DNA from: Deltaproteobacteria bacterium | GTDB taxonomy: Bacteria; Desulfobacterota; Binatia; Binatales; Binataceae | Length of the DNA: 63,170 nucleotides | Direction: 5' to 3' | Assembly: GCA_003135855.1 (NCBI GenBank) | Contig: PNBD01000040.1 | Span: 1-63,170 of the forward strand | In this document: positions 1-63,170 of the stretch, in pieces | Layout: every line of letters starts with the position of its first letter | Numbering within the stretch: the first letter of the stretch is position 1 | Notes under the pieces: generated by a model | Database searches by the model: none | What the model was told of the DNA's origin: nothing | The model's input: only the letters and a program-made list of their open reading frames with translations | Program-made: the position numbers and the translations under genes

Positions 1-136
1 TCCACGCCTCGTGAAAGCCGAGCTTGTCGAGCCACGCCATCAGATCGAGATCGCGCTCGAGGCACTGGGTCGGGTTCTCCTCGTTGGGATGGAACGGCGG
101 CAGAAAGATCCCGTGCCGAAGGTTGATCTCGCTCAT
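1..136 (-). CDS. LLM-class (luciferase-like) flavin/F420-dependent oxidoreductase; N-terminal fragment truncated by the window edge
   Basis: Reverse-strand ATG at 136-134. The translation MSEINLRHGIFLPPFHPNEENPTQCLERDLDLMAWLDKLGFHEAW resembles the canonical N-terminus of luciferase-like monooxygenases, which normally continues with GEHH. It is absent from the ORF track because the fragment is under 60 aa. Confidence 0.55.
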   Translation of the reverse strand, partial: MSEINLRHGIFLPPFHPNEENPTQCLERDLDLMAWLDKLGFHEAW

Positions 137-310
137 CGCGGCCTCGCATTCAAGTCGGGCGGATACGCCTTCCGCGTCGACAGTAGCGAAGTCGGCCGCG
201 GCCGCAAACATTCCCCTGCCGCATAGCCGCCGCGTTTTCGCAAATGCAGCATTGCCGCGCCGTTCATGCTAAAGCGGGATTGCAACCTGGTGCAGGAGCC
301 TGTTTTCGCC

Positions 311-1228
311 ATGAGCCTTTCCGCCGACGAATATCGCGAGCACCTTGCGACCACCGCCGTGCGCGCCGGGTTCAGCTTTGACGAAGTCGTGCTGCCGCAG
401 GGGCATTACACGCAGGTCGGCGGAATGCGGCTGCATTATCTCGATTGGGGCGGCAAGGATTTGCCGCCGATGTTGTTTCTGCACGGCGGCGCGCTGACCG
501 CGCATACCTGGGATTTGTGCTGCCTCGCATTGCGCCAGGATTTCCACTGCATCGCGCTCGATCAGCGCGGTCATGGCGACAGCGAATGGTCACCGGTCAT
601 CGACTATCGGATCGCGGCTCATCTTTGCGATATCGAGGGCTTCATCGATGCGATGGGATTGGAGCGTCCGATCCTGGTCGGGCAATCGATGGGCGGTCTC
701 AACTCAATCGCCTATGCGACACGCCATAGCGATCGGATGCGCGCGATGGTGATCGTCGATGTGGCGCCGGATATCAGCGCCTCCGGCGCGGAGCGGATTC
801 GAGACTTCGCGGCCACTCCCGAACTCGACTCGCCGCAGGCGTTCCTGGAACGCGCGGTTAAATTCAATTCGCTGCGCGATCCCGCGGTGTTGCGCCGAAG
901 CCTTCACTACAACCTGCGCGAGACGCCGGCTGGCAAATGGATGTTCAAGCACGATCAGCGGCGGCGTTCCGACGACGCGATGCGCTCGTTCAACGAGGAT
1001 CGCGCGCAGCTCGCGTCGGAAGTTTCGAAGATCAAATGTCCTACGCTGGTCGTGCGCGGAGCGCTCAGTGATGTCCTCACCGACGCCGCCGCCGAGAAGT
1101 TCGCGCGCTCGCTGCCCGATGGCCGATCCGTAACGGTCGAGAAATCGGGGCACAACGTGCAAGGCGATAATCCGCGCGCGCTCCTCGACGCGATGCGCGC
1201 GTTTTTCCGCGACGCCGGAATTTCCTGA
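311..1228 (+). CDS. alpha/beta-fold hydrolase
   Basis: ORF 266-1228. It has the oxyanion region 'FLHGGALTAHTW', the nucleophile elbow 'GQSMGG' and a C-terminal 'SGHNVQ' histidine. The internal ATG at 311 (MSLSADEY) is the preferred start. Confidence 0.8.
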   Translation: MSLSADEYREHLATTAVRAGFSFDEVVLPQGHYTQVGGMRLHYLDWGGKDLPPMLFLHGGALTAHTWDLCCLALRQDFHCIALDQRGHGDSEWSPVIDYRIAAHLCDIEGFIDAMGLERPILVGQSMGGLNSIAYATRHSDRMRAMVIVDVAPDISASGAERIRDFAATPELDSPQAFLERAVKFNSLRDPAVLRRSLHYNLRETPAGKWMFKHDQRRRSDDAMRSFNEDRAQLASEVSKIKCPTLVVRGALSDVLTDAAAEKFARSLPDGRSVTVEKSGHNVQGDNPRALLDAMRAFFRDAGIS

Positions 1229-1284
1229 AGGTTCATCAGTTTCTCTCGCTTGAACGCGGACCTCGATTTCGAGTACCGGTTAGA

Positions 1285-2601
1285 GTGATGAGCAACGGCC
1301 AAGCGAAAGGCGGACGAGCGCTCGAAGGCGTGACGGTCATCGATCTGACCTGGCTGCAGGTCGGGCCGCAGGCGACCCGGCTGCTGGCGACCTTCGGCGC
1401 GCAAGTGATTCGGATCGAATGGCGCGAGCGCAAGGCGATCGATTTCATCCGCTACACGCCGCCGTTCGCGCCCGATCACGCACGCGCCGACGGCGGTCGC
1501 AGCCAGGGCGTGACGCAGGGACACGGCACTCGCAACAATTTCGATCGCGGCGCTTACTTCAACAACACCAATCCCGGCAAGTACGGAATCACCCTCAACT
1601 TGAATCATCCGAAGGGGCGCGACCTGCTGCGGCGGATGGTGCGCGACGCCAACGCGATCTGCGAGAACTTCAGTCCCGGCCAGATGGACAAGTGGAATCT
1701 CGGCTACGAGGAACTGCGCAAGATCAATCCGCGCATCATCTATATGCAAACCACCGGCGTGGGTAAGGCGGGCGTGTACAAGGATTACGTCAGCTATGGT
1801 CCCACCGCGCAGGCCTTCTCGGGCCTGACGTTCCTGTCGGGTCTTCCTGAGCCGCATCCGCCCGCCGGGTGGGGCTATTCGTATCTCGATCATTCGCCCG
1901 GTTATTTTGGCGCGATCCTGCTGATGGCGGCGATTCGTCGCCAACGCCTGAGCGGCGCCGGATGCTACATCGATATGTCGCAGAGCGAGACGGGCCTGAT
2001 GCTGTCGGGTACCTCGGTCATCGAGCATCAGCTCACCGGCAAGCCCACCGCGCGCTACGGAAACCGGATGCCATTTCGCGATTGGTCGCCGCACGGTGCC
2101 TATCGCTGCGCCGGCGACGACAACTGGATTGCGCTTTCGATTCAATCCGATGAGCAGTGGCGCGCGCTGATCGAGGAGATGAGTTCTGTGGAGTGGGCGC
2201 TCGATCGGCGTTTCGCGAGCGCGGCCGGACGCAAACAAAACGAAGACGAACTCGACGAGAACCTCACCACCTTCACTATCGGACGCGACCGCTACGATCT
2301 GATGAATCGTTTGCAGGCTCGCGGGATTCCTGCTGGCGTCGTGCAGAAGGCGCCGGATCGGTTCGACCTCGATCCTCAGCTGAGGGCGCGCGGCTACTAC
2401 GTCGATCTGCCGCACAGCGAAATCGGGACTTGGCCCGTCGAAGGATTCCCGGCCAAGCTTTCACGATCGCCCGCCAGCGTCGGCGGACCAACAGGCCGCG
2501 CCGCTCCCAAGCTGGGCGAGGACAACGACTTCGTTTACGGCAAGCTGGTCGGCCTCAGCGCAGCTGAGATGGCGTCGCTCGCTGAGGACGGTGTGATTTG
2601 A
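1285..2601 (+). CDS. family III CoA-transferase (CaiB/BaiF type)
   Basis: 438-aa ORF. The N-terminus 'LEGVTVIDLTWLQVGPQATRLLATFGAQVIRIE' is the typical CaiB/BaiF Rossmann start, and the length is typical for the family. Confidence 0.85.
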   Translation: MMSNGQAKGGRALEGVTVIDLTWLQVGPQATRLLATFGAQVIRIEWRERKAIDFIRYTPPFAPDHARADGGRSQGVTQGHGTRNNFDRGAYFNNTNPGKYGITLNLNHPKGRDLLRRMVRDANAICENFSPGQMDKWNLGYEELRKINPRIIYMQTTGVGKAGVYKDYVSYGPTAQAFSGLTFLSGLPEPHPPAGWGYSYLDHSPGYFGAILLMAAIRRQRLSGAGCYIDMSQSETGLMLSGTSVIEHQLTGKPTARYGNRMPFRDWSPHGAYRCAGDDNWIALSIQSDEQWRALIEEMSSVEWALDRRFASAAGRKQNEDELDENLTTFTIGRDRYDLMNRLQARGIPAGVVQKAPDRFDLDPQLRARGYYVDLPHSEIGTWPVEGFPAKLSRSPASVGGPTGRAAPKLGEDNDFVYGKLVGLSAAEMASLAEDGVI

Positions 2602-3872
2602 GCGATCTAAATCACAACGGCAACCTCGGCTCGTCGCTCGCCAATTTCACGATTCTGGAAATCGGCAACCAGTTGGGCGACTACGCGGCACTGCTGCTCG
2701 CGGGACTCGGCGCCGAGGTCATCAAACTTGAACCGCGCGACGGTGCGGAGTCCCGCCGCATCGGCCCATTCGCGACCGTTTCGAACGACAGCGAGCAGAG
2801 TATTTTTTTCTGGCGCTATAACCTCAACAAGAAGAGCGTCACGCTGGACGTAGATCACGCCGACGCGCAGCCGGTGCTCGCCGCGCTCGCTGCCAAAGCC
2901 GATATAGTCCTGCTCTCAGGCGAGTTCGAGACCGTCGAACGCCGCCTGCCGCTATGGCGCAAAATCGCCGAAGATAACCCGCGCTTGATCGTATGCACCA
3001 TCACGCCATTCGGACTCGACGGTCCGTATCGCGCCCTCAAAGCAACCGACCTCGTGCAGATGGCGCTCGGCGGAATCATGGCCGTGTGCGGTTACGATCC
3101 CGCTGATGATGGAGTTTACGATACTCCGCCGATCGCGCCAGCGATGTGGCATTCGTATCACCTCGGCGGTGAATACGCGGCGATTGCGATGATGGCGGCG
3201 ATCAACTTCCGCGAACTCAGCGGCGAGGGCCAGTTCATCGACGTCTCGGTGCACGAGGCGGTTAACACCTGTACCGAGGTCGCGATCCCGACTTACGTCT
3301 ACAGCGGGCAAGTCGTGAAGCGGCAGACTGCGCGTCACGCCGCGCCCAGCGTCACGCACGTGCGCCTCTCGCAGAGTGCCGACGGTGTTTTCATGCTCGC
3401 CGGTCTCAGTCCCTTCGAACGCGAGATGCGCGCGCTCGCGGAGCTTGCCGATCAGGTGGGAATCGGGCACGTGCTCGGAACTCCGGAATTCGCGCAACTC
3501 GAAAAAGAGGACCGCGTCGCGGCCGCGATCTATCGCAACGACTTGCTCGAAGAGGTTGTCGGCAGCCGTTCGGCGGATGAGATCTTCAAGCGCGCGCAGT
3601 CGGTCGGCCTCGCGTGGTCGCCGATTCGGCGTCCCGAAGAGAATCTCGACGATCCGCATTTCGCTGCGCGCGGAAGCTTCGCGACGATCAATCATCCCGA
3701 GTTGGGACGGGATTTGCGCTACCCCGGCACCGTCGCGAGCGACGGGCAGTCGCCGCACTTTTCCTACACTCGCCGCGCCCCGCGATTGGGCGAGCACACC
3801 GACGAAGTGCTTCTCCGCGCCGGCGTGAGCGATACGACGCTCGCCTCCCTCCGAAAAACCAACGTGATCTGA
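2598..3872 (+). CDS. family III CoA-transferase (CaiB/BaiF type), second paralog
   Basis: 424-aa ORF. The N-terminus 'LANFTILEIGNQLGDYAALLLAGLGAEVIKLEP' fits the family. A TTG start overlaps the upstream stop (TTGA), suggesting translational coupling. Confidence 0.8.
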   Translation: MSDLNHNGNLGSSLANFTILEIGNQLGDYAALLLAGLGAEVIKLEPRDGAESRRIGPFATVSNDSEQSIFFWRYNLNKKSVTLDVDHADAQPVLAALAAKADIVLLSGEFETVERRLPLWRKIAEDNPRLIVCTITPFGLDGPYRALKATDLVQMALGGIMAVCGYDPADDGVYDTPPIAPAMWHSYHLGGEYAAIAMMAAINFRELSGEGQFIDVSVHEAVNTCTEVAIPTYVYSGQVVKRQTARHAAPSVTHVRLSQSADGVFMLAGLSPFEREMRALAELADQVGIGHVLGTPEFAQLEKEDRVAAAIYRNDLLEEVVGSRSADEIFKRAQSVGLAWSPIRRPEENLDDPHFAARGSFATINHPELGRDLRYPGTVASDGQSPHFSYTRRAPRLGEHTDEVLLRAGVSDTTLASLRKTNVI

Positions 3873-3890
3873 CGCGCCTCGTGAGCGCGA

Positions 3891-4382
3891 CTACTCGCTG
3901 AACTTCCAGGTATTCTCCGCGCTCCCACTAACGCGCCAGCGCGGCATCACGATCTTCGGGTCATTGGTCGCCTCGAATAGCACCTCACACGGCAGCCCGA
4001 TCGCGACTTCCGTCTCGTCGTTCGTCAGCACGCCCGCGACGCGCGTGACGCTGCCATCTTCTTCCTTGCAATCATCCAGCTCGATCACCGCGACGACATA
4101 AGGCACCGCGCCGACGAATGCACCGACGATCGGCTGCACCACGACCACGTAGCTATGGATCACACCTTTGCCCGCGGTCTCGAACCATCCAATTTCCATC
4201 GACATGCATTTGCTGCACGCGGGAATGTTCGGCGGAAACCATTTGTGACCGCATCGATTGCATCGGCGCACCAGATACTTATGTTGGCGCGTCGCATCCC
4301 ACCATTCGCGCGTGTCGGGATCGGGAATGATGCGGAGTTTCGAATAGTCAATTGTCACCGGCATAAGATGAATCCCTTTCAC
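3891..4382 (-). CDS. DUF35 OB-fold / zinc-ribbon protein (thiolase partner)
   Basis: 163 aa. It has a rubredoxin-like 'CNRCGHKWFPPNIPACSKC' followed by an OB-fold-like C-terminus. It lies immediately downstream of the thiolase-like gene with a 1-nt gap. Confidence 0.8.
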   Translation of the reverse strand: MKGIHLMPVTIDYSKLRIIPDPDTREWWDATRQHKYLVRRCNRCGHKWFPPNIPACSKCMSMEIGWFETAGKGVIHSYVVVVQPIVGAFVGAVPYVVAVIELDDCKEEDGSVTRVAGVLTNDETEVAIGLPCEVLFEATNDPKIVMPRWRVSGSAENTWKFSE

Positions 4383-4383
4383 T

Positions 4384-5613
4384 TCACGCGGCGATGCCGC
4401 GCAGGATGAGACAGCTCGCCATGTTCTCCCAACCCCACGCCATCCCGCAGCAGATTCGCGCGTTCTTGACCTGACGGCATCCTTTGCTGCGATCGTAGGT
4501 ATGGCGGCCTTCGCGCCATTCGGGGCAGGCGTCGTCGGCGCGATGGCGCAACTGGCGCACGTTTTCGATCACCATCTGCACGCCATGCGTATAGCCTTCC
4601 GACAGATGCCCACCTGAAAGATTGCTTGGCAGTTCGTGATCGATTTGGAGCCGTCCTCCCTTGACGAATTCGCCCGCCTCGCCAGGTCCGCAAAAGCCGT
4701 TGGCCTCGAGCTGGATCAGCGTGGTGAAAGTGAATGCGTCGTAGCAAGAGACGAAGTCGACGTCGCTATGACTGATGCCGGCCATGCCGAACGCGCGCTT
4801 CCATCCGTAGTTGCCGGCGACGTAATGCAGCACCGGGCGTGAGTAGTTCCACTGCGGAGCCTCGGTCATCGTTCGCGCGTAGCCACCCATGATGAAGACC
4901 GGCGGATGGCGCAGATCGTAGGCGCGCTCGCGCGAGGTCACGATGATCGCGGCCGCGACGTCGGTCTCCTGGCAGCAGTCGAGCAAGCGAAAAGGTTTGA
5001 CGACCCATCGCGAGCGCTGATGATCGTCGATCGTGATTGGCGAGCGAAGTCTCGCCTTCGGGTTGAGGCTCGCATGGTAGCGATGCGCCACGGCGATCTC
5101 CGCGAACGCCTTGGTGGTGCATCCGGTATCGCGCAGATAGCGCATCGCCGACATGCCGAAGCGCTGCGCCGGCGTCGTCCATCCCCATCCCATGTTGAAC
5201 TGGTTGTCGTCCATGGCGGTCGCGACTGGAATCGGTCCGCCGGGAATCTGTCCGCCCATCCTGCGCCCCGAGCGCCCGTTCATCGACCGGAAGCACACGA
5301 TCGTTTTCGCATAGCCCGCTTCGATCAGTCCTATCGCGTGCGCGACCAGTGCCTCGGTGCTCGAACCGCCGCCGAAAATATCGAGGCAGTAGTTGAGCCG
5401 CAGCCCGAGCGCGGTCGCGACATGCGCCGACGATGTCGAATCGGCCACCTGATAACTGGTCATCCCGTCGATGTCCGACGCCGCGAGCCCCGCGTCCATC
5501 ATCGCCTTGGTGACCGCCTCGCACGCCATTGACAGCGTGGTGCGGTTCGAGGGCCGCATCTGCGGCGTCTCGCCTACTCCTACGATGCAATATTTATCCG
5601 TGAGTGCGCCCAT
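4384..5613 (-). CDS. thiolase-like protein (SCP-x / lipid-transfer type)
   Basis: 409 aa with a thiolase-fold pattern ('YCIVGVGETPQ', 'GGHLSEGYTHGV'). Pairing with a DUF35 gene is the classical arrangement for this group. Confidence 0.8.
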   Translation of the reverse strand: MGALTDKYCIVGVGETPQMRPSNRTTLSMACEAVTKAMMDAGLAASDIDGMTSYQVADSTSSAHVATALGLRLNYCLDIFGGGSSTEALVAHAIGLIEAGYAKTIVCFRSMNGRSGRRMGGQIPGGPIPVATAMDDNQFNMGWGWTTPAQRFGMSAMRYLRDTGCTTKAFAEIAVAHRYHASLNPKARLRSPITIDDHQRSRWVVKPFRLLDCCQETDVAAAIIVTSRERAYDLRHPPVFIMGGYARTMTEAPQWNYSRPVLHYVAGNYGWKRAFGMAGISHSDVDFVSCYDAFTFTTLIQLEANGFCGPGEAGEFVKGGRLQIDHELPSNLSGGHLSEGYTHGVQMVIENVRQLRHRADDACPEWREGRHTYDRSKGCRQVKNARICCGMAWGWENMASCLILRGIAA

Positions 5614-5644
5614 CGTTCTTCTCAGCTCAATCCTTTTCTTCTTC

Positions 5645-6511
5645 TTATAGCTTCGCGGCGCGCTCGACTATCGATCCCAGTCCGCGCACCACCTTGACGC
5701 CGTCGTCCGACACCGCCGATGCGGCGACGATCAGCCGGCTCACGCCCGCCTCTTCGTATTGCTTCATCACGTCGGCGCTCGGCCCGTCGCCTCCCGTCAG
5801 CAGCACCGAGAACTCGAGCTTGTTGGGATCGCGGCCGAATTCCTTGGCCATCGCTTTGATTTGCGGGATACACTCGCGCGCCTTCTCGACGCTAAGACCG
5901 CCGGGGCACCATCCGTCGCCGTAGCGTGCAACCCTCTTGAGCGCGTACTTGGGATCGTGCGCGCCGAGCCAGATCGGCGGCCCCGGTTTCTGCACCGGCT
6001 TGGGACCGAGCTTCACCGGCGGGAACTTCACGATCTCGCCGGCGTAGCTGACATCGTCGCCGCTCCATAGCATGCGCAACGCCTCGACCGATTCGCGCAG
6101 ATGCTGCCAGCGCCGCGCGAAATCGACGCCCATAACTTGCGCTTCTTCGCGGAACCATCCGGCGCCGACGCCCAAAATGAGCCGTCCCTTCGAGTAGAGA
6201 TCGATCGAGGCCGTCACCTTGGCCGTCTCGATCACATTGCGCTGCGGCAGCAGGCAGATCGCCGTGCCGATTTTGATCCGCGTCGTCGCATCGGCCGCGA
6301 TCGCCAGCGCGACGAAAGGATCGATCAGGCGCGCATAGAACTCGGGAACTTTTCCGTCGCGCGATCGCGGATAGTGCGTCGTGTAACTGCTCGGCACCAC
6401 CATGTGTTCCGCGACGAAGAACGATTCGAAGCCGAGGTTCTCGACCTCGCGCGCGATTGCACCCGGATTTCCTGATTGCTCGGTGAGAAATACCAATGCG
6501 CCAATTTTCAT
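5645..6511 (-). CDS. LLM-class oxidoreductase, probably F420-dependent
   Basis: 288 aa. It has 'MKIGALVFLTEQSGNPGAIAREVENLGFESFFVAEH' and 'RLILGVGAGW', which are typical luciferase-like TIM-barrel signatures. The size fits the F420-dependent subgroup. Confidence 0.75.
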   Translation of the reverse strand: MKIGALVFLTEQSGNPGAIAREVENLGFESFFVAEHMVVPSSYTTHYPRSRDGKVPEFYARLIDPFVALAIAADATTRIKIGTAICLLPQRNVIETAKVTASIDLYSKGRLILGVGAGWFREEAQVMGVDFARRWQHLRESVEALRMLWSGDDVSYAGEIVKFPPVKLGPKPVQKPGPPIWLGAHDPKYALKRVARYGDGWCPGGLSVEKARECIPQIKAMAKEFGRDPNKLEFSVLLTGGDGPSADVMKQYEEAGVSRLIVAASAVSDDGVKVVRGLGSIVERAAKL

Positions 6512-6645
6512 CGATGTCTCCCTCGCCTCTGGCGTTTAAGTGAGTGCCACCTTAGCACCGAATCGTGCCTGACAGGTCGTGCCGCGAACTTCTCGACGAC
6601 GGCATCAAAGCGCTAGTATCCCGCAAAGCATTGCGGAGACGAAAA

Positions 6646-7662
6646 ATGGCACTACCCGCATCGAGCCGCTTCCAGTTCGCGCCCGATCTCAACATATGCC
6701 GTGTCCTGAACGGCATGTGGCAAGTCTCCGGCGCGCATGGCCGCATCGATCCCGCACGCGCCGTCGCTGAGATGTTTGCCTATCACGACGCCGGGTTCAC
6801 CACCTGGGATCTCGCCGATCACTACGGCCCCGCCGAGGATTTCGTCGGAGAGTTCCGGCGCGAGTTCGCTGCGCGCCAAGGCGCAGAGCGCCTCTCCGAG
6901 CTCCAGGCCTTCACCAAGTGGGTTCCGCGGCCGGGCCGGATCACGCGGCGCATGGTCGAGGACGCGATCGGACGCTCGCTCTCACGCATGGGCGTCGAGC
7001 GTCTCGACCTGCTGCAATTTCACTGGTGGGACTACGGCGACGCGAGCTATCTCGATGCGCTCAAACATCTCGCCGATTTGCAGCACGAGGGCAAGATTCG
7101 TCATCTCGCACTCACCAACTTCGACACCGAGCGCCTGCGCATCATCACCGAGCATGGCATCCGCATCGTATCGAACCAGGTGCAGTACTCGCTCGTCGAT
7201 CGCCGGCCCGAGGCTGCGATGACGGCATTCTGCCGCGATCACGGAATCACGCTGCTCACCTATGGCACTGTCCTCGGCGGATTGCTGTCGGAGAAATTTC
7301 TCGGCCGGCCTAAGCCGCACCACGGCGAGCTCAACACCGCGTCGCTGCAGAAATACAGCAACATGATCGATGTGTGGGGCGGATGGGCGCTGTTCCAGGA
7401 TCTGCTCGGCGTTCTGAAACCGATTGCTGACAAGCACCAGGTGAGTATCGCCAATGTTGGCGTTCGCTACATCCTCGATCGTCCGGCGGTGGCGGGCGTG
7501 ATCGTGGGCGCACGGCTCGGGGTCGCTCAGCATATCGCTGACAATGCGCGCGTGTTTGGCTTCGTGCTCGACGCCGATGATCGCACCGCCATCGATACGG
7601 TCCTCGCGAAATCGCGCGACCTGATCAAAGCGATCGGCGATTGCGGCGACGAATATCGCTAG
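6646..7662 (+). CDS. aldo/keto reductase
   Basis: ORF 6565-7662. The start is set at ATG 6646, preceded by GGAG. The AKR pattern includes 'WDLADHYG', 'LDLLQFHW' and 'IRHLALTNF'. Confidence 0.8.
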   Translation: MALPASSRFQFAPDLNICRVLNGMWQVSGAHGRIDPARAVAEMFAYHDAGFTTWDLADHYGPAEDFVGEFRREFAARQGAERLSELQAFTKWVPRPGRITRRMVEDAIGRSLSRMGVERLDLLQFHWWDYGDASYLDALKHLADLQHEGKIRHLALTNFDTERLRIITEHGIRIVSNQVQYSLVDRRPEAAMTAFCRDHGITLLTYGTVLGGLLSEKFLGRPKPHHGELNTASLQKYSNMIDVWGGWALFQDLLGVLKPIADKHQVSIANVGVRYILDRPAVAGVIVGARLGVAQHIADNARVFGFVLDADDRTAIDTVLAKSRDLIKAIGDCGDEYR

Positions 7663-7742
7663 TCGCGATCATTGTCGGCGACTTTCAAATTGAGAACGCC
7701 CCTGCTATCGAACGGAAATCTACGCGTGGAGGCTATGCATCA

Positions 7743-8492
7743 ATGGATCGTCTGAAGGGCAAGGTGGCGTTGATTTCCGGTGGCGCGCGAGGGCAGGGCG
7801 CTGCTGAGGCGCGGTTGTTCGTAAATGAGGGGGCGAAGGTTGTCGTCGGCGACGTGCTCGACGAACAGGCCTCCGCGCTCGCGCGCGAGATCAATGTGAG
7901 CGGCCGCGCTGTGATCGCGGTCCATCTGGACGTGACCCGCGCAGGCGACTGGCGGAGTGCGGTCGCCGTGTGTGAGCGGGAATTCGGCGGCCTCGACGTC
8001 CTCGTTAACAATGCCGGCATCTTCAACACCTCGGGCCTCGAGGACACCAGCGAAGAACTCTGGGACGCCATCGTCAGCATCAATCAGAAGGGCGTTTGGC
8101 TCGGTATGAAGGAGTGCATCGCCGCGATGCGTCGTCGGGGCAGTGGCTCGATCGTGAACATTTCCTCGGTCGCGGGACTCACCGGTTCCACCGGCTCGAC
8201 TGCCTATCATGGGACCAAGGGAGCGGTGCGTCTGCTGACCAAGGCCGCGGCGGTTCAATACGCGGGCGCTCGCATCCGCGTCAACTCGGTCCATCCGGGC
8301 CTCATCGGGACGCAGATGATCGACATCATTCCCAAAGAGCAACGCGAATGGTACGTCAAAAATGCCGTGCCGATGGGCCGCGAGGGCACGCCCGAGGAAG
8401 TCGCCAACCTCGTGCTCTTCCTGGCCAGCGATGACGCCTCCTATGTCACCGGTGCGGAGTTCGTCGTCGACGGCGGCATGACCGCAACCTGA
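7743..8492 (+). CDS. SDR-family oxidoreductase (hydroxysteroid dehydrogenase-like)
   Basis: ORF 7641-8492 with the start at ATG 7743. It has the cofactor motif 'ISGGARGQG', 'NNAG' and the catalytic 'YHGTKGA' (YxxxK). Confidence 0.85.
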   Translation: MDRLKGKVALISGGARGQGAAEARLFVNEGAKVVVGDVLDEQASALAREINVSGRAVIAVHLDVTRAGDWRSAVAVCEREFGGLDVLVNNAGIFNTSGLEDTSEELWDAIVSINQKGVWLGMKECIAAMRRRGSGSIVNISSVAGLTGSTGSTAYHGTKGAVRLLTKAAAVQYAGARIRVNSVHPGLIGTQMIDIIPKEQREWYVKNAVPMGREGTPEEVANLVLFLASDDASYVTGAEFVVDGGMTAT

Positions 8493-8554
8493 CTAGGACT
8501 CCGCCCTTATCGCGCGAGATTTCGATACGCATCCCCGCGTCGCGCGATGAGCCT

Positions 8555-9694
8555 TCATCGGAGTCCGCGAAAGCAGGCGCGAACCTCACGCACGAACGTC
8601 TCCGGCTGCTCGAACGCCGCGAAGTGTCCGCCCTTGGCGAGCTCGTTGAAATAAACGACCTTGGCGAAACGCTTCTCGGCCCAGCGTCGCGAGGTGCGGA
8701 AAATTTCCTTGGGGAAAATCGAGCAGCCCACCGGAATCGTCACCGGATCCATCGGCGGCGAGCGAAAGCTCTCCCAGTACAAACGTGCCGATGACGCTGC
8801 GTTGGCCGGCAACCAATACAGCATCACGTTGTCGAGCAATTCGTCGCGGCCAAGAACGTTTTCCGGATGACCGTCGCAATCTGTCCATGACCAGAACTTC
8901 TCCAGTATCCATGCGAGTTGCCCGGCGGGCGAATCAGTGAGCCCATAGCCCACGGTCTGGGGCCGTGTGCTCTGCTGCTTGGAGTAGCCCGAGTCCCAAT
9001 CATTGTAGTGCTGCATTCCTGCGATCGATGCCTTTTCCTTTTCCGTCATATCGTCGCGAGTCGCGGGATCGGGCAACGCGATCGGCATGTTCAGGTGGAT
9101 GCCGATGCAGTTGGCGGGGTCCTGGATGCCGATACAGGTAGTCACCATTGCGCCCCAATCTCCGCCTTGAGCGGCGTAACGTTTGTAGCCGAGACGCGGC
9201 ATCAGCTCCGACCATGCTCGCGCGATGCGCTGGACGTTCCAGCCGGCACGCGCCGGTTTATCCGAGAACCCATAGCCCGGAAGCGACGGGCATACGACGT
9301 GGAACGCGTCTGCGGCTTCGCCACCAAATGCGGTGGGATTCGTAAGGGGCTCGATCACTTTTTGAAACTCGACGATCGAACCCGGCCACCCATGCGTCAT
9401 CACCAGCGGCAGCGCGCCTGGCTCCGGGGAGCGCACATGCAGGAAGTGTATGCCGATCCCGTCGATGTCCGTCTTGAACTGGGCGAAGCGGTTGAGGCGC
9501 GCCTCTCGTTCTCGCCAATCATACTTTTCGAGCCAATACGCGCAGACTTCCTTCGCATAGGCCAGTGGCAACCCCTGCGACCAGTCATCGACGCACTCTC
9601 GCTCCGGCCATCGTGTCGCGCGCAGGCGGCGCTTCAAGTCATCGAGCTCGGCGTCGGTCGCTGCGATGCGGAAAGGCGCAATATTGTTACTCAT
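8555..9694 (-). CDS. epoxide hydrolase (microsomal type, EH N-terminal domain plus alpha/beta fold)
   Basis: ORF 8555-9847. The preferred start is ATG 9694, with GGAGG 11 nt upstream. It has the N-terminal 'PFRIAATDAELDDLKRRLRATRWPE' and the 'THGWPGS' motif. Confidence 0.8.
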   Translation of the reverse strand: MSNNIAPFRIAATDAELDDLKRRLRATRWPERECVDDWSQGLPLAYAKEVCAYWLEKYDWREREARLNRFAQFKTDIDGIGIHFLHVRSPEPGALPLVMTHGWPGSIVEFQKVIEPLTNPTAFGGEAADAFHVVCPSLPGYGFSDKPARAGWNVQRIARAWSELMPRLGYKRYAAQGGDWGAMVTTCIGIQDPANCIGIHLNMPIALPDPATRDDMTEKEKASIAGMQHYNDWDSGYSKQQSTRPQTVGYGLTDSPAGQLAWILEKFWSWTDCDGHPENVLGRDELLDNVMLYWLPANAASSARLYWESFRSPPMDPVTIPVGCSIFPKEIFRTSRRWAEKRFAKVVYFNELAKGGHFAAFEQPETFVREVRACFRGLR

Positions 9695-9825
9695 CGGCTT
9701 CGATACCTCCGAAACGATCTGACCGGACTCCACCGGATCTGTCGCCCAACGATTTTTCTGTGTCAAGGCGATTTTGAAGTTCGCGCCCGGCGCGTTCCCT
9801 GGATCGAGCCAAAGAAAATTCGTAT

Positions 9826-9862
9826 TCAATCGATTGACTTGATTCATCCGATTGAATTAGAT
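9826..9862. promoter_or_regulatory. candidate TetR operator overlapping a sigma70-like promoter
   Basis: A perfect 12-bp palindrome TCAATCGATTGA lies at 9826-9837, with a further half-site CGATTGA at 9849-9855. TTGACT (9834-9839), a 17-nt spacer and TTAGAT (9857-9862) end 8 nt before the TetR ATG at 9871. Confidence 0.4.
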
Positions 9863-9870
9863 CCTTTCTT

Positions 9871-10566
9871 ATGAGAATGCGACAGGCGGCGTTGGCGAAA
9901 CCATGGCCGCGAACGTCACGCCCTAACCGCGGCGATGCCACCCGGCAGAAACTGATCGATGCCGCGTTGCAGGTCTTCGGCGATTACGGTTTCGATGGCG
10001 CCAGCACCCGCATGCTGGCGGACGCCGCCGGCGCCAACCTCGCCGCGATTCCCTACTACTTCGGCGGCAAAGAGGGACTGTATCGCGCCGCCGCCCAGTT
10101 CGTGGTCGAGAGCAGCCGCAGCGAGCTGTCTCCCGTCATAGAACAGATCGACCATGCGCTCGCGCAGCGCGCGGTCTCGCGAAAAATGGCCTGCGAGCTC
10201 TTGCACGAACTGCTCGATCGATTCTCTGCGCTCGTGCTCGGCTCGCGCGTGGCCGACACCTGGGCGAGCTTTGTGATGCGCGAGCAGCTACATCCGGGCG
10301 CCGCCTTCGAAATCCTCTACGAAGGAATGATGCGGCGGATTACCACCGCCGCAACCAGGCTGGTGGCAACTATCCAGAAGCGCGCGCCCGACGATCCGCG
10401 GGCAATCATCGCGACCCAGGCAATCCTCGGCCAGGTACTGATTTTTAGCGTGGGCCGCGCGACCGCGCTCAGGACGCTCGGTTGGAAAACATTCTCGCCG
10501 GACCACCTGCGACTCATTCGATCGGTGGTCCGCGAGAACGTTGATCGAATCATGGGTCAGCCATGA
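9871..10566 (+). CDS. TetR/AcrR-family transcriptional regulator
   Basis: 231 aa with the helix-turn-helix 'GFDGASTRMLADAAGANLAAIPYYFGGKEGLY'. It is divergent from the epoxide hydrolase gene and heads the HlyD-MFS operon. Confidence 0.85.
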   Translation: MRMRQAALAKPWPRTSRPNRGDATRQKLIDAALQVFGDYGFDGASTRMLADAAGANLAAIPYYFGGKEGLYRAAAQFVVESSRSELSPVIEQIDHALAQRAVSRKMACELLHELLDRFSALVLGSRVADTWASFVMREQLHPGAAFEILYEGMMRRITTAATRLVATIQKRAPDDPRAIIATQAILGQVLIFSVGRATALRTLGWKTFSPDHLRLIRSVVRENVDRIMGQP

Positions 10567-11741
10567 GCGTCGTCCTTCCCGAGGAGCTCGAAACCCGCAT
10601 CCGTGCGCTTCGCGACCAGGAGCGTTTGCTTGAAGACGAACTCGCGGCGCTGCGAAATGAACCGCCCTCTGAACCCGGCCCCAATGGAGACCCGAATCAC
10701 GACGATACCGCCGCCACCGCGAGATCGCGGCGCAAGCAAGGCTCCGACGGCCATCGCCGGTCCCCGTTCAGTCGCGTGCTGCGATATCTCGCGCTTCTTG
10801 CGATCGTCGTCGCGTTGATAGTTGGCGTCCCGCGCCTGCTGAACTATCTCGATAGCTACGAGTCCACCGATGACGCGCAAATAGACGGCCATATCGCGCC
10901 GATCAGCTCGCGGATCAACGGCACCGTCCTGCGCGTATATGTTCGTGACACCGAGTTCGTAAAGGCCGGCAAACTGCTGGTCGAAGTTGACCCTCGCGAC
11001 GAACAGGCCATCGTCGATACCGCGCGCGCGAACCTCGCCCAGGCAAGAGCGCAGCTCAATGCTGCTAGAGCCGACTACAACGCCGCGTCCAGCCGGATCG
11101 ATGAAGCGCAGGCGGCCGACAACAAGGCGAAAAAAGACGCGGACCGGTACACCTCGCTCGCGGCTCAGCACGTCGTCTCAGACTCCGAATACGACGAGAA
11201 AGTCAGCGCCGCCGAACTCGATGACGCTGCGGTCGAAACCGCCCAGGCGGCCGCCAATTCAGCGAAGACCGCCATTGCCTCTCGCCAGGCGGGGGTAAAC
11301 GCGGCGCAAGCCGCCCTCGATCAGGCCTTGCTCGGTCTCGAATATACGAAGGTCGTCGCCCCAAGCAGCGGAGTGGTTGGAAAGAAAACGGTCGAGGTCG
11401 GACAACGCGTGCAACCCGGACAGCAGTTGCTCGCGATCGTTTCGTTGGACGATATCTGGATCACCGCCAACTTCAAGGAAACGCAGCTTCGTAAGATCAG
11501 GACCGGCCAGCGGGTGACGATCTACGTCGATGCGACCGGCGGAGACTACCGCGGCTACGTCGAAGGACTCGCCGGCGCCAGCGGCGAGAAGTACAGTCTG
11601 CTTCCGCCCGAGAACGCGACCGGCAACTACGTGAAAGTCGTGCAGCGTCTGCCGGTTCGGATTCGTTTGTTCGCTGGCCAGGATACCGACCATCGCCTGC
11701 GGCCGGGGATGTCTGCGTTGCCTTCTGTCTGGATGCGATGA
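10563..11741 (+). CDS. HlyD-family (EmrA-like) membrane fusion protein
   Basis: 392 aa with one N-terminal TM helix, a long coiled-coil (repeated A/Q/E-rich segments) and a barrel-sandwich end 'VVAPSSGVVGKK'. It overlaps both neighbouring genes by 4 nt. Confidence 0.85.
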   Translation: MSVVLPEELETRIRALRDQERLLEDELAALRNEPPSEPGPNGDPNHDDTAATARSRRKQGSDGHRRSPFSRVLRYLALLAIVVALIVGVPRLLNYLDSYESTDDAQIDGHIAPISSRINGTVLRVYVRDTEFVKAGKLLVEVDPRDEQAIVDTARANLAQARAQLNAARADYNAASSRIDEAQAADNKAKKDADRYTSLAAQHVVSDSEYDEKVSAAELDDAAVETAQAAANSAKTAIASRQAGVNAAQAALDQALLGLEYTKVVAPSSGVVGKKTVEVGQRVQPGQQLLAIVSLDDIWITANFKETQLRKIRTGQRVTIYVDATGGDYRGYVEGLAGASGEKYSLLPPENATGNYVKVVQRLPVRIRLFAGQDTDHRLRPGMSALPSVWMR

Positions 11742-13330
11742 GTGCCGCTGTTCCGGGCGCGGCTGTACGCGTCGCACCGCGGCGCAATCCGTGGGCGATC
11801 GCCCTCACCGTCACGCTCGCGACCTTCATGGAGGTGCTCGACACCAGTATCGCGAACGTCGCTCTGCCCCACATCGCCGGCGGGCTCGCATCCAGCGTCG
11901 ATGAGAGCACCTGGGTGCTCACCTCATACCTGGTCGCGAATGCGATGGTGCTGCCGCTGAGCGCTTGGCTGTCCGGACGCCTGGGCCGCAAGAACTTTTA
12001 CATGAGCTGCGTTGCCCTCTTCACCGTAAGTTCTTTTCTCTGTGGAATAGCGCCGACGCTCTCCAGCTTGATTATTTTCCGCGTGATGCAGGGCGCCGGT
12101 GGCGGCGGATTGCAGCCCAGCGAGCAGGCAATCCTGGCCGACACTTTTCCACCTAGTCAGTTCGGAATGGCGTTCGCCGTCTACGGGATGGCGGTAGTTC
12201 TCGCGCCGGTGATCGGACCAACTCTCGGCGGCTTTATCGTTGACCACTTCAGTTGGCGCTGGATTTTCTTGATCAACATACCGATCGGCATCATCTCTCT
12301 AATGCTGTCCTATCGCATGATCGAAGACCCTCCTTACCTCAAGGAACAACGCAAAACGGCGCGCGGCCTAAGTATCGACTACACCGGTCTCGGCTTCGTA
12401 GTCGTTGGCCTCGGCTGTCTGCAATTTGTGCTCGACAAGGGCCAGGAGGACGACTGGTTCGGCTCACACCTGATTATCGTGCTCTCCGCGATCGCCGCGC
12501 TCTCGTTGCTCGCGTTCGTTGTGTGGGAATGGCGCCAGCGCAATCCGATTCTGGACGTTCGGCTCTTTCGCCAGCGCAGCTTCGCAGTCGCAGCGATGAT
12601 GATGTTCGTGCTCGGATTCGGCCTGTATGGAACCACGGTCTTGTTGCCGCTCTATGTGCAACAATTGCTCGGTTACTCGGCGCAAACGGCCGGGATGGTC
12701 CTGTCACCGGGTGGGATTGCGACGATCTGTTCGATGCCACTGGTGGGCTTTCTGATTTCAAGGGTGCAAGCCCGTTGGCTCGCCGCGGTTGGTTTTGCGA
12801 TATCGGCGTGGGCGATGTTTCACATGGCCGGCATAAATCCGAAAATCGACTACCACACCGCCATGATGTACCGCATCTATCAGTCAGTCGGCCTCGCCTT
12901 CCTGTTCGTGCCCATCACTACCATCGCCTATGCCGGAATCCCACAGGCCAAAAACAATCAGGTCTCCAGTATCGTCAACCTGGGCCGCAACCTCGGCGGC
13001 AGTGTTGGGATCGCGATGGTCACAACTATGCTGGCTCGCCGCTCGCAAGCGCATCAGCATCAGTTGATATCCCACCTCTCGGGATACGACCGTCCCGTGC
13101 AGGATGCGCTTAATGGCATGACCGCGATGTTCCAGCAACGCGGATTTGATCCCGCTGGCGCTCTGCAACAGTCCTATGGCCACCTATACGGTCTGCTCCA
13201 GATGCAAGCTGCGGCGCTGGCCTATATCGATGCGATCTGGGTGATGGGCGGCGCCGCGTTATGCATGATCCCGCTGGTGCTGCTACTCAAGAAGAACGAC
13301 CCCCGCACAGCTAGTGCCATGGCTCATTGA
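11738..13330 (+). CDS. MFS transporter, DHA2 (EmrB/QacA) 14-TMS drug efflux type
   Basis: 530 aa. It has 'LATFMEVLDTSIANVALPHI' and 'GRLGRKN', and the hydrophobicity pattern is consistent with 14 TM helices. Confidence 0.9.
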   Translation: MSAAVPGAAVRVAPRRNPWAIALTVTLATFMEVLDTSIANVALPHIAGGLASSVDESTWVLTSYLVANAMVLPLSAWLSGRLGRKNFYMSCVALFTVSSFLCGIAPTLSSLIIFRVMQGAGGGGLQPSEQAILADTFPPSQFGMAFAVYGMAVVLAPVIGPTLGGFIVDHFSWRWIFLINIPIGIISLMLSYRMIEDPPYLKEQRKTARGLSIDYTGLGFVVVGLGCLQFVLDKGQEDDWFGSHLIIVLSAIAALSLLAFVVWEWRQRNPILDVRLFRQRSFAVAAMMMFVLGFGLYGTTVLLPLYVQQLLGYSAQTAGMVLSPGGIATICSMPLVGFLISRVQARWLAAVGFAISAWAMFHMAGINPKIDYHTAMMYRIYQSVGLAFLFVPITTIAYAGIPQAKNNQVSSIVNLGRNLGGSVGIAMVTTMLARRSQAHQHQLISHLSGYDRPVQDALNGMTAMFQQRGFDPAGALQQSYGHLYGLLQMQAAALAYIDAIWVMGGAALCMIPLVLLLKKNDPRTASAMAH

Positions 13331-13487
13331 CGCCATTGATCATTGATAGGATCGATCTCGCTGTTACACGCAACACTTAGCTAGGTGTGCCAGAGAATTT
13401 GAGGTTCGCTCAAGAGCCATCGTAGGCACTCACTCAGGTGCGCCGTGCGAAGCGACTACTACACCCGCAGACACCTAACGCACCTCG

Positions 13488-14102
13488 TCAGCGTCCTGGC
13501 GTGCGGCGGAAGGTCCAGAACCGGACGCCACTGCTGCCGGCCTCTTCGCCGTTCACGATCATTTCGAAGCCCTCTTTCAGATAGAAGGCAACGTTGCGCT
13601 GGTTCTCGGTCTCGAGATAGCAAGCTAGCCGCTCGGCGTCGGCGCGCTCGATCACCGGCCGCATCAATGCGCCACCGAGTCCGCGCCGCTGACGGCTCGG
13701 CTCGACTCCGAGCAGGAACAGGTACCAGCAAGCTATGGTCATGTCGCGCTCGCGCGCCTGCCACTCACGTCCGACCACTTCGCGATATCGCTGATACGCG
13801 TCGTCGCCAATGACGGTCGCGAGCTGGTGCATCCCCGACGCTTCGAGATTCTCGCGCGTCCATTTCGCATTCGGCGGTAGCCAGAGCGCGACGCCCTCGA
13901 GCGCGCCTGCGGTCACGTAAACTTCACCAGCGAGAAATCCGAAGCGAATCATCCTCGCGTACACGTCGGGGAGCAGTCGCGCGCGTTCCGACGGGTCGGG
14001 GATGGCGTACACCATCAGCGGATCGTCGTGGAACGCACGCGCGAGCGTCGCCGCGGCCGCGGGTATTTGCGAGCCGGTGAGTCTTACAGGGTTCGCACTC
14101 AC
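13488..14102 (-). CDS. GNAT-family N-acetyltransferase
   Basis: 204 aa with the acetyl-CoA motif A 'RQRRGLGGALMRPVIERA'. Confidence 0.75.
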   Translation of the reverse strand: MSANPVRLTGSQIPAAAATLARAFHDDPLMVYAIPDPSERARLLPDVYARMIRFGFLAGEVYVTAGALEGVALWLPPNAKWTRENLEASGMHQLATVIGDDAYQRYREVVGREWQARERDMTIACWYLFLLGVEPSRQRRGLGGALMRPVIERADAERLACYLETENQRNVAFYLKEGFEMIVNGEEAGSSGVRFWTFRRTPGR

Positions 14103-14109
14103 GCCTGCA

Positions 14110-15309
14110 TTATTGGGCGCACGCTCCAGCGAGACTGCACACCGCGACGCTTCTGCGGCCTTCGCGAAGATCGTTGCGGTCGAACCCGTTGGTCAGATAG
14201 CCGAACGAGATTCCGCTCGCCGGATCCGCCCATCCGATCTGTCCGCCGAAACCCGGATGACCAAAAGCTTCCGCCGAGTTGGTGCGTCCGAAGCCGCGCA
14301 GATTCGCCTTGCCGTCACCGCCCGCGATCACGATACCGAGTGCCCGATTCGCCGTGATGCCGCGCGCCGTATCTATCAACTCGCCGCTGCGGATGCGCCG
14401 TGCCTCGCGCAGCATCTCCGATTGCCAGATACGCTTGCCAGTCTGCGCTTTGCCGTCGTTGAGCAACGCCTGGTAGAAGAGCGCGATATCGCCCGCCGTC
14501 GTCATCAGGCCCCCGGCCGGAAAATCCGTCTCGCGCATATCTGGATCGTTCATCTCGAGCACCGCATCTTCGGTGATCGAGCCAAGATTGGCGCGCGGAG
14601 GCGTGATGCCGAGCTTCTGATACTCCTCGTCCTTGGCCGCTTCGCCGACCCATTTCACGTCGGCCATCCTTGGCTGGATTGATCGCGGCAGACCGATTCG
14701 CAGATCGGGCAACCCGAGCGGTTCCGCGATTCTCATCCGTACGAAATCGCCGAGGCGCTCTCCCGTGATTCGCTCGATCGCCTCCGCGATCGGCCAGTAG
14801 TTCGCGTGGATGTGGTAAAAGAACTTCTCGCCCGGCACATTCACCGGACGCCACTGCGCGAACCGCTCCAGCCGCCGCTTGCGATCGCCCCAATCCTTGA
14901 ACGAGCCCGGCGCAGTCGGGATGCCGGCGGTGTGAATCAACAGATGTTCGATGGTCGTCGATTCCTTGCCGTTGGTCCCGTACTCAGGCACGTACTTGAC
15001 GATCTTGTCGGCCGGACTGATTTTTCCTTCCTGGATGAGAAGCCAGAGCGCCGACGAGGTGATTGCCTTGGTCGCCGACATCGCCACGAAAACGGTTTCG
15101 TCGGTCGCCGGCTTTTCCACGCCGCCCTGCACCGCACGGCCGAAAGTCTTCATCGCCGCGATTTTGCCGTTGCGCGCGATCGCCACCTGACACGCGGGTA
15201 GAACTCCGTCCTTCACATCGCGCTCGGCGCGATCCATCAGTGCTTGTACCTTGTCCGGATTAAGACCTACTTCGGTTGCACTGTCAGCGAGGAATTTTTC
15301 GGCAATCAT
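14110..15309 (-). CDS. beta-lactamase-fold serine hydrolase
   Basis: 399 aa with the S-x-x-K motif 'SATKAITS'. A GGAGAA ribosome-binding site precedes the ATG at 15309. Confidence 0.85.
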   Translation of the reverse strand: MIAEKFLADSATEVGLNPDKVQALMDRAERDVKDGVLPACQVAIARNGKIAAMKTFGRAVQGGVEKPATDETVFVAMSATKAITSSALWLLIQEGKISPADKIVKYVPEYGTNGKESTTIEHLLIHTAGIPTAPGSFKDWGDRKRRLERFAQWRPVNVPGEKFFYHIHANYWPIAEAIERITGERLGDFVRMRIAEPLGLPDLRIGLPRSIQPRMADVKWVGEAAKDEEYQKLGITPPRANLGSITEDAVLEMNDPDMRETDFPAGGLMTTAGDIALFYQALLNDGKAQTGKRIWQSEMLREARRIRSGELIDTARGITANRALGIVIAGGDGKANLRGFGRTNSAEAFGHPGFGGQIGWADPASGISFGYLTNGFDRNDLREGRRSVAVCSLAGACAQ

Positions 15310-15334
15310 CGCCTGTTCTCCTTTGTCGCAATTG

Positions 15335-15358
15335 GTGCGTGATTAGATAATCGTGCAC
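15335..15358. promoter_or_regulatory. imperfect 24-bp inverted repeat upstream of the serine hydrolase gene
   Basis: GTGCGTGATT-AGAT-AATCGTGCAC, with 8 of 10 arm positions complementary. It lies 26-49 nt upstream of the start codon at 15309. Confidence 0.25.
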
Positions 15359-15438
15359 AAAACCCGCAGTTACTGCGCCTCGCGTCCCGCGCAGCACGAC
15401 TTCTCTCGGTCCTACTTAGACCTGCACTTGACGAAAAC

Positions 15439-15810
15439 TCAGGCGGCGCGACGCGGACGACGCACGTCCTTCGCCATCACCTTCTCGGCGACCGGCGTGA
15501 AGATGAAGGCCCCAACGTTCTTCATATCGATCGCGTCGCTCGGCACGATCTCGGGTGTTCCGCCGCGCGCGCGCAGGTCTTTGAGCACGCCCGCAAGGTC
15601 GTCGGTCTCGATCTCATAGAGCGCCAGGTACTTATGCGTCTTGCTCGCCTCGCCACCCATCTGCGCGTCCGCGATGCGGAACCGCTGCCCACTGACGAAG
15701 CCGGGCACGTTGAGTACGTCCGGAATATGTTGCTGGTTGTACCATTCGTTGAACTCGGACTCTTTGCCCGCAGTCGGATTAGTCATCACGACGAACGTAT
15801 ACTTGGCCAT
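15439..15810 (-). CDS. small dimeric alpha/beta-barrel-like protein (EthD/DUF4286-like); function unknown
   Basis: ORF 15439-15858 with the start set at ATG 15810, preceded by GGAGGG. The segment 'FNEWYNQQHIPDVLNVPGFVSGQRF' resembles the EthD/DUF4286 style. Confidence 0.6.
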   Translation of the reverse strand: MAKYTFVVMTNPTAGKESEFNEWYNQQHIPDVLNVPGFVSGQRFRIADAQMGGEASKTHKYLALYEIETDDLAGVLKDLRARGGTPEIVPSDAIDMKNVGAFIFTPVAEKVMAKDVRRPRRAA

Positions 15811-15928
15811 CTGCGACCCTCCTCGCTCTGATGTTGAGGCGCCCACTTTCAGCGCCACTCTTAAGGGATACTAGTCCCACGATCCGCAAGTCGTCCATCG
15901 GAAACTCAAGCTCTGGACCTTTCGGCAG

Positions 15929-16852
15929 TTATTTCTCGCCGAGCGCCCAGGTCTTGATGAGATGATGAGCGATCGCGATCGGCGGCGGCACCCGTAAACC
16001 ATCCAGCTCTTTTCCCTTGATCAGCTCGCGCGCGACTCGCCGCTCGATCCAGCGCACTTCGGCGAGCTCGTTCTCGTCCACCTTTGCGTCGCGGCTTTCG
16101 GCCTTCGCGAAACATCCGATCATCAGCGAGGAGGGAAACGGCCACGGCTGCGTCGCGTAGTAAGTTACCTCGCCCACTTTCACGGAAGCTTCCTCCATCA
16201 GTTCGCGCCGCACTGCTTCCTCGATCGTTTCGCCGGGCTCGACAAAGCCTGCCAGCGCGGAGAACATCCCGGGCGGAAACTGCTTGCCGCGTCCCACCAG
16301 GCACGCCTCACCGTCGGTCGCGAGCATGATGACCACTGGATCGACGCGCGGAAAATGTTCGGCGTTGCACTTGGCGCAGAGGCGCCGGTAACCCGCGTCC
16401 ATCACCTTGGTCGGCGCGCCGCAGCCCGGGCAGAAGCCGTGCCGCCGATGCCAATCGATCATGGCCTTCGCCTGCGCGATGATTGCGGCGTCCTTCATCG
16501 AGACCATCGATCCCGCCATACGGGCGTCACGGAAATAGCCGAGCCCGGCGAGCGGTCCCACGTTTGCCGGGTCGCCGGATGCCGACACGTCAAGCGCAAA
16601 CACGGCCGTGTCGTCATCGAGACCTAGAAAGATGCACGGCGCGTCTGCATCCGCGAGCGAATCCGCAATTCCTGGCCGCACCAGGCCAAGCTCGATCGGA
16701 GGCTCCGACTTTTCCGGCCCAAGCAGAAACGGCTCGAGGCGCCACATCGGAAGTACCAGCGACGACGGATCGCGCCGTTTCGACTCGATCCAGTTTGAAT
16801 CGGTGCGCTTCTCACTCGCGCGATTAAGGGGATTGCCGGCAAATGGAATCAT
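15929..16852 (-). CDS. nudC: NAD(+) diphosphatase (NADH pyrophosphatase)
   Basis: 307 aa. It has the zinc ribbon 'CPGCGAPTKVMDAGYRRLCAKCNAEHFPR', the Nudix box 'GFVEPGETIEEAVRRELMEEASV' and the NudC signature 'TQPWPFPSS'. Confidence 0.85.
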   Translation of the reverse strand: MIPFAGNPLNRASEKRTDSNWIESKRRDPSSLVLPMWRLEPFLLGPEKSEPPIELGLVRPGIADSLADADAPCIFLGLDDDTAVFALDVSASGDPANVGPLAGLGYFRDARMAGSMVSMKDAAIIAQAKAMIDWHRRHGFCPGCGAPTKVMDAGYRRLCAKCNAEHFPRVDPVVIMLATDGEACLVGRGKQFPPGMFSALAGFVEPGETIEEAVRRELMEEASVKVGEVTYYATQPWPFPSSLMIGCFAKAESRDAKVDENELAEVRWIERRVARELIKGKELDGLRVPPPIAIAHHLIKTWALGEK

Positions 16853-16967
16853 TCAGCCTCTCCGCGGCAACTCCATGTATGGCTGTCCGTGTCATAGTAA
16901 GCTCGACTGTCGGGTGCATAGGCCATAGGAGTTCCTCCGCTTCAATTCCTTTATCAGTAGATTGGCG

Positions 16968-17002
16968 GATGCGGAAGCTAATCCAGGCGATGCGGAAGCT
17001 AA
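16968..17002. repeat. direct repeat GATGCGGAAGCTAA x2 with 21-bp period in the nudC-waaA intergenic region
   Basis: Identical 14-mers lie at 16968-16981 and 16989-17002. Confidence 0.6.
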
Positions 17003-17178
17003 CCGAGTAACAGCGTCCGCTGAGTCGAAACGCGCTATCGCTATTGACGGCCATTTCACGCGGTGGCTAAGGTACCCCAACATTTTGAGGGCAGAAATTA
17101 TTGCGGAATGTCTCGATCGTGAGATCGTGCACACCGCCTTGATATCGCAGCGGCGATGAGGACGAATCGAGCACCGGT

Positions 17179-18459
17179 ATGCGTCCCTCGATCACGATTC
17201 TCGAGCGCATCTACGAACGGTTGAGCCCTGTCGCCTTCGGACCTGCGGCAATCGTCGCGCGCGCCACCGGCGTCTCGCGGTCCGAGATAATGGAAAGGAT
17301 GGGCGTGCTGCCAGAGACCAGCGGTCCCGCACTTTGGTTCCATGGCGCGTCGGCCGGCGAGATGGCCGCCGGGACCGAACTCGCTGCACTGCTGCGCGCC
17401 TGCGGCTTCAACTTCACCGCGTGTTACACGGCCACCAATCGCGCCGGTGTTCAATTCGTGCGACGCACCGCGGCTGCGCCCAATCTGGGCGCGCTGGTTC
17501 CCTGGGACGTTCGGCGATGGGTCGCGCGCGCCTACGATCGCTGGCATCCGTCGGCGTTGTTTCTGGTCGAAACCGAACTCTGGCCGCAACTGGTGCTGGA
17601 GGGAATCCGCCGCGGCATCCCGGTCTTCTCGGTAAGCGCGCGAATCTATCCGCGCGACGTTGTTCTGTATCGCGCGATTGGCGGATTCATCGGAAGCACG
17701 CTGCGGCGCATCACCGCGATCCTTGCGCAGAACGAAACCGAACGTCGGCGCTTCCTCGCGCTCGGCGCGGATCCTGCGCGATGCATCGTTGCGGGCAATC
17801 TGAAACATATCGCGATGCCTCGTGGAAATGCGACGCCTCGCGGAAGTGATCGCGGCGCGCTCTCGCGTGAGGCGCTCGGCATCAATCCTCACGATCGCGT
17901 GATCGTGTTCGGCAGCGTTCACGACGATGAAATCGAGATGGTGCTCTCGACGCTCCTGATGCTCGAGGCGGACGGCCTGCGCGCGATCGTAGCGCCGCGT
18001 CACGTTCAATCGGCGGCGGCGATCGCGAATCGGCATCGCGATATCAAGATGACGCTCCGCTCGCGCGATTCGCGTGAAGATTGGCGCATCATGATCCTCG
18101 ATACGATGGGTGAACTCCGCGCCGCATACGCACTCGCGGATTTGGCGATCGTCGGCGGAGGATTCAAAAGGCACGGCGGACACAATCCATACGAGCCGGT
18201 GTTCGCCGGAACTCCAGTGATGTTCGGGATGCACTTCGATCACTTCGAGGATGAATCTCGCGCCTTGTACCGCGTCACGCCCAAAGCGCGGATTCATACG
18301 GCCGCCGAGATGGCGACGCGAATCCGTGAATGGCTGCGCGACGAGTCCACACGCCGCCGGGTGCTCGATGCGCAAAGTTCGATACTGCCCGACGGTGCGA
18401 AAATTGGTGAGCGCTACGCATCGGCACTCATCCCCTGGATGCAAGCGAGATTTGCATGA
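17179..18459 (+). CDS. waaA: 3-deoxy-D-manno-octulosonic acid (Kdo) transferase
   Basis: 426 aa with 'LWFHGASAGEM' and 'FLVETELWPQLV', both hallmark KdtA/WaaA motifs. Confidence 0.85.
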   Translation: MRPSITILERIYERLSPVAFGPAAIVARATGVSRSEIMERMGVLPETSGPALWFHGASAGEMAAGTELAALLRACGFNFTACYTATNRAGVQFVRRTAAAPNLGALVPWDVRRWVARAYDRWHPSALFLVETELWPQLVLEGIRRGIPVFSVSARIYPRDVVLYRAIGGFIGSTLRRITAILAQNETERRRFLALGADPARCIVAGNLKHIAMPRGNATPRGSDRGALSREALGINPHDRVIVFGSVHDDEIEMVLSTLLMLEADGLRAIVAPRHVQSAAAIANRHRDIKMTLRSRDSREDWRIMILDTMGELRAAYALADLAIVGGGFKRHGGHNPYEPVFAGTPVMFGMHFDHFEDESRALYRVTPKARIHTAAEMATRIREWLRDESTRRRVLDAQSSILPDGAKIGERYASALIPWMQARFA

Positions 18460-19709
18460 ACGCCAACGGCCGCCACCAATCGATCTGCCTGATCGCATGG
18501 GAGGTCTCCGGCGATCAGAATGCGGGTCGGCTGGCGGCGGAGATTCGGCGCATCGCGCCCGAGGTGCGGCTGTTCGGCGCGGGCGGACGCCAGATGACCG
18601 CGGCGGGCGTCGATGTTCAGGAGCAAACCACTGACACGCACTTCATGGGCGTGCCCGAATCGTTGGCCGCGATCAAAAAACAGATCGGTGTATTTCGGCG
18701 CGTGATGAAACTCGCCATCGCGGCCACGCCGGACCTCGTCGTGCTGGTCGATAACGAGACCACCAACCTGCTGCTCGCCCGACAATTGCGCCGGCGCGGG
18801 CTGCGTGTCGTATTCTTTTTTCCGCCGCAGGTGTGGTTCTGGGGACGATGGCGGATACCGCGCGTGGTCAGGCTCGCGCGGCGAGTCATTTCGGCGTTCC
18901 GCGAAGAGGCGCAACTCTATCGCGACGCGGGCGCCGACGTAGTCTGGGCCGGACATCCGCTCAGCGACGAAGTGTCGGTGCCCCCGGACGCTGCGCGCCA
19001 CGTGCGCGCGATCGGTCTCGACCCGGCTCGCCCGATCGTCGCGATCATGCCGGGCAGCCGCGCTCAGGAGGTGCGCGCATTGGCGCCCGCGATGCTCGAC
19101 GCGGCGCGTATGTTGCACAACTACGATCCGCGGCTGCAATTCGCGCTGCCGCTGGCGAACCCGTCCCTGCGCGATGAAATCGAGCGTGCGCTCGCGCGAA
19201 GCGGCGTGCGCGAGGTCGCAATCTACGAGCCGCGCTCTTATGCGGTCCTCAGCCAGGCGCGCGCGGTGCTGCTATGCAGTGGCACCGCCGCGATGGAAAC
19301 CGCGCTGTTGGGAATCCCGTCGGTGGTCGCGTATCGGTGCAATCCGATCGCTTACTTCGTCGCGACCCGTCTGATGCACGTGCGATTTATCAGCATCGTC
19401 AACATCCTGCTCGGCGAGATGGTGCAGCCGGAGTTTTTCCAACGCAATGTTGACGGCCGGCATCTGTTCGAGGCGCTGTCATCGCTGATCTACGATGAAG
19501 AGCAACGCGCGGCCGCGCGGCTGCGCCTGGAAGCGGTCAAGGCGAAGCTCGGGCCGGCGGGCGCATCGTTTCGCGCGGCGGAAGCCGTCGTCGATCTTCT
19601 CGCGCCCGGCGCCGAAATTCTTCACGTGAAAGACGAAATCGCTACCGCAGTGCGCGATCCGAGCGTTCGAACAGAATCAGACGCTCACGGCGTCCCTTTG
19701 AATAGTTGA
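18456..19709 (+). CDS. lpxB: lipid-A-disaccharide synthase
   Basis: 417 aa. 'CLIAWEVSGDQNAGRLAAEIRRIAPEVRLFGAGGRQMTAAGV' matches the LpxB N-terminal AGE(A)SGD...GxGGxxM pattern. It overlaps waaA by 4 nt. Confidence 0.85.
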   Translation: MNANGRHQSICLIAWEVSGDQNAGRLAAEIRRIAPEVRLFGAGGRQMTAAGVDVQEQTTDTHFMGVPESLAAIKKQIGVFRRVMKLAIAATPDLVVLVDNETTNLLLARQLRRRGLRVVFFFPPQVWFWGRWRIPRVVRLARRVISAFREEAQLYRDAGADVVWAGHPLSDEVSVPPDAARHVRAIGLDPARPIVAIMPGSRAQEVRALAPAMLDAARMLHNYDPRLQFALPLANPSLRDEIERALARSGVREVAIYEPRSYAVLSQARAVLLCSGTAAMETALLGIPSVVAYRCNPIAYFVATRLMHVRFISIVNILLGEMVQPEFFQRNVDGRHLFEALSSLIYDEEQRAAARLRLEAVKAKLGPAGASFRAAEAVVDLLAPGAEILHVKDEIATAVRDPSVRTESDAHGVPLNS

Positions 19710-21375
19710 TTCCGTCGACGAGCCAAATGAAGTTGACGCGGATCGCAGCCGCGCGCGCAGCCTGCTCGAACGCTTCCAGCCGCCGGCTACTGACCAGCAA
19801 TAGTCCATCCGGATGATCTGTGAGAAAACCGACCGCTTGCCCGGGCTCGGCGATCAGCCTGATTGCGCCGCCTTCCGTGAACACGAGGCTGGGTTCCGAA
19901 TAGCCCAACGCCGCGACCGGACGCTGATCGAGCCGCTCTCCTCGATGCGCCGATATTGCTACGGAAGCGTCCCGGCTAAGCCATAGTGCATCGAGACTGG
20001 GGATCACAATCGCGAACGTCGGCGTCATCAGTATGATCGACGCGGCGACCGCGGCCCACGCGGACGTTGTCAGTCTGCCGCGCCACGCAAACACTGAAGC
20101 CCCGATCGCGACCGCGGCCGCGATGATCGCCGCTATCGTTGAAATCAAAATCCAGCCGGAACCAAGGACGATCGGCGCCGCTACTATCACTGCGCCGCCG
20201 ACCATCGAGACTATCGCCCACAGGACGAGATTCGTGCGCGCGAGCACGGTCGCGATCAGACGTGAGGTCGCGGGAATCGGCGAGGAAATCGGATAGGTCG
20301 CGAACCGCGCCACGATCAATGCCAGCGCCGGGTAAAGCGGCAGCACGTAATGAGGAAGCTTGGTCGGGATCAGTTCGATCACCAGCCACGCGGGAATCAA
20401 CCACGCAAGGCAGAATCGAATCGCGGGCTCCGATGCTCGTCTCAATGAATCCCGAACCGCGCCAACAAGAAATATCGAGCCGGGCCAAAAAGTGAAAAGC
20501 GCCAGCGCGAGATAATATCCCGGCGGCGCGCCGTGCGATTCGAAGGAGCCGCGCAGCTTCGGCAGCATATCGCGGACAGCAAATTCACGGAAAAACTCGC
20601 CGCCAGCCGCAAATCCGATCGCGATAAACCACGGTGCCGCCACCGCTACAGTCAGCAGCGGCGCCCAGCTTATCCTGAGTTCGCGAGCCCATCGCACATT
20701 GACGACTGCTTGCGATTCCGGCGAACTCTTTTGCCACCGATCTGACAGCGCGAGCGCCGCAACCGTGAGTCCGCTGATCAGCGGCGCGACTGGCCCTTTG
20801 ATCAAGATCGCGACGCCTTGCGCGATCCAGAATCCGCATGCATACCACCTCGATACGGCTTCGCCGCGCGCCGCCCCGACATATATTTTCGCGAGGCAAG
20901 CTTGCGCTCCGACCAGCGCTGCCAGCAGGATCGCATCCGTGGTTGCAGCATGAGCGAGCGCAACCAGCAGCGCCGACGATGCCAGCAAAACCGCACCCAG
21001 TATTGCGATCGCGCCGCCGAACAGTTCGCCCCCGATCCACGCAGTCAGGAAAACCGCGGCCGTTGCGCCGAGCACAGACGGCAGCCGATATGGCCAAATC
21101 TCCCGGGTTTCTCCGGTGGCGAGGAGCGCGATCGATTGAGCCCAGAACGCGCCGATCGGCTTCTGGAATTGATCCTGATCCTGGAATCGTGGACGGACGT
21201 AATCGCCGCTGGCGACCATCTGCCGGGTCGCCTCCGCATAGCGCGACTCGTCTCGGTCGGTAGGCGGGACGGTGGAAATTCCCGGCAAAAACAACGTCGC
21301 GCACAGAATCAATAGCAGCAAGGACGAGCCGAGCCGCGACCGGATCGATGCTTGCCCTGGCGAGCCTTCATACAC
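19642..21375 (-). CDS. ArnT/PMT-like GT-C glycosyltransferase (GT39/GT83), paralog 1
   Basis: 577 aa and polytopic. The first-loop acidic motif is 'PPTDRDESRYAEATRQMVASGDYVRP'. Confidence 0.85.
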   Translation of the reverse strand: MYEGSPGQASIRSRLGSSLLLLILCATLFLPGISTVPPTDRDESRYAEATRQMVASGDYVRPRFQDQDQFQKPIGAFWAQSIALLATGETREIWPYRLPSVLGATAAVFLTAWIGGELFGGAIAILGAVLLASSALLVALAHAATTDAILLAALVGAQACLAKIYVGAARGEAVSRWYACGFWIAQGVAILIKGPVAPLISGLTVAALALSDRWQKSSPESQAVVNVRWARELRISWAPLLTVAVAAPWFIAIGFAAGGEFFREFAVRDMLPKLRGSFESHGAPPGYYLALALFTFWPGSIFLVGAVRDSLRRASEPAIRFCLAWLIPAWLVIELIPTKLPHYVLPLYPALALIVARFATYPISSPIPATSRLIATVLARTNLVLWAIVSMVGGAVIVAAPIVLGSGWILISTIAAIIAAAVAIGASVFAWRGRLTTSAWAAVAASIILMTPTFAIVIPSLDALWLSRDASVAISAHRGERLDQRPVAALGYSEPSLVFTEGGAIRLIAEPGQAVGFLTDHPDGLLLVSSRRLEAFEQAARAAAIRVNFIWLVDGINYSKGRRERLILFERSDRALR

Positions 21376-21410
21376 GCCGCGAGTTTACAGTCGCGCGTTC
21401 GGCATTGTCA

Positions 21411-23534
21411 TCATCGACGCGGTCGGAACTGGCGGCTCGCGTTCTTCAAGTAGTGTTTGAAATCGTAGTAGGCAAGAGCCGCGTTGCGCCACCGCGGTAG
21501 TCGAGCTTCGGGATCGCGGCAATACGCCTCAGCGAGCAGTTCGCGATTGTTCGCGTCGAGCGGATGACAGAGCCGCATCAAGTCGAGCATGCGTTCGCGT
21601 TTGCTGAGTGGGCCGATGCGGCAGATCGCGCGCGCGGTATCGATTACGAATATTTGCAACCCGCCAGCCGCATCGGGGCGCATCAGTAGGTTGCCTGCCG
21701 ACAAGTCGCCGTGAAACACCCCTCTCAGGTGCATCTTCCGGAGAAAAATCGCGATTACGTCGAACACGTCGGATTTGTCAAAACCTTCATGCTTCTCGGC
21801 GCCATCGCGAAAGGAATTGAAAGCATGCCGGGCGGAAAATGCGTTCTCCACAAATTCGCACACAAAATAGCATTGGCCGCGTGCCCCGCGTGCACGCGGT
21901 TCGAAGTATGCGATCGGCGCCGGCGTGTTGATGCCGCGCCGGATCATCTCCGATGAATTGTTCCACGCGAGTCGCGCACCGCTACGTGCATTAGGGAGCG
22001 TGCGCAGCGGGCTTCGCTTGATGACGAGCTTGACATTGGTGTCCGGGTCATCAACCACCCACACGCGATTGCGCGCATCGCGCAGCACGCGCACTTCGCG
22101 CATGCGGTCTAGCGCGTCAGGCCGCAATTGCTCGAGGCGTTGGTCGAAATCGTCGCCGTCGCGGAGTGCGATTGTCCCACGCCATCCTGCGATTGATACC
22201 GGGACGAATTGATATCCCGGCACGCTCGCGACATTTGATACTCGATCGCTCGTGAATTCAGCCAACGATTCTGATCGATCCGGCCGCTCGCCGACGCGTG
22301 CTCCGGCTGGCCACGTCAGAAACATTGGCCGCTCCGAGATTACGCATGGAAGCCGGTCCAGGTATCTGCCCTCGCGATCGAGTCCGCGTGCGAGCCGCAG
22401 ATCGTCGTCACGATAAAATCGCGAGAGCCTCGAGACTCTTCGATCGCGCGTCCACGCCGCATGCACTATGGTGCCATCGGATTGCTTGAACTCCGCGACG
22501 TAAGCATCGCCGCGCACGCGCCAGCCGGCGAATTGACTACCGTGCAGAGTCCGGACCACGTTGCGCAACGCGAAATATGCAGGCCGCTTTTTGTAGCTGG
22601 CGACGTTGCCGAATACGCGATCGAACAACGCGACCCGCGGCGTCGCCGGATATTCCTCTGTGCCGTCATCGATGAGTCCTTCGCGATTACCGATCATCGG
22701 ACCCCAGTAAACTCGCGAGAGTGCGCCGCTGGCCGCGGCCAGCATCAGGTAACGAACCAGGTAGTCGGCCTGCTTTTCTTCGATCGCGTTCTGAATTCGC
22801 GCAATTCGCCGGCCGCTCCAACTGACGTGGGCGCAAACGGTTTCACCGATTCCAAAGATCGCCGAAATGCGCGCGAGGACGCGCGCTTTGCGTTCGAGGT
22901 CGAATCGCAAGGCCTTGCCGAGCAGCCGCCCCGCGATCCGTGGATCGTATGCCTCCGGTTCGATCGCCCGCTCGACGAACAGATTGTCGGTATGCCCTGC
23001 GGGCTGGATTCCGCGCCGGCGCATCATCGCGAGCAACGCGAGATTGTACAGCGGTTCGAAGTCCGTAACGTTCGGTCCGCAGAGCTTCAAATTGCGCCCG
23101 GCCGCGATATCGCTTGCGATCTGCCACGCTGCGACGTAGCCGCGGATTCCGTAGCCCGACCATCGCCGTCGATTCGGCGTCGAGCCGATCTCGAAGCTCT
23201 CCACCGAAGAGCCGTATGCGTCGAAGACCCTGACAATGAAAGCGCGCCATCGCTCGCGCGCGTTTCTGTCGAACGCGAGCCGTTGCGCTTCATCGGCGGG
23301 CGTCACCAGGTGAAGCATCACCGACAATCCGTCGGCGAGCACGCGGCGGATCAATCGTTCCTGGAACGAGCCGAATGACGCGTAAGTGAAATCCAACCGC
23401 AGCGCGCGAATCCCCAGCTCGGACACGCATGACATCACGTAGTCGTCGCAAGCTGGATCTTCCGACGTGGCGACGTTGAGCCCGATGAAATCGCCGGGTA
23501 TATGAAGGCGCGAGTTTGCGTGAGAGCGCAGCAT
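21411..23534 (-). CDS. fusion protein: N-terminal glycoside-hydrolase-like TIM-barrel domain plus C-terminal Kdo/WaaP-family LPS kinase domain
   Basis: 707 aa. The C-terminal 230 aa carry 'VIKRSPLR...', 'HLRGVFHGDLSAGNLLM' and 'FVIDTARA' (HxDLxxxN plus a metal-binding D). The N-terminal 450 aa resemble clan-A GH barrels ('IRALRLDFTY', 'FEIGSTPNRRRW'). Confidence 0.7.
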   Translation of the reverse strand: MLRSHANSRLHIPGDFIGLNVATSEDPACDDYVMSCVSELGIRALRLDFTYASFGSFQERLIRRVLADGLSVMLHLVTPADEAQRLAFDRNARERWRAFIVRVFDAYGSSVESFEIGSTPNRRRWSGYGIRGYVAAWQIASDIAAGRNLKLCGPNVTDFEPLYNLALLAMMRRRGIQPAGHTDNLFVERAIEPEAYDPRIAGRLLGKALRFDLERKARVLARISAIFGIGETVCAHVSWSGRRIARIQNAIEEKQADYLVRYLMLAAASGALSRVYWGPMIGNREGLIDDGTEEYPATPRVALFDRVFGNVASYKKRPAYFALRNVVRTLHGSQFAGWRVRGDAYVAEFKQSDGTIVHAAWTRDRRVSRLSRFYRDDDLRLARGLDREGRYLDRLPCVISERPMFLTWPAGARVGERPDRSESLAEFTSDRVSNVASVPGYQFVPVSIAGWRGTIALRDGDDFDQRLEQLRPDALDRMREVRVLRDARNRVWVVDDPDTNVKLVIKRSPLRTLPNARSGARLAWNNSSEMIRRGINTPAPIAYFEPRARGARGQCYFVCEFVENAFSARHAFNSFRDGAEKHEGFDKSDVFDVIAIFLRKMHLRGVFHGDLSAGNLLMRPDAAGGLQIFVIDTARAICRIGPLSKRERMLDLMRLCHPLDANNRELLAEAYCRDPEARLPRWRNAALAYYDFKHYLKNASRQFRPRR

Positions 23535-23696
23535 CTCGGTGCGGGTCTTGCGGAGCCGCCGACTCCTGGTTCAAGTTCGATCCGGGCCGAATCCGGTCGC
23601 AGCGATTTTGTCAGCGCGGCGGCGAACGTAATAGTGGCCAGACTCGAATCTCTAAGTGATAGCGCCAGCCAGAGGTTGCGTTGCGGTGAGGCTCCG

Positions 23697-24788
23697 GTGA
23701 GAGTTGCGATCGATTTATCCTCAGCCGCAAAGCGATCGCCGACCGGCATCGGCCGCTACCAGGTCGAGCTGGTGAGAGCGATGGCGCCGATGCTAGGCGT
23801 GGCCGACGAGATGGTGCTGACTACGCGGCTCAAGCGCTGGACCGCGCGTCGTCATCTCGGTTCGGTGTCAAACCTCGATGGCATTTGCGGCTTCAGGCTG
23901 TTTCCCCGCCGCGTGGACATTTACCACTCGGCCGCGATTGGCCGCGCCCGCACTCCGCGCGCGCTGTGGGCCGTGACGGTTCACGATACCGCGACGATCG
24001 ACGCGCCAGAGTTGACGTCGGCGGAATTTGCGCGCACTCACGGCAACAAGATCCGAACCGTGCTGGCGCGCGCCGATTACGTCTTTGCGATTTCGCGATT
24101 CGTCCGCAACCGGCTCCTCGAACTCGAATCCTCGCTCGATCCTCGGCGCGTCCGCGTGACGTACCCTGGATGCGACCACGCGGAACTATCGGCCGAGCCC
24201 GCGCAAGATGACGAATCGGTGCGCCGACACTACGGCTTGGCAGGTGAGCGATACGTGCTCAGCGTGGGACGAATCGCGCGCCGGAAGAATCCGGAAAATC
24301 TCGTTCGCGCATTTGCCGCCGCCAACTCGGCGGCCGGAATGCTGCTGGTGATGGCGGGCGAGCCGGGCGACGCAGACGTGGCTCGCGTGATCGAACAGTC
24401 TGGTCTTAGTGATCGGATACGTTTGCCCGGTCGCGTACCCGACGCGCATCTGCCCGCGCTCTATCGTGGCGCCGCGATGTTCGCGATGCCTTCATTTTAC
24501 GAGGGCTTTGGCATTCCGATTCTTGAATCGATGGCGTGCGGGACGCCGGTGCTCATCGGCAACCGGCCCGCGCTGATCGAGGTTGCGGGAGATGCCGCCG
24601 TCGCGATCGATCCCGGCGATGTCGCCGCGATGGCTGCCGCAATCGACCGGATTCTCTCCGATCGCGCGCTTGCGCAATCGCTGCGCGCGCGCGGGCTCGA
24701 CCGTGCGCGCGAATTCACGTGGACCGCGTGCGCGCGCACCACGCTCGAGGGCTATCGCGAACTGCTCGCGATGGGATCGCGGCGATGA
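23697..24788 (+). CDS. GT4-family (GT-B fold) glycosyltransferase
   Basis: ORF 23502-24788. The start is moved to GTG 23697 (GGTGAGG 5 nt upstream), because ATG 23502 would overlap the divergent gene. It has 'VRVAIDLS..GIGRY' at the N-terminus and the C-terminal 'PSFYEGFGIPILESMACGTPV' (E-x7-E region). Confidence 0.8.
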   Translation: MRVAIDLSSAAKRSPTGIGRYQVELVRAMAPMLGVADEMVLTTRLKRWTARRHLGSVSNLDGICGFRLFPRRVDIYHSAAIGRARTPRALWAVTVHDTATIDAPELTSAEFARTHGNKIRTVLARADYVFAISRFVRNRLLELESSLDPRRVRVTYPGCDHAELSAEPAQDDESVRRHYGLAGERYVLSVGRIARRKNPENLVRAFAAANSAAGMLLVMAGEPGDADVARVIEQSGLSDRIRLPGRVPDAHLPALYRGAAMFAMPSFYEGFGIPILESMACGTPVLIGNRPALIEVAGDAAVAIDPGDVAAMAAAIDRILSDRALAQSLRARGLDRAREFTWTACARTTLEGYRELLAMGSRR

Positions 24789-26311
24789 GCGAACGTTTGT
24801 TGGACGCCGCACCGGGCGGGAGCAGCGGCGTCTTATTGCCGCGCGCGACCGTCGGGCTCAAAACAGGCGGATACCGGTGGCAGATGATCGCCGGGTTCGA
24901 GGCGATGATCGGGCCGCTGATGAACGGCATCGCGGCGGAGTCGAAGGGCACCCCCGTCAAAAAAATCGAGCGAAGACAAATCGGCGATCGAATGTTTTAC
25001 GTCAAGCGTTATGTGCACGGAGCGCGCCTACTCCGGCCGCTCAAATATTTTGCCAAGAAGTCGCGGAGCCGGATCGAATGGCGTCTTGCTGAGAGGCTGG
25101 CGCATCTCGGAGTGCCGGTGGTGCCGCACCTCGCACACGGCGAGCGATGGAGCGCGCGCGGGCTGCTCGAGTCGGTGCTGATCACGGAAGCGCCCCGCAG
25201 CTACGTTCCGCTTGGCGCGCTGCGCGATTCGAAGAGCGAGGAAGTCGCGCGCGCGTTAGGTTCCTTCATGCGCATGCTGCATGATTCCGGCGTCTTTCAT
25301 CACGACCTGCACGCGTCGAATATTCTGGTCTCGCCGCCGGGATACTCGATATGCCTGGTGGACCTCGACAAGATCACCGTGCATCGCAGATTGGATCTGC
25401 GCCTGAGAATCGCGAGCCTCGGTGCGGTCGGCACTTTTTCCAATCTGACGAATGGCTTCTTCGAGGCCTACGGGTGCGCCGAGGCCGGCTTCATCGATGC
25501 GGTAGCGGCGCAATCGAAGATTGAACGCCGCGCCCGAATCGCCGAGGAGGCCGCGCGATGCCTCCCGCCGCGACATCACTCCAATTTTCCAACGATGCGA
25601 TTCGCCGGGCTTCAATGGGTGGTGCGCGAGGATTGCCTGAGCGACAACCTGCGACGGTTACTTTACGACCCCGACGGAATCATCGCGTCGGATGCGCATC
25701 CTTTGAAACGAGGCGGGTCCACCGTCGTCGCGAGCACGACGGGACTCGTGATCAAGCGCTACGAATTCCGCGGCATTCGCCGTCTGGTGAGAAACAACTC
25801 GCGCAATTCCCGCGCGCGGCGGACGTTTCGCAACGCCTATCATCTGGAACTGGCTGGGATTCCAACGGCGCGTGCGCTCGCTTGCGCCGACCGGCGCCGG
25901 CTTGGAGTGGTGCGTCGCGGGTACGTTGTCTCGCAGCAGATTGCGGATGCGGTCCCGCTCGGCGAATCGCGCGCGGCGCCGGCCACACTCTCCCAGCGTA
26001 TCGGTGAAATGCTCGGACGCCTGCATGACGAGGGATTTTCCCATCGCGATTTGCAAGCTGCCAATATCCTGGTGGACGCCGAAGCGCGCGCGTATCTGAT
26101 CGACATGGACGGGCTTCGCTACCTCGGCGAGGTTTCCGATTCGCGCGCGGTCGCCGATCTCGCTCGCCTCGCGCACGATATTCGTCACCGCAAAACGCCG
26201 CTGACTGGCCTCGACGGCGCCAGACTGCTGCGCGCATATTGCAGAGCTCGCGGCCGCCGCGATACGCGATGGTGGCTCGAGCGCGTGGCTTCTGCATCGC
26301 GGCGTCCATGA
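24785..26311 (+). CDS. tandem double Kdo/WaaP-family LPS kinase
   Basis: The start at ATG 24785 forms an ATGA overlap with the GT4 stop. Domain 1 has 'FYVKRY', 'HDSGVFHHDLHASNILV' and 'LVDLDK'. Domain 2 has 'VIKRYEF', 'HDEGFSHRDLQAANILV' and 'LIDMDG'. Confidence 0.75.
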   Translation: MSERLLDAAPGGSSGVLLPRATVGLKTGGYRWQMIAGFEAMIGPLMNGIAAESKGTPVKKIERRQIGDRMFYVKRYVHGARLLRPLKYFAKKSRSRIEWRLAERLAHLGVPVVPHLAHGERWSARGLLESVLITEAPRSYVPLGALRDSKSEEVARALGSFMRMLHDSGVFHHDLHASNILVSPPGYSICLVDLDKITVHRRLDLRLRIASLGAVGTFSNLTNGFFEAYGCAEAGFIDAVAAQSKIERRARIAEEAARCLPPRHHSNFPTMRFAGLQWVVREDCLSDNLRRLLYDPDGIIASDAHPLKRGGSTVVASTTGLVIKRYEFRGIRRLVRNNSRNSRARRTFRNAYHLELAGIPTARALACADRRRLGVVRRGYVVSQQIADAVPLGESRAAPATLSQRIGEMLGRLHDEGFSHRDLQAANILVDAEARAYLIDMDGLRYLGEVSDSRAVADLARLAHDIRHRKTPLTGLDGARLLRAYCRARGRRDTRWWLERVASASRRP

Positions 26312-26339
26312 TCCGATCGCGCTTGAGTATTGCGCCGAT

Positions 26340-26831
26340 CTAACGGTTCATACGCCCGCGTATCGACGCGATAATTCTCTTCCAATGCTGAGCGTAATGG
26401 CGCATCACCTCCGCGCCCCGCTGCCGTTCGCCACGGATCAAGAATCCGCGCGTCATCGATACCCATTGGATACGCACATTTCGTATCGCCTGCCCCGTCT
26501 GATCCTTGAGCCATCGGCGGACTGGCCAGCGCTCGACGACAATCGTCCGATAGCCCAACCCGCGATACGCAATCAGGCGCTTGTGTCCATCCGCGACGAA
26601 GAACCGGCCGCCAAGCCGCACCACGGAGATCGGTGGAAACTTGGCGCCGCGGATCATCGCCGCACGATACTCGTCCACTCGCTCCGCGGCGTGCGTCACC
26701 TGGTAGATATCGGAAAGTTCATCGAAGCGCAGCACGAGCGTCGGGAAGCTGGCGAGTCGTGGGTCGAAGCAAGGTCCGAGGCCTCCCTCATCCGGCAGGC
26801 CCACGTCATCGATATGTGAGTCTGCGCTCAC
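26340..26831 (-). CDS. ParB/Srx-fold (ParB N-terminal nuclease-like) domain protein
   Basis: 163 aa. 'FPPISVVRLGGRFFVADGHKRLIAYRGLGYRTIVVE' matches the ParBc core (PI.V....y.l.DGhHR..A...lG). It sits 25 nt downstream of the GT9 gene on the same strand. Confidence 0.65.
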   Translation of the reverse strand: MSADSHIDDVGLPDEGGLGPCFDPRLASFPTLVLRFDELSDIYQVTHAAERVDEYRAAMIRGAKFPPISVVRLGGRFFVADGHKRLIAYRGLGYRTIVVERWPVRRWLKDQTGQAIRNVRIQWVSMTRGFLIRGERQRGAEVMRHYAQHWKRIIASIRGRMNR

Positions 26832-26855
26832 GGCTTCAAGCTGCTGCGCAAGAGT

Positions 26856-28064
26856 TCATGGTTGAGCCGTTCTTCGCGTCATCGGGCCGGCGTGCAGCGA
26901 CCCTGCCGATTCGCCGCTCAGCGCGACCTCGATCTTTTCGCGGACTTCTTCGGGCGTGACGGCGCGGAGGCATTGTCTCGCATACACGCAAACGCGCGGG
27001 CACCATCGTCCGCAAAGCTCTCGATGATCGATCGCCTGCCCCGGTTGACCGTAGGGTCCGAGCCGAACAGGCGGCGTCGGTCCGTAGATGCCGACCACCG
27101 GACGACCCAGCGCCGCCGCGATGTGCAACGAACCTGTATCCGGTGCCACATGCACGCCGCTCCGCGCCAGCAACGCGACCAGTTCGGGCAGCGTCGTGCG
27201 ACCGGTGAGATCGACGACATCGCCGCCGACTGCACTAGCGATCGCTGCATGCTTCACGCGGTTCTCGCCCCCGCCAACAATTATTCGCGCAATCGATCCG
27301 TCGATGCCGCGCAGCAACGCGATCCAATTCGCGGCCGGCCATGACTTGCTGCTCGTCGAGGCCGACGGATTGACCGTGAGGATTTGGCGATTTGGCGCGA
27401 CGCCCGCGAGCGACAGCATCCGCACGATTGACGCGTCAGCCGCCGAATCGATCGCGAGGCCGAATTCAACTTGCTCCGGCTGCGCGCCCAGGTAGCAGGC
27501 CGCGTCCAGGTACTCGTCGACGGCGTGACGCGCATTCGCACTGCGCGGTACCGGCGCGGACACCAGGTGCGCGCCTTCGCGCTGGCCGCTGACGCCGATT
27601 CGCACGGCGCCGCGCGAAATTGCCGCGAGGACCGCGCTCTTAAGGAGACCTTGCAAGTCGATAGAAACGTCGTACGACTCAGCCCTGATCGCTCTCGCAC
27701 CGGCGAGAAATTTACGAATCCATAAGCGTAGGTCCGGCTGGACCCTCAATGTCATTCTTGGAAATATCGCGACACGATCGATCGCTGGATGATGCTCGAT
27801 CAGCGGCGCCGCCCAGTCCTCGACTGCCCATGTGATTCGAACAGTTGGAAATCGCCGCTTCAGCGCGCTTGCAACCGGCAGGGCCTGAACGATGTCGCCG
27901 ATCGAAGATAGTTTGATAATGAGTACACGCTTAATCGCGCCTTCGTTTGGGCGCGACAAGCGAGCGCCGGGCACCAGCCGCGAAAGTATCGTGCGCGGAC
28001 GGCCGCTCTCCAGCGTCGATAATCGATGCACGAGCGCGACAATGCGGGGAGTTTCGATATTCAC
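26856..28064 (-). CDS. GT9-family glycosyltransferase (LPS heptosyltransferase-like)
   Basis: 402 aa with 'KRVLIIKLSSIGDIVQALPVASALKRRFP' and 'DTGSLHIAAALGRPVVGIYGPT', the canonical GT9 motifs. Confidence 0.85.
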   Translation of the reverse strand: MNIETPRIVALVHRLSTLESGRPRTILSRLVPGARLSRPNEGAIKRVLIIKLSSIGDIVQALPVASALKRRFPTVRITWAVEDWAAPLIEHHPAIDRVAIFPRMTLRVQPDLRLWIRKFLAGARAIRAESYDVSIDLQGLLKSAVLAAISRGAVRIGVSGQREGAHLVSAPVPRSANARHAVDEYLDAACYLGAQPEQVEFGLAIDSAADASIVRMLSLAGVAPNRQILTVNPSASTSSKSWPAANWIALLRGIDGSIARIIVGGGENRVKHAAIASAVGGDVVDLTGRTTLPELVALLARSGVHVAPDTGSLHIAAALGRPVVGIYGPTPPVRLGPYGQPGQAIDHRELCGRWCPRVCVYARQCLRAVTPEEVREKIEVALSGESAGSLHAGPMTRRTAQP

Positions 28065-28089
28065 GCGTCTCCGGCGTTCAAGTTAATTT

Positions 28090-28938
28090 ATGCCATGTTC
28101 AAATCCAACCGCCGAAGCGCAACGCCCGGCAGTTCCGCTGTCCGGCAAGCTGCTTTACCATCTGATGCCCGTGCGACGCGGCGTGGTGATGTCGAATCTG
28201 CATCGCGTATTCGGCGCCACGATGCCCGAAAGTGAAATCGTCGCGCTCGCCCAGGCCTTCTATGGGCACCTGTTCCGCTCCGCGATCGAATACCTGCGCT
28301 ACACGAATCTTTCCGTCGCGAAGCGGTCGGCGCTAGTACGCGTCGAAAACAAAACTGTGGTGCTCCGCGCATTCGAGCGGGGCAAGGGAGTGCTGTTCCT
28401 CGCCGGACATCTCGGCAACTGGGAGATCGGATGCATCTCTGGAATCATGAACTTTCCAGAGCTGAAGGACCGCCTTCACGTCGTGCGGCGCCCGTTGGTT
28501 CCTCGCGTGCTGGATAGGATTGTCGCACGGCGCTTTCGCAATGCTGGCCTCGGTGTGATCCCGAAGTACGATGCGATGCAAACCATCCTGAGTCTGCTCG
28601 CCGCGAACCGCGCAGTCGGCTTCGTGATGGATCAGCACGCCGCATCGAGAGAGGGCGTTCGCGTCCAATTTCTCGGGGCTGCTGCGTGGACCTTCCGCAG
28701 CCTTGCCGCGGTCGCAAGGCGGAGCGGCGCGCCGGTGCTACCGGTGGCGACGTGGCGCGAACCGGATGGGAGTCACGTTCTCCGTTTCGAGGATCCTCTG
28801 GATTTTATCGAATGCGATGATCTGGCCGAAACGATTCGCGTTAATACTCAGCGCTACAATAACGCGCTGGAACGTATGATTCTCCGCCATCCAGAGCAGC
28901 GGTTGTGGATGCATCGTCGATGGAAACATGCGGACTAG
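28090..28938 (+). CDS. LpxL/HtrB-family lipid A late acyltransferase
   Basis: 282 aa with 'FLAGHLGNWEI' (the family HxxxxE/D catalytic box) and 'GFVMDQH'. Confidence 0.75.
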   Translation: MPCSNPTAEAQRPAVPLSGKLLYHLMPVRRGVVMSNLHRVFGATMPESEIVALAQAFYGHLFRSAIEYLRYTNLSVAKRSALVRVENKTVVLRAFERGKGVLFLAGHLGNWEIGCISGIMNFPELKDRLHVVRRPLVPRVLDRIVARRFRNAGLGVIPKYDAMQTILSLLAANRAVGFVMDQHAASREGVRVQFLGAAAWTFRSLAAVARRSGAPVLPVATWREPDGSHVLRFEDPLDFIECDDLAETIRVNTQRYNNALERMILRHPEQRLWMHRRWKHAD

Positions 28939-28953
28939 CGCTCCGACGCGTGC

Positions 28954-29672
28954 TTACGAGTCGGCAACTTCAGTTGGAACAACAAGCTCCTGCGGAATAA
29001 TTGGACTTCGCATCCCGACCGACGCCTTCATCAGAGCACGCTCGATTCGGGGCAGTTCGATTTCCGTATTGCCGGTCGTAGGCGGTGGCCACAAGTCCAC
29101 CGACATTGCCACGCGCGAGAACGGGGCGGGCAAGTGCGTTCGATCCCACGATGGCAGCCCGACGCCCGCGCCGGCCGTCGTCGAAGCGAGGATCATGTGC
29201 GCGTTCGCGTGGGCCGCGATCTTCACGACTCCGGCCTCGCGATACAGCGCGGTCCGGCCGGTCCATCGACTGCGATCACGCCCACGTCGCCTTTCTTGAT
29301 TCGCCTGACGAACTCGCGCGCGCCGCCGATACCCCGCCGTCTGCTCATTCCGTGCACGTGATCGAGTCCGAAACGATCGAGAATGCCGCCCAGAAAAAGA
29401 CCGGCGAAGCCGGTGCCGGTCAGCACCACCAATTTCCGGCCATGAGCCGGCGGGAAGTGTGAGAAAGCGAGCATGTGAATCAGCGATCCGTGAAAGATCA
29501 CAAACATGACCCGTTCGGGCGCCATGATTGTGCGCCATTGGCGGTCGCTCGGTCCCGAGATACGCCACGTCGCCATCAGTATCCGCAATGCCAACGCCGT
29601 CACCGGCGCAAGTGCGGCCGCAGCGAGCGTCTCGATCCGCTTTGACAGGCGGCGCTCTGTTCCGAGCTTCAA
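28954..29672 (-). pseudogene. DUF374 (LPLAT-like) gene interrupted by a frameshift
   Basis: The N-terminal two thirds lie in the frame of ORF 29223-29672 ('FHGSLIHMLAF...VIAVDGPAGPRCIA'). The C-terminal third lies in the frame of ORF 28954-29685 ('EAGVVKIAAHANAHMILASTTAGAGVGLPSWDRTHLPAPFSRV'). Both parts align with the intact paralog at 35809-36555. The junction is at about 29235-29246. Confidence 0.7.
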
Positions 29673-30808
29673 CGTTCCTCACCACGCAGAAAAATCGAGA
29701 ACGCGATGATCGCGAAAGTGAAATTGGGCAGCCAGGCCGCGACCAACGGAGGCATCACGCCGGATTTTCCCAGCGATGTCGACAGGCCGAGTGCAAACCA
29801 ATACAGCGAGCCGAATAAAATCGCGAACCCAAGGCTGCGGCCAAGAATCAGATTGCGCGGGCGCGGGTCGAGACTCAATGACAGGCCGAGCGCAACCATG
29901 ATCAGACAGGAAAACGGCAACGCGTATTTGAGATCGCGATGAACGACATAACCGCCGGGTTCGAGCCCCTTGTCGCGCAACTCGCGTATGTAGCGATTGA
30001 GCTCCCATAAGCTGAACTCTTCGGGGTCGAGGCGAAGAAGGCTGAAGTCGCCCGGATCGAGATGCTGCCCGAAGCGAACGACCGGGTCTGAAGCGACCCG
30101 GCTTGAAGCGATCGGACGCGCCTTGATTCCGCCGTCTTCCATCGTGATTGTCGTCGGCCCGTTAGCGGCCCAGGACTGGCCGTCCCACGACGCTGCGTAT
30201 GCGGTTACGATTTGCTGCAAATCGTAGTTGGGACCGAGGCGATACAGCGTGATGCTGCGGAGTTCGCGCCGTTCGGCGTCGAAGCGATCGGCGGCCAGAA
30301 ATCCGCCATAGATGCGCACCCATATGCGATCGTTGCCGAAGATGCCGCGCAGTTTGCGTCCCCTGAGCTCGACGTTAAAAGCGTACGATGACGCGCGCGT
30401 CGCGAGCGGAACTACAGTCTCGCTCAGTGCGAACTCGAGCATCGATATCACGACCGCCGCGATCAGCACCGGCGCCGCCATCTGCATGCGGCTGATTCCT
30501 AACTGTTGGCATGCGAGCACTTCGCCATTGCGGCTCATCGATGCGAAGCAGAGCAGTACTCCGGCAAGGCTCGCCGCCGGAACGAGTTGCGAAACAATCA
30601 GCGGCACCTTGAGCGCGAGGTATTTGAAAGCGACCAGTCCCACGCCGCCGTGTTTGATCATGTCACCGAAATGCTCGGAGACATCGCCCACCAGGTACGC
30701 GATCGTGAATGCTCCCAAACACGACACGAACGATTGAAGAAACTGGTTGCGCAGGAACCGCGCGATCGTGGGCGGCGTCGATTGCCGGAACAATTGCATC
30801 GATGCCAT
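29669..30808 (-). CDS. LptF/LptG-family LPS export permease
   Basis: 379 aa with the YjgP/YjgQ architecture: an N-terminal TM bundle, a periplasmic beta-jellyroll and C-terminal TM helices. The N-terminus 'IARFLRNQFLQSFVSCLGAF' fits the family. Confidence 0.8.
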   Translation of the reverse strand: MASMQLFRQSTPPTIARFLRNQFLQSFVSCLGAFTIAYLVGDVSEHFGDMIKHGGVGLVAFKYLALKVPLIVSQLVPAASLAGVLLCFASMSRNGEVLACQQLGISRMQMAAPVLIAAVVISMLEFALSETVVPLATRASSYAFNVELRGRKLRGIFGNDRIWVRIYGGFLAADRFDAERRELRSITLYRLGPNYDLQQIVTAYAASWDGQSWAANGPTTITMEDGGIKARPIASSRVASDPVVRFGQHLDPGDFSLLRLDPEEFSLWELNRYIRELRDKGLEPGGYVVHRDLKYALPFSCLIMVALGLSLSLDPRPRNLILGRSLGFAILFGSLYWFALGLSTSLGKSGVMPPLVAAWLPNFTFAIIAFSIFLRGEER

Positions 30809-31029
30809 CCTAGGTTCGATCTCTTCTCATTGGAATGATCGCAATCAATGCGTTTGGCTGCCTCTGTCCGTCGTTGAACTTTCAGCACGCGGCGGATATA
30901 GTCCGCGCCTCGATTCAGGACGACGTCGTGTCGGACCTTCGTCGACTGAGCGGATCATGCCTGAAGAACTGAGCGAGGCGTGAGGACTATCTCGTGTCCG
31001 CTGCAAGTCGGGCGAGGTCGTGGCGCAAT

Positions 31030-32043
31030 ATGCTGAAGATGTTGCTGCTAGGCGCCGGGCGATGGGGCAAGCATTACTTGCGGGCGGCTAGGTCTTTTCC
31101 GATCGAGCTATTTGTCGCCGATCCGCGGCCAAGAGAATTGGCGGATGCCGCAGCGCTCGGGATTTCGGCCTCTCATCTGTCGACCGACTATCGTGAGTTT
31201 GTAGCTCGCGCGGACGCGGTTGCGATTGCAACGCCCGCTGAGACCCATTTTGAACTGACGCGCTCGATGCTCGCTGCCGGCAAGGACGTTTTCGTCGAGA
31301 AGCCGCTAGCCCTCAACGCGTCGGAGGCCTCGGAACTGGCGCGGCTCGCAGACGCGAGCGAACGAATCCTGCAGGTCGGTCACGTCTTTCGGTTCGAAGC
31401 CGGAGCACGATGGCTGCGCGAGGAAATTCTGAGTGGCCGGTTTGGCACGATCAAACTCGTGCGCACGGATTTCAGCGGGTTCAAGCGCCCCCGCAACGAT
31501 ACCGGCGTGCTCTTCGCCGACGGCATACACTTCATCGATCTGCTGAACTATCTGCTCGGTGCGCCGCCAGTCCGGGTTCTCGCGCGGCTGACTGACTTTC
31601 TCGGACGTGGCATGGACGATCAGTGCTTCCTTACGCTAGATTACCCGCCGCTGGCCACCGACCGGCCACGCGGTGAGTGCCTTGGCGTGCTGGCTACCTT
31701 GGAGGCGGGCTACCATGTCCCTGACAAGGTTCGCGAAGTGATGGTGTTAGGCACAGAGATGAGCGCTACTTGCGACTTCACAAAGCTTCATGACCAGATT
31801 GTCTGCGTCAACAATCGGCACCTTAGGACTCGTGATGGATTCGAGGCGCTGGATGGCAACCTCGTCAAGGTCACGACTGACCAGAGCGAACCGCTGCTTG
31901 CCGAGTGGCGCGCCTTCCTCGATTCAATTGTGACTCGTAAGCAGCCGCTGGTCGACGGATGGGCAGGCTATGACGCGGTACGAGTGGTGGAAGGCGCGAT
32001 GAAATCAGCGCGCGACGGCTTAGCGGTGAACCTGGGCGCCTGA
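31030..32043 (+). CDS. Gfo/Idh/MocA-family NAD-dependent sugar oxidoreductase (GnnA-like)
   Basis: ORF 30994-32043. It has the Rossmann start 'MLKMLLLGAGRWGKHY' and 'VFVEKPLA' (the EKP motif). Confidence 0.8.
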   Translation: MLKMLLLGAGRWGKHYLRAARSFPIELFVADPRPRELADAAALGISASHLSTDYREFVARADAVAIATPAETHFELTRSMLAAGKDVFVEKPLALNASEASELARLADASERILQVGHVFRFEAGARWLREEILSGRFGTIKLVRTDFSGFKRPRNDTGVLFADGIHFIDLLNYLLGAPPVRVLARLTDFLGRGMDDQCFLTLDYPPLATDRPRGECLGVLATLEAGYHVPDKVREVMVLGTEMSATCDFTKLHDQIVCVNNRHLRTRDGFEALDGNLVKVTTDQSEPLLAEWRAFLDSIVTRKQPLVDGWAGYDAVRVVEGAMKSARDGLAVNLGA

Positions 32044-32044
32044 C

Positions 32045-33157
32045 GTGCCGACCATGGCGATGCGGGAAGTCCCCTTATCCCGGAGCTTCATTAGCGAAGA
32101 AATCAAGCTGGCCGTGATGCGCGTGCTCGAGAGCGGGCGCTTCGTCCTCGATCGCGAGTGCGAGGAGTTCGAAGCGGAGCTCGCCGCTTACACTGGCGTA
32201 AGGCACGCAGTACTTTCGTCCTCAGGTACTGCCGCCAGCTCCTTGCTGTATCTCGCGCTCGGCCTGAAGCCGGGTGACGAGGTGATAATGCCCTCGCACA
32301 CCGCCTTCCCTTGCGTCGAACCTATTATCCAACGCGGCGCGAAGCCGATCTTCGTCGATATCGACGACACCTATTGCACCGATCCTGACCAGCTTGAAAG
32401 TGCCGTGACGCCAAGAACTGTCGGGATTCTGCTCGTGCATCTGTACGGGCATCCAGGAGACATCGACGTCGCGCTCGCGATCGCTCGCAGGCATCGTCTC
32501 TGGCTGATTGAAGATTGCGCACAGGCGCTCGGCGCGAGGTATCGCGGAAAGATGGTCGGTTCGTTCGGTTCCGCGGCGGTCGTTTCGTTCTTCCCATCGA
32601 AAAATCTCACCGTACTTGGCGACGGAGGATGCGTCCTTACCGACGACGACGGCATGGCGGAACGAATACGCATGCTTCGAAACCACGGCCGCCGCGAGAA
32701 ATACGTTCACGAACTTGTCGGTTACAATTTGCGGTTCAATGAAATTCAGGCAGCTATAGGACGCGTCGCGCTCAAGCATCTGGAGCGTCATAACCGCCGC
32801 CGCCGCGAAATCGCCGCATACTATGACGATCGCCTCGCCGGAGTCGTAGGTACTCCCGTCGCACGGCCCTGGGTGGAACACGTTTACCACATGTATGTGA
32901 TCCGCACGCCGCGCCGCGATGCGCTGGCTGCCTTCCTGCGCAAGCACGGTGTCGGCGTCGGCATTCACTATCCGACACCTATCCACCTGCAACCCGCATT
33001 GAAAATGAAATTCGCCGACCGGTTTGATCTGCCGCGCACCACCGCCGCCGCCAATGAAATATTGTCAATCCCGATCTTCGGCGAAATGTCGCTTGACGAT
33101 GCCGCTTACGTGAGCGACTTAGTCGTGGAATTTGTGAATCGAGCGTGGAATTTGTGA
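32045..33157 (+). CDS. DegT/DnrJ/EryC1-family PLP sugar aminotransferase (GnnB/ArnB-like)
   Basis: 370 aa with 'EFEAELAAYTGVRHAVLSSSGTAA', 'VSFFPSKNL' (PLP lysine) and 'LRNHG'. Confidence 0.85.
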   Translation: MPTMAMREVPLSRSFISEEIKLAVMRVLESGRFVLDRECEEFEAELAAYTGVRHAVLSSSGTAASSLLYLALGLKPGDEVIMPSHTAFPCVEPIIQRGAKPIFVDIDDTYCTDPDQLESAVTPRTVGILLVHLYGHPGDIDVALAIARRHRLWLIEDCAQALGARYRGKMVGSFGSAAVVSFFPSKNLTVLGDGGCVLTDDDGMAERIRMLRNHGRREKYVHELVGYNLRFNEIQAAIGRVALKHLERHNRRRREIAAYYDDRLAGVVGTPVARPWVEHVYHMYVIRTPRRDALAAFLRKHGVGVGIHYPTPIHLQPALKMKFADRFDLPRTTAAANEILSIPIFGEMSLDDAAYVSDLVVEFVNRAWNL

Positions 33158-33183
33158 ATCTAGCGAGGAACTTGTAAATCTAG
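33124..33183. repeat. three tandem 20-bp repeats spanning the aminotransferase stop and ending at the GT2 start codon
   Basis: CGTGGAATTTGTGAATCGAG (33124-33143), CGTGGAATTTGTGAATCTAG (33144-33163) and CGAGGAACTTGTAAATCTAG (33164-33183). The ATG follows at 33184. Confidence 0.9.
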
Positions 33184-33915
33184 ATGGACGAGCTAATTCC
33201 GGAACTTAGTATCGTCGTTCCCTGTCACAACGAGGAGGGAAATCTCGAGGCGCTCGCCGCAGAGATTCGCGACACGCTGGCGCCGCTCGCGATCCCCTAC
33301 GAAGTCGTCATCACCGACGACGGTAGCACCGACCGCTCGTGGGACGTGCTGCGAAAAATCGCCTGCGCCGACACGAACGTCCGCATCCAGCGTTTCGAGA
33401 CCAATTGCGGCGAGTCCGGCGCGAGCTGGGCCGGTATCCAGGCCGCGCGCGCGCAGTTGATCATCACGCTCGACGCGGATCGCCAAAATGATCCGCGAGA
33501 GATTCCTCGTTTCCTCGACGCGCTGCGGATCTTCGATTGCGTATGCGGAATGCGGACTAAGGATCGCGGCCACGGGGACAGCCAGCTTAAGATTGTGTCG
33601 TCGCGAGTCGCCAATTGGGTCCGCAATACTCTGACCGGCGATCGTATAGCCGATTCGGGATGCACCTATCGCGCGTTTCGCCGCGAATGCATCGAGCGTA
33701 TTCGCGCCTTCAACGGGATGCATCGGTTCTTGCCCACCTTGATTCGGATGGAAGGACACACAGTTACCGAGATCGCAATCAGCAACCGGCCGCGCACCTC
33801 GGGCCGTAGTCACTATGGGATATGGAAGCGAGGACTAACGGCGTTCATCGATCTGCTCGCGGTCTGCTGGATGAGGCGCCGGATGCTCAAGTACCGGATC
33901 GTCGACGCACAATAG
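33184..33915 (+). CDS. GT2-family polyprenyl-phosphate glycosyltransferase (ArnC/DPM1-like)
   Basis: 243 aa with 'LSIVVPCHNEEGNL', 'VVITDDGSTD' and 'LDADRQNDP' (DxD). Confidence 0.85.
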   Translation: MDELIPELSIVVPCHNEEGNLEALAAEIRDTLAPLAIPYEVVITDDGSTDRSWDVLRKIACADTNVRIQRFETNCGESGASWAGIQAARAQLIITLDADRQNDPREIPRFLDALRIFDCVCGMRTKDRGHGDSQLKIVSSRVANWVRNTLTGDRIADSGCTYRAFRRECIERIRAFNGMHRFLPTLIRMEGHTVTEIAISNRPRTSGRSHYGIWKRGLTAFIDLLAVCWMRRRMLKYRIVDAQ

Positions 33916-33930
33916 CGAGGCCGCAATGCC

Positions 33931-34281
33931 ATGATGGCACTACCAATGCTCAGTATCGCCGAGCTCGCCACATCGCACCGATACCTTGGACTCAACTGGA
34001 GTGTCGTCACGATTCTCGGATTGATCGGGAACCTGGTTTTCTCGTCACGTTTTATTATTCAGTGGCTGGAGTCCGAGAAAAGAGGTACCAGCGTCGTCCC
34101 CGTTTCGTTCTGGTACCTGAGTATTATAGGAAGCGTGATCATGTGCACCTACTTCGTTATTCAGCGCGATCCGGTCGGCATCCTGGCCTACCTGCCTAAC
34201 TCGATGATCTACTTCCGCAATCTACACCTCATTCGCAAGCAAGCGCTCGCATCAGCCGAGCTGCCCAACCAAACGCTCTAG
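33931..34281 (+). CDS. LAB_N (lipid A biosynthesis N-terminal domain) small membrane protein
   Basis: 116 aa. 'GLIGNLVFSSRFIIQWLESEKRGTSVVPVSFWYLSIIGSVIMCTYFVIQRDPVGIL' is the characteristic LAB_N repeat. Confidence 0.75.
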   Translation: MMALPMLSIAELATSHRYLGLNWSVVTILGLIGNLVFSSRFIIQWLESEKRGTSVVPVSFWYLSIIGSVIMCTYFVIQRDPVGILAYLPNSMIYFRNLHLIRKQALASAELPNQTL

Positions 34282-34400
34282 GGGCTAAGACAATTCTGCC
34301 GGCCGATTCGACAGACCCGCCATCGGGCTCGAGCCTACGCCCCGCTAACGGCGCTTGCGTTATAGCTCTCGACCTTGTCTTCATAGTCCTTACCGGCTGT

Positions 34401-35792
34401 GTGGTCTTTCTACCCTTTCTAGGGCAGCAACGCGACATCGTAAGCCGCGAATGGCGGCACGCCGAAGTTGCGCGCGAGATGCTGGTATCGGGCGACTACC
34501 TGGTGCCCCAACTTTTCGGCGCACCATACCCGGACAAGCCACCCATGATGTATGCCGCGATCGCGCTGACCTATTCTCTCGCGGGGCACGCTTCGCTGGA
34601 ACTGGCGCGATTACCCTCAGTCGCCGCGGCAATCATCGGCGCGGTGTGCGTGTATTGGATCGGAATCGTGCTGTCAGGGCGAACAGCGGGACTGCTAGCC
34701 GCGTTCGGGTTGATGGGAGTGCAAGGTTACTCCTATATGGCGCGCTCTGCGCGGCCCGACATGATACTCACTATGCTGGTCTTGCTATCGTGTCTCGCCG
34801 GAGTTCTGGGAATGCGCTCGCGCGGCGGCCGACGCGCGCTCTGGCTTGTATGTTCTGGCATCTGCGGCGGACTCGCACTCCTTACGAAGGGACCTTTAGG
34901 CATCGCGTTCGCAGTTATAGCCATCGCGCTACTTCCGTCTGGTTCTAAGAGCCTGCGACGGCTCTCCGCGTGGGACTGGACGTTGTTGATAGTCGCTAGC
35001 ATCGGCGTGGCTGCGGCGTGGGCCTTGCCGGTCTACTTGCGCGATCACGGGACTTATCTGCTCGCGATGCTTACTCAGCCCGATCTTAGTTTGCATCCTG
35101 ATCGCACAAGTCGGCACTTCTACTATTACCTCGCGTATTACCTGGTGCCGGTGACAATCGGGTTTCTGCCGCTTACGCTTCTCGCGCCGGCAGTCGTGCG
35201 CGACGTTCTAAGACGTGGCTGGTCGCCGGCGCTGAAGATAGGTGTGGCGTTTTTCTTTCTCCTGTCGGTCCTGCCTAAGAAGCGTCCGCACTACGCGCTG
35301 CCGATCCTTCCTTTTCTAGCTCTCGCCGTCGCCGACGCGACGGTCGAATTCAATCGGCGTGGTGTTCTTCGCTTTGCGCAAATCCTGATCGCGCTTTCGC
35401 TCGGAGCGGGTCCTCTGTATTTCGCCGCGATTCAGCCTTACCTGACACCTATCCGCTCCGCCGGTGCTGCGTTCGCCGACTCGATGGCCAAGCTCATCGA
35501 GCCACATCGAACCGTGGTCGCGATCGACGACATCGTCGAACCGCTGGCATTCATGGGCTACGCGGGTCGTATGGTTGAGTCTGACGGCGTCGACCATGCT
35601 GTGACTGCGCTATGCGCGGGAGGAAAAGGATCGTATTTGCTGATTTCGAGTGAAGCATCGGCCCAGGATCAACTTAGGATTCAGCAGGGAATTGCGAAGC
35701 TACCCCTCAAGCCGGTGCTACAAGGCAGATTACCCGAACCTGTCGGCAAACGCTACTGGCAAGTCTATCAGCTAGGAGCCGCCTGCGACTAA
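34401..35792 (+). CDS. ArnT/PMT-like GT-C glycosyltransferase, paralog 2 (the 5' end is probably longer)
   Basis: 463 aa from GTG 34401. It has the loop motif 'SREWRHAEVAREMLVSGDYLVP'. The expected TM1 is encoded in frame upstream of this start (see findings). Confidence 0.8.
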   Translation: MVFLPFLGQQRDIVSREWRHAEVAREMLVSGDYLVPQLFGAPYPDKPPMMYAAIALTYSLAGHASLELARLPSVAAAIIGAVCVYWIGIVLSGRTAGLLAAFGLMGVQGYSYMARSARPDMILTMLVLLSCLAGVLGMRSRGGRRALWLVCSGICGGLALLTKGPLGIAFAVIAIALLPSGSKSLRRLSAWDWTLLIVASIGVAAAWALPVYLRDHGTYLLAMLTQPDLSLHPDRTSRHFYYYLAYYLVPVTIGFLPLTLLAPAVVRDVLRRGWSPALKIGVAFFFLLSVLPKKRPHYALPILPFLALAVADATVEFNRRGVLRFAQILIALSLGAGPLYFAAIQPYLTPIRSAGAAFADSMAKLIEPHRTVVAIDDIVEPLAFMGYAGRMVESDGVDHAVTALCAGGKGSYLLISSEASAQDQLRIQQGIAKLPLKPVLQGRLPEPVGKRYWQVYQLGAACD

Positions 35793-35808
35793 GCGGGCGA
35801 AAGGAGTG

Positions 35809-36555
35809 TCACGATGGCGCCGAGGATCGCATCGATGCGGAAGAGGCGCGGCTATGCATCTCCGGTGCGCTCCTATCAATCACGTCCTGAACCTCGCGCA
35901 TGCTCTCTTGGTTGTCACACTCGTCGCCGTTCCGCAGCGGGACGAGAGTAAGACTGACGCGAGTGAACGGTAGCGGCAGATGTGCACGATCCCAGGAACC
36001 AAACTTGAGACCGGCTCGGCCCGAAGTCATCGCGAGAAAAAGTGGCGCGTCGGCTGCATTCGCCAGCGTCAGAAACCCTTCTTTCGCAACGAAGCATGGT
36101 CCGCGCGGTCCGTCGACGGCCACTACCGCGATGTCACCGGCGCGGATTCGCCGGATCAATTCAAGCGAACCACCTACTGCATTGGCGCCGCTGGTCGCAA
36201 GCACGTGATCGATGTCGAAGTAGCTCAACAAGGACGCCAACAAGCGGCCGTCAAGGCTAGGGCTAAGCATCACTACCAGCTTTCGGCCGCGGCCCGTCAC
36301 CAATGATGAGAAGCTAAGCAGGTGCAAGAACATCCCGTGACAAGTGGCGAGTACCGCGTGCGGCGACCGTATCAACTCTTCCAATACGTCCTCGCGCAAT
36401 ACGCGCTTTCGCCAGGACTTCATCACGAGCATCAGGGGCACGGCGAGCAGTGGCAGCGCCAGTTTTCTAAGCGCCAGAAATTGAAGTCGGCGCATAGTTA
36501 CGGCTGCGGATCTCCGCAGGCGCATTCGACTTCCGCGATGTTCGATTGCCGGCAT
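35809..36555 (-). CDS. DUF374 domain protein (LPLAT-like)
   Basis: 248 aa with 'CHGMFLHLLSF', 'VVAVDGPRGP' and 'GSWDRAHLPLPFTRV'. The start codon is uncertain; M11 or M21 are also possible. Confidence 0.75.
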   Translation of the reverse strand: MPAIEHRGSRMRLRRSAAVTMRRLQFLALRKLALPLLAVPLMLVMKSWRKRVLREDVLEELIRSPHAVLATCHGMFLHLLSFSSLVTGRGRKLVVMLSPSLDGRLLASLLSYFDIDHVLATSGANAVGGSLELIRRIRAGDIAVVAVDGPRGPCFVAKEGFLTLANAADAPLFLAMTSGRAGLKFGSWDRAHLPLPFTRVSLTLVPLRNGDECDNQESMREVQDVIDRSAPEMHSRASSASMRSSAPS

Positions 36556-36620
36556 GTACCGCTTAAAGCATTATCCGCACTACTGGAACAAGCATCATCG
36601 AGCGGCCGCAGGCACTGGCC

Positions 36621-38411
36621 GTGGATGCCATGACAGACACTTTGCAGGTCCACGCAGTCGCGCGAGCCGATCGCTGCATCCCGACCGACCAGATTTTGTT
36701 GCTCCTGCTGGCCGCACTCTCCGCGGTGCTCTATCTTCCGAACCTGGGTAACCGTGACTTGTGGAACCCTAATGAACCGGGATACGCGCTGGTCGCCCGC
36801 GAGATGGTCGAAAGCGGCAACTACCTGTATCCGACGACCGCTGGACGCCCGCGCGGCGAAAAACCAGCACCTTACTATTGGCTGATTGTCGCGTCCTCCT
36901 ATCTGGCCGGAGGCGTGAACGAGGCGGCGGCGCGGATTCCTTCCGCTACCTTCGGCCTTGCGCTAGTGATGCTCACCTTCCTGATCGCGCGCTCCGTGAC
37001 CGACAGCACCGGTGCCGCGCTCTCCGCGATCGCACTTGCCGTTTCATTCCGGTTTTGCTGGCAAGCTCGATGGGCCGAGCCAGACATGGTACTGGCGTTT
37101 TTCGATACAGCGTCGCTGGCCATGTTTCACCGAGGCATCCGCGACGAAGCGCACCGAACAAGCTGGTACTTGAGTGCCTACGCAGCGGCGGGCGTCGCCT
37201 GTCTGATCAAAGGTCCGGTCGGATTGGCGATTCCGGCCGTCGCGATCGTGTCCTACTGCGTGGCGCTGCGATCTCCTAGCCGCATCTGGTCCTTCAAACC
37301 AGTTTGGGGACTACTCATAGTCGTCGCGATTGCAGCCCCATGGTACGTCGCAGCTTCGCTGAGCGGCGGACGTGATTTTGCCTATGATCTGATCGTTCGG
37401 CAAAACTTCCTTCGCTTCGTTCTTCCCTTCGATCACCGCGAGCCGCCGTATTTTTTCCTGCTCGTCATTTTCGCCGACTTCGCACCGTTCAGCATCTTCA
37501 TCCCTGGCGCGATTGCGCACGCGATTCGGCACCGACGCGTCGCGACCAACGCCAGTCTCACTTTCTTTCTCTCCTGGTTGATCGGCGGGCTAATCTTCCT
37601 GTCGCTGTCGGCGTCGAAGCGCGAGGCTTACCTGCTTCCACTCTACCCCGCCGCCGCGATTCTCGTCGGCTCGATGCTCTCCGCTTGGATCAGGCGCGAG
37701 CCCATTCCGCGATGGTACACCGAAGCGCCCAGCTTACTGTGGTGCGCGATTCTCTCGATGGTAGGTGTTGCAGGAATTGCGTTCATGCTCGCCGCCGAAC
37801 GGTTCTTCCCGCGCTCGATCGCAGCGCTTCAGAACGTCGATGTCTCACTCTCTGATGCTAGGTCACTGGCACTTCCATTCATCGTGATCGCGCTGGCAGC
37901 CGCAGTAGCTGGAGCATTCGCTCTTGCCGCGCGTAAACGGACGGCCGTTGTGCTTAGCATCGCCGGCACGATGGCGCTCGTGCTGATGCTCCTCCAGCAA
38001 CGCGTGTTGCCGGCGCTCAATCCCTACAAGTCCGCTAAGAGCGCATCGACGCTCGCTGCGTTACTTGCTGGATCTAACGGCCGCTTAGTTGGCTATTCGC
38101 CGGTGCCGGATATCCGATGGTCCGACAATTTCTACCTCTGGGACGCCTACTTGTTCTACTCACACAGGAAGATCGCGATCATCGACGATCCATTGTCGCT
38201 GTCTCGCATCTATCGGAGCGCCACACCAACAGTGGTCATTATCAGGGAGCGCGACTTCGACTCTCTGCCCGGCACTACAACCAGCGCTGCGAGGATCGCA
38301 AAAAGATTTCGCGTCGGGCATCGCGAGATGCTGCTCACGATCAACGCCGCTCTAAGTGCCGAACCTGTGCCTCTAGCTGGTCACCTGGGTGCCGACGAGG
38401 GTCATCGGTAG
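36621..38411 (+). CDS. ArnT/PMT-like GT-C glycosyltransferase, paralog 3
   Basis: 596 aa and polytopic. It has the loop motif 'RDLWNPNEPGYALVAREMVESGNYLYP'. Confidence 0.85.
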   Translation: MDAMTDTLQVHAVARADRCIPTDQILLLLLAALSAVLYLPNLGNRDLWNPNEPGYALVAREMVESGNYLYPTTAGRPRGEKPAPYYWLIVASSYLAGGVNEAAARIPSATFGLALVMLTFLIARSVTDSTGAALSAIALAVSFRFCWQARWAEPDMVLAFFDTASLAMFHRGIRDEAHRTSWYLSAYAAAGVACLIKGPVGLAIPAVAIVSYCVALRSPSRIWSFKPVWGLLIVVAIAAPWYVAASLSGGRDFAYDLIVRQNFLRFVLPFDHREPPYFFLLVIFADFAPFSIFIPGAIAHAIRHRRVATNASLTFFLSWLIGGLIFLSLSASKREAYLLPLYPAAAILVGSMLSAWIRREPIPRWYTEAPSLLWCAILSMVGVAGIAFMLAAERFFPRSIAALQNVDVSLSDARSLALPFIVIALAAAVAGAFALAARKRTAVVLSIAGTMALVLMLLQQRVLPALNPYKSAKSASTLAALLAGSNGRLVGYSPVPDIRWSDNFYLWDAYLFYSHRKIAIIDDPLSLSRIYRSATPTVVIIRERDFDSLPGTTTSAARIAKRFRVGHREMLLTINAALSAEPVPLAGHLGADEGHR

Positions 38412-38414
38412 ACC

Positions 38415-39515
38415 GTGCGCGCGATGATCATAGATCCCGATCGCTCGTGGGCCGGTGGAGAGGCACAGGTGCTTCTGTTGGCGCATGGGCTCATACGGCG
38501 CGGGGTGGAGGTGCACCTGGCGATCGATCCGAGGGGCGAACTCCACGCTCGCACCGGAGGGTCCTTTCCGATCGCATCGGTCGCGATGCGCAACGACCTA
38601 CAGGTGATCCGCGCGCCGGCGATTGCCCGCTACTGCGTGCGCAATCGGATTGACCTGATCGATGCGCACACGGCGCATGCCCATGCGCTGGGCTTCGTCG
38701 TCAAGCTGCTGCTACCAGCCATTCGGCTCGTCGTGCATCGCCATATCGACTTGCCGCCCAAGGATACGTATTTCAATCGGCGCTTGTACCTGTCGCCGCG
38801 CGTCGATCGTTTCGTGGCAATCTCCAGCAACGTCGCAAAGGTTCTCTGCGCTTACGGCGTCGCCGACAACCGCATTTCGCTTCAGCACAGTACTGTCGAT
38901 CCGGCGCCTTTGGCAGGCCTCGATCATGACGCCTGTCGCACTGCGCTTCGTTCGTCGCTAGGCATCGCTCCCGCCACTCCGCTGATCGGCGTGATTGCAC
39001 AGCTCGCGCCGTACAAAGATCATCTGATGCTCCTCGATGCCCTCGCGATGCTGAAGCGCGAGAATTTTCGGCTGCACTGCATCGTCGCGGGCGAGGGCAG
39101 CTCGCGATCGGCGGTGGAATCACGAATTTCCGAGCTCGGCCTCTCCGACTCAGTTTCGATGCTCGGATTTCGCCGCGATGTGCCCGAGCTTCTCGCTGGC
39201 CTCGACCTGTTGGCGATGCCTTCGCGAACCGAGGGTCTCGGGATCGCAGTTCTCGAGGCCTTTCACTCGGGCGTGTGCGTCGTCGCCACCGACGCCGGCG
39301 GTCTCGCAGAAATCGTCATTGAAGGCGAGACGGGGCTGAGCTCTCCGGCCGGCGACGCGGATGCTTTCGCTGCGAACCTCAAGCGGGCGCTGATCGATTC
39401 GAGGCTCCGCAATTCCCTCGCGCACAACGCACGCAAATTTGCCCAGGAGAATTACTCGCTGGATGCGATGATCGACGGCAACCTCACTTTGTACCGGGAA
39501 GTGTTGGCCAACTAG
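38415..39515 (+). CDS. GT4-family glycosyltransferase
   Basis: 366 aa with 'AGGEAQVLLLAHGL' and 'PSRTEGLGIAVLEAFHSGVCVVATDAGG'. Confidence 0.85.
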   Translation: MRAMIIDPDRSWAGGEAQVLLLAHGLIRRGVEVHLAIDPRGELHARTGGSFPIASVAMRNDLQVIRAPAIARYCVRNRIDLIDAHTAHAHALGFVVKLLLPAIRLVVHRHIDLPPKDTYFNRRLYLSPRVDRFVAISSNVAKVLCAYGVADNRISLQHSTVDPAPLAGLDHDACRTALRSSLGIAPATPLIGVIAQLAPYKDHLMLLDALAMLKRENFRLHCIVAGEGSSRSAVESRISELGLSDSVSMLGFRRDVPELLAGLDLLAMPSRTEGLGIAVLEAFHSGVCVVATDAGGLAEIVIEGETGLSSPAGDADAFAANLKRALIDSRLRNSLAHNARKFAQENYSLDAMIDGNLTLYREVLAN

Positions 39516-39586
39516 CCGCGAAATGGTTTTCGAGATGCCCCAAAACGTAGTAAGCCTAATGCTCACTCATTTCGGGAGGTGCTTCG

Positions 39587-40477
39587 ATGCTGACAGAACA
39601 CGAGCAGGACATCATTCGCCGCTGGAACGATTTCTACTTGAAGCCGCGCGCAGGCTCAGTCAACGACCAGCGAAAATGGCTCGTGGAATATTTCGAGGAG
39701 TTCAACACCAATCCGCCCGTCATCGGTGCTTATCACGAGGCTGTCCAATTGAAGTCGGGCCTCACTGCCGATATCGCCGTGCCAAAGGGCAGCGGCCCCT
39801 TCCCCATCGTCATCTATATTCACGGCGGCGCCTGGACGCTTGGCAGTCCCGCTACCCATCGCAAGCTAATAAAGCAGTTCGCCGAAGCTGGCTATCTCAC
39901 GATCGCGCCTGACTACCGGCTCGCGCCCGAGAATCCTTTTCCAGCCGGCTTCGACGATTGCGTTTTCACCGCGCATTGGGCCGCGGAAAATGCAACCCGT
40001 TACGGCGGCATCGCGTCGAGGATGGCAATGGGCGGCGATTCTGCCGGCGGCAATCTAACCGCCGCGACCTTGTCTTCGATTGCTTCCTCGGAGCGCGGCC
40101 CCAAGTTCAAAGCCGCGATCCTCATCTACGGCGCTTTCGATTTCGCGCGTCTCGTCGCGGTCGCCAAAGAAGCCGCGGAGCCGCTCGCCAAGGCTTATCT
40201 CGCGAGCAACTATCCCGCGGGATTGGATGATCCGCGCGTCAGTCCGATTCGCGCCATCAAACCGGGCGCGATGCCGCCCAGCTTTATCATCGTGGGCGCC
40301 GCGGACGGCATCATCGGCGACTCGCGCACCATCGCCGACGCGATGAATCGCGCGGGCATCGAGAACGAGTTGCACATTCTCGACGACATGCCGCACGCCT
40401 TCATGCAGATGACGGAACTCGCGGCCTGTCGCGAAGGATTGCGCTTGATGTTCGATTTCCTTCGCCGCCACGTTTAG
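39587..40477 (+). CDS. alpha/beta hydrolase, HSL-type esterase/lipase
   Basis: 296 aa with 'VIYIHGGAWTLGS', 'GGDSAGGNL' and a C-terminal 'DDMPHAF'. Confidence 0.8.
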   Translation: MLTEHEQDIIRRWNDFYLKPRAGSVNDQRKWLVEYFEEFNTNPPVIGAYHEAVQLKSGLTADIAVPKGSGPFPIVIYIHGGAWTLGSPATHRKLIKQFAEAGYLTIAPDYRLAPENPFPAGFDDCVFTAHWAAENATRYGGIASRMAMGGDSAGGNLTAATLSSIASSERGPKFKAAILIYGAFDFARLVAVAKEAAEPLAKAYLASNYPAGLDDPRVSPIRAIKPGAMPPSFIIVGAADGIIGDSRTIADAMNRAGIENELHILDDMPHAFMQMTELAACREGLRLMFDFLRRHV

Positions 40478-40506
40478 ACTCTCGAGCGAGGATCGAAGCT
40501 ACTGAA

Positions 40507-41061
40507 ATGGCGAAAAAAATTATGGTGATTCGCCATGCCGAGCGGCCCGACGATGCCGGGCTCATCATCGGGGTAACAATCGAAGGACGGCCCGACTCTG
40601 AGGACCTCACCGTCGCGGGGTGGCAGCGTTCCGGAGCATTAGTCGGCTTATTCCTGCCACCTGGCGGCGGCTTCATCGATCCGAATCTCGCCACTCCAGA
40701 TGCTATTTTCGCGTCAGGGATAGGGCCTCACAGCAAGAGTCAACGGCCTCAACACACCGTCGGCCCCTTAGCTGCTAAATTAGGCCTGCAACTAAATACG
40801 AATCATCTCAAAGGCGAGGAGTCTAAGCTGGTGGATGATGTTCTCGCCAGCGATGGAGTTACGTTGATAGCATGGGAACATCAGGCGATCCCTCTTATCG
40901 GGAATTCAATCATAGGCAACAACACTTCATGCCCACAGTCTTGGCCGGGGAATCGGTTTGACCTTGTCTGGGTATTCGACCAAGTGGTCGGTTCACGTGA
41001 GTGGATTTTTCATCAAGTGCCTCAGCGCCTCCTTGCGGGAGATAGCAGCGAGCCAGTTTAG
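40507..41061 (+). CDS. histidine phosphatase-family protein
   Basis: 184 aa with 'IMVIRHAERPDD' (RHA/G motif), 'SQRPQHT' and 'IAWEHQAIP'. Confidence 0.6.
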   Translation: MAKKIMVIRHAERPDDAGLIIGVTIEGRPDSEDLTVAGWQRSGALVGLFLPPGGGFIDPNLATPDAIFASGIGPHSKSQRPQHTVGPLAAKLGLQLNTNHLKGEESKLVDDVLASDGVTLIAWEHQAIPLIGNSIIGNNTSCPQSWPGNRFDLVWVFDQVVGSREWIFHQVPQRLLAGDSSEPV

Positions 41062-41090
41062 CGTCGTTCGACCGCAAGCACCGCAGATTT

Positions 41091-42431
41091 TCATGCGGTG
41101 GCGGGGTGTGGTTTCGCCTTGGGCGATACCGTGCGAGTTGGCACCGCGCTCGGATGCGTGAAGCACATCGCGATGCCGTAGAATACGAACGCGGCGAGCG
41201 CGAATTTCATCCACGCCGCCCATCCGTAACGCACCGCAACCGTCAGCATCAGCGGCGCCGATATCGCCACCCAGCCGCGCGTAACCAAACCGTAAAAAGC
41301 CCAACCAGTCGCCTGCAACGCCGGTGAGATTTCCTCGAGCGTCTCGGAATACTGCGCGGCCCACGGCACCGTTGCGATCGCGAGGAAGCATCCAAGCACG
41401 GTTGCAACGATAGTCATGGTGCTTCGTGGCAGCGCTTCGCCAAACGTGGGAATCCACCAAATCAGCAGGGCCGACGTGAGTATCGCACCGAGCACCGCAA
41501 TCGGTTTTCTCATCTGCAGTCGATCCGAGACGAGACCAGTCACGATCAGCGCGCCCATGTTCCCCAGCCAAAAGTATGCGCACATCGCGGCGGCGTCGGC
41601 AGGCGTGTAGTGAAACGACTCGGTGAGCATCAGCGGGCCAAACACTTGAATCGCAAGGTAGAGAGACAGGCTGACCGTGAACGACAGCACCAGCAGCCAC
41701 GGTTCGAAATGCTTCAGCAGTGACGCGAACGCATCGCGCGCGCTCGAGGGGAGTTCGGCGGCGTTCGGCAGCCGCCCTCCTTCAGCTTCGATCGACGCGA
41801 TCTCGCTTTGGTAAATTCTCATCCGGAGCTCAGGGCTGAGATCTTTCAGAAACAATACAATCGGTATGTACATCGCGATTCCGAGAAATCCCATGATCCA
41901 CATCTGCGATTGCCAGCTGTGAAAAATCGGCAGCGTGACTCCCGCGAGGAAGTTGGCCAGATAATTCGATCCCACCGGTCCGATCGAGAGCAATCCGAAT
42001 GCGAGCGCGCGGCTGAGGCGCGGCGACATGTCGCGGACCAGTGCCGCGCCCGCACCCGCCATCAGGCCCGCGACGACTCCCATGATGGTGCGGACCAAAA
42101 TGAACGACTTGATTCCGACAATCAGCAGGTTCGCGAAGACCAGCACCGTCACCATTGCGAGGCACGCGTCGATGATGACGACGCGCCCATAACGATCGGC
42201 GAGCGGACCGCCGAAAAACGCGGAAATCGCCGATATCAGCACCGCGAATGAGACGAAGTAGCCGTATCCGATCTTGCTCATATGAAGGTATGGCAGCAGT
42301 AGCGACAGGATTGGCGCGAGCTGGAATTCATACGAAGCGACAATCACTGCGAGAACGGTGAGCAGGAGCAGGGTCCATCGATGCGCCCCGCGAGGATACT
42401 CGTTCAAGGTCCGCGCTTGTGAAAAACTCAT
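41091..42431 (-). CDS. MFS transporter
   Basis: 446 aa with about 12 hydrophobic helices and 'GGPLADRYGR' (the MFS loop 2-3 motif). Confidence 0.85.
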   Translation of the reverse strand: MSFSQARTLNEYPRGAHRWTLLLLTVLAVIVASYEFQLAPILSLLLPYLHMSKIGYGYFVSFAVLISAISAFFGGPLADRYGRVVIIDACLAMVTVLVFANLLIVGIKSFILVRTIMGVVAGLMAGAGAALVRDMSPRLSRALAFGLLSIGPVGSNYLANFLAGVTLPIFHSWQSQMWIMGFLGIAMYIPIVLFLKDLSPELRMRIYQSEIASIEAEGGRLPNAAELPSSARDAFASLLKHFEPWLLVLSFTVSLSLYLAIQVFGPLMLTESFHYTPADAAAMCAYFWLGNMGALIVTGLVSDRLQMRKPIAVLGAILTSALLIWWIPTFGEALPRSTMTIVATVLGCFLAIATVPWAAQYSETLEEISPALQATGWAFYGLVTRGWVAISAPLMLTVAVRYGWAAWMKFALAAFVFYGIAMCFTHPSAVPTRTVSPKAKPHPATA

Positions 42432-42462
42432 AGCGCCTCCAATTGAAGATTGCGCCTAAGGG

Positions 42463-43098
42463 CTAGCTCAATTTCATTCCAGTGGCGGCCTCAAGTTCAG
42501 CAATCGCTTGTGGCCCGCTTTCCACCTTGATCGTTGTCATGCCCATCGCGCGTGCCGGCTTGAGATTGCCGCCGAGATCGTCGAGATAGACGCACGCCTC
42601 GGGCCTCACGCCGAGCTTCTCGCACATCATCGTGTAGATGCGCGGATCGGGTTTGCGGATGCCTACCTTCGATGACTCGATCACCTCGTCGAATCGCGCC
42701 ATGATCTCACGCGCATAGAGCGCGCGGCCCGCGACGGTCCCGTCCGCCGCGTTCGACGGCATGTTGTTGGTGATGCAACCCGTCTTGAACCTGGTCTTGA
42801 TACGGCGCAGCGCCTCGATCATCTCCGGCCGGAAATCGCCCGCCAGCAACGCAACGACGTCGCGGCCCGGTATGTGATGCCCCAGCGCTTTGGCTTCCGC
42901 CGCGAACGCCTCGTCAAAGCCCACAATGTCGACGTCCGCACGCTCGAACATCGCCCACGCATTGTTGTCATGATTGGTGGAATTGATCTTGCGAATTACA
43001 CCAACCGGGATGCCCTTTTCGCGTTCGTAACGCGCGAACGCGTCGAACGGCGAGGTCGTGAACACGCCGCCAAAATCCCATATCACAGCTTCGATCAC
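42463..43098 (-). CDS. HAD-superfamily hydrolase (subfamily IA)
   Basis: ORF 42463-43263. The start is set at GTG 43098, giving 'VIEAVIWDFGGVF' (the DxG motif I seven residues in). It also has the motif 'TNN' and the C-terminal 'YLDDLGGNL'. Confidence 0.75.
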   Translation of the reverse strand: MIEAVIWDFGGVFTTSPFDAFARYEREKGIPVGVIRKINSTNHDNNAWAMFERADVDIVGFDEAFAAEAKALGHHIPGRDVVALLAGDFRPEMIEALRRIKTRFKTGCITNNMPSNAADGTVAGRALYAREIMARFDEVIESSKVGIRKPDPRIYTMMCEKLGVRPEACVYLDDLGGNLKPARAMGMTTIKVESGPQAIAELEAATGMKLS

Positions 43099-43337
43099 GT
43101 CATTCCCCGGTGCGTCGACAACAGGTCTCCCCGCAGTCTTTCTCGCACAAGCAAATGGACGCTGTCCAACTCGTGCATTGATATGTCGATAGCTATTTTC
43201 TATAAATCGTGCCTGCGAACCTCGCGATACATATCGAAATGCGCATGCCGAACATCTACTCACATCGCGACCGCTTCAGCGATGCCATCGTCGACGCCGA
43301 GCGTGGTAGTATCAGCAACCTGTTGAGGACCATTAAG

Positions 43338-43832
43338 ATGAGAACCACCAAGAGACCGCCCGCAAAACGTGCCGATAAAGCCTCCGACACGCGCAAGATC
43401 AGAAACCTCACCGAAGAACTGAGCCGTGAAGACCACCGGCTCGGGATGCCTCTGCTCGACGCCGGCGTCGCGGGCGTCATTCTCGGCTTCAAGCCTTCGG
43501 ATCGCGAGATGCGCGCGCAGGCGCAGCGATGCTGGGAGATGCTGAAGCCGCAACTCAATCAGCACTTGCTGAGCGAGGACGAAACTGTTTTGCCTTGGGC
43601 AGAAGGCGCGGGCGGCTTGCCGCCTAAGGTCATGGATCGAATCAAGAAGAGCCACCGCGAGATGCGGTCATTGATCAGCAAGCTAACCGGAGTGTCGTTC
43701 GAAAAAGATCCTGATGAAATTGTCGCCGTAGCCGGTAAGGCTCTATGCTTGCTGGCGGTGAAGCTCGACGATTTGATCGATAGTGAGGAAATGCGCTTGC
43801 TGCCAGCGCTCCGACGGATGTTGTTCGCCTAA
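43338..43832 (+). CDS. hypothetical protein, possibly a degenerate hemerythrin-like helical bundle
   Basis: ORF 43209-43832 with the start set at ATG 43338. It has a basic N-terminus. 'NQHLLSEDETVLPW' and 'DDLIDSEEMRLLPAL' loosely resemble H/ExxEE..LFP repeats. Confidence 0.4.
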   Translation: MRTTKRPPAKRADKASDTRKIRNLTEELSREDHRLGMPLLDAGVAGVILGFKPSDREMRAQAQRCWEMLKPQLNQHLLSEDETVLPWAEGAGGLPPKVMDRIKKSHREMRSLISKLTGVSFEKDPDEIVAVAGKALCLLAVKLDDLIDSEEMRLLPALRRMLFA

Positions 43833-43849
43833 GGCACGGGTGCTACTCG

Positions 43850-44614
43850 ATGGCAACGCAAGGTTCCCCCTGGTACGTGGACTTCTTCCGGAACGACTAC
43901 CTGGAAGTTTACGATCATCAGTTCACCGCAGTACGAGCCGAGAAGGAAGTTGCCTTTGCTGAGAAGGCGCTCCAACTCAAAGTCGGCACCCGAGTACTCG
44001 ACCTATGCTGTGGTCAAGGCCGACACTCGGTGCTGTTAGCCAGGCACGGATTTCAAGTGACCGCCCTCGATCTGAATTCCAGCTATCTCGAGCTAGCACA
44101 GCAAGCAGCTGTCACGGCCAGTGTCACCCTGGACACAATCGCGGGCGACATGCGTCAGATTCCTTTCCAAAATCACTTTGACGCGATTGTGAACATGTAC
44201 TCCTCGTTCGGCTACCTGGAGTCCGAAGCAGATGATCTAAGGGTTCTGGAGTCGGCAGCCAACGCACTTAAGCCAAGGGGCCGCTTGCTGCTGGACATGC
44301 TGAACCGTGAGTGGGCAGTCGCCAACTACATTCAGAACGACTGGCATCGCGGTGTTGATAACACCTTGTACGTCGAGCGCCGCGATCTTGACCTTGCCAG
44401 TAGTAGCATGCACGTCAGCTTCACGATTGTCGGACCCAACGGCAGCCGCCGTGATTCAGTCGGACATCATATTCGTCTCTACACGCTGACCGAGATCACT
44501 CGTCTCCTTGAGCGCGTGGGCTTGCGTGTGACTGGTGTGTTTGGCGGCTTCGATAGCGAGCCTTATGCTATCACTACGCGCCGGATGATCATCCTTGCTG
44601 AAAAGGTTGCATAG
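43850..44614 (+). CDS. class I SAM-dependent methyltransferase
   Basis: 254 aa with motif I 'RVLDLCCGQGRHS' and motif post-II 'FDAIVNMYSSFGY'. Confidence 0.85.
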   Translation: MATQGSPWYVDFFRNDYLEVYDHQFTAVRAEKEVAFAEKALQLKVGTRVLDLCCGQGRHSVLLARHGFQVTALDLNSSYLELAQQAAVTASVTLDTIAGDMRQIPFQNHFDAIVNMYSSFGYLESEADDLRVLESAANALKPRGRLLLDMLNREWAVANYIQNDWHRGVDNTLYVERRDLDLASSSMHVSFTIVGPNGSRRDSVGHHIRLYTLTEITRLLERVGLRVTGVFGGFDSEPYAITTRRMIILAEKVA

Positions 44615-44661
44615 CGGCGTCTCTGATTCGCCGCTGAAAGCGCGAGCACCTAGGGAGTAGC

Positions 44662-45309
44662 ATGGAGAAGATCGCGGTCCTCGCAAGCGGCGGCTTGGAT
44701 AGCGCCGTGTTGATAGCTGACAAGGCCGAGCACGCTCAAGTGTATCCGATTTACGTGCAGTTCGGGCTCGCGTGGGAAGCTGTCGAGCACGATGCGCTGG
44801 AGTCATTTTTGGCGGCGCTCAAGATGCCGAACGCGATGCCCTCAACCACGCTTTCCATATCGATCGGAGCCATCTACGGAGACCATTGGAGCGTAACCGG
44901 CAAGAGCGTTCCCGACGAAGACCAGCCGGACAGTGCGGTATTCTTGCCGGGTCGCAACATCCTACTCATCGGATTGGCAGCGGTATGGTGCGCCACGCAC
45001 GAAGTGTCGCGCATAGCTGTTGGTTCACTCGAAGGAAACCCTTTCCCCGACGCGACGCCCGAGTTCTTTCGCAACTTTGCCGAGGCATTAAGCACGGGGC
45101 TAAGTCACAAGATTCAGGTGGAGGCGCCTTATCGCGGTCTTCACAAGAGCGACCTCATCAAGCGCTTCGGAAATCTGCCGCTCGAGTTGACTTTGACGTG
45201 CATGGCTCCCAGGGGCGGCAAGCATTGCGGACGATGCAACAAGTGCGCTGAGCGCAAGCTTGCCTTCCGAGAAGCTGGCGTACCAGATCGCACCACATAC
45301 TCCGGGTGA
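44662..45309 (+). CDS. queC: QueC-family PP-loop ATPase (7-cyano-7-deazaguanine synthase-like)
   Basis: 215 aa with the PP-loop 'VLASGGLDSAV', 'FLPGRN' and the zinc cluster 'CMAPRGGKHCGRCNKCAER'. Confidence 0.65.
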   Translation: MEKIAVLASGGLDSAVLIADKAEHAQVYPIYVQFGLAWEAVEHDALESFLAALKMPNAMPSTTLSISIGAIYGDHWSVTGKSVPDEDQPDSAVFLPGRNILLIGLAAVWCATHEVSRIAVGSLEGNPFPDATPEFFRNFAEALSTGLSHKIQVEAPYRGLHKSDLIKRFGNLPLELTLTCMAPRGGKHCGRCNKCAERKLAFREAGVPDRTTYSG

Positions 45310-45325
45310 AGGACAACTACTCGCA

Positions 45326-46312
45326 ATGGATTCTAGCGACCTGGACGTCTTGGCTAAATGGAAGTATTGGGTTGTAGCAGTTGTTCTTTTTGCATCCACC
45401 TTACTAGCAGCCTGCAACCGTCAAAGCACGACGCCTGCAACTGCCTCGGCGTTTCGCGTCGCCCTGCTCACACCGGGACCTATCAGCGATGCGGGCTGGA
45501 ACGCGGCCGCCTACGAAGGATTAGAGCTGATCAAAAGCAAGCTTGGTGCGGATACCGCCTTGGTGCAGACTACCTCACCTGCCGACTTCGAGGATTCCAT
45601 GCGAGACTTTGCCTCGCGCGGATTCGACCTGGTGTTCGCTCATGGTTTCGAGTTCACTGACGCGGCACTTAAGGTCGCGCGCGATTTCCCGAATACCTAC
45701 TTTGTTGTCAGCTCAGGCAGCGCGTCCTCTCATAATGTTGCGTCCTTGACCTTCAAAGTTGATCAGGCAGCCTATGTCGAAGGCGTGCTCGCAGGTGGCG
45801 TTTCAAAAAGCGGGGTGGTGGGCGCGATCGGCGGAATCGAACTACCGTCTATCAAACTGACCTTCGAGGGATTCAGACGCGGCTTTCTTTCTGTGCAGCC
45901 TAAGGGCCGGATGTTGATCAGCTACACTGGTAATTTCAACGACGTCGGCGCGGCCAAGGAGGCGGCCTTTGCCCAAATCAGCCAGGGCGCCGACGTACTC
46001 GTTCATAACGCTGATGCGGCTGGCCTGGGTGTCTTCGAGGCAGCTTCGGAGAAGCACGTTTTCGCCTTCGGAACCTTTACCAATCAAAACGGCGTAGCGC
46101 CCGACGTTGTGCTGGCCAGCGCAGTGACTTCGACTCCGCAAGCTTTCCTCAAAATTGCCACCGAAGTGAAGAACCACCAATTTCAACCCGGGATGCTCGA
46201 ATTCGGCACGGAAGACGGGATGGTTAAGGTGGTCATCAACCCGAAGCTCGAATCACGTATTCCGAAGGCTGCAATCGACCGCGCCCGCAAAGCCGAGCAA
46301 GCATTCCACTAG
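45326..46312 (+). CDS. BMP-family (Med/PnrA-like) substrate-binding lipoprotein
   Basis: ORF 45260-46312 with the start at ATG 45326. It has the lipobox 'STLLAAC', 'GPISDAGWN' and 'FAHGFEF'. Confidence 0.8.
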   Translation: MDSSDLDVLAKWKYWVVAVVLFASTLLAACNRQSTTPATASAFRVALLTPGPISDAGWNAAAYEGLELIKSKLGADTALVQTTSPADFEDSMRDFASRGFDLVFAHGFEFTDAALKVARDFPNTYFVVSSGSASSHNVASLTFKVDQAAYVEGVLAGGVSKSGVVGAIGGIELPSIKLTFEGFRRGFLSVQPKGRMLISYTGNFNDVGAAKEAAFAQISQGADVLVHNADAAGLGVFEAASEKHVFAFGTFTNQNGVAPDVVLASAVTSTPQAFLKIATEVKNHQFQPGMLEFGTEDGMVKVVINPKLESRIPKAAIDRARKAEQAFH

Positions 46313-46420
46313 GCTCGCGCACTGCGATTGTGACCGTGTGATGTCCGGAACAAATTAAGTTCCTAAGCTGGGCTCCGACGCCTTGCACTTCTCGACGCTT
46401 TTCTACCAACATACTGCCTT

Positions 46421-49093
46421 ATGTACCGCCGTATGTACCGGACAGTCTGGCGTTGGTCAGTCGCGCTGGCAGTCGCGTTAAGTTTCTTCGGATCGGCTGC
46501 CGCCTCTGGCCTGCCCGTCATCAGTACTCATCCGCGCTTGCTCCTCACGCCGGCGATTATGAGCCGGCTCCTCGCCAAAAGGAATACGAACGATCCCGCC
46601 TGGCTGGCGCTCAAGGCACGCGCGGATGTCCTGACGACCTACACGGTGTTTCAGTACAAGTACGCAACCCGAAGCCAGGAGCCGGACAACACCATCTTTT
46701 ACGATTACCAGGGTAGTGGCTGGTTCGATGCGGTCATGCCGCTGGCGCTTGCTTACAAGATGACCGGCAATCTTGTCTACCTTAACAAGCTTCTGGCCGT
46801 CGCCGACGAGATGATCCGCGCGCAAAGCGACCCTAGCAACAACCCGCCCAATGGACTACCGCCGTTGCAACCTGACAGCTATTATCCGACGCGCTATCTC
46901 GGCTATGTGATCGGGATAATTTTCGACTGGTGCTACGATGGCTTGGGCCCGACCCGCAAGGCCAAGCTAGTTGCGCTGATGAACGCATACTTCGACGATA
47001 TGCGGGCCAACGCCTATCAGATCGATAGCAACGCGGACGGCAACTACTTCGGCGGTCATCTACTGTGCGCGGCGGCGATGGGGTACGCTTTCTTCGGCGA
47101 CAACTCGCGCGCCCAAGCGATGATTGATTTCTCGCGCATCAGGTTCGACGGTACGCCCGGCCTGGTTGCGACCTCCGATATCCCTAACACGCACTTCAAC
47201 CAGCTCTTTGACGGTGGTTTTCCGCCGGTAGTGGCGCTGGACTACAACGGTCCCAATATCACTGGCAGTCCTTTCCTCGGCGGATTCGATTTTCAGGGAT
47301 GGGCTTACGGTAGCGGCGAATACGATCGGATCATCGACTACCTCCTGATGGTTAACAGCGCCACGGGCGAAGACCTGCTAGGCAAGCATCTTGCCTGGTT
47401 CTCACAAATCCTTCACGGCGAGAAGCAGGCCTTGTTTCCCAATCATTTCGAGATCGATCCGTCCGGGGACTGGGGTGGAGACCAGGGCGCCGTGATCCCG
47501 CGCGGAGTTCCCAGTCGGCTCGCCTACGTCCTTGAGGGCACGTCGGACGGCCCGGCCGCCGAGCATTTCGCCACCTCCGAGATCGCGGAATCGACCTTTC
47601 CTGACGTAACTGTTTACCCACTTACCGAATGGGAGGATTTTTTCTTTAGCGATCCTACCAGACCGTCAACTGCAAGCATCGAACCGCTTTACTATAGTGC
47701 TTTCAGTCCGGCTTACCCTAAGGGCGGGCGCGGCAACGGCGCGGTTCCCTATTTCATAATGCGCAGTGACTCTGGCCCCGATGCGGTTTGGGCGTCGGTC
47801 CGGATGGCGTCTGAATACTACGATGACCATCAGCATCACGATGCCGGCACGATGACGATCGCGCGCGGCAACGACTACCTGCTGGTCGACGCCTCAAACT
47901 GGAAAGGACCGGCCGGCTCAGAGGGAATTGTTGGCAGTTCGACCGAAGCTACTGAAGCGGCATCCAAGAACACGTTGTCCTTCAATGACTTCGGCGATTA
48001 CATATACCCTGACGAGCAATACTTCGGAGGTCAGGGCGACTGGGGAATCGACCAGGTAGTCGCCGCCGAGCAGAACCCGACTTACACCTATGCGCGAAGC
48101 GACCTTTCTACCGCTTACAATCGGGCGTCCGATCCGGCGGATGCAGTCAATCGAAAACTGGATTTCTTTTACCGGAGTTTTCTCTATTTTCGCCGCGCCA
48201 ACCTGTTCGTTATCTATGACCGGGTGAAAGCCAAGCCGTCGACCAACTCAGCAGGTGCATATGACAAGCAACTGCGATGGCATCTGCCGAACCGGCCCAC
48301 CATTTCCGGCCAGGTAGCTACTGTCCAGCAAGGAAACTCGCGGCTCTACCTGCGCACGCTCTTACCCGCTATCGCGGCGATTAAGGTGGTCGATGAATCC
48401 AGTAATCCCGATCCCTGCGAGGGCGCGCCGCCCGGATGCACCAGCTATGGCGCCGACAGCGGCACCTTTCGAGTCGAGGTCCGCGATCCCAGCAACCCGC
48501 TATTCATTCCTTTCCTGACAATCCTTGAGCCGGCGTCGCTGCAGACACCTTCCACTGTGGCGACCAGCCTTAACTCGAACGACGGCCTGATGACCGGCTC
48601 GATAGTTGTCAGAACCGGCGCGACCTATGTGTTCCTTTTCAATAGCCAGGCGGGGCAGGTTCCGACGCCGGTCGCGAGCACTTCGTACGCGTTCAACCAC
48701 TCAGGCGCGAGCTATCACGTGCTCGCTGGAATGGTCCCGAACGCAAAGTACAAGGTGTTGCTTGCTGGCGGCGTGGTGCAGGTTGGCGAGGATTCGCAGG
48801 GCACCCTGGCAGCCTCGCCCGCCGGCGTCCTGTACTTCACCTTGCCGTTGGCGTCGACGACGCCGACGCCCACTCGCACTCCAACGCCTACTCGTACGCC
48901 CACTCGCACCGCGACTCGAACTCCTACAGCTACTGCAACCAAAACTCCGACAAAGACTGCAACTAAGACTCCGACATCCACAAAAACTGCAACCAAGACA
49001 CCGACCAAGACGCCGACCCCGACCAAGACCGCCACCAGAACTGCCACTCCGACTCGCACCCCCACGCCCACATCTACCCCGCCAAAGTCGTGA
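46421..49093 (+). CDS. secreted heparinase II/III-like (polysaccharide lyase-like) protein with a C-terminal Thr/Pro-rich tail
   Basis: 890 aa with a signal peptide '[17 protein letters not shown]'. It has an N-terminal alpha-toroid style ('[18 protein letters not shown]') and '[23 protein letters not shown]', typical of the heparinase II/III C-domain. The last 78 aa are T/P/K/R low complexity. Confidence 0.6.
48857..49090 (+). repeat. coding low-complexity (T-P-T-[RK]-T)n tract
   Basis: The tail reads [78 protein letters not shown] and runs directly to the stop codon. Confidence 0.9.
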
Positions 49094-49150
49094 ATTCAGG
49101 AGGAATCGACGAGCACGGTCGACGCTTGCGACGCGATCGCGGATGCGATG

Positions 49151-51196
49151 CTAGGGCTTATGCGGTAGCCCGATCTGTGGCGTTTTCAACGGCGCCGCAA
49201 TGCCCACGAACTCTGTCACGCTGTTATTGCCGAAATTAGTGACCCAGAGATTCCCGGCACTGTCGATCGCGACGCTGAACGGCGTCAGAATGCCGGCGCC
49301 AGTGAATCCTGTCGTCGGCGATAGTGGGGCGCCGCCTCCAGGACCGCCCGCGCCTTTGAGTTCGCTGATGCTTGCGCCGTGATAATTCGCGATCCAGGCG
49401 TTGCCCGCCCCATCGATTGCGATTCCGCCCGGCGAAGTGAGCCCACCGCCGGTGTAACCGCCGTCGGGTGAGACCGCGAGGCCCTGGGAATTCAGTTGCG
49501 TCACGCTGTCACCGTAAAAGTTGGCGATCCAGGCGTTCCCAAACTGGTCGAGCGCGATCGCCTGCGGAAGATCGAGCCCGCCACCCATAAAACCCGATTG
49601 CGGTGATATCGGGCTGCCGGTTTGAGCAAATGCGCTCACAGTATTTGCACTTTGGTTGGCGACCCACGCCCCGCCGAAGGCATCGATCGCGATTCCCACC
49701 GGGAAATCGAGCCCGCCTCCGCTAAATCCCAGGGCAGGCGAAGCGGGCGCGCCGGTCGAAGTCAGCTTGGTAACGCTCGAATCGCCGAAGTTCGCAGTCC
49801 AGACGTTGCCATTTGCGTCAATCGCGATCGAGACGGGGAAGTCCATCCCACCGCCAGAGTAGCCGCTCGCGCCTGATTGGACGACGCCGTTCGGCGCGAG
49901 CTTGGTGACACTGCCGAGCCCGCGATTGACGCTGCTCGAGCTCTCCTGGTTGGTGGCCCAGACGTTGCCCGTGCCATCCACTGCAATCCCGAACGATTCT
50001 CTGAGTCCGCCACCGATGAAACCAGTCGCGGGCGAGAGAGGCGATCCCGCCGGTCCGAGCTTGGTCACGCGATTATTGTAATTGGCTATCCAGATGTTGC
50101 CGGCAGCATCGACCGCAAGATCGGTTGGTTCGCTTAGGCCCCCGCCAGTGTAGTTGAGCGTCAAGGTCCAGTCGGTGGGCGCCGTGGTAAGTGCCGGCAG
50201 GTAAGACGAGCTACCCAAGGCGGAGTTGAACAGAGCAGGCACGTTGCTGGCCGGATAGTGAGCGATATCGAGCGCTGCGGCAATCGTGTCGAGCGGCGCG
50301 CTGCCGCCTGGAGGAGTTGTGTTCGCAAAGAGCTTTGAGCATTGCGAGGAAGAAGCTCCTAAGGAGCTGACGCACGCGGCCAGAAGATCGGCGATCGTGT
50401 TCAACTTCGATGGGCTGTTGGCCGAGTTGGCAATCAGGGTCGAAACGTTACCGGTGGTTACATCGACCAGGTTGGCCACGGTCGCTGCGGCATTTTGCAG
50501 GCCTGGTGCTGGTCCAAAAATCTGTGTTGAGGCGGTGCTGAACTGCGCCATCGCCCACAGCGAAGCGGCGCTGGTGCGTTCATTGATGACTGCGGAATGG
50601 GCGAACTTCGTTCCTAACCCGAGCACGGCCATGAGCTTGATCGCCGCGTTTGTGCCGGGGCCGGCGTTTCCGCCGGATGCAACTGCATACAGGATCGCTG
50701 AGCCACCTGGGTTCACGATGCCGAATGAAGTGTGGCCGCCAGAATTGGTTGTCCCATTGCCGATCGCACTCGCTCCACCGGAATTACCAGCATAGACCGT
50801 AACCAGCGAACCCATGATGGGTTGCGATCCAGTCATCACCGTGCCGGTGAAAGTGGCATTGTAAACAATAGTGGGAGTTGCGCTTGGAGTCCGAGTAGGC
50901 GTTGCAGTTCGAGTAGGCGTTGCACTTCTAGTCGGAGTAGCAGTCAGCGTCGGCGATGCGGTGGGACTCGATGTTGAGTTCAAGACGCCGCTACCATGAC
51001 CCGTGGGCGTGAAGGTCGCGGTGGGTGTCGATGTGGGGGTCGGCGTCGCGGTTCCAGTCGCGGTCGCAGTGGGAGTAGTAGCCGCAAGGATGCTGCCTGC
51101 CGCGCCGAGGTTCCAGGCGAGTAGCGCGACCAGCGCAACACAGACCTTCGATAGCCCTCCAAACCGATGCTCAGGCGCCACTATTCGAACTAGCAT
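49151..51196 (-). CDS. secreted NHL-repeat beta-propeller protein with an N-terminal T/P-rich linker and a conserved about 240-aa module
   Basis: 681 aa with a signal peptide. It has six NHL-like blades ('LAVDAAGNIWIANY', 'GIAVDGTGNVWATN', 'SIAIDANGNVWTANF', 'GIAIDAFGGAWVAN', 'AIALDQFGNAWIANF', 'GIAIDGAGNAWIANY', 'SVAIDSAGNLWVTNF'). Confidence 0.8.
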   Translation of the reverse strand: MLVRIVAPEHRFGGLSKVCVALVALLAWNLGAAGSILAATTPTATATGTATPTPTSTPTATFTPTGHGSGVLNSTSSPTASPTLTATPTRSATPTRTATPTRTPSATPTIVYNATFTGTVMTGSQPIMGSLVTVYAGNSGGASAIGNGTTNSGGHTSFGIVNPGGSAILYAVASGGNAGPGTNAAIKLMAVLGLGTKFAHSAVINERTSAASLWAMAQFSTASTQIFGPAPGLQNAAATVANLVDVTTGNVSTLIANSANSPSKLNTIADLLAACVSSLGASSSQCSKLFANTTPPGGSAPLDTIAAALDIAHYPASNVPALFNSALGSSSYLPALTTAPTDWTLTLNYTGGGLSEPTDLAVDAAGNIWIANYNNRVTKLGPAGSPLSPATGFIGGGLRESFGIAVDGTGNVWATNQESSSSVNRGLGSVTKLAPNGVVQSGASGYSGGGMDFPVSIAIDANGNVWTANFGDSSVTKLTSTGAPASPALGFSGGGLDFPVGIAIDAFGGAWVANQSANTVSAFAQTGSPISPQSGFMGGGLDLPQAIALDQFGNAWIANFYGDSVTQLNSQGLAVSPDGGYTGGGLTSPGGIAIDGAGNAWIANYHGASISELKGAGGPGGGAPLSPTTGFTGAGILTPFSVAIDSAGNLWVTNFGNNSVTEFVGIAAPLKTPQIGLPHKP
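50870..51082 (-). repeat. coding T/P-rich low-complexity tract (aa 39-109 of the NHL protein)
   Basis: The tract reads [28 protein letters not shown]...[25 protein letters not shown]. It uses the same TPTRT motif as the tail of the convergent 890-aa protein. Confidence 0.85.
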
Positions 51197-51269
51197 GTCG
51201 CCTTGCTCGGTTCAGGCGCGATGCCGCCATTAATCATGAAACATTGACCGCCCGCTAGTCCCGACCGGC

Positions 51270-53270
51270 TCAGGGACCGATCGCCATCGAATAAGCACCG
51301 AAGATGGCGAAGAAGAACGGTGAGGAAACGTCTATTGCCGTTAGCGCGCCCAAAACGAAAACATGGTCGATCGTGAAGACGGATACGTTGCTATCGGTGT
51401 TGTTTGCGACGTAGACGAAGGAGCCCGTGGGATCCGCAGTTACCGAGGTCGGACCCGTGCCAGCAGTAAACGGCGAGCCGCTAACTTCCGTGAGAGCCTC
51501 GCTGCCTGGGTCGATCATGTAAGCCGAGACGTCGCTGTTCCCTTTGTTCGCGACGTAAGCAAACTCTCCGCTTGGATCGACCGTCACGGAGTTCGGAGCG
51601 AGGTCCGTTGGCACGGGGACACCTATCGTCGCTAACGCCCCGGTCGTAGAGTCGATGGTATAGGCCGAGACGGTGTTGTCGCCATTGTTCGCAACGTAGG
51701 CGAATTGGCCGGTCGGATCCACCGCAACTGAGACAGGGGCCGAGCCCGTGGCAAAGGGCGAACCGGTGACGGCGCTGAGCGCCCCGGTCGCAGCGTTGAT
51801 GGCATAGGCCGAGATATTGTTGTCGTTATTGTTCGTGACATAGGCAAACTTGCCGATCGGATCCACCGTAACCGAGCCAGCGCCGGAGCCTGTGGGAAAG
51901 GGCGAGCCACTTGCCGGAGTCAGGGCCCCGCTCGATGAATCGATCGTATAGCCCGAGACGCTATCATCGAGAAAGTTTGCGACGTAGACGAACTTGCCGG
52001 TCGGATCCACTGTTACAAAGTCCGGAGAACTGCCTGTGGAGAACGGCGAACCACTTACCGGACTCAGCGCTCCAGTCGCGGGATCGATCGCATATGCCAA
52101 TACAACGTTCAACGACTGGTCGGCGACATAGGCGAACTTGCTGGTCGGATCCACTGCAATTGAGCTGGGCGTTGAGCCTGCTCCTGTGCCGAACGGCGAG
52201 CCATTTGCAGGACTCATCGCTCCAGTAGGAGGATCGATCATGTAGGCTGAGACGCTGCTAGCGCCGGAATTTGCGACGTAGGCGAACTTGCCGGTTGGAT
52301 CCACCGCGACGGAACCAGGATTGGTGCCCGCACTGAAAGGCGACGTCACACTTATCTCGCCCAGCACTCCGCCTCCCCTGATATTGTAAGCCGAGATGTC
52401 GCCAGTGCCGAAGTTCGCGGCGTACGCGAACATACCGCTCGGATCCACCGCCACCGCAGCGGGTGCGGAGTCGGCGAAAAACGGTGAACCGCTTACCGCG
52501 GTCAGCGCACCGCTCAATGAGTCGATGGCGTAGGCCGATACGTCGTCGCTGCCGAAGTTCGCGACGTAAGCGAACTGGCCGGTCGGATCAACCGCGATCG
52601 ATTGGGGGGCACTGTCTGTGGGAACCATCGGGGTCAAAAAGAGTGTCAGCGCCCCGGTCGAAGAGTCGATCGTGTAGGCCGAGATGTCGTCGCTGCCGAA
52701 GTTCGCGACATATGCGAACCGCCCGCTGGGATCGACTGTCACCGCATTGGGTCCTAGGTCGGCGAGAACCGGCGAACCGCTTACCGGGGTCAGCGCACCG
52801 CTCACTGAGTCGATGGTGTACTCCGAGACGCTGCCAACGTCTGCGCCAATGCCGGTCCCGATGTTCGCGACGTAAGCGAACTTGCCGGTCGGATCAACCG
52901 TGACCGCGATGGGAACGCTGCCCGCGCCAACGGGCGAGCCGACTACCTGGGTCAAAGACCCGGTCGTGGAATTTATCGTGTAAGCCGAAACGTCGTTGCT
53001 GCCCGCGTTCGCGACATAGGCAAACTTGCCAGTGGGATCGACCGCTACCGCGGCGGAACCGGCGTCCGTAACATACGGAGAGTCGGCTATTTGAGTCAGC
53101 GTACCGGTCGCGGGGTCGATGGTGTAGCCGGCGACGTGAGTGTTCGCGTCTACGATGTAAGCAAACTTGCCGGTTGGATCAATCGCGATTGATTCGGCAG
53201 AGCCGGCGACCGTAATCGGTGAGCCGCTTATCTCAAACAGCGCACCGATGAACTGGTCAACTACATAGGC
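51270..53270 (-). repeat. array of about 13 tandem coding repeats of about 48-50 aa (propeller blades)
   Basis: The recurrent motif VDPTGKFAYVAN was counted 13 times in the translation. Confidence 0.8.
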
Positions 53271-54272
53271 CGACGCCTCACTGGAAGTACTACAGCCGCA
53301 TTGCGAGGTTGTCGTGTAGGCGTACACCGGACCACCTATCGTCCAGTTCGACGGTGACGAGAGAAGGGGTGGACTATAGATCACCTGCGGCGGCGCGAGG
53401 TTGAAGAGCGTCGCTCCCTTCTGGTTCACCACCGGACTGCTCGCAATCTCAAACGCGGCCAGCAGCGTGTCTCCGGCCGGACCGGTGTTGGCAAACAACT
53501 GCGCGCAGGGTGTCGAAGTCGGGCCGCTCGAGTTAACACACGCGGCCAGGATGTTGCCCAAGGTGTTGAGCGTTTCCAGCGTGATATGGATCGGCGAGCC
53601 AGGCGGTGGGGCCTTGGTGGTATGGATCGGCGAGCCAGCGGGTTGCCCGACCATGAATGCCGAGCCCTGCCCACTAACGACGTTCACCAGGTTGTTGACA
53701 GTCGCCGCATGGCGGACCAGTCCCACGGCGGCGCGAATGTCCAGGCACGTGCCGGTCTGATTGTTCCCAGTTATCGCGGTGCAGTTCACAAAGTCCATGA
53801 AATGCTGCATCGCGGCGGCCGAGGCAGCCGTGGTCAATTCGTCGATGTTGACAGATGCAGGGAAGTTGCAGCCTGCGCCCTCGCAGAACGGACCCGCCAC
53901 CGTCAGCAGCAGGATTGCGCTGTTGACGCCTCCGCCAGCATCACCACCCTTGGCCGTGAAGTAGATAATCCCACCGGCGGTCGGCGTGATATCGGGAATA
54001 ATGTTGAAGTTACCGTTCGAGTCAGTCGGCCCTGAACCGAGTTGAGTTGCATGGTCGCCGCCGGCTTCGTAAACGACCACCGTCGAACCTGCGATCGGCT
54101 GCCGCCCGCCCATCGCTTGCCCTGCGAGCCTTATGCGATGCTGCGCCCGGCCTGCGGCGGCACTACCCGCACTTCCACCCCCGCCAGTGCATCCTGCGGC
54201 GAGCATCAACGTCAGCAGCCAAATGGGAGCTTTGTGTCCGCCGATGAAGGAACCCTTTGGAAACGCAGCCAT
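51270..54272 (-). CDS. 1000-aa probable lipoprotein with about 13 tandem lactonase-type (7-bladed-propeller family) repeats
   Basis: It has the lipobox-like 'LMLAAGC'. Its N-terminal module is homologous to that of the 681-aa protein. Then come 13 copies of '[VI][AT]VDP[TS]G.FAYVAN....[VI]SAY.ID..[TS]GAL'. Confidence 0.85.
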   Translation of the reverse strand: MAAFPKGSFIGGHKAPIWLLTLMLAAGCTGGGGSAGSAAAGRAQHRIRLAGQAMGGRQPIAGSTVVVYEAGGDHATQLGSGPTDSNGNFNIIPDITPTAGGIIYFTAKGGDAGGGVNSAILLLTVAGPFCEGAGCNFPASVNIDELTTAASAAAMQHFMDFVNCTAITGNNQTGTCLDIRAAVGLVRHAATVNNLVNVVSGQGSAFMVGQPAGSPIHTTKAPPPGSPIHITLETLNTLGNILAACVNSSGPTSTPCAQLFANTGPAGDTLLAAFEIASSPVVNQKGATLFNLAPPQVIYSPPLLSSPSNWTIGGPVYAYTTTSQCGCSTSSEASAYVVDQFIGALFEISGSPITVAGSAESIAIDPTGKFAYIVDANTHVAGYTIDPATGTLTQIADSPYVTDAGSAAVAVDPTGKFAYVANAGSNDVSAYTINSTTGSLTQVVGSPVGAGSVPIAVTVDPTGKFAYVANIGTGIGADVGSVSEYTIDSVSGALTPVSGSPVLADLGPNAVTVDPSGRFAYVANFGSDDISAYTIDSSTGALTLFLTPMVPTDSAPQSIAVDPTGQFAYVANFGSDDVSAYAIDSLSGALTAVSGSPFFADSAPAAVAVDPSGMFAYAANFGTGDISAYNIRGGGVLGEISVTSPFSAGTNPGSVAVDPTGKFAYVANSGASSVSAYMIDPPTGAMSPANGSPFGTGAGSTPSSIAVDPTSKFAYVADQSLNVVLAYAIDPATGALSPVSGSPFSTGSSPDFVTVDPTGKFVYVANFLDDSVSGYTIDSSSGALTPASGSPFPTGSGAGSVTVDPIGKFAYVTNNNDNNISAYAINAATGALSAVTGSPFATGSAPVSVAVDPTGQFAYVANNGDNTVSAYTIDSTTGALATIGVPVPTDLAPNSVTVDPSGEFAYVANKGNSDVSAYMIDPGSEALTEVSGSPFTAGTGPTSVTADPTGSFVYVANNTDSNVSVFTIDHVFVLGALTAIDVSSPFFFAIFGAYSMAIGP

Positions 54273-54285
54273 CTATACGAGCCTC

Positions 54286-54939
54286 CTACTCTGGAGCGGA
54301 CAGGTGCCGCACGGTGGTCAGATCGAGATCGGCCGCAAAGCGCTCGAATTCCGCGAGCAATCGCTGCTCGGCCAGCCTCCATCCATCGGTCGAAACCGCA
54401 CGTTCGATAACGACAGACACGGGCGTCGATGGATCGCGTCGCGGGCTAAGAAGCGTGTCGAGGTTCAGCTTTGGTAAGCGCCAACCCCATACTACAAGGG
54501 GTGTTTCGGTACATTCCCGGCTGAAGCACTCGGTCGCTGCGACGAGCCGGAGGTGATCGTTGTCGCGGAAAAACGAGATATCAAAGGTCGCGCCGGAGTC
54601 TCTCGTTCTAACTGCGCGCACCTGTTGCGCCACGAAGCTGGTGCCCTGAGCGAGGTAGCAGCCCGCGCCGTTATGCTCCATGCGAGAATGCAATTGAAAG
54701 TCGAGCTGCACATCGCTGGCACCGTTAGCTGCGGAATAGATCGCGCCCTGTTCAACCAGCGAGTTGCCGAGCTCGTTTCGCCAGCGCCGTTCAGTGATGC
54801 GATACGGACCGATCGACGACGGGAGCAAACGCGTCGAGCCGTCGAGTGAGTCAACCGGTGGCCGGAGACGCAAATGCCGGCTCTGTGACGCACCGAAGAA
54901 GGCGATCACGATCGCAAGCGCCAGAAGCCTGCGTTTCAT
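54286..54939 (-). CDS. EpsI-family (exosortase-associated) protein
   Basis: The start at ATG 54939 forms an ATGA overlap with the exosortase stop. It has an N-terminal TM 'LLALAIVIAFFG', 'LLPSSIGPYRI' and 'HNGAGCYLAQGTSF' (compare the EpsI HsPe.ClpgaGW motif). The 5' part of the 313-aa track ORF is spurious. Confidence 0.65.
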   Translation of the reverse strand: MKRRLLALAIVIAFFGASQSRHLRLRPPVDSLDGSTRLLPSSIGPYRITERRWRNELGNSLVEQGAIYSAANGASDVQLDFQLHSRMEHNGAGCYLAQGTSFVAQQVRAVRTRDSGATFDISFFRDNDHLRLVAATECFSRECTETPLVVWGWRLPKLNLDTLLSPRRDPSTPVSVVIERAVSTDGWRLAEQRLLAEFERFAADLDLTTVRHLSAPE

Positions 54940-55871
54940 CGGCGAAAGCCGAACCTTGGAATGTAGAATATCGATCCCGCGGCGAGGAAAAACAGCAACG
55001 CACCAATTATGTAATCGGCGGCGAGCGCGTAGTTTTGCAACGGCACAATGCGCAGCGCGAGCCAGTAGAAGAGCACCAGCGCGCAGAGCCTCAGCAGATT
55101 GAACAGATAGGCGGCCGCCACCGCGCTTGTGACGTAAGCGGCGTGCCATAGACGTGGCAGGTGGTACAGATGGCCGACAATCAATGCCAGATAGCCCATC
55201 GCCGCCGCACCGCGAAGGCCGTCGCACCCGGGCGCAATAAACATACCCAGCGCCGGCGAAAACATTAGACGCAACTGGTCGCCGCCCACCGGCACTGTCA
55301 GCATCGCGGCAAACACACGCGCGGTATGCGCGGCCACATATTGCAGGGGTAGATCAACCAGCGACTGGAAGGATCGCGGCACCGGATTGACGAATAGCAG
55401 CAGGGCCAGCGCGAACCATGCCGTGCGCCAGGCTCGCGTACCGCCGAAGAGCAGCACGATCCCGCTCGCGTATGCCCAGAGCTGAAGTCCTAGCGGGAGA
55501 AAGTTGATGCCGATGTGAGCGCTATGACCGTAGAAACTGAAATCGAAGTAGGAGTCGCTGGTTAGTCGGGCCGCAAGCATCGCCGCCACGATTAGGGCGA
55601 GCCCCCACCAGTTGCCACGCTGATCCCAAGCCTCGCCGCGCCACGCACGAAGAGCGAGCCACAAACTGACTGGCGGGAGCATGACACCAATCGAACGCAA
55701 ACCGTCGTTGGTCCATGTCTGCCAGAGCGAGCCCAACTGATACGCGAAGCACCACAAACCCACAGCGCTTAGTAATACGGCCGCGGCGAGGAGCCATCGC
55801 CCGCTAACGTCGCCGATATCGCGATGCGGATCAGCGTATGAAGGGCGAAGCTGGTACTCGGCCTGTTGCAT
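54936..55871 (-). CDS. exosortase-family transpeptidase (subclass not determined)
   Basis: The start is set at ATG 55871 (MQQAEYQL). The protein is polytopic, with a conserved Cys in 'FIAPGCDGLRGAAAMGYLALI' and Arg in 'FNLLRLCALV'. This is the exosortase/archaeosortase core pattern. Confidence 0.75.
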   Translation of the reverse strand: MQQAEYQLRPSYADPHRDIGDVSGRWLLAAAVLLSAVGLWCFAYQLGSLWQTWTNDGLRSIGVMLPPVSLWLALRAWRGEAWDQRGNWWGLALIVAAMLAARLTSDSYFDFSFYGHSAHIGINFLPLGLQLWAYASGIVLLFGGTRAWRTAWFALALLLFVNPVPRSFQSLVDLPLQYVAAHTARVFAAMLTVPVGGDQLRLMFSPALGMFIAPGCDGLRGAAAMGYLALIVGHLYHLPRLWHAAYVTSAVAAAYLFNLLRLCALVLFYWLALRIVPLQNYALAADYIIGALLFFLAAGSIFYIPRFGFRR

Positions 55872-55890
55872 CGATCGAGACTTGGCTCTT

Positions 55891-56103
55891 CTAAATGTCG
55901 CGCGCGGAATTCTTCTTGCGCGACTTGAAATACACCCGGATGAGCGGCAGCGCCGCCGCGGTTGCACCGACCAGGCCGAGAATCAGAGAAGGATTCTCCG
56001 GTGAAACAACGCATCCGTCGAAAGCGAGGGCGTTTGACGCGATAAAAACTCCAACTACGAGACCAGCGAAGGCTATCGCGAGTGCTGACGCCTTTCCTAG
56101 CAT
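55891..56103 (-). CDS. 70-aa protein made only of a signal peptide and a PEP-CTERM-like sorting signal
   Basis: ATG 56103 is preceded by GGGGG 7 nt upstream. The sequence is MLGKASALAIAFAGLVVGVFIASNALA | FDGCVVS | PENPS | LILGLVGATAAALPLI | RVYFKSRKKNSARDI. The stop lies 19 nt upstream of the exosortase start. Confidence 0.65.
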   Translation of the reverse strand: MLGKASALAIAFAGLVVGVFIASNALAFDGCVVSPENPSLILGLVGATAAALPLIRVYFKSRKKNSARDI

Positions 56104-56343
56104 AAATCGCCCCCAAACGTGTTTAAGCACTTTATTACGTGTAATCGCTAGCAAATCGAGCCTAATTAAGTAGCGAACAATTCATGGCTGCGCAAGCCAT
56201 TTTCGCGATGAAAAATGACCCGGAACGATGATTAGGCATGCTTTTCTTTCTTTTTTGGGCGCATCCCCGGCGCATTCGGACGGTTGATGGTAAGATTAAG
56301 AGATGCCGGATGTTCTTCGAGGAATGGAACGCAAAAGGGGTAA

Positions 56344-56664
56344 ATGTCCATGCTGAAACGAACCGCAATTCGTCGATTGCTGAAGGGCGTCGTGCTGAGC
56401 GTCCTGATGACGGGAACGGCCTCCGCTTTGAGAAGTGAAAAAGATTTGCCGGAAGCCAACGTAACGCCAGTGCAAGCGCGCGAAATCGCGCAGAAAGTAT
56501 ATCCGGGCAAGATCGTCTCGCAGAAACTCGAGGAGGAGTCCGGCGGCAGCGGACTGCGCTACTCTTTTGTCATCGGCAATGAAGAGGCGAAGCACGAGGT
56601 GGGTATCGATGCCAAGACCGGGGCGGTGCTGGAAAATTCCGTCGAGGGGGCGAATCCCGACTGA
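56344..56664 (+). CDS. PepSY domain protein
   Basis: 106 aa with a signal peptide. 'VTPVQAREIAQKVYPGKIVSQKLEEE...YSFVI...EVGIDAKTGAVLE' is a typical PepSY fold pattern. Confidence 0.7.
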   Translation: MSMLKRTAIRRLLKGVVLSVLMTGTASALRSEKDLPEANVTPVQAREIAQKVYPGKIVSQKLEEESGGSGLRYSFVIGNEEAKHEVGIDAKTGAVLENSVEGANPD

Positions 56665-56808
56665 GAATCCGGCTCTTCAGCCAGCTTCATTTTCAGATTC
56701 CACGCTCGATCGACTGGGGTTCGTTGGTCGACGGACGGCCTCACTTTCTTCATAGCGATGTCGCTTCTTTGCTATGGCGCTTCGAGTTAGCTAGGTTCCT
56801 CGCCCAAC

Positions 56809-57840
56809 ATGGATGTCGCTTTTCCCGCGAGACTGCGGAAATTCAGCTTCGTCGTCATCCTTCTGTTGTTGTTTGGTGGATGCGGTAGCGGAAACGGATC
56901 ATCCCCGGTTCCGCACGCGGCCAAGTTAATTTTCGTCGGCTATTTCTGCTTCGGCGCGCAGCCGTCGAGTGTCCGGATATTCGCCGCCGACGCTAACGGC
57001 AGCGCCGCGCCGCTCGCAATCCTCGGGGGCGATCAAACGGGAATTACCGCGCCTGCCGCCGTCGCCCTGGACAGAATTGATCAGCTCTACGTGGCCAACG
57101 CGGCAAGTTCGAATCCCGCGATTTTGGTGTTCGCGCAAGGCGCCAGCGGCAACGTCGCTCCCATGCGATCGATCAGCGGATCAAACACCGGACTCAACGC
57201 GCCGTTCGGCGTGGTGGTCGATCAGGCAGGCAATATCTTTGTCGCGAATGAGGGCGCGAGCAATGTGCTCAAGTTTGACGCTGCTGCGAGCGGCAATGTG
57301 GCGCCGGTCGCGATCATTGCGGGCGCCAACACGGGATTGGCCGCCCCTCCTTTGGGGCCATTGGAGATCAGCCTGGACATCCGTCAGCGAATTTATGTGA
57401 CCAACGTTCCCAACAACTCGGTTCTGATTTTCGCGCCTGATGCCGACGGCAACGTCGCTCCGATCGCGACGCTGGCTGGCCCCAACACTGGGTTAGACGG
57501 TCCGATCCAGGCGGTCTTCGGTCCGAGCGGCCGTATCTACGTGAGTGACAATACGCACTGCTTTCCGAACTGCACTGGTGCGGAGCCGTTCGCGATCACC
57601 GTCTATAAACGGCACGCGAGTGGAGATGCCGTCCCGGTCAGGACCATTACTGGAAGCAACACGCACCTGTTCCTGCCGGCGGGAATCGCGGTGGACGACA
57701 CGGAGCAGATTTACGCCGCCAATCAAAAAGATAACAGCGTGCAGATTTTCCCTCGCGGCAGCGATGGCAACGTCGCGCCAAGGATTATCGCGGGCTCCAA
57801 TCCGAATGTTTGCGTCGCGCGATCGCTCGCGGTGGACTAA
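56809..57840 (+). CDS. six-bladed beta-propeller lipoprotein (NHL-like)
   Basis: 343 aa with the lipobox-like 'LLFGGC'. It has six repeats containing '[AS].G[ND][VA]AP...I.G.NTGL' followed by 'G.I[FY]V[AST][ND]'. Confidence 0.75.
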   Translation: MDVAFPARLRKFSFVVILLLLFGGCGSGNGSSPVPHAAKLIFVGYFCFGAQPSSVRIFAADANGSAAPLAILGGDQTGITAPAAVALDRIDQLYVANAASSNPAILVFAQGASGNVAPMRSISGSNTGLNAPFGVVVDQAGNIFVANEGASNVLKFDAAASGNVAPVAIIAGANTGLAAPPLGPLEISLDIRQRIYVTNVPNNSVLIFAPDADGNVAPIATLAGPNTGLDGPIQAVFGPSGRIYVSDNTHCFPNCTGAEPFAITVYKRHASGDAVPVRTITGSNTHLFLPAGIAVDDTEQIYAANQKDNSVQIFPRGSDGNVAPRIIAGSNPNVCVARSLAVD

Positions 57841-57851
57841 GTGGTTCATCG

Positions 57852-59486
57852 ATGAGCTGGCAATCTCATCGCGACGCAAAGCATCTCGAAGATGTCCTGC
57901 GCGAGGATCGTGAGATCCTCCACAAACTGGGCTACGCGCAGGAGCTGTACCGCGAGATGGGCGGCTTCTCGAATTTCGCGCTGTCGTTTTCGATTATATC
58001 GATCCTGACTGGAACCGTTCTCCTGTACGGCTACGGGCTGAAGTACGGCGGGCCGGTAATCAACACGGTAGGTTGGCTGCTGGTCAGCTTGTTGGTGTTA
58101 TGCGTCGCGGCTTCGATGGCCGAACTTGCTTCCGCCTACCCGACCGCGGGCGGCCTGTACTATTGGTCCTATAGGATGGGTGGGCGCACGTGGGCCTGGA
58201 GCTGTGCCTGGTTAAACCTGGTTGGGCAAATCACGATAACAGCGGGCATCAACATCGGCGCCGCCGCTTACATGACGGGCCTCGTTACAGAGGCGCTTGC
58301 GATTCCTGCTGCTACCGCGGTGCCGATCCTCGGGCCGGTCAATGGCTGGAACTTCTGGTTGGCAGTGATGGTGCTGCTTACGATCCCGCAGATCGCGATC
58401 AACATTCGCGGAGTAAGACTGGTCGCCGCACTCAGCGATTTCAGCGTCGTGTGGCATATCGCGGGGGTCCTCATACTGGCGCTGCTGCTTACCTTCGCCG
58501 GGCGCTATCACAACGGCTGGCGGTTTCTGTTTTCGACGGCGCATCCCGTGATGCCCGCCGACGGAGTAGCGACCTTTGCGATAGGACCGCTTACCGTGCA
58601 ATCGCTAATGATGAAAATTCCCGGCATGCATGCGCTCTACGGCTCTGGGATCTATGCCTTCAGCTTTATGCTCGGGTTGCTACAAGCTCAGTGGACCTAC
58701 ACCGGTTACGACGCGTCGGCGCACATGGCGGAAGAAACCTACCTTGCACGGATGAACGCGGCGTGGGGTGTCTTTCTGTCGGTCGCGGTGTCGGCGGTGG
58801 TTGGTTACATTGCGCTGCTGGTGCTGACCAGTTCGATCCCGCCGGGCAAGATTGCAGAGACGGTAAACGATCCGTATCCGGTGCTGTTTATTGTTCGCCA
58901 TGCGCTAAGGCCGCTATTCGCCAACACGATCGCGGTGATAATCGCGGTGGCGATGTGGCTATGCGGGTTAGGTTCGATCACATCGATGGCGCGGATGTGC
59001 TTTGCGTTTGCACGCGACCGAGGCTTTCCCGGCGGCGAATTTATCAGTCGGATCTCCCGCTGGCGCACGCCCGCCAACGCGATCGTCGTCACCAGCCTGC
59101 TCGCGATTCTGATCACCTTCTACTCAGCCGCCTACACGGTAGTCACTTCGATCAGCGTAAGCGCGCTCTACCTGGCCTATGGCATCCCGATATTTCTGAA
59201 CTGGCGAAACAAACGCCGACATGACGGCGAGTTCACGACCGCTTCATCGGCGCCGTGGACCTTGGGCAAGCTCGGCTCAGCGATCAATCTGATTTCGGTG
59301 CTGTGGGTGGGTGTCATAACCGTGCTGTTTTCGATTCCGCCGAACGAGCTGGCGGGTCTGACCATGATCGCACTGGCCGCGGTGTTGGTGGCCTACTGGC
59401 AGGTTTCGCAGAAGCATCGATTTCGCGGACCGCAACCTGCGACCGCAGAGGAGATCGCGAAGATCGAGGCGGCATCCTATTCATAA
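57852..59486 (+). CDS. APC-superfamily amino acid permease
   Basis: ORF 57810-59486 with the start at ATG 57852. It has about 12 TM helices and 'ASMAELASAYPTAGGLYYW', the APC signature. Confidence 0.85.
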   Translation: MSWQSHRDAKHLEDVLREDREILHKLGYAQELYREMGGFSNFALSFSIISILTGTVLLYGYGLKYGGPVINTVGWLLVSLLVLCVAASMAELASAYPTAGGLYYWSYRMGGRTWAWSCAWLNLVGQITITAGINIGAAAYMTGLVTEALAIPAATAVPILGPVNGWNFWLAVMVLLTIPQIAINIRGVRLVAALSDFSVVWHIAGVLILALLLTFAGRYHNGWRFLFSTAHPVMPADGVATFAIGPLTVQSLMMKIPGMHALYGSGIYAFSFMLGLLQAQWTYTGYDASAHMAEETYLARMNAAWGVFLSVAVSAVVGYIALLVLTSSIPPGKIAETVNDPYPVLFIVRHALRPLFANTIAVIIAVAMWLCGLGSITSMARMCFAFARDRGFPGGEFISRISRWRTPANAIVVTSLLAILITFYSAAYTVVTSISVSALYLAYGIPIFLNWRNKRRHDGEFTTASSAPWTLGKLGSAINLISVLWVGVITVLFSIPPNELAGLTMIALAAVLVAYWQVSQKHRFRGPQPATAEEIAKIEAASYS

Positions 59487-59896
59487 TACGCGATTTCGAT
59501 CAGGTGCCGATTGGGATCAAAAAAGTAGATGGCTTTCCATGGCCCTTTTGCGCCGTCGGACTCGCCTGGACCGCGCATGTTGCCGACCGCGTCGAACGAG
59601 TCTCCATACTCAATCGCACGCTCGCGGACTCTTTGGAAAACCTGCTCAAACTCGATTCGCGACATGGAAAATGCCAGATGCTCGTTTCCCTTTGTGCCGA
59701 ACGGCGCTAACTGGAGCATGAAGTCCGGCGTCACGCGAATCACCGAGAATGGGGTGCCCTCGCGCTCGCCTTCGTAGGCAAAGCCCAGGACCTGAGTGTA
59801 AAACTCGATGCTCTTGGCACGGTCGTTCACGTTGAGGATCGTGTGATCGAGTTGCGGCGGCATTTGCGAAACCTCCGGCTGCCAAGAATTGCTCAT
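59477..59896 (-). CDS. VOC-family (glyoxalase/bleomycin-resistance/dioxygenase) protein
   Basis: ORF 59477-59935 with the start set at ATG 59896. It has 'LDHTILNVNDRAKSIEFYTQVLGF' and 'YFFDPNRHLIE'. Confidence 0.75.
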   Translation of the reverse strand: MSNSWQPEVSQMPPQLDHTILNVNDRAKSIEFYTQVLGFAYEGEREGTPFSVIRVTPDFMLQLAPFGTKGNEHLAFSMSRIEFEQVFQRVRERAIEYGDSFDAVGNMRGPGESDGAKGPWKAIYFFDPNRHLIEIAYYE

Positions 59897-60042
59897 CCAA
59901 TCGTCGGCTGCGATCGGGCAGCTCATTGGTACCACTTTGCCGCGCGGACTTGCAAAATGCGCTCGACTGGATCGATGATACGAATCGTAATTGTCCGAAT
60001 TGTCCGATCGGTATGTTGAACGCCGCGGAGCCTGAGGTAGAA

Positions 60043-60837
60043 ATGGCTGCGAAAGAGTCGGTTCATGAGGAAACGCACAAGGTCGGCGCCGATCAGCTAA
60101 TCGTCGTCAAGGGCGGATCGGGCAAGCCGGTCCTCGTCTTGCACGAAGAGTTGGGATATCCGGGCTGGATGAAATGGAACGAGGCGCTGAGCGAGCGGCG
60201 CACTCTCCTGACGCCGCTCTACCCCGGCTTCGGGCGCACTCCGCTCGCCAATTGGATCATGAACATCCGCGATCTCGCGAGCTTTTTCGCGCGCTTCGTG
60301 CGCGAGCAGAATCTCGCGCCGATCGACGTGATCGGTTTTTCGCTCGGCGGATGGGTTGCGGCTGAGATGGCGGCGAACGATCCGGGGATCTTTTCGAAAA
60401 TCGTGCTGGTCGCGCCGGTCGGGATCCGTCCGCCGGAGGGCGAGATCAAGGATCTGTTCACGGTGCCGGCGTTGATCTATCTGCGCGAATCGGTGCGCGA
60501 TTTCGCATCGTCGAAGGAATTCGGCGCGCTCTACGATGGTGGTACGTCGCCCGAGCAGTACGAAGCGTTCGAAGATGCACGCGCTGAGACCGCGCGGCTC
60601 GCGTGGCAGCCCTACATGTTCAATCCAAGTTTGCCTCATCTGCTGGAGGGGACCGCGAACAATCCGACTTTGCTGGTGTGGGGCCGCGAGGATCGGGTGG
60701 TGCCGGTTTCGGCGGCGCAGGTTTATCAGAAGTCGATGAAGAACGCGCGCGCAATGGTGCTCGACGGATGCGGTCATCGGCCGGAAGTGGAAAAATCAGA
60801 ACAGTTCATCAAAGAAGTGCAGAATTTTCTCGGATAA
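60043..60837 (+). CDS. alpha/beta hydrolase (C-C bond / meta-cleavage-product hydrolase-like)
   Basis: ORF 59926-60837 with the start at ATG 60043 after GAGG. It has 'VLVLHEELG', the nucleophile elbow 'GFSLGGWVA' and a C-terminal 'CGHRPEVE'. Confidence 0.75.
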   Translation: MAAKESVHEETHKVGADQLIVVKGGSGKPVLVLHEELGYPGWMKWNEALSERRTLLTPLYPGFGRTPLANWIMNIRDLASFFARFVREQNLAPIDVIGFSLGGWVAAEMAANDPGIFSKIVLVAPVGIRPPEGEIKDLFTVPALIYLRESVRDFASSKEFGALYDGGTSPEQYEAFEDARAETARLAWQPYMFNPSLPHLLEGTANNPTLLVWGREDRVVPVSAAQVYQKSMKNARAMVLDGCGHRPEVEKSEQFIKEVQNFLG

Positions 60838-60858
60838 CGAAACGAGCGGAGGCCGGCT

Positions 60859-62202
60859 ATGCATATAATGTGGTTCACCGAACGGCAGTATCATTACGAT
60901 CCCGAAACCGAACCGGAGCGCAGCGCGCTTCTGGAAAACCAGATTCTCCGCAACCGCAGCTTCTTCGGTTTGCCCAATGAGAATTTCGACGCGCAGCAGG
61001 GATCGATGCTGCTCAATGAGTACCTCGACGAAAAGATCTACTCGGAGGATCTCGGCTTCGACGGGCTGATGCTCAATGAGCATCATGGCACGCCGTTTTG
61101 CCTGGGCTCGGTGATGGACGTCGAGGCGGCGGTGCTCGCGAAAGCGACCAAGCGCGCGAAGATCGTGCTGTTGGGCAATCCGGTGCCGACGGTCGCGAAT
61201 GCGCTCAGGCTCGCGGAAGAGCTCGCGATGATCGATCTGATCTCGAAAGGGCGGCTGGTGCCTGGATGGGTGCGTGGCGCAGGCAGCGAGCAGCTCGCGA
61301 ACAACTCCAATCCCGCGTACAACCGCGAGTACTTCGAGGAAGGCGTCGATTTCATCCTGAAGGCATGGACCAAGCCGGGGCCGTTCCGCTACGAGGGCAA
61401 GCATTTTCATTTCCGCTTCGTGAATCCGTGGGTGCTGCCGCTGCAGAAGCCGCATCCGCCGATTTGGATTCCCGGGCTGATCAGTCCCGACACGGTAGTG
61501 TGGTGCGCGAAGAAGCGCTTCCCGTATGTCGCGCTGGCAACCAAGCTCGAGCCGACCGTCGAGATGTGGAATATCTACACCGAGGCGGCGGCGCGCGAAG
61601 GCTATCAGGCAGGGCCGGAAAATTTCGGCTATCTGCAGCCGGTCTTCGTCAGCGACAATCAGCAACGCGCCGAGGAACTCGGCAAACGATTTCTCTACGG
61701 CGGCGCGTTCGCACACTTCGCGCGGCCCGAATGGATGTTCCCGCCGGGATACAACTCGAAGGAGGCGACCCGTCGCCTCGCGCGGCTGCCACTCGCGGCG
61801 AATCTGCCGGGCAAACCGATCCATGAGGGCGGCGGCAACGAGACCGACGCGGAGCTTAAGGAACTTCGCGACGGCGTTTACGCGCGATACGAGGATAGCA
61901 AGCGCGAACTGCAGATGATCGCGGGCACGCCCGATTACGTGATTCCGCGGCTGCGCAAGGTGCTCGAAGTTCTGCGCCCGGGAATTTTCTCGTTCTGGCT
62001 GGACGGGCCGGTCGGCTACAAGGATCGCGTCAAGTGTCTCGAGATGCTGAGCAAGCACGTTATGCCTGCGATGCGCGATATCGGTAAAGAACTGGGCCTC
62101 GTCGATCCGTTCCAACGCGCGCCGGGCTCGGTGCCGCTCGCGTCGGGACGGAAGCCGGAGAGCGTCGCGCATCCGGATGGGCTGGCATCGATGCCGGCAT
62201 AG
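60859..62202 (+). CDS. LLM-class flavin-dependent oxidoreductase
   Basis: 447 aa with 'GFDGLMLNEHHGTPF'. The antisense 512-aa ORF at 60796-62334 is rejected. Confidence 0.8.
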   Translation: MHIMWFTERQYHYDPETEPERSALLENQILRNRSFFGLPNENFDAQQGSMLLNEYLDEKIYSEDLGFDGLMLNEHHGTPFCLGSVMDVEAAVLAKATKRAKIVLLGNPVPTVANALRLAEELAMIDLISKGRLVPGWVRGAGSEQLANNSNPAYNREYFEEGVDFILKAWTKPGPFRYEGKHFHFRFVNPWVLPLQKPHPPIWIPGLISPDTVVWCAKKRFPYVALATKLEPTVEMWNIYTEAAAREGYQAGPENFGYLQPVFVSDNQQRAEELGKRFLYGGAFAHFARPEWMFPPGYNSKEATRRLARLPLAANLPGKPIHEGGGNETDAELKELRDGVYARYEDSKRELQMIAGTPDYVIPRLRKVLEVLRPGIFSFWLDGPVGYKDRVKCLEMLSKHVMPAMRDIGKELGLVDPFQRAPGSVPLASGRKPESVAHPDGLASMPA

Positions 62203-62229
62203 GACGACGCGCCGACATACGGCGAGAGC

Positions 62230-63120
62230 ATGTTCAAGATTGGCAAGCTGTTCCATCTCACTCACGTCGTGAGCGATCTCGACGCGGTGGATAAATGGTA
62301 CGACGACGTGTTCGCGGTCACCCGTTTCTATCACGGGTACGCGAAGGCGGCGGGCCGCGACGCTTCACTGATCGCGATCGGAGATGTGATCATGGAGCCA
62401 ATGACGCCGGCGCGGGTCGCCAATCTTCGCAATCAGTCGGTCAAGAGATTTCACGATCGCTTCGGACAGCATTTCCATTCGATAGCCTGGTACGTCGACG
62501 ACGTTCCAGAAATTTCGACGCACTTGGACAAGCATCAATTGCGTCTGTGGGACGTCGTCGGCAATCGCGTGACGCCGCCGAATGAAAAGTTCGCTGTGTG
62601 GACTCATCCGAAGGAAAGCCACGGCCAGCTCGAGTTCGCGGTGATTGGCAGCAACACGATCGATCCGCGCTTGCAGCCCGCCTGGTCAAGTGAGTTCTGG
62701 CGCGAGCGGCACCCGCTCGGAATCGAGCGGGCCTCGCATCTCACGGCGGTCGTCACGGACGTGTCGGCTGCGAAGCGGTTCTACTCGGAGGTTCTAGGCG
62801 CGAAAGTAATCGATGAGCGGAGCACGCCGATCAAGCAGAGCGCCTTCGTGGCGGTCGGTGAAGATACCGTCGTCGAGCTAGCGCAGCCGATTTCGTCGAA
62901 CACTCCCGAAGCGCGCGACCTTGAAAAAAATGGCGAGGGATTTTTCGCGCTGACATTTAAGACAAGGAACATAAGCAAGGCGGCTGACTTCCTGAGATCG
63001 AAACAGCTGCGCCCCGATCATGATGGAGACGGTTCGATCGTGCTCGGTCAGGATCAGGCCTTCGGCATGACGATCGGATTTACCGAGCGCTCAATCCCGA
63101 ACGATCCACGGGTCAGCTAG
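62230..63120 (+). CDS. two-domain VOC-family protein (extradiol dioxygenase-like)
   Basis: 296 aa with two glyoxalase-like halves: 'FHLTHVVSDLDAVDKWYDDVF' and 'ASHLTAVVTDVSAAKRFYSEVLGA'. Confidence 0.7.
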   Translation: MFKIGKLFHLTHVVSDLDAVDKWYDDVFAVTRFYHGYAKAAGRDASLIAIGDVIMEPMTPARVANLRNQSVKRFHDRFGQHFHSIAWYVDDVPEISTHLDKHQLRLWDVVGNRVTPPNEKFAVWTHPKESHGQLEFAVIGSNTIDPRLQPAWSSEFWRERHPLGIERASHLTAVVTDVSAAKRFYSEVLGAKVIDERSTPIKQSAFVAVGEDTVVELAQPISSNTPEARDLEKNGEGFFALTFKTRNISKAADFLRSKQLRPDHDGDGSIVLGQDQAFGMTIGFTERSIPNDPRVS

Positions 63121-63170
63121 AGCCTGACTGGCGACTCATTACCGCCTGCTTTTCGCGTTTCGTTCTCCTG

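Follow-up and report, generated by a model that had tools for sequence, protein, structure and literature searches.

[quoted passage not shown] Dedicated one-to-one sorting systems have been put forward as a concept (PMC3237569; bioRxiv 10.1101/2023.06.07.544157). The XrtA/EpsH system, with EpsI and PEP-CTERM cargo (TIGR03109, TIGR02914/PF11984, TIGR02595), serves many cargo proteins and is associated with EPS loci. The locus described here, found in a window of 63,170 nt (the whole stretch of DNA analyzed), resembles it in superfamily (PF09721), in the three-part sorting signal and in a periplasmic accessory domain encoded after the exosortase, at the position of EpsI. However, it has one passenger-less target, no adjacent EPS genes and no EpsI HMM match. 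In the exosortase J (XrtJ)/PExPT-CTERM system (TIGR04199 and TIGR04200; PF27850), as here, the target lies directly upstream and carries S-P-E-x-P-[TS], an invariant Cys, a TM helix and a basic tail. The model of that enzyme is a 522-position fusion, whereas the XrtJ gene of the window covers positions 4-270 and another gene encodes the C-terminal domain. The enzyme/target pair is an already catalogued exosortase J system that has never been studied, and a literature search found no paper mentioning any XrtJ system. The identity of the locus is shown: it is a dedicated exosortase J system composed of a split XrtJ, a single adjacent PExPT-CTERM mini-target and the usual propeller-family companions. 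The best explanation as a whole, with this system acting through the peptide mechanism proposed below, we hold to be somewhat probable.

The operon consists of five tightly packed ORFs (Table 1), separated in operon order by a 19-nt gap, a 4-nt ATGA overlap and gaps of 13 and 73 nt. Rechecking the ORFs of the window bore out the coordinates, gaps, overlap and minus strand given in an earlier note on this DNA. On the source metagenome contigs a gene caller recovered the same genes as the ORF reading, the mini-protein gene being called on the Logan copy (L002) and missed on the ENA contig (L001). The spacing suggests that the five genes are co-transcribed. The operon promoter presumably lies in the intergenic region that separates the mini-protein gene from a PepSY gene, which is divergent and on the opposite strand; a consensus sigma-70 scan of this region gave no site, and no promoter or terminator was identified for the operon.

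Table 1. Features of the exosortase J locus, in window coordinates
Feature	Position	Strand	Evidence
Mini-protein, PExPT-CTERM target of XrtJ (70 aa)	55891..56103	-	TIGR04200, PF27850
Exosortase J (XrtJ), short form (311 aa)	54936..55871	-	TIGR04199, PF09721
Free-standing XrtJ C-terminal domain protein (217 aa)	54286..54939	-	Collinear alignment with fused XrtJ
1000-aa lipoprotein	51270..54272	-	PF10282, lipobox, repeats
681-aa secreted NHL beta-propeller protein	49151..51196	-	PF01436
Intergenic region, mini-protein gene to divergent PepSY gene (240 nt)	56104..56343	.	Sequence read

The exosortase scored 264.8 bits against NCBIfam TIGR04199 (exosortase J; cutoff 200) and matched PF09721 with an E value of 4e-32. 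Canonical Tunturiibacter controls gave 673 bits for the enzyme and 83 bits for the target. Relatives at 50-58% identity are called exosortase J by JGI or NCBI wherever they are named. Since the enzyme passes this described subclass, whose defining neighbor is the TIGR04200/PF27850 mini-protein family, the novelty implied by the earlier note does not hold; with TIGR04199 and TIGR04200 both above curated cutoffs, the scoring against subclass and sorting-domain HMMs that it had proposed turned out against that novelty. The XrtA model gave 40 bits for a cutoff of 208, in agreement with the same note's view that a single exosortase and a single tiny substrate form a dedicated module, distinct from EPS-linked, multi-cargo PEP-CTERM sorting. 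The absence of Wzx/Wzy-type EPS genes near the exosortase was likewise upheld, as none of the Wzx/Wzy/Wzz type turned up where the window is annotated. At about 17-40 kb the window holds an LPS-core/lipid A cluster (LpxB, WaaA-like, GT9, LptF/G, three ArnT-like PMT_2 genes, DegT, GT2 and GT4), which leaves roughly 10 kb or more between it and the operon.

Under classical PEP-CTERM/XrtA-type sorting, many cargo proteins and an EPS locus would lie elsewhere in the genome, and the mini-protein and propellers would be incidental neighbors. Membership of the exosortase superfamily (PF09721), a view of the genome limited to this one contig and an LPS-core cluster 10-35 kb away are compatible with this explanation. 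However, the XrtJ model passes while XrtA, XrtB and other subclass models reach 21-46 bits against cutoffs of 208-425, the mini-target and a propeller are adjacent in 81% and 76% of XrtJ loci, and within 63 kb the annotated parts show no EPS export/polymerase genes and the six frames no second PEP-CTERM tail. We regard it as highly improbable.

The XrtJ gene of the window encodes the membrane-embedded exosortase domain only, and keeps the family-invariant residues C216, R261, C263, D286 and Y287. A Cys/Arg/His triad has been proposed for the exosortase family, but no conserved His was found in the exosortase domain of XrtJ when residue conservation was inspected across the family, and the chemistry of XrtJ may therefore differ. 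The rest of the enzyme is represented by the 217-aa protein, which has an N-terminal TM anchor and a periplasmic domain of about 190 aa, and whose start overlaps the xrtJ stop. Over its whole length it is collinear with the stretch ~323-524 of XrtJ proteins in the fused form, at E values of 5e-8 to 7e-4. In most Acidobacteriaceae this domain forms one protein with the enzyme; in the window it is highly diverged. Its alignment has P40, G44, Y68, H89, C94, G99, C138, C143 and F201 as invariants, and a search with the profile built from it gave 264 relatives, fused as well as stand-alone. The 217-aa protein is the detached C-terminal domain of XrtJ, encoded on its own, and the split is real. The label 'EpsI-like' given to this gene in the earlier note lacks direct HMM support: the protein has no match to PF11984 or TIGR02914 at E<=10, and it aligns with the XrtJ C-terminal domain instead. 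The one sign of kinship with EpsI is a sub-threshold match in a single homologue, with an E value of 0.002 and 18 bits where the gathering score is 26.

The mini-protein is built in three parts, as genuine sorting signals are. A Sec signal peptide ending in SNALA is followed, after the cut, by FDGCVVSPENPS, with the core F-D-G-C-V-V-S-P-E-N-P-S, then by the hydrophobic TM helix LILGLVGATAAALPLI and the basic tail RVYFKSRKKNSARDI. It scored 42.8 bits against TIGR04200 (PExPT-CTERM protein, target of XrtJ; cutoff 40), and PF27850 (Targ_of_XrtJ) was precomputed on the identical gene of the source contig (L002). A logo of 66 unique homologues showed that the core G-C-x-x-S-P-E-x-P-T is almost invariant, Cys included (G-4 92%, C-3 98%, S/P/E/P 100%). 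The HMM scores above curated cutoffs and the conservation in 66 distinct sequences place this mini-ORF far beyond chance. It is nevertheless an outlier, with 42.8 bits against about 80 for Acidobacteriaceae targets; its second Pro is followed by Ser rather than Thr, and its signal-peptide cut by Phe rather than Gln. In many homologues the N-terminus after the cut would be Gln, so that pyroglutamate would be possible. Removal of the signal peptide leaves about 8-10 residues before the presumed cleavage site. A six-frame scan of the window found a PEP-like motif with hydrophobic run and basic tail on the mini-protein only, and no PEP-CTERM-like tail on the four large secreted proteins, as the earlier note had observed.

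The 681-aa protein consists of a signal peptide, a Thr/Pro-rich linker, a transthyretin-like beta-sandwich with a helical bundle, and seven NHL-like repeats (PF01436, E 1.8e-16; PknD sensor domain 1rwi, E 8e-19). Its N-domain was modeled by AF2 with a pLDDT of 92, Foldseek gave transthyretin-like folds, and the helical bundle has an invariant Cys pair (C275/C286). The 1000-aa protein has the lipobox LAAGC (Cys28) and matches Pfam Lactonase (PF10282) with an E value of 4.7e-82. We counted 13 lactonase-type repeats of about 48 aa (D-P-[TS]-G-x-F-A-Y), the same number as the blades estimated previously. Its N-terminus is also a beta-sandwich plus helical domain, and the N-domains of the two proteins are homologous (29% identity over 45-678). 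In L004 and L006, a full-length orthologue of the 1000-aa protein is encoded downstream of a split XrtJ; in L020, two adjacent opposite-strand ORFs match its two halves.

Homologues of the 681-aa protein at 36-48% identity adjoin XrtJ in most loci. Among 58 XrtJ loci flanked by 3 kb or more of sequence on either side, the mini-protein is present in 47, the NHL partner lies within 3 kb of XrtJ in 44 (within 500 nt in 37), both occur in 43 and neither is nearby in seven; the orders mini-NHL-XrtJ and mini-XrtJ-NHL are both common. The link between propellers and exosortase proposed in the earlier note is therefore real and conserved. All-against-all clustering of neighbors from 81 sources (80 related loci and the window) left only XrtJ (79/81) and the propeller family (68/81) as broadly conserved, with propeller genes at a median distance of 132 nt. 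The XrtJ-linked NHL partner is usually a lipoprotein, and no curated NCBIfam model matches its family above cutoff. This NHL linkage, a usually-lipoprotein partner that has no curated model, and the near-invariant Cys-containing core of the target are what the present analysis adds.

Rather than being a substrate, the mini-protein might stay in the XrtJ active site for good, as a small subunit, a pseudo-substrate or a regulator, with the propellers co-located for unrelated reasons such as lineage synteny or paralogue expansion. We consider this unlikely. It would suit a mini-protein essentially devoid of passenger, an XrtJ lacking the His expected for catalysis, and a propeller family that is broader than XrtJ, which occurs in only 6 of 18 full-flank propeller loci and is absent from the other 12. 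However, conservation is strictest in the presumed cleavage motif and the Cys, behind which come a TM helix and a basic tail, just as they do in genuine sorting signals, and the catalytic-type Cys and Arg of XrtJ are invariant. Furthermore, the propeller linkage spans two gene orders and occurs in Acidobacteriaceae, in 'Gammaproteobacteria' MAGs and in the window, so that it is not simple synteny.

In the dedicated exosortase J system that we favor, XrtJ probably cuts the tag, giving a short Cys-peptide that it either couples or sets free and that acts together with the propeller proteins. We infer this mechanism, including cleavage, transfer and acceptor, from precedents among sortases, archaeosortases and exosortases, together with the anatomy of the proteins. 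The mini-protein would be exported by Sec and cut after ALA by signal peptidase I, leaving a type I membrane stub of about 40 residues with the C-x-x-S-P-E-x-P-[TS] motif at the periplasmic face. Cys216, as the catalytic residue, and Arg261 of XrtJ would cut at SPExP[TS], removing the TM helix and basic tail, and the 8-10-residue Cys-peptide would be passed to an acceptor, not simply discarded. The C-terminal domain protein, with invariant His89, Cys94 and C138-x4-C143, may be a periplasmic substrate- or acceptor-handling module. The processed peptide or conjugate would then act with the co-encoded propeller proteins, usually lipoproteins, possibly serving them in trans as anchor or tag, or binding to the PknD-like sensor propeller as its ligand. 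There is no obvious partner residue for a simple disulfide to the Cys of the peptide, since the conserved cysteines of the NHL partner are all paired, the lipobox Cys excepted.

Two further rival explanations were weighed. Covalent tagging in trans, in which a propeller amine would resolve the XrtJ acyl-enzyme and receive the Cys-peptide, by analogy with sortase-mediated Lys cross-links, appears unlikely. Enzyme, target and partner are tightly co-conserved, and the partner never bears its own C-terminal signal, whereas related cyanobacterial propellers do. However, no acceptor residue was identified, partner paralogues outnumber mini-proteins in several loci (e.g. L006 and L039), and no exosortase is known to carry out transpeptidation. 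Alternatively, XrtJ would free a diffusible or surface-displayed Cys-containing nonapeptide with the NHL propeller as its receptor. The short, invariant core peptide, the closeness of the propeller to the ligand-binding PknD sensor, and mini-protein plus propeller pairs with no XrtJ inside 7 kb (L131 and L147) agree with such a signal, these pairs also counting in favor of the dedicated system proposed above. It is quite unlikely, as kinases, response regulators or other signaling outputs are not conserved in the neighborhood, the partner is a lipoprotein with no transmembrane signaling domain, and invariance across genera is unusual in a pheromone.

Compared with known systems, the window adds a 1000-aa double-propeller lipoprotein to the exosortase J/PExPT-CTERM pair. 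ScyD, ScyE and ScyF (NF035926, NF033206) are NHL/beta-propeller periplasmic proteins functionally tied to an exosortase, as proposed here; XrtJ partners show weak, sub-threshold similarity to ScyF (29-54 bits), and a 343-aa neighbor in the window shows the same to ScyF and ScyD/E. However, the Scy proteins carry the sorting signal on the propeller itself, while the propellers of the window have none and the mini-gene is separate. In the single-target systems rhombosortase/GlyGly-CTERM and JDVT-CTERM/MrtJ, the genes of the enzyme and its sole target are adjacent, as here, and the MYXO-CTERM signal contains a Cys, like the invariant Cys near the signature motif of our target. All three differ from the window in that their targets have real passenger domains and their enzymes belong to unrelated kinds of protease (rhomboid or CPBP/Rce1-like).

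The exosortase of the five-gene operon and the peptide encoded 19 nt upstream of it are, on their model scores, members of an already curated dedicated system, XrtJ/PExPT-CTERM, since both pass the models of that system and those of the other subclasses fail. First, the enzyme reaches 264.8 bits against the NCBIfam model for exosortase J (XrtJ; TIGR04199, cutoff 200) and contains the exosortase membrane domain PF09721 (E 4e-32). Every model for another exosortase subclass stays far under its own cutoff, the runner-up being XrtW (46 bits, cutoff 425). Second, the mini-protein scores 42.8 bits against TIGR04200 (PExPT-CTERM protein, targ_of_XrtJ; cutoff 40), and in the source contig its gene carries the precomputed Pfam annotation PF27850 (Targ_of_XrtJ). 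Finally, wherever JGI/NCBI give a name to the nearest relatives of the enzyme (50-58% identity), that name is exosortase J. As a control, the fused XrtJ and the mini-protein of Tunturiibacter psychrotolerans gave 673 and 83 bits. The central observation of the earlier note, a passenger-less sorting-signal peptide at the head of an exosortase operon, is already catalogued. The novelty that it implied falls by the refuting condition set in the note itself, because the enzyme lies above the cutoff of a described subclass. In the papers searched, XrtJ, exosortase J and PExPT-CTERM gave only false matches, with no experiment on any XrtJ among them; the family is apparently known from databases alone. 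A rival reading, classical multi-cargo sorting in an XrtA/EpsI/PEP-CTERM EPS system, is opposed by the scores of the enzyme against XrtA (40.3 bits, cutoff 208) and XrtB (32.9, cutoff 275).

The surroundings of the operon argue against a classical EPS system as well. The places and lengths of the five minus-strand ORFs agree with the earlier note, and its spacings (the 19-nt gap, a 4-nt ATGA overlap, then gaps of 13 and 73 nt) were reproduced from the coordinates. The same genes were called independently on the source metagenome contigs (ENA ERZ27254121 k141_232102, 133.8 kb, and the Logan assembly of SRR7151668). These calls include the mini-protein on the Logan copy but miss it on the ENA contig. 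A six-frame scan of the whole 63-kb window for a PEP-like motif with a hydrophobic stretch and then a basic tail after it returned the mini-protein as its sole match, so the claim that the sorting tail is restricted to it holds, and no second PEP-CTERM tail speaks for classical sorting. The reported lack of Wzx/Wzy/Wzz-type genes was borne out wherever the window is annotated. The operon is not beside an EPS locus: the genes around it encode a PepSY protein, an NHL protein, a permease, a Bmp-family protein, QueC and an 890-aa protein. Farther off there are only LPS-core genes, in an LPS-core/lipid A cluster which is not an EPS locus, and unrelated genes stand between it and the operon. Neither the PepSY gene nor the 343-aa NHL gene is conserved beside XrtJ at other loci, and no homologue of the 890-aa protein turned up at any of the 80 XrtJ loci compared. 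A promoter and terminator scan of the window gave matches at or below shuffle expectation and was uninformative.

Features of the XrtJ operon and its surroundings in the window (forward-strand positions)
Feature	Position	Strand	Length	Remarks
Mini-protein	55891-56103	-	70 aa	PExPT-CTERM target
XrtJ	54936-55871	-	311 aa	exosortase J
217-aa protein	54286-54939	-	217 aa	XrtJ C-terminal domain protein
p1000	51270-54272	-	1000 aa	lipoprotein
p681	49151-51196	-	681 aa	NHL protein
PepSY-domain protein	56344-56664	+	106 aa	divergent from operon
343-aa NHL protein	56809-57840	+	343 aa	weak ScyD/E-like (43 bits) and ScyF-like (39 bits) matches, below cutoff
890-aa protein	46421-49093	+	890 aa	without Pfam match; HepB heparin lyase 25 bits, sub-threshold
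LPS-core/lipid A cluster	~17000-40500			LpxB, WaaA-like Kdo transferase, GT9 heptosyltransferase, lipid A acyltransferase, LptF/G, three ArnT-like PMT_2, DegT aminotransferase, GT2, two GT4, two Kdo-kinase-like proteins (508, 707 aa), two DUF374 genes

The window XrtJ is split into two genes, since the enzyme stops at position 270 of its model and the 217-aa protein matches the missing domain. TIGR04199 has 522 positions, of which the window enzyme covers 4-270, and XrtJ homologues are either short (~310 aa) or long (~520-550 aa). The long form ends in a TM-anchored periplasmic domain of ~220 residues (model positions ~300-522), and the 217-aa protein matches long XrtJ proteins collinearly over their residues ~323-524 (E 5e-8 to 7e-4). 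In the window this C-terminal domain is therefore a separate, overlapping gene. TIGR04199 itself fails to detect the 217-aa protein, and a word-index homology search with it found two proteins only. A profile of a 10-sequence alignment of the family, in which P40, G44, Y68, H89, C94, G99, C138, C143 and F201 are invariant, retrieved only 264 relatives among 1.84 billion representative proteins. Some of these stand alone (~200-240 aa); in the others the match lies at the C-terminus of a protein of ~520-590 aa, the arrangement of fused XrtJ. No PDB entry matched the AF2 model (pLDDT 76) significantly, and the resemblance to PsbP/DcrB/SciW-like folds was weak (E>0.03). The gene sits where EpsI adjoins other exosortases, and the earlier note had called it EpsI-like. 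That label finds no Pfam or NCBIfam match even at E<=10; in particular PF11984 and TIGR02914, the EpsI models, are missing at this threshold from the 217-aa protein and from two fused C-terminal domains. The EpsI identity was rejected, and with it a further element of a classical EPS system. What might point to homology with EpsI is a single sub-threshold PF11984 match in one of the 10 stand-alone homologues (E 0.002, 18.2 bits vs 26.1). The gene is better named an XrtJ C-terminal domain protein.

The presumed catalytic residues may depart from the scheme described for the superfamily. In an alignment of 29 XrtJ proteins, D173, C216, Y255, R261, C263, D286 and Y287 are the invariant polar residues of the exosortase domain, and both C216 and R261 are present in the window XrtJ. 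No column of this domain holds His at 60% or more, whereas the exosortase superfamily has been described with a Cys/Arg/His triad (Haft 2023 preprint). The His may be replaced in XrtJ, with D286 and Y287 as candidates, or donated by the invariant H89 of the C-terminal domain. A sequence search recovered no solved exosortase structure. A rival reading takes the mini-protein to be an uncleaved pseudo-substrate or a subunit of the enzyme; the missing His speaks for it, the invariant Cys and Arg against it.

The mini-protein consists of a signal peptide MLGKASALAIAFAGLVVGVFIASNALA, a 12-residue core FDGCVVSPENPS, a hydrophobic helix LILGLVGATAAALPLI and a basic tail RVYFKSRKKNSARDI. This is the plan of TIGR04200/PF27850, in which proteins of ~60-70 aa combine a signal peptide, a very short spacer, a P-E-x-P-T-type motif, a TM helix and a basic cluster. 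Seed sequences picked by regex were made into an HMM, which detected the mini-gene in 68 of the 83 sources searched; these comprised the 80 related loci, the window itself and its own contig in two copies. Among 66 unique sequences the core is strongly conserved: G(-4) 92%, C(-3) 98%, S-P-E 100%, P(+4) 100% and T(+5) 97%. The window protein fits this logo except at +5, where, like 3% of homologues, it has Ser and not Thr. An A-Q pair stands directly ahead of the core in about 70% of the 66 and is likely a signal peptidase I site. Usually 5-7 residues separate the predicted cut from the SPE motif, and thus the target is effectively passenger-less. The spacer ahead of the Cys is longer in some targets (e.g. 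L029, L055, L056), but the C-x-x-S-P-E-x-P-T unit stays constant, so the Cys is part of the functional motif. Related loci L006 and L012 have two mini-genes each. The lack of a passenger would suit the pseudo-substrate reading, and a short, invariant core the rival in which XrtJ releases the peptide as a signal.

The partner of this pair seems to be the propeller protein. The window proteins were compared by BLAST with every ORF at 80 XrtJ loci of GTDB species representatives; most of these loci are from Acidobacteriaceae, and some from MAGs of "Gammaproteobacteria", Binataceae and Kiritimatiellae. A homologue of p681 (36-48% identity over residues ~100-681) directly adjoins XrtJ at most of them. 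Where both flanks extend for 3 kb or more (58 loci), the NHL partner lies within 3 kb of XrtJ in 44 (76%) and within 500 nt in 37, the mini-gene within 3 kb in 47 (81%), and both together in 43 (74%). The orders mini-NHL-XrtJ (n=18) and mini-XrtJ-NHL (n=16) are both common. All-against-all clustering of neighbours in 81 sources placed XrtJ in 79 and the propeller family in 68 (median distance 132 nt); no other neighbour family went beyond 19 loci. A reciprocal test starting from the partner helical domain in metagenome contigs found XrtJ at 6 of 18 full-flank loci and the mini-gene at 8, so the propeller family is broader than the XrtJ system. At L131 (7149-7343) and L147 (6898-7326) the mini-gene is directly upstream of an NHL partner and no XrtJ occurs within ~7 kb on either side, which hints that the target-propeller link may in some cases be tighter than that of target and enzyme. 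Conversely, seven loci (L015, L031, L045, L059, L071, L078 and L079) have a fused XrtJ without a mini-gene or intact propeller within ~9 kb, nor was any other mini-ORF recognised in their vicinity. At L059, 86 aa of an NHL C-terminus remain. Some genomes have a second, orphan XrtJ copy, since L059 and L068 share one MAG.

L006, from an uncultured Gammaproteobacteria MAG (CAZKOE010000004.1, 4397-19476), is an enlarged version of the window operon on one strand throughout: besides its two mini-genes and a split XrtJ whose C-terminal domain has its own gene, it encodes four partners of the NHL type and one, of 1031 aa, of the lactonase type. In Tunturiibacter lichenicola MP8S11 (L005, NZ_CP132945.1) the module, composed of a mini-gene, a fused XrtJ and a divergent NHL partner, is on a 756-kb plasmid, not the chromosome.

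The two propeller proteins of the window share an N-domain. p681 has seven NHL-like repeats (PF01436, E 1.8e-16), while p1000 has lactonase-type blades; 13 repeats of about 48 residues were counted in it, in keeping with the roughly 13 blades of the earlier note. Proteins of the p1000 type were found only at the split-XrtJ loci nearest the window, as full-length orthologues at L004 and L006 and as two adjacent ORFs, its two halves, at L020. p1000 has the lipobox LAAGC, and a permissive pattern matches a lipobox in 55 of 64 p681 homologues; p681 has none, its signal peptide being followed by a Thr/Pro-rich linker. The N-domain has no Pfam or NCBIfam match. Its AF2 model (pLDDT 92) combines a beta-sandwich of generic transthyretin-like type with a helical bundle that lacks a PDB match and holds the Cys pair C275/C286, invariant in 64 homologues; the helical domain also conserves the motif NE[VLIR]T[TS].A. 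The closest match of the propeller is the PknD sensor domain, and no partner reaches an NCBIfam cutoff, the best being ScyF (54 bits vs 350). A sorting signal carried in cis was rejected, as no propeller homologue bears a C-terminal PExPT tail; what looks like a fusion at L067 is a separate mini-ORF, in frame and with a signal peptide of its own. Another rival reading is covalent tagging of the propeller. Besides the lipobox Cys, the well-conserved Cys columns of the partners form three apparent pairs with no clear unpaired Cys, and disulfide anchoring of the Cys-peptide to the partner is thereby weakened. Partners in the mini-NHL-XrtJ order (e.g. L013 7904-9847, L019 7994-9913) have a poly-Gly run after the lipobox and then a conserved C-T-P-S-x6-P-A-S-C-P-[SA]-R-T-P, with an extra Cys pair missing in the window proteins.

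Family membership, split architecture, invariant motif and three-way gene linkage are established, and with sortase, archaeosortase and exosortase as precedents they allow a likely mechanism to be proposed. The mini-protein would be exported by Sec and lose its signal peptide, leaving a membrane stub, which XrtJ would cut at SPExP[TS] via Cys216 and Arg261. The Cys-peptide would then be passed to an acceptor, perhaps aided by the C-terminal domain with its invariant His-x4-Cys and C-x4-C. The product may work jointly with the propeller proteins, either by providing an anchor or tag in trans or by serving as a ligand. A three-component machine, in which the sorting signal comes in trans and the passenger-less Cys-peptide cut by XrtJ, bound covalently or not, is the handle by which a lipoprotein with a PknD-like NHL propeller is anchored, tagged or activated, is tentative and on balance doubtful. 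Confidence in the mechanism is limited because the exosortase domain has no conserved His, the partner no obvious unpaired conserved Cys, and seven XrtJ loci lack both mini-gene and partner.

The window thus adds a divergent split-form member of XrtJ, quantified evidence for a propeller family, mostly lipoproteins, as a third and uncurated component, and an extended invariant Cys motif in the target. The existence of the system will not surprise a specialist, but it is experimentally attractive. To our knowledge, no exosortase has a known acceptor or demonstrated transpeptidation. In XrtJ the natural substrate is minimal, a nonapeptide whose one Cys is invariant, the conserved partners belong to a single family, and the hosts include cultured Edaphobacter and Tunturiibacter; the chemistry can therefore be tested directly by mass spectrometry and genetics. 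If the signal does act in trans, a substrate of only about 9 residues would be the simplest natural probe of the acceptor to which exosortases attach their substrates. For annotation, NHL/propeller proteins adjoining XrtJ form an uncurated partner family, with XrtJ at only about one third of their loci. The cyanobacterial ScyD/E/F propellers offer a useful contrast, because there the PEP-CTERM signal is borne by the propellers themselves (PMC12188702), whereas the XrtJ partners have no such tail.

Follow-up and report, generated by a model that had tools for sequence, protein, structure and literature searches.

A 70-codon mini-ORF of the PExPT-CTERM family and its probable role as the dedicated partner of an exosortase J split over two genes

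What can an exosortase act on if its apparent substrate consists of little more than a signal peptide and a sorting signal? This question is raised by a short ORF in the 63,170-nucleotide stretch of Deltaproteobacteria DNA analyzed here, which we call the window. A sequence-only reading had described the ORF as a minimal exosortase substrate with about seven residues between the predicted signal-peptidase site and a PEP-like motif. The coordinates, the minus strand and the 70-residue translation given by that reading are all exact. The ORF and its parts are as follows.

55891-56103, minus strand: mini-ORF, 70 aa plus stop; 42.8 bits against TIGR04200 (cutoff 40); PF27850 on the identical Logan gene.
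56023-56103, minus strand: predicted Sec signal peptide, codons 1-27, with n-region MLGK, h-region ASALAIAFAGLVVGVFIA and c-region SNALA carrying the A-x-A site; from the Kyte-Doolittle profile.
55987-56016, minus strand: signature motif G-C-V-V-S-P-E-N-P-S, codons 30-39; G, C, S, P, E and P are invariant in the family alignments.
55939-55986, minus strand: C-terminal TM segment, codons 40-55, 16 hydrophobic residues (LILGLVGATAAALPLI); from the hydropathy profile.
55894-55938, minus strand: basic cytoplasmic tail, codons 56-70, with R56, K60, R62, K63, K64 and R68.

The architecture, too, is as described. The signal ends in ALA and is followed by FDGCVV, S-P-E-N-P-S, a hydrophobic helix of exactly 16 residues and a tail with six K/R. 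The n-, h- and c-regions and the small residues at -3 and -1 are all present in the N-terminus, as sequence features only. In a scan of the whole 63-kb window for further PEP-CTERM-like tails none was found, and the mini-ORF has the only one. On the minus strand the start codon is ATG at 56103-56101, the stop codon is TAG at 55893-55891, and a Shine-Dalgarno-like GGGGG run occupies positions -11 to -7 of the ATG. A TTG at 56154 would give a longer version of 87 aa. We prefer the 70-aa start, since all relatives begin just ahead of the hydrophobic segment and two independent gene calls correspond to the 70-aa form.

The gene had been thought too short for many annotation pipelines, and this is only partly so. 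Two independent assemblies of the organism, an ENA contig and the Logan assembly of SRR7151668, contain an identical ORF. It is uncalled on the ENA contig (L082, 5529-6000), whereas the Logan contig (L083, 421-633) has it as a called gene with the PF27850 tag. On a JGI contig (L081), a 90% identical homologue is also called as a gene and tagged PF27850. Thus, gene callers still overlook a 70-codon mini-ORF, as its absence among the ENA calls for the same contig illustrates.

To which family does the peptide belong? Its sole match in NCBIfam is TIGR04200 (targ_of_XrtJ, PExPT-CTERM protein), with an E-value of 3.3e-11 over profile positions 5-57 of 57; the score exceeds the curated cutoff by only 2.8 bits. 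The generic PEP-CTERM model TIGR02595 does not match the peptide at E <= 1. PF27850 is newer than the Pfam release that we searched, and this tag comes from existing public gene calls. All four elements listed above are found within 70 aa, where the family measures about 57-80 aa, and an exosortase J gene adjoins. The sequence-only reading had named a 'PExPT-CTERM' class, in which one short partner adjoins the exosortase, and could not verify membership. This is now settled by the scores above the curated cutoffs of both TIGR04200 and the exosortase J model TIGR04199 and by the PF27850 tag on an identical protein. By profile match, the mini-ORF is a member of the catalogued PExPT-CTERM family (TIGR04200 / PF27850), the tiny dedicated partner of exosortase J. 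Its identity is in this sense already known, because the family is curated and abundant and existing models label the same sequence.

How much of the family is seen depends on the search. With the 70-aa peptide alone, a word-index search returned one relative, and only a profile based on syntenic loci brings the family into view. With such a profile of 39 mini-ORFs, at least 2,099 clusters of proteins were recovered; all of them are PF27850 and carry the names 'PExPT-CTERM protein' (NCBI) and 'XrtJ-associated TM-motif-TM protein' (JGI). An exhaustive phmmer search with the window peptide alone gave 43 representatives at 50% identity, nearly all of 52-132 aa. Among these matches is a window-like subfamily in which A-x-A is followed by [FLI]-x-G-C-V-x-S-P-E-N-P-[ST]. 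The motif of this subfamily ends in either Ser or Thr, which bears out the suggestion that P-E-N-P-S fits P-E-x-P-[ST]. The top phmmer match was a public protein of 1608 aa (P0242), which aligned with query residues 9-38 only, in nine stretches, and which is probably no family member but a hydrophobic repeat of low complexity.

Could the ORF instead be a chance reading frame, or a non-coding leader of xrtJ? Its shortness, the missing call on the ENA contig and an HMM score near the cutoff would all fit such a view. We therefore give the evidence from gene order and from substitutions. A scan with the XrtJ profile, using one genome per GTDB species, gave 80 xrtJ loci. Most are from Acidobacteriaceae (Terracidiphilus, Edaphobacter, Tunturiibacter and Granulicella), and the remainder are from Gammaproteobacteria MAGs, Nevskia, one Rhodanobacteraceae MAG and one Kiritimatiellae MAG. 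The proposed search for homologous mini-ORFs upstream of orthologous exosortases, by regex and then by HMM, found one on the same strand in 61 of the 80 loci, in both Acidobacteriaceae and Gammaproteobacteria. It lies 120-380 nt upstream of xrtJ, or about 2.1-2.4 kb upstream with one intervening gene. The substitution pattern is coding-like as well. The window and its 90% relative (L081) differ by 8 synonymous and 7 non-synonymous changes (NG86 dN/dS 0.36), and the non-synonymous ones fall almost all outside the motif and the TM core. Across the family, 205 same-length pairs have a median dN/dS of 0.20 (NG86), and all are below 0.5. In other frames the same DNA gives 1.55-1.9, or stops. The two sequence-based grounds on which the sequence-only reading would have been refuted, missing syntenic ORFs and substitutions unlike those of coding DNA, are both contradicted. 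Since the profile match is highly significant, the homologous clusters number more than 2,000, synteny is conserved in 61 of the 80 loci and dN/dS differs so clearly between frames, and since the Shine-Dalgarno-like run has the correct spacing, the idea of a chance or non-coding stretch is refuted and retains practically no probability. Judged by these comparisons, the mini-ORF is a real gene under purifying selection, far beyond chance.

The pairing of XrtJ with a mini-ORF is not universal within 4 kb, because 12 xrtJ-like loci with full 4-kb flanks gave no mini-ORF in relaxed HMM, regex and two-TM scans. When compared by XrtJ similarity, the loci without a mini-ORF group together in part, and this points to a subclade whose partner is different or remote. 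About 12 full-flank loci (L013, L049, L057, L069, L074, L076, L077, L079 and others) have neither the mini-ORF nor the propeller partner described below. Some loci contain a second copy of the mini-ORF, and both copies then lie close to a propeller gene (L005, 538-766 and 3452-3701; L010, 3399-3657 and 8597-8813). The mini-ORF of L016 is frameshifted.

The alignments define what the family retains. In an alignment of 39 sequences (A2), G30, C31, S34, P35, E36 and P38 (window numbering) are invariant. An alignment of 63 mini-ORFs, 57-77 aa in length, agrees with this and shows conserved G-C, S-P-E and second P, then T (or S). In 59 of the 63 members, 16 residues separate the motif and the first K/R, and the tails hold 4-6 K/R. 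One variant (L055, PLAVSPENST) is without the otherwise invariant Cys. Compared with the TIGR04200/TIGR04199 pair, the window has the same signal peptide, G-C-x-x-S-P-E-x-P-[ST] motif, 16-residue TM segment, basic tail and place directly upstream of xrtJ. It differs in being a divergent, non-acidobacterial branch, whose nearest xrtJ loci are from Gammaproteobacteria MAGs (52-58% identity). It also has V-V for x-[DN] before S-P-E and Ser for Thr after the second Pro, though both variants occur in other members.

Downstream of the mini-ORF on the minus strand are four further genes.

54936-55871, minus strand: xrtJ, exosortase domain, 311 aa, separated from the mini-ORF stop by 19 nt; TIGR04199; PF09721; present among the public gene calls.
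54286-54939, minus strand: 217-aa protein, the detached XrtJ C-terminal half, with an N-terminal TM anchor and a periplasmic domain; ATGA overlap with xrtJ.
51270-54272, minus strand: 1000-aa predicted lipoprotein, with an unannotated conserved N-terminal domain and a lactonase-type beta-propeller; PF10282 on the repeats only.
49151-51196, minus strand: 681-aa secreted protein, with the same N-terminal domain and an NHL beta-propeller; last operon gene.

The order is thus mini-ORF, xrtJ, 217-aa, 1000-aa and 681-aa genes. The 19-nt gap and the ATGA overlap argue for an operon; the 1000-aa gene follows after a 13-nt gap and the 681-aa gene, which ends the operon, after a 73-nt gap. The exosortase beside the mini-ORF passes the exosortase J model TIGR04199 with 264.8 bits against a cutoff of 200, over profile positions 4-270 of 522, and its catalytic Cys and Arg (C216 and R261) do not vary among 25 homologs.

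Unlike the usual exosortase J, the window XrtJ is split over two genes. The extra domain of about 250 aa that characterizes exosortase J (TIGR04199 positions 270-522) is found here on the separate 217-aa gene, whose product matches the C-terminal halves of fused 520-580-aa XrtJ proteins in blastp at 1e-9 to 1e-34. Nevskia and some Gammaproteobacteria MAGs show the same split; examples are L057 and L079 (Nevskia), L005 and L018. In the 217-aa protein, H89-x4-C94 and C138-x4-C143 are conserved. Its AF2 model has a pLDDT of 80.7; no fold in the PDB matches this model at E < 0.03 (best E 0.04), with a weak likeness to DcrB, PsbP and SciW. The domain has no NCBIfam or Pfam match at E <= 1 beyond noise, including EpsI (TIGR02914), and a sequence search of the PDB found no solved exosortase structure.

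How would such a short protein be processed? The interval of about seven residues between the signal-peptidase site and the motif holds for the window and is also the rule for the family. The usual layout is an A-x-A-like site (A-L-A, A-F-A or L-[HR]-A), 2-4 residues and then G-C-x-x-S-P-E, with 10-15 residues in a minority. On these alignments, the near-missing mature domain is a family-wide trait, and the predicted mini-protein is essentially a signal peptide and a sorting signal only. We propose that the peptide would be exported by Sec, as its signal architecture suggests. Signal peptidase I would then cut after A-L-A27; this cleavage is argued for by the conservation of A-x-A at a fixed distance from the Cys. 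The resulting 43-residue stub would be held in the inner membrane by the 16-residue helix, its K/R tail facing the cytoplasm. If the analogy with PEP-CTERM/exosortase and PGF-CTERM/ArtA holds, XrtJ, which is a polytopic enzyme with Cys and Arg, could then recognize G-C-x-x-S-P-E-x-P-[ST] at the periplasmic face and cut there. The fragment set free, or transferred to an acceptor, would have about 9-11 residues and contain the Cys (FDGCVVSPE...). This route follows the published exosortase/archaeosortase model and the concept of 'dedicated one-to-one systems' (PMC1569441; 10.1101/2023.06.07.544157).

The older family name, with its TM-motif-TM, evokes a different picture. Here the N-terminal helix would be permanent, and the uncleaved hairpin would dock its G-C-x-x-S-P-E-x-P-[ST] loop in XrtJ as a cofactor, regulator or pseudo-substrate and not as cargo. 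The N-terminal hydrophobic stretch of the window is indeed long (about 23 residues), a cargo domain is entirely absent, and the loop Cys could find a partner in C94, an odd conserved Cys in the C-terminal domain of XrtJ. However, a search for covariation between the Cys of the mini-protein and C94 gave no signal, and L055, which is without the loop Cys, keeps C94. Furthermore, an A-x-A (or L-x-A-Q) is kept 2-4 residues before the Cys across divergent members, and this is what signal peptidase I requires. The h-regions of the acidobacterial members are only about 15 residues long and carry a helix-breaking Pro. We consider the hairpin unlikely and favor cleavage by signal peptidase I.

The invariant Cys could also be explained if it were lipidated, either by Lgt/LspA or as proposed for MYXO-CTERM, to give a membrane-anchored lipopeptide. 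G-C is invariant, with Gly at -1, and tripartite C-terminal signals that contain an invariant Cys have precedents in MYXO-CTERM and JDVT-CTERM, the latter likewise a dedicated two-gene system. We applied a PS51257-type lipobox rule, [LIVMFWSTAG]2-[LIVMFYSTAGCQ]-[AGS]-C after an uncharged h-region. It fits 4 of the 63 members, whereas the other 59 fail it; the acidobacterial proteins have Q at -3, and the window has D at -2. An LspA site is also incompatible with those members in which 10-15 residues lie between the A-x-A-like site and the Cys, and the Cys-signal systems named rely on CPBP proteases, not on exosortases. Lipidation of the Cys is thus very unlikely. A classical lipoprotein was considered for the window and rejected, since A-F-D-G-C fails the lipobox rule, D being disallowed at -2.

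Returning to processing by Sec, signal peptidase I and XrtJ, we regard it as likely that the mini-ORF is at once a genuine gene, the dedicated one-to-one partner of XrtJ at the head of a five-gene operon, and a peptide processed along the proposed route.

This arrangement differs from the canonical PEP-CTERM/XrtA system (EpsH; TIGR02595/TIGR03109; PMC1569441). XrtA is one-to-many and serves real, Cys-poor cargo, whereas the window system is one-to-one, cargo-free and has an invariant Cys. Since canonical PEP-CTERM cargo is Cys-poor (PMC1569441), the invariant Cys distinguishes PExPT-CTERM. In addition, the window operon has no adjacent EPS genes, no TIGR02595 match, no EpsI match in the C-terminal domain and no sigma-54 motif in the leader. 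With regard to the Cys, MYXO-CTERM with myxosortase and JDVT-CTERM with MrtJ come nearest, as they share the invariant Cys in a tripartite C-terminal signal (10.1101/2023.06.07.544157; PMC11980579). JDVT-CTERM, like PExPT-CTERM, is a dedicated two-gene system of an enzyme and a single target (10.1101/2023.06.07.544157; PMC11980579). Unlike in the window, the enzymes of these two systems are CPBP/Rce1-type glutamic intramembrane proteases and not an exosortase, and their targets have real N-terminal domains. The enzyme of the PGF-CTERM system, archaeosortase ArtA, belongs to a family homologous to that of XrtJ, and it is the only experimentally supported model for such enzymes, with C-terminal cleavage coupled to lipid attachment (10.1101/2023.06.07.544157). 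However, that system is archaeal, has a different motif and handles large S-layer glycoprotein cargo.

On the other side of the mini-ORF are its leader and two divergent genes.

56104-56343, no strand assigned: AT-richer divergent intergenic region, the leader/promoter region between the mini-ORF and the PepSY gene.
56344-56664, plus strand: PepSY-domain protein gene, divergent from the operon.
56809-57840, plus strand: 343-aa NHL-repeat protein, divergent, with weak sub-cutoff similarity to the ScyE/ScyF family.

The leader is AT-richer, as had been noticed, with a GC content of 45.8% against 60.6% for the window. The ATTAC-GT-GTAAT palindrome that had been pointed out is present at 56134-56145, but short inverted repeats are no more frequent than chance. 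When the arms are set at 5 nt, the leader holds 6 inverted repeats and its shuffles hold 2.5 +/- 1.9; this is not significant, because 6.3% of the shuffles reach 6. The palindrome is conserved in L081, as is the whole proximal leader (about 88-90%). A near-palindrome at 56184-56200, ATGGCT-TGCGC-AGCCAT, is stronger and is not conserved in L081. No sigma-70 consensus, no sigma-54 -24/-12 element on the strand of the gene and no Rfam family were found in the leader. L081 shares window DNA only downstream of window position ~56496 (L081 1-452 compared with window ~56496-56664). Upstream of that point, the remainder of the PepSY gene in the window is replaced in L081 by a fragment of a sigma-54-activator (PF00158) gene, which lies on the same strand as the mini-ORF. 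The break near ~56496 is either a rearrangement or a chimeric assembly. Since PEP-CTERM genes are often sigma-54 regulated (PMC1569441), the activator fragment is potentially relevant.

Which other proteins belong to the XrtJ system? The 1000-aa and 681-aa proteins at the end of the operon have an N-terminal domain of about 250 aa in common. This domain has no family in Pfam or NCBIfam, and a sequence search of the PDB gave a low-complexity match only. The 681-aa protein is an ortholog-like copy of the acidobacterial partner, and its C-terminal ending resembles those of the acidobacterial partners. Its N-domain (residues about 95-345) matches xrtJ-adjacent genes of 63 loci in blastp at 1e-27 to 1e-35, and in the tally by locus 62 (L003, L012, L021 and others) have the domain in a gene beside xrtJ. 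Over the 80 loci, both the N-domain and the mini-ORF are present in 58, the mini-ORF only in 3, the N-domain only in 4 and neither in 15 (Fisher p = 4e-10, with loci that are phylogenetically non-independent). Both gene orders, mini-XrtJ-propeller and mini-propeller-XrtJ, occur, and they do so in two phyla. The propeller protein seems to be a third component of the XrtJ system; we found no description of such a partner. It is the only element at the locus that goes beyond the family name. We tentatively put forward, as a rather doubtful possibility, that the locus serves peptide maturation, as a three-component module, and not protein sorting. In such a module the mini-protein would be a precursor with a Cys peptide of about 9-11 residues as its sole product. 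XrtJ would release this peptide, join it to a polysaccharide or a lipid, or cyclize it through its own N-terminus, and the propeller would bind, modify or receive the peptide.

The XrtJ/PExPT-CTERM pair is abundant in soil Acidobacteriaceae, as the number of protein clusters indicates, yet a full-text literature search for experiments on XrtJ, exosortase J or PExPT-CTERM returned no relevant paper. An exosortase with a single, cargo-free client offers a clean and minimal setting in which to find out to what these enzymes attach their substrates, and the propeller partner adds a third component for experiments on the XrtJ system.
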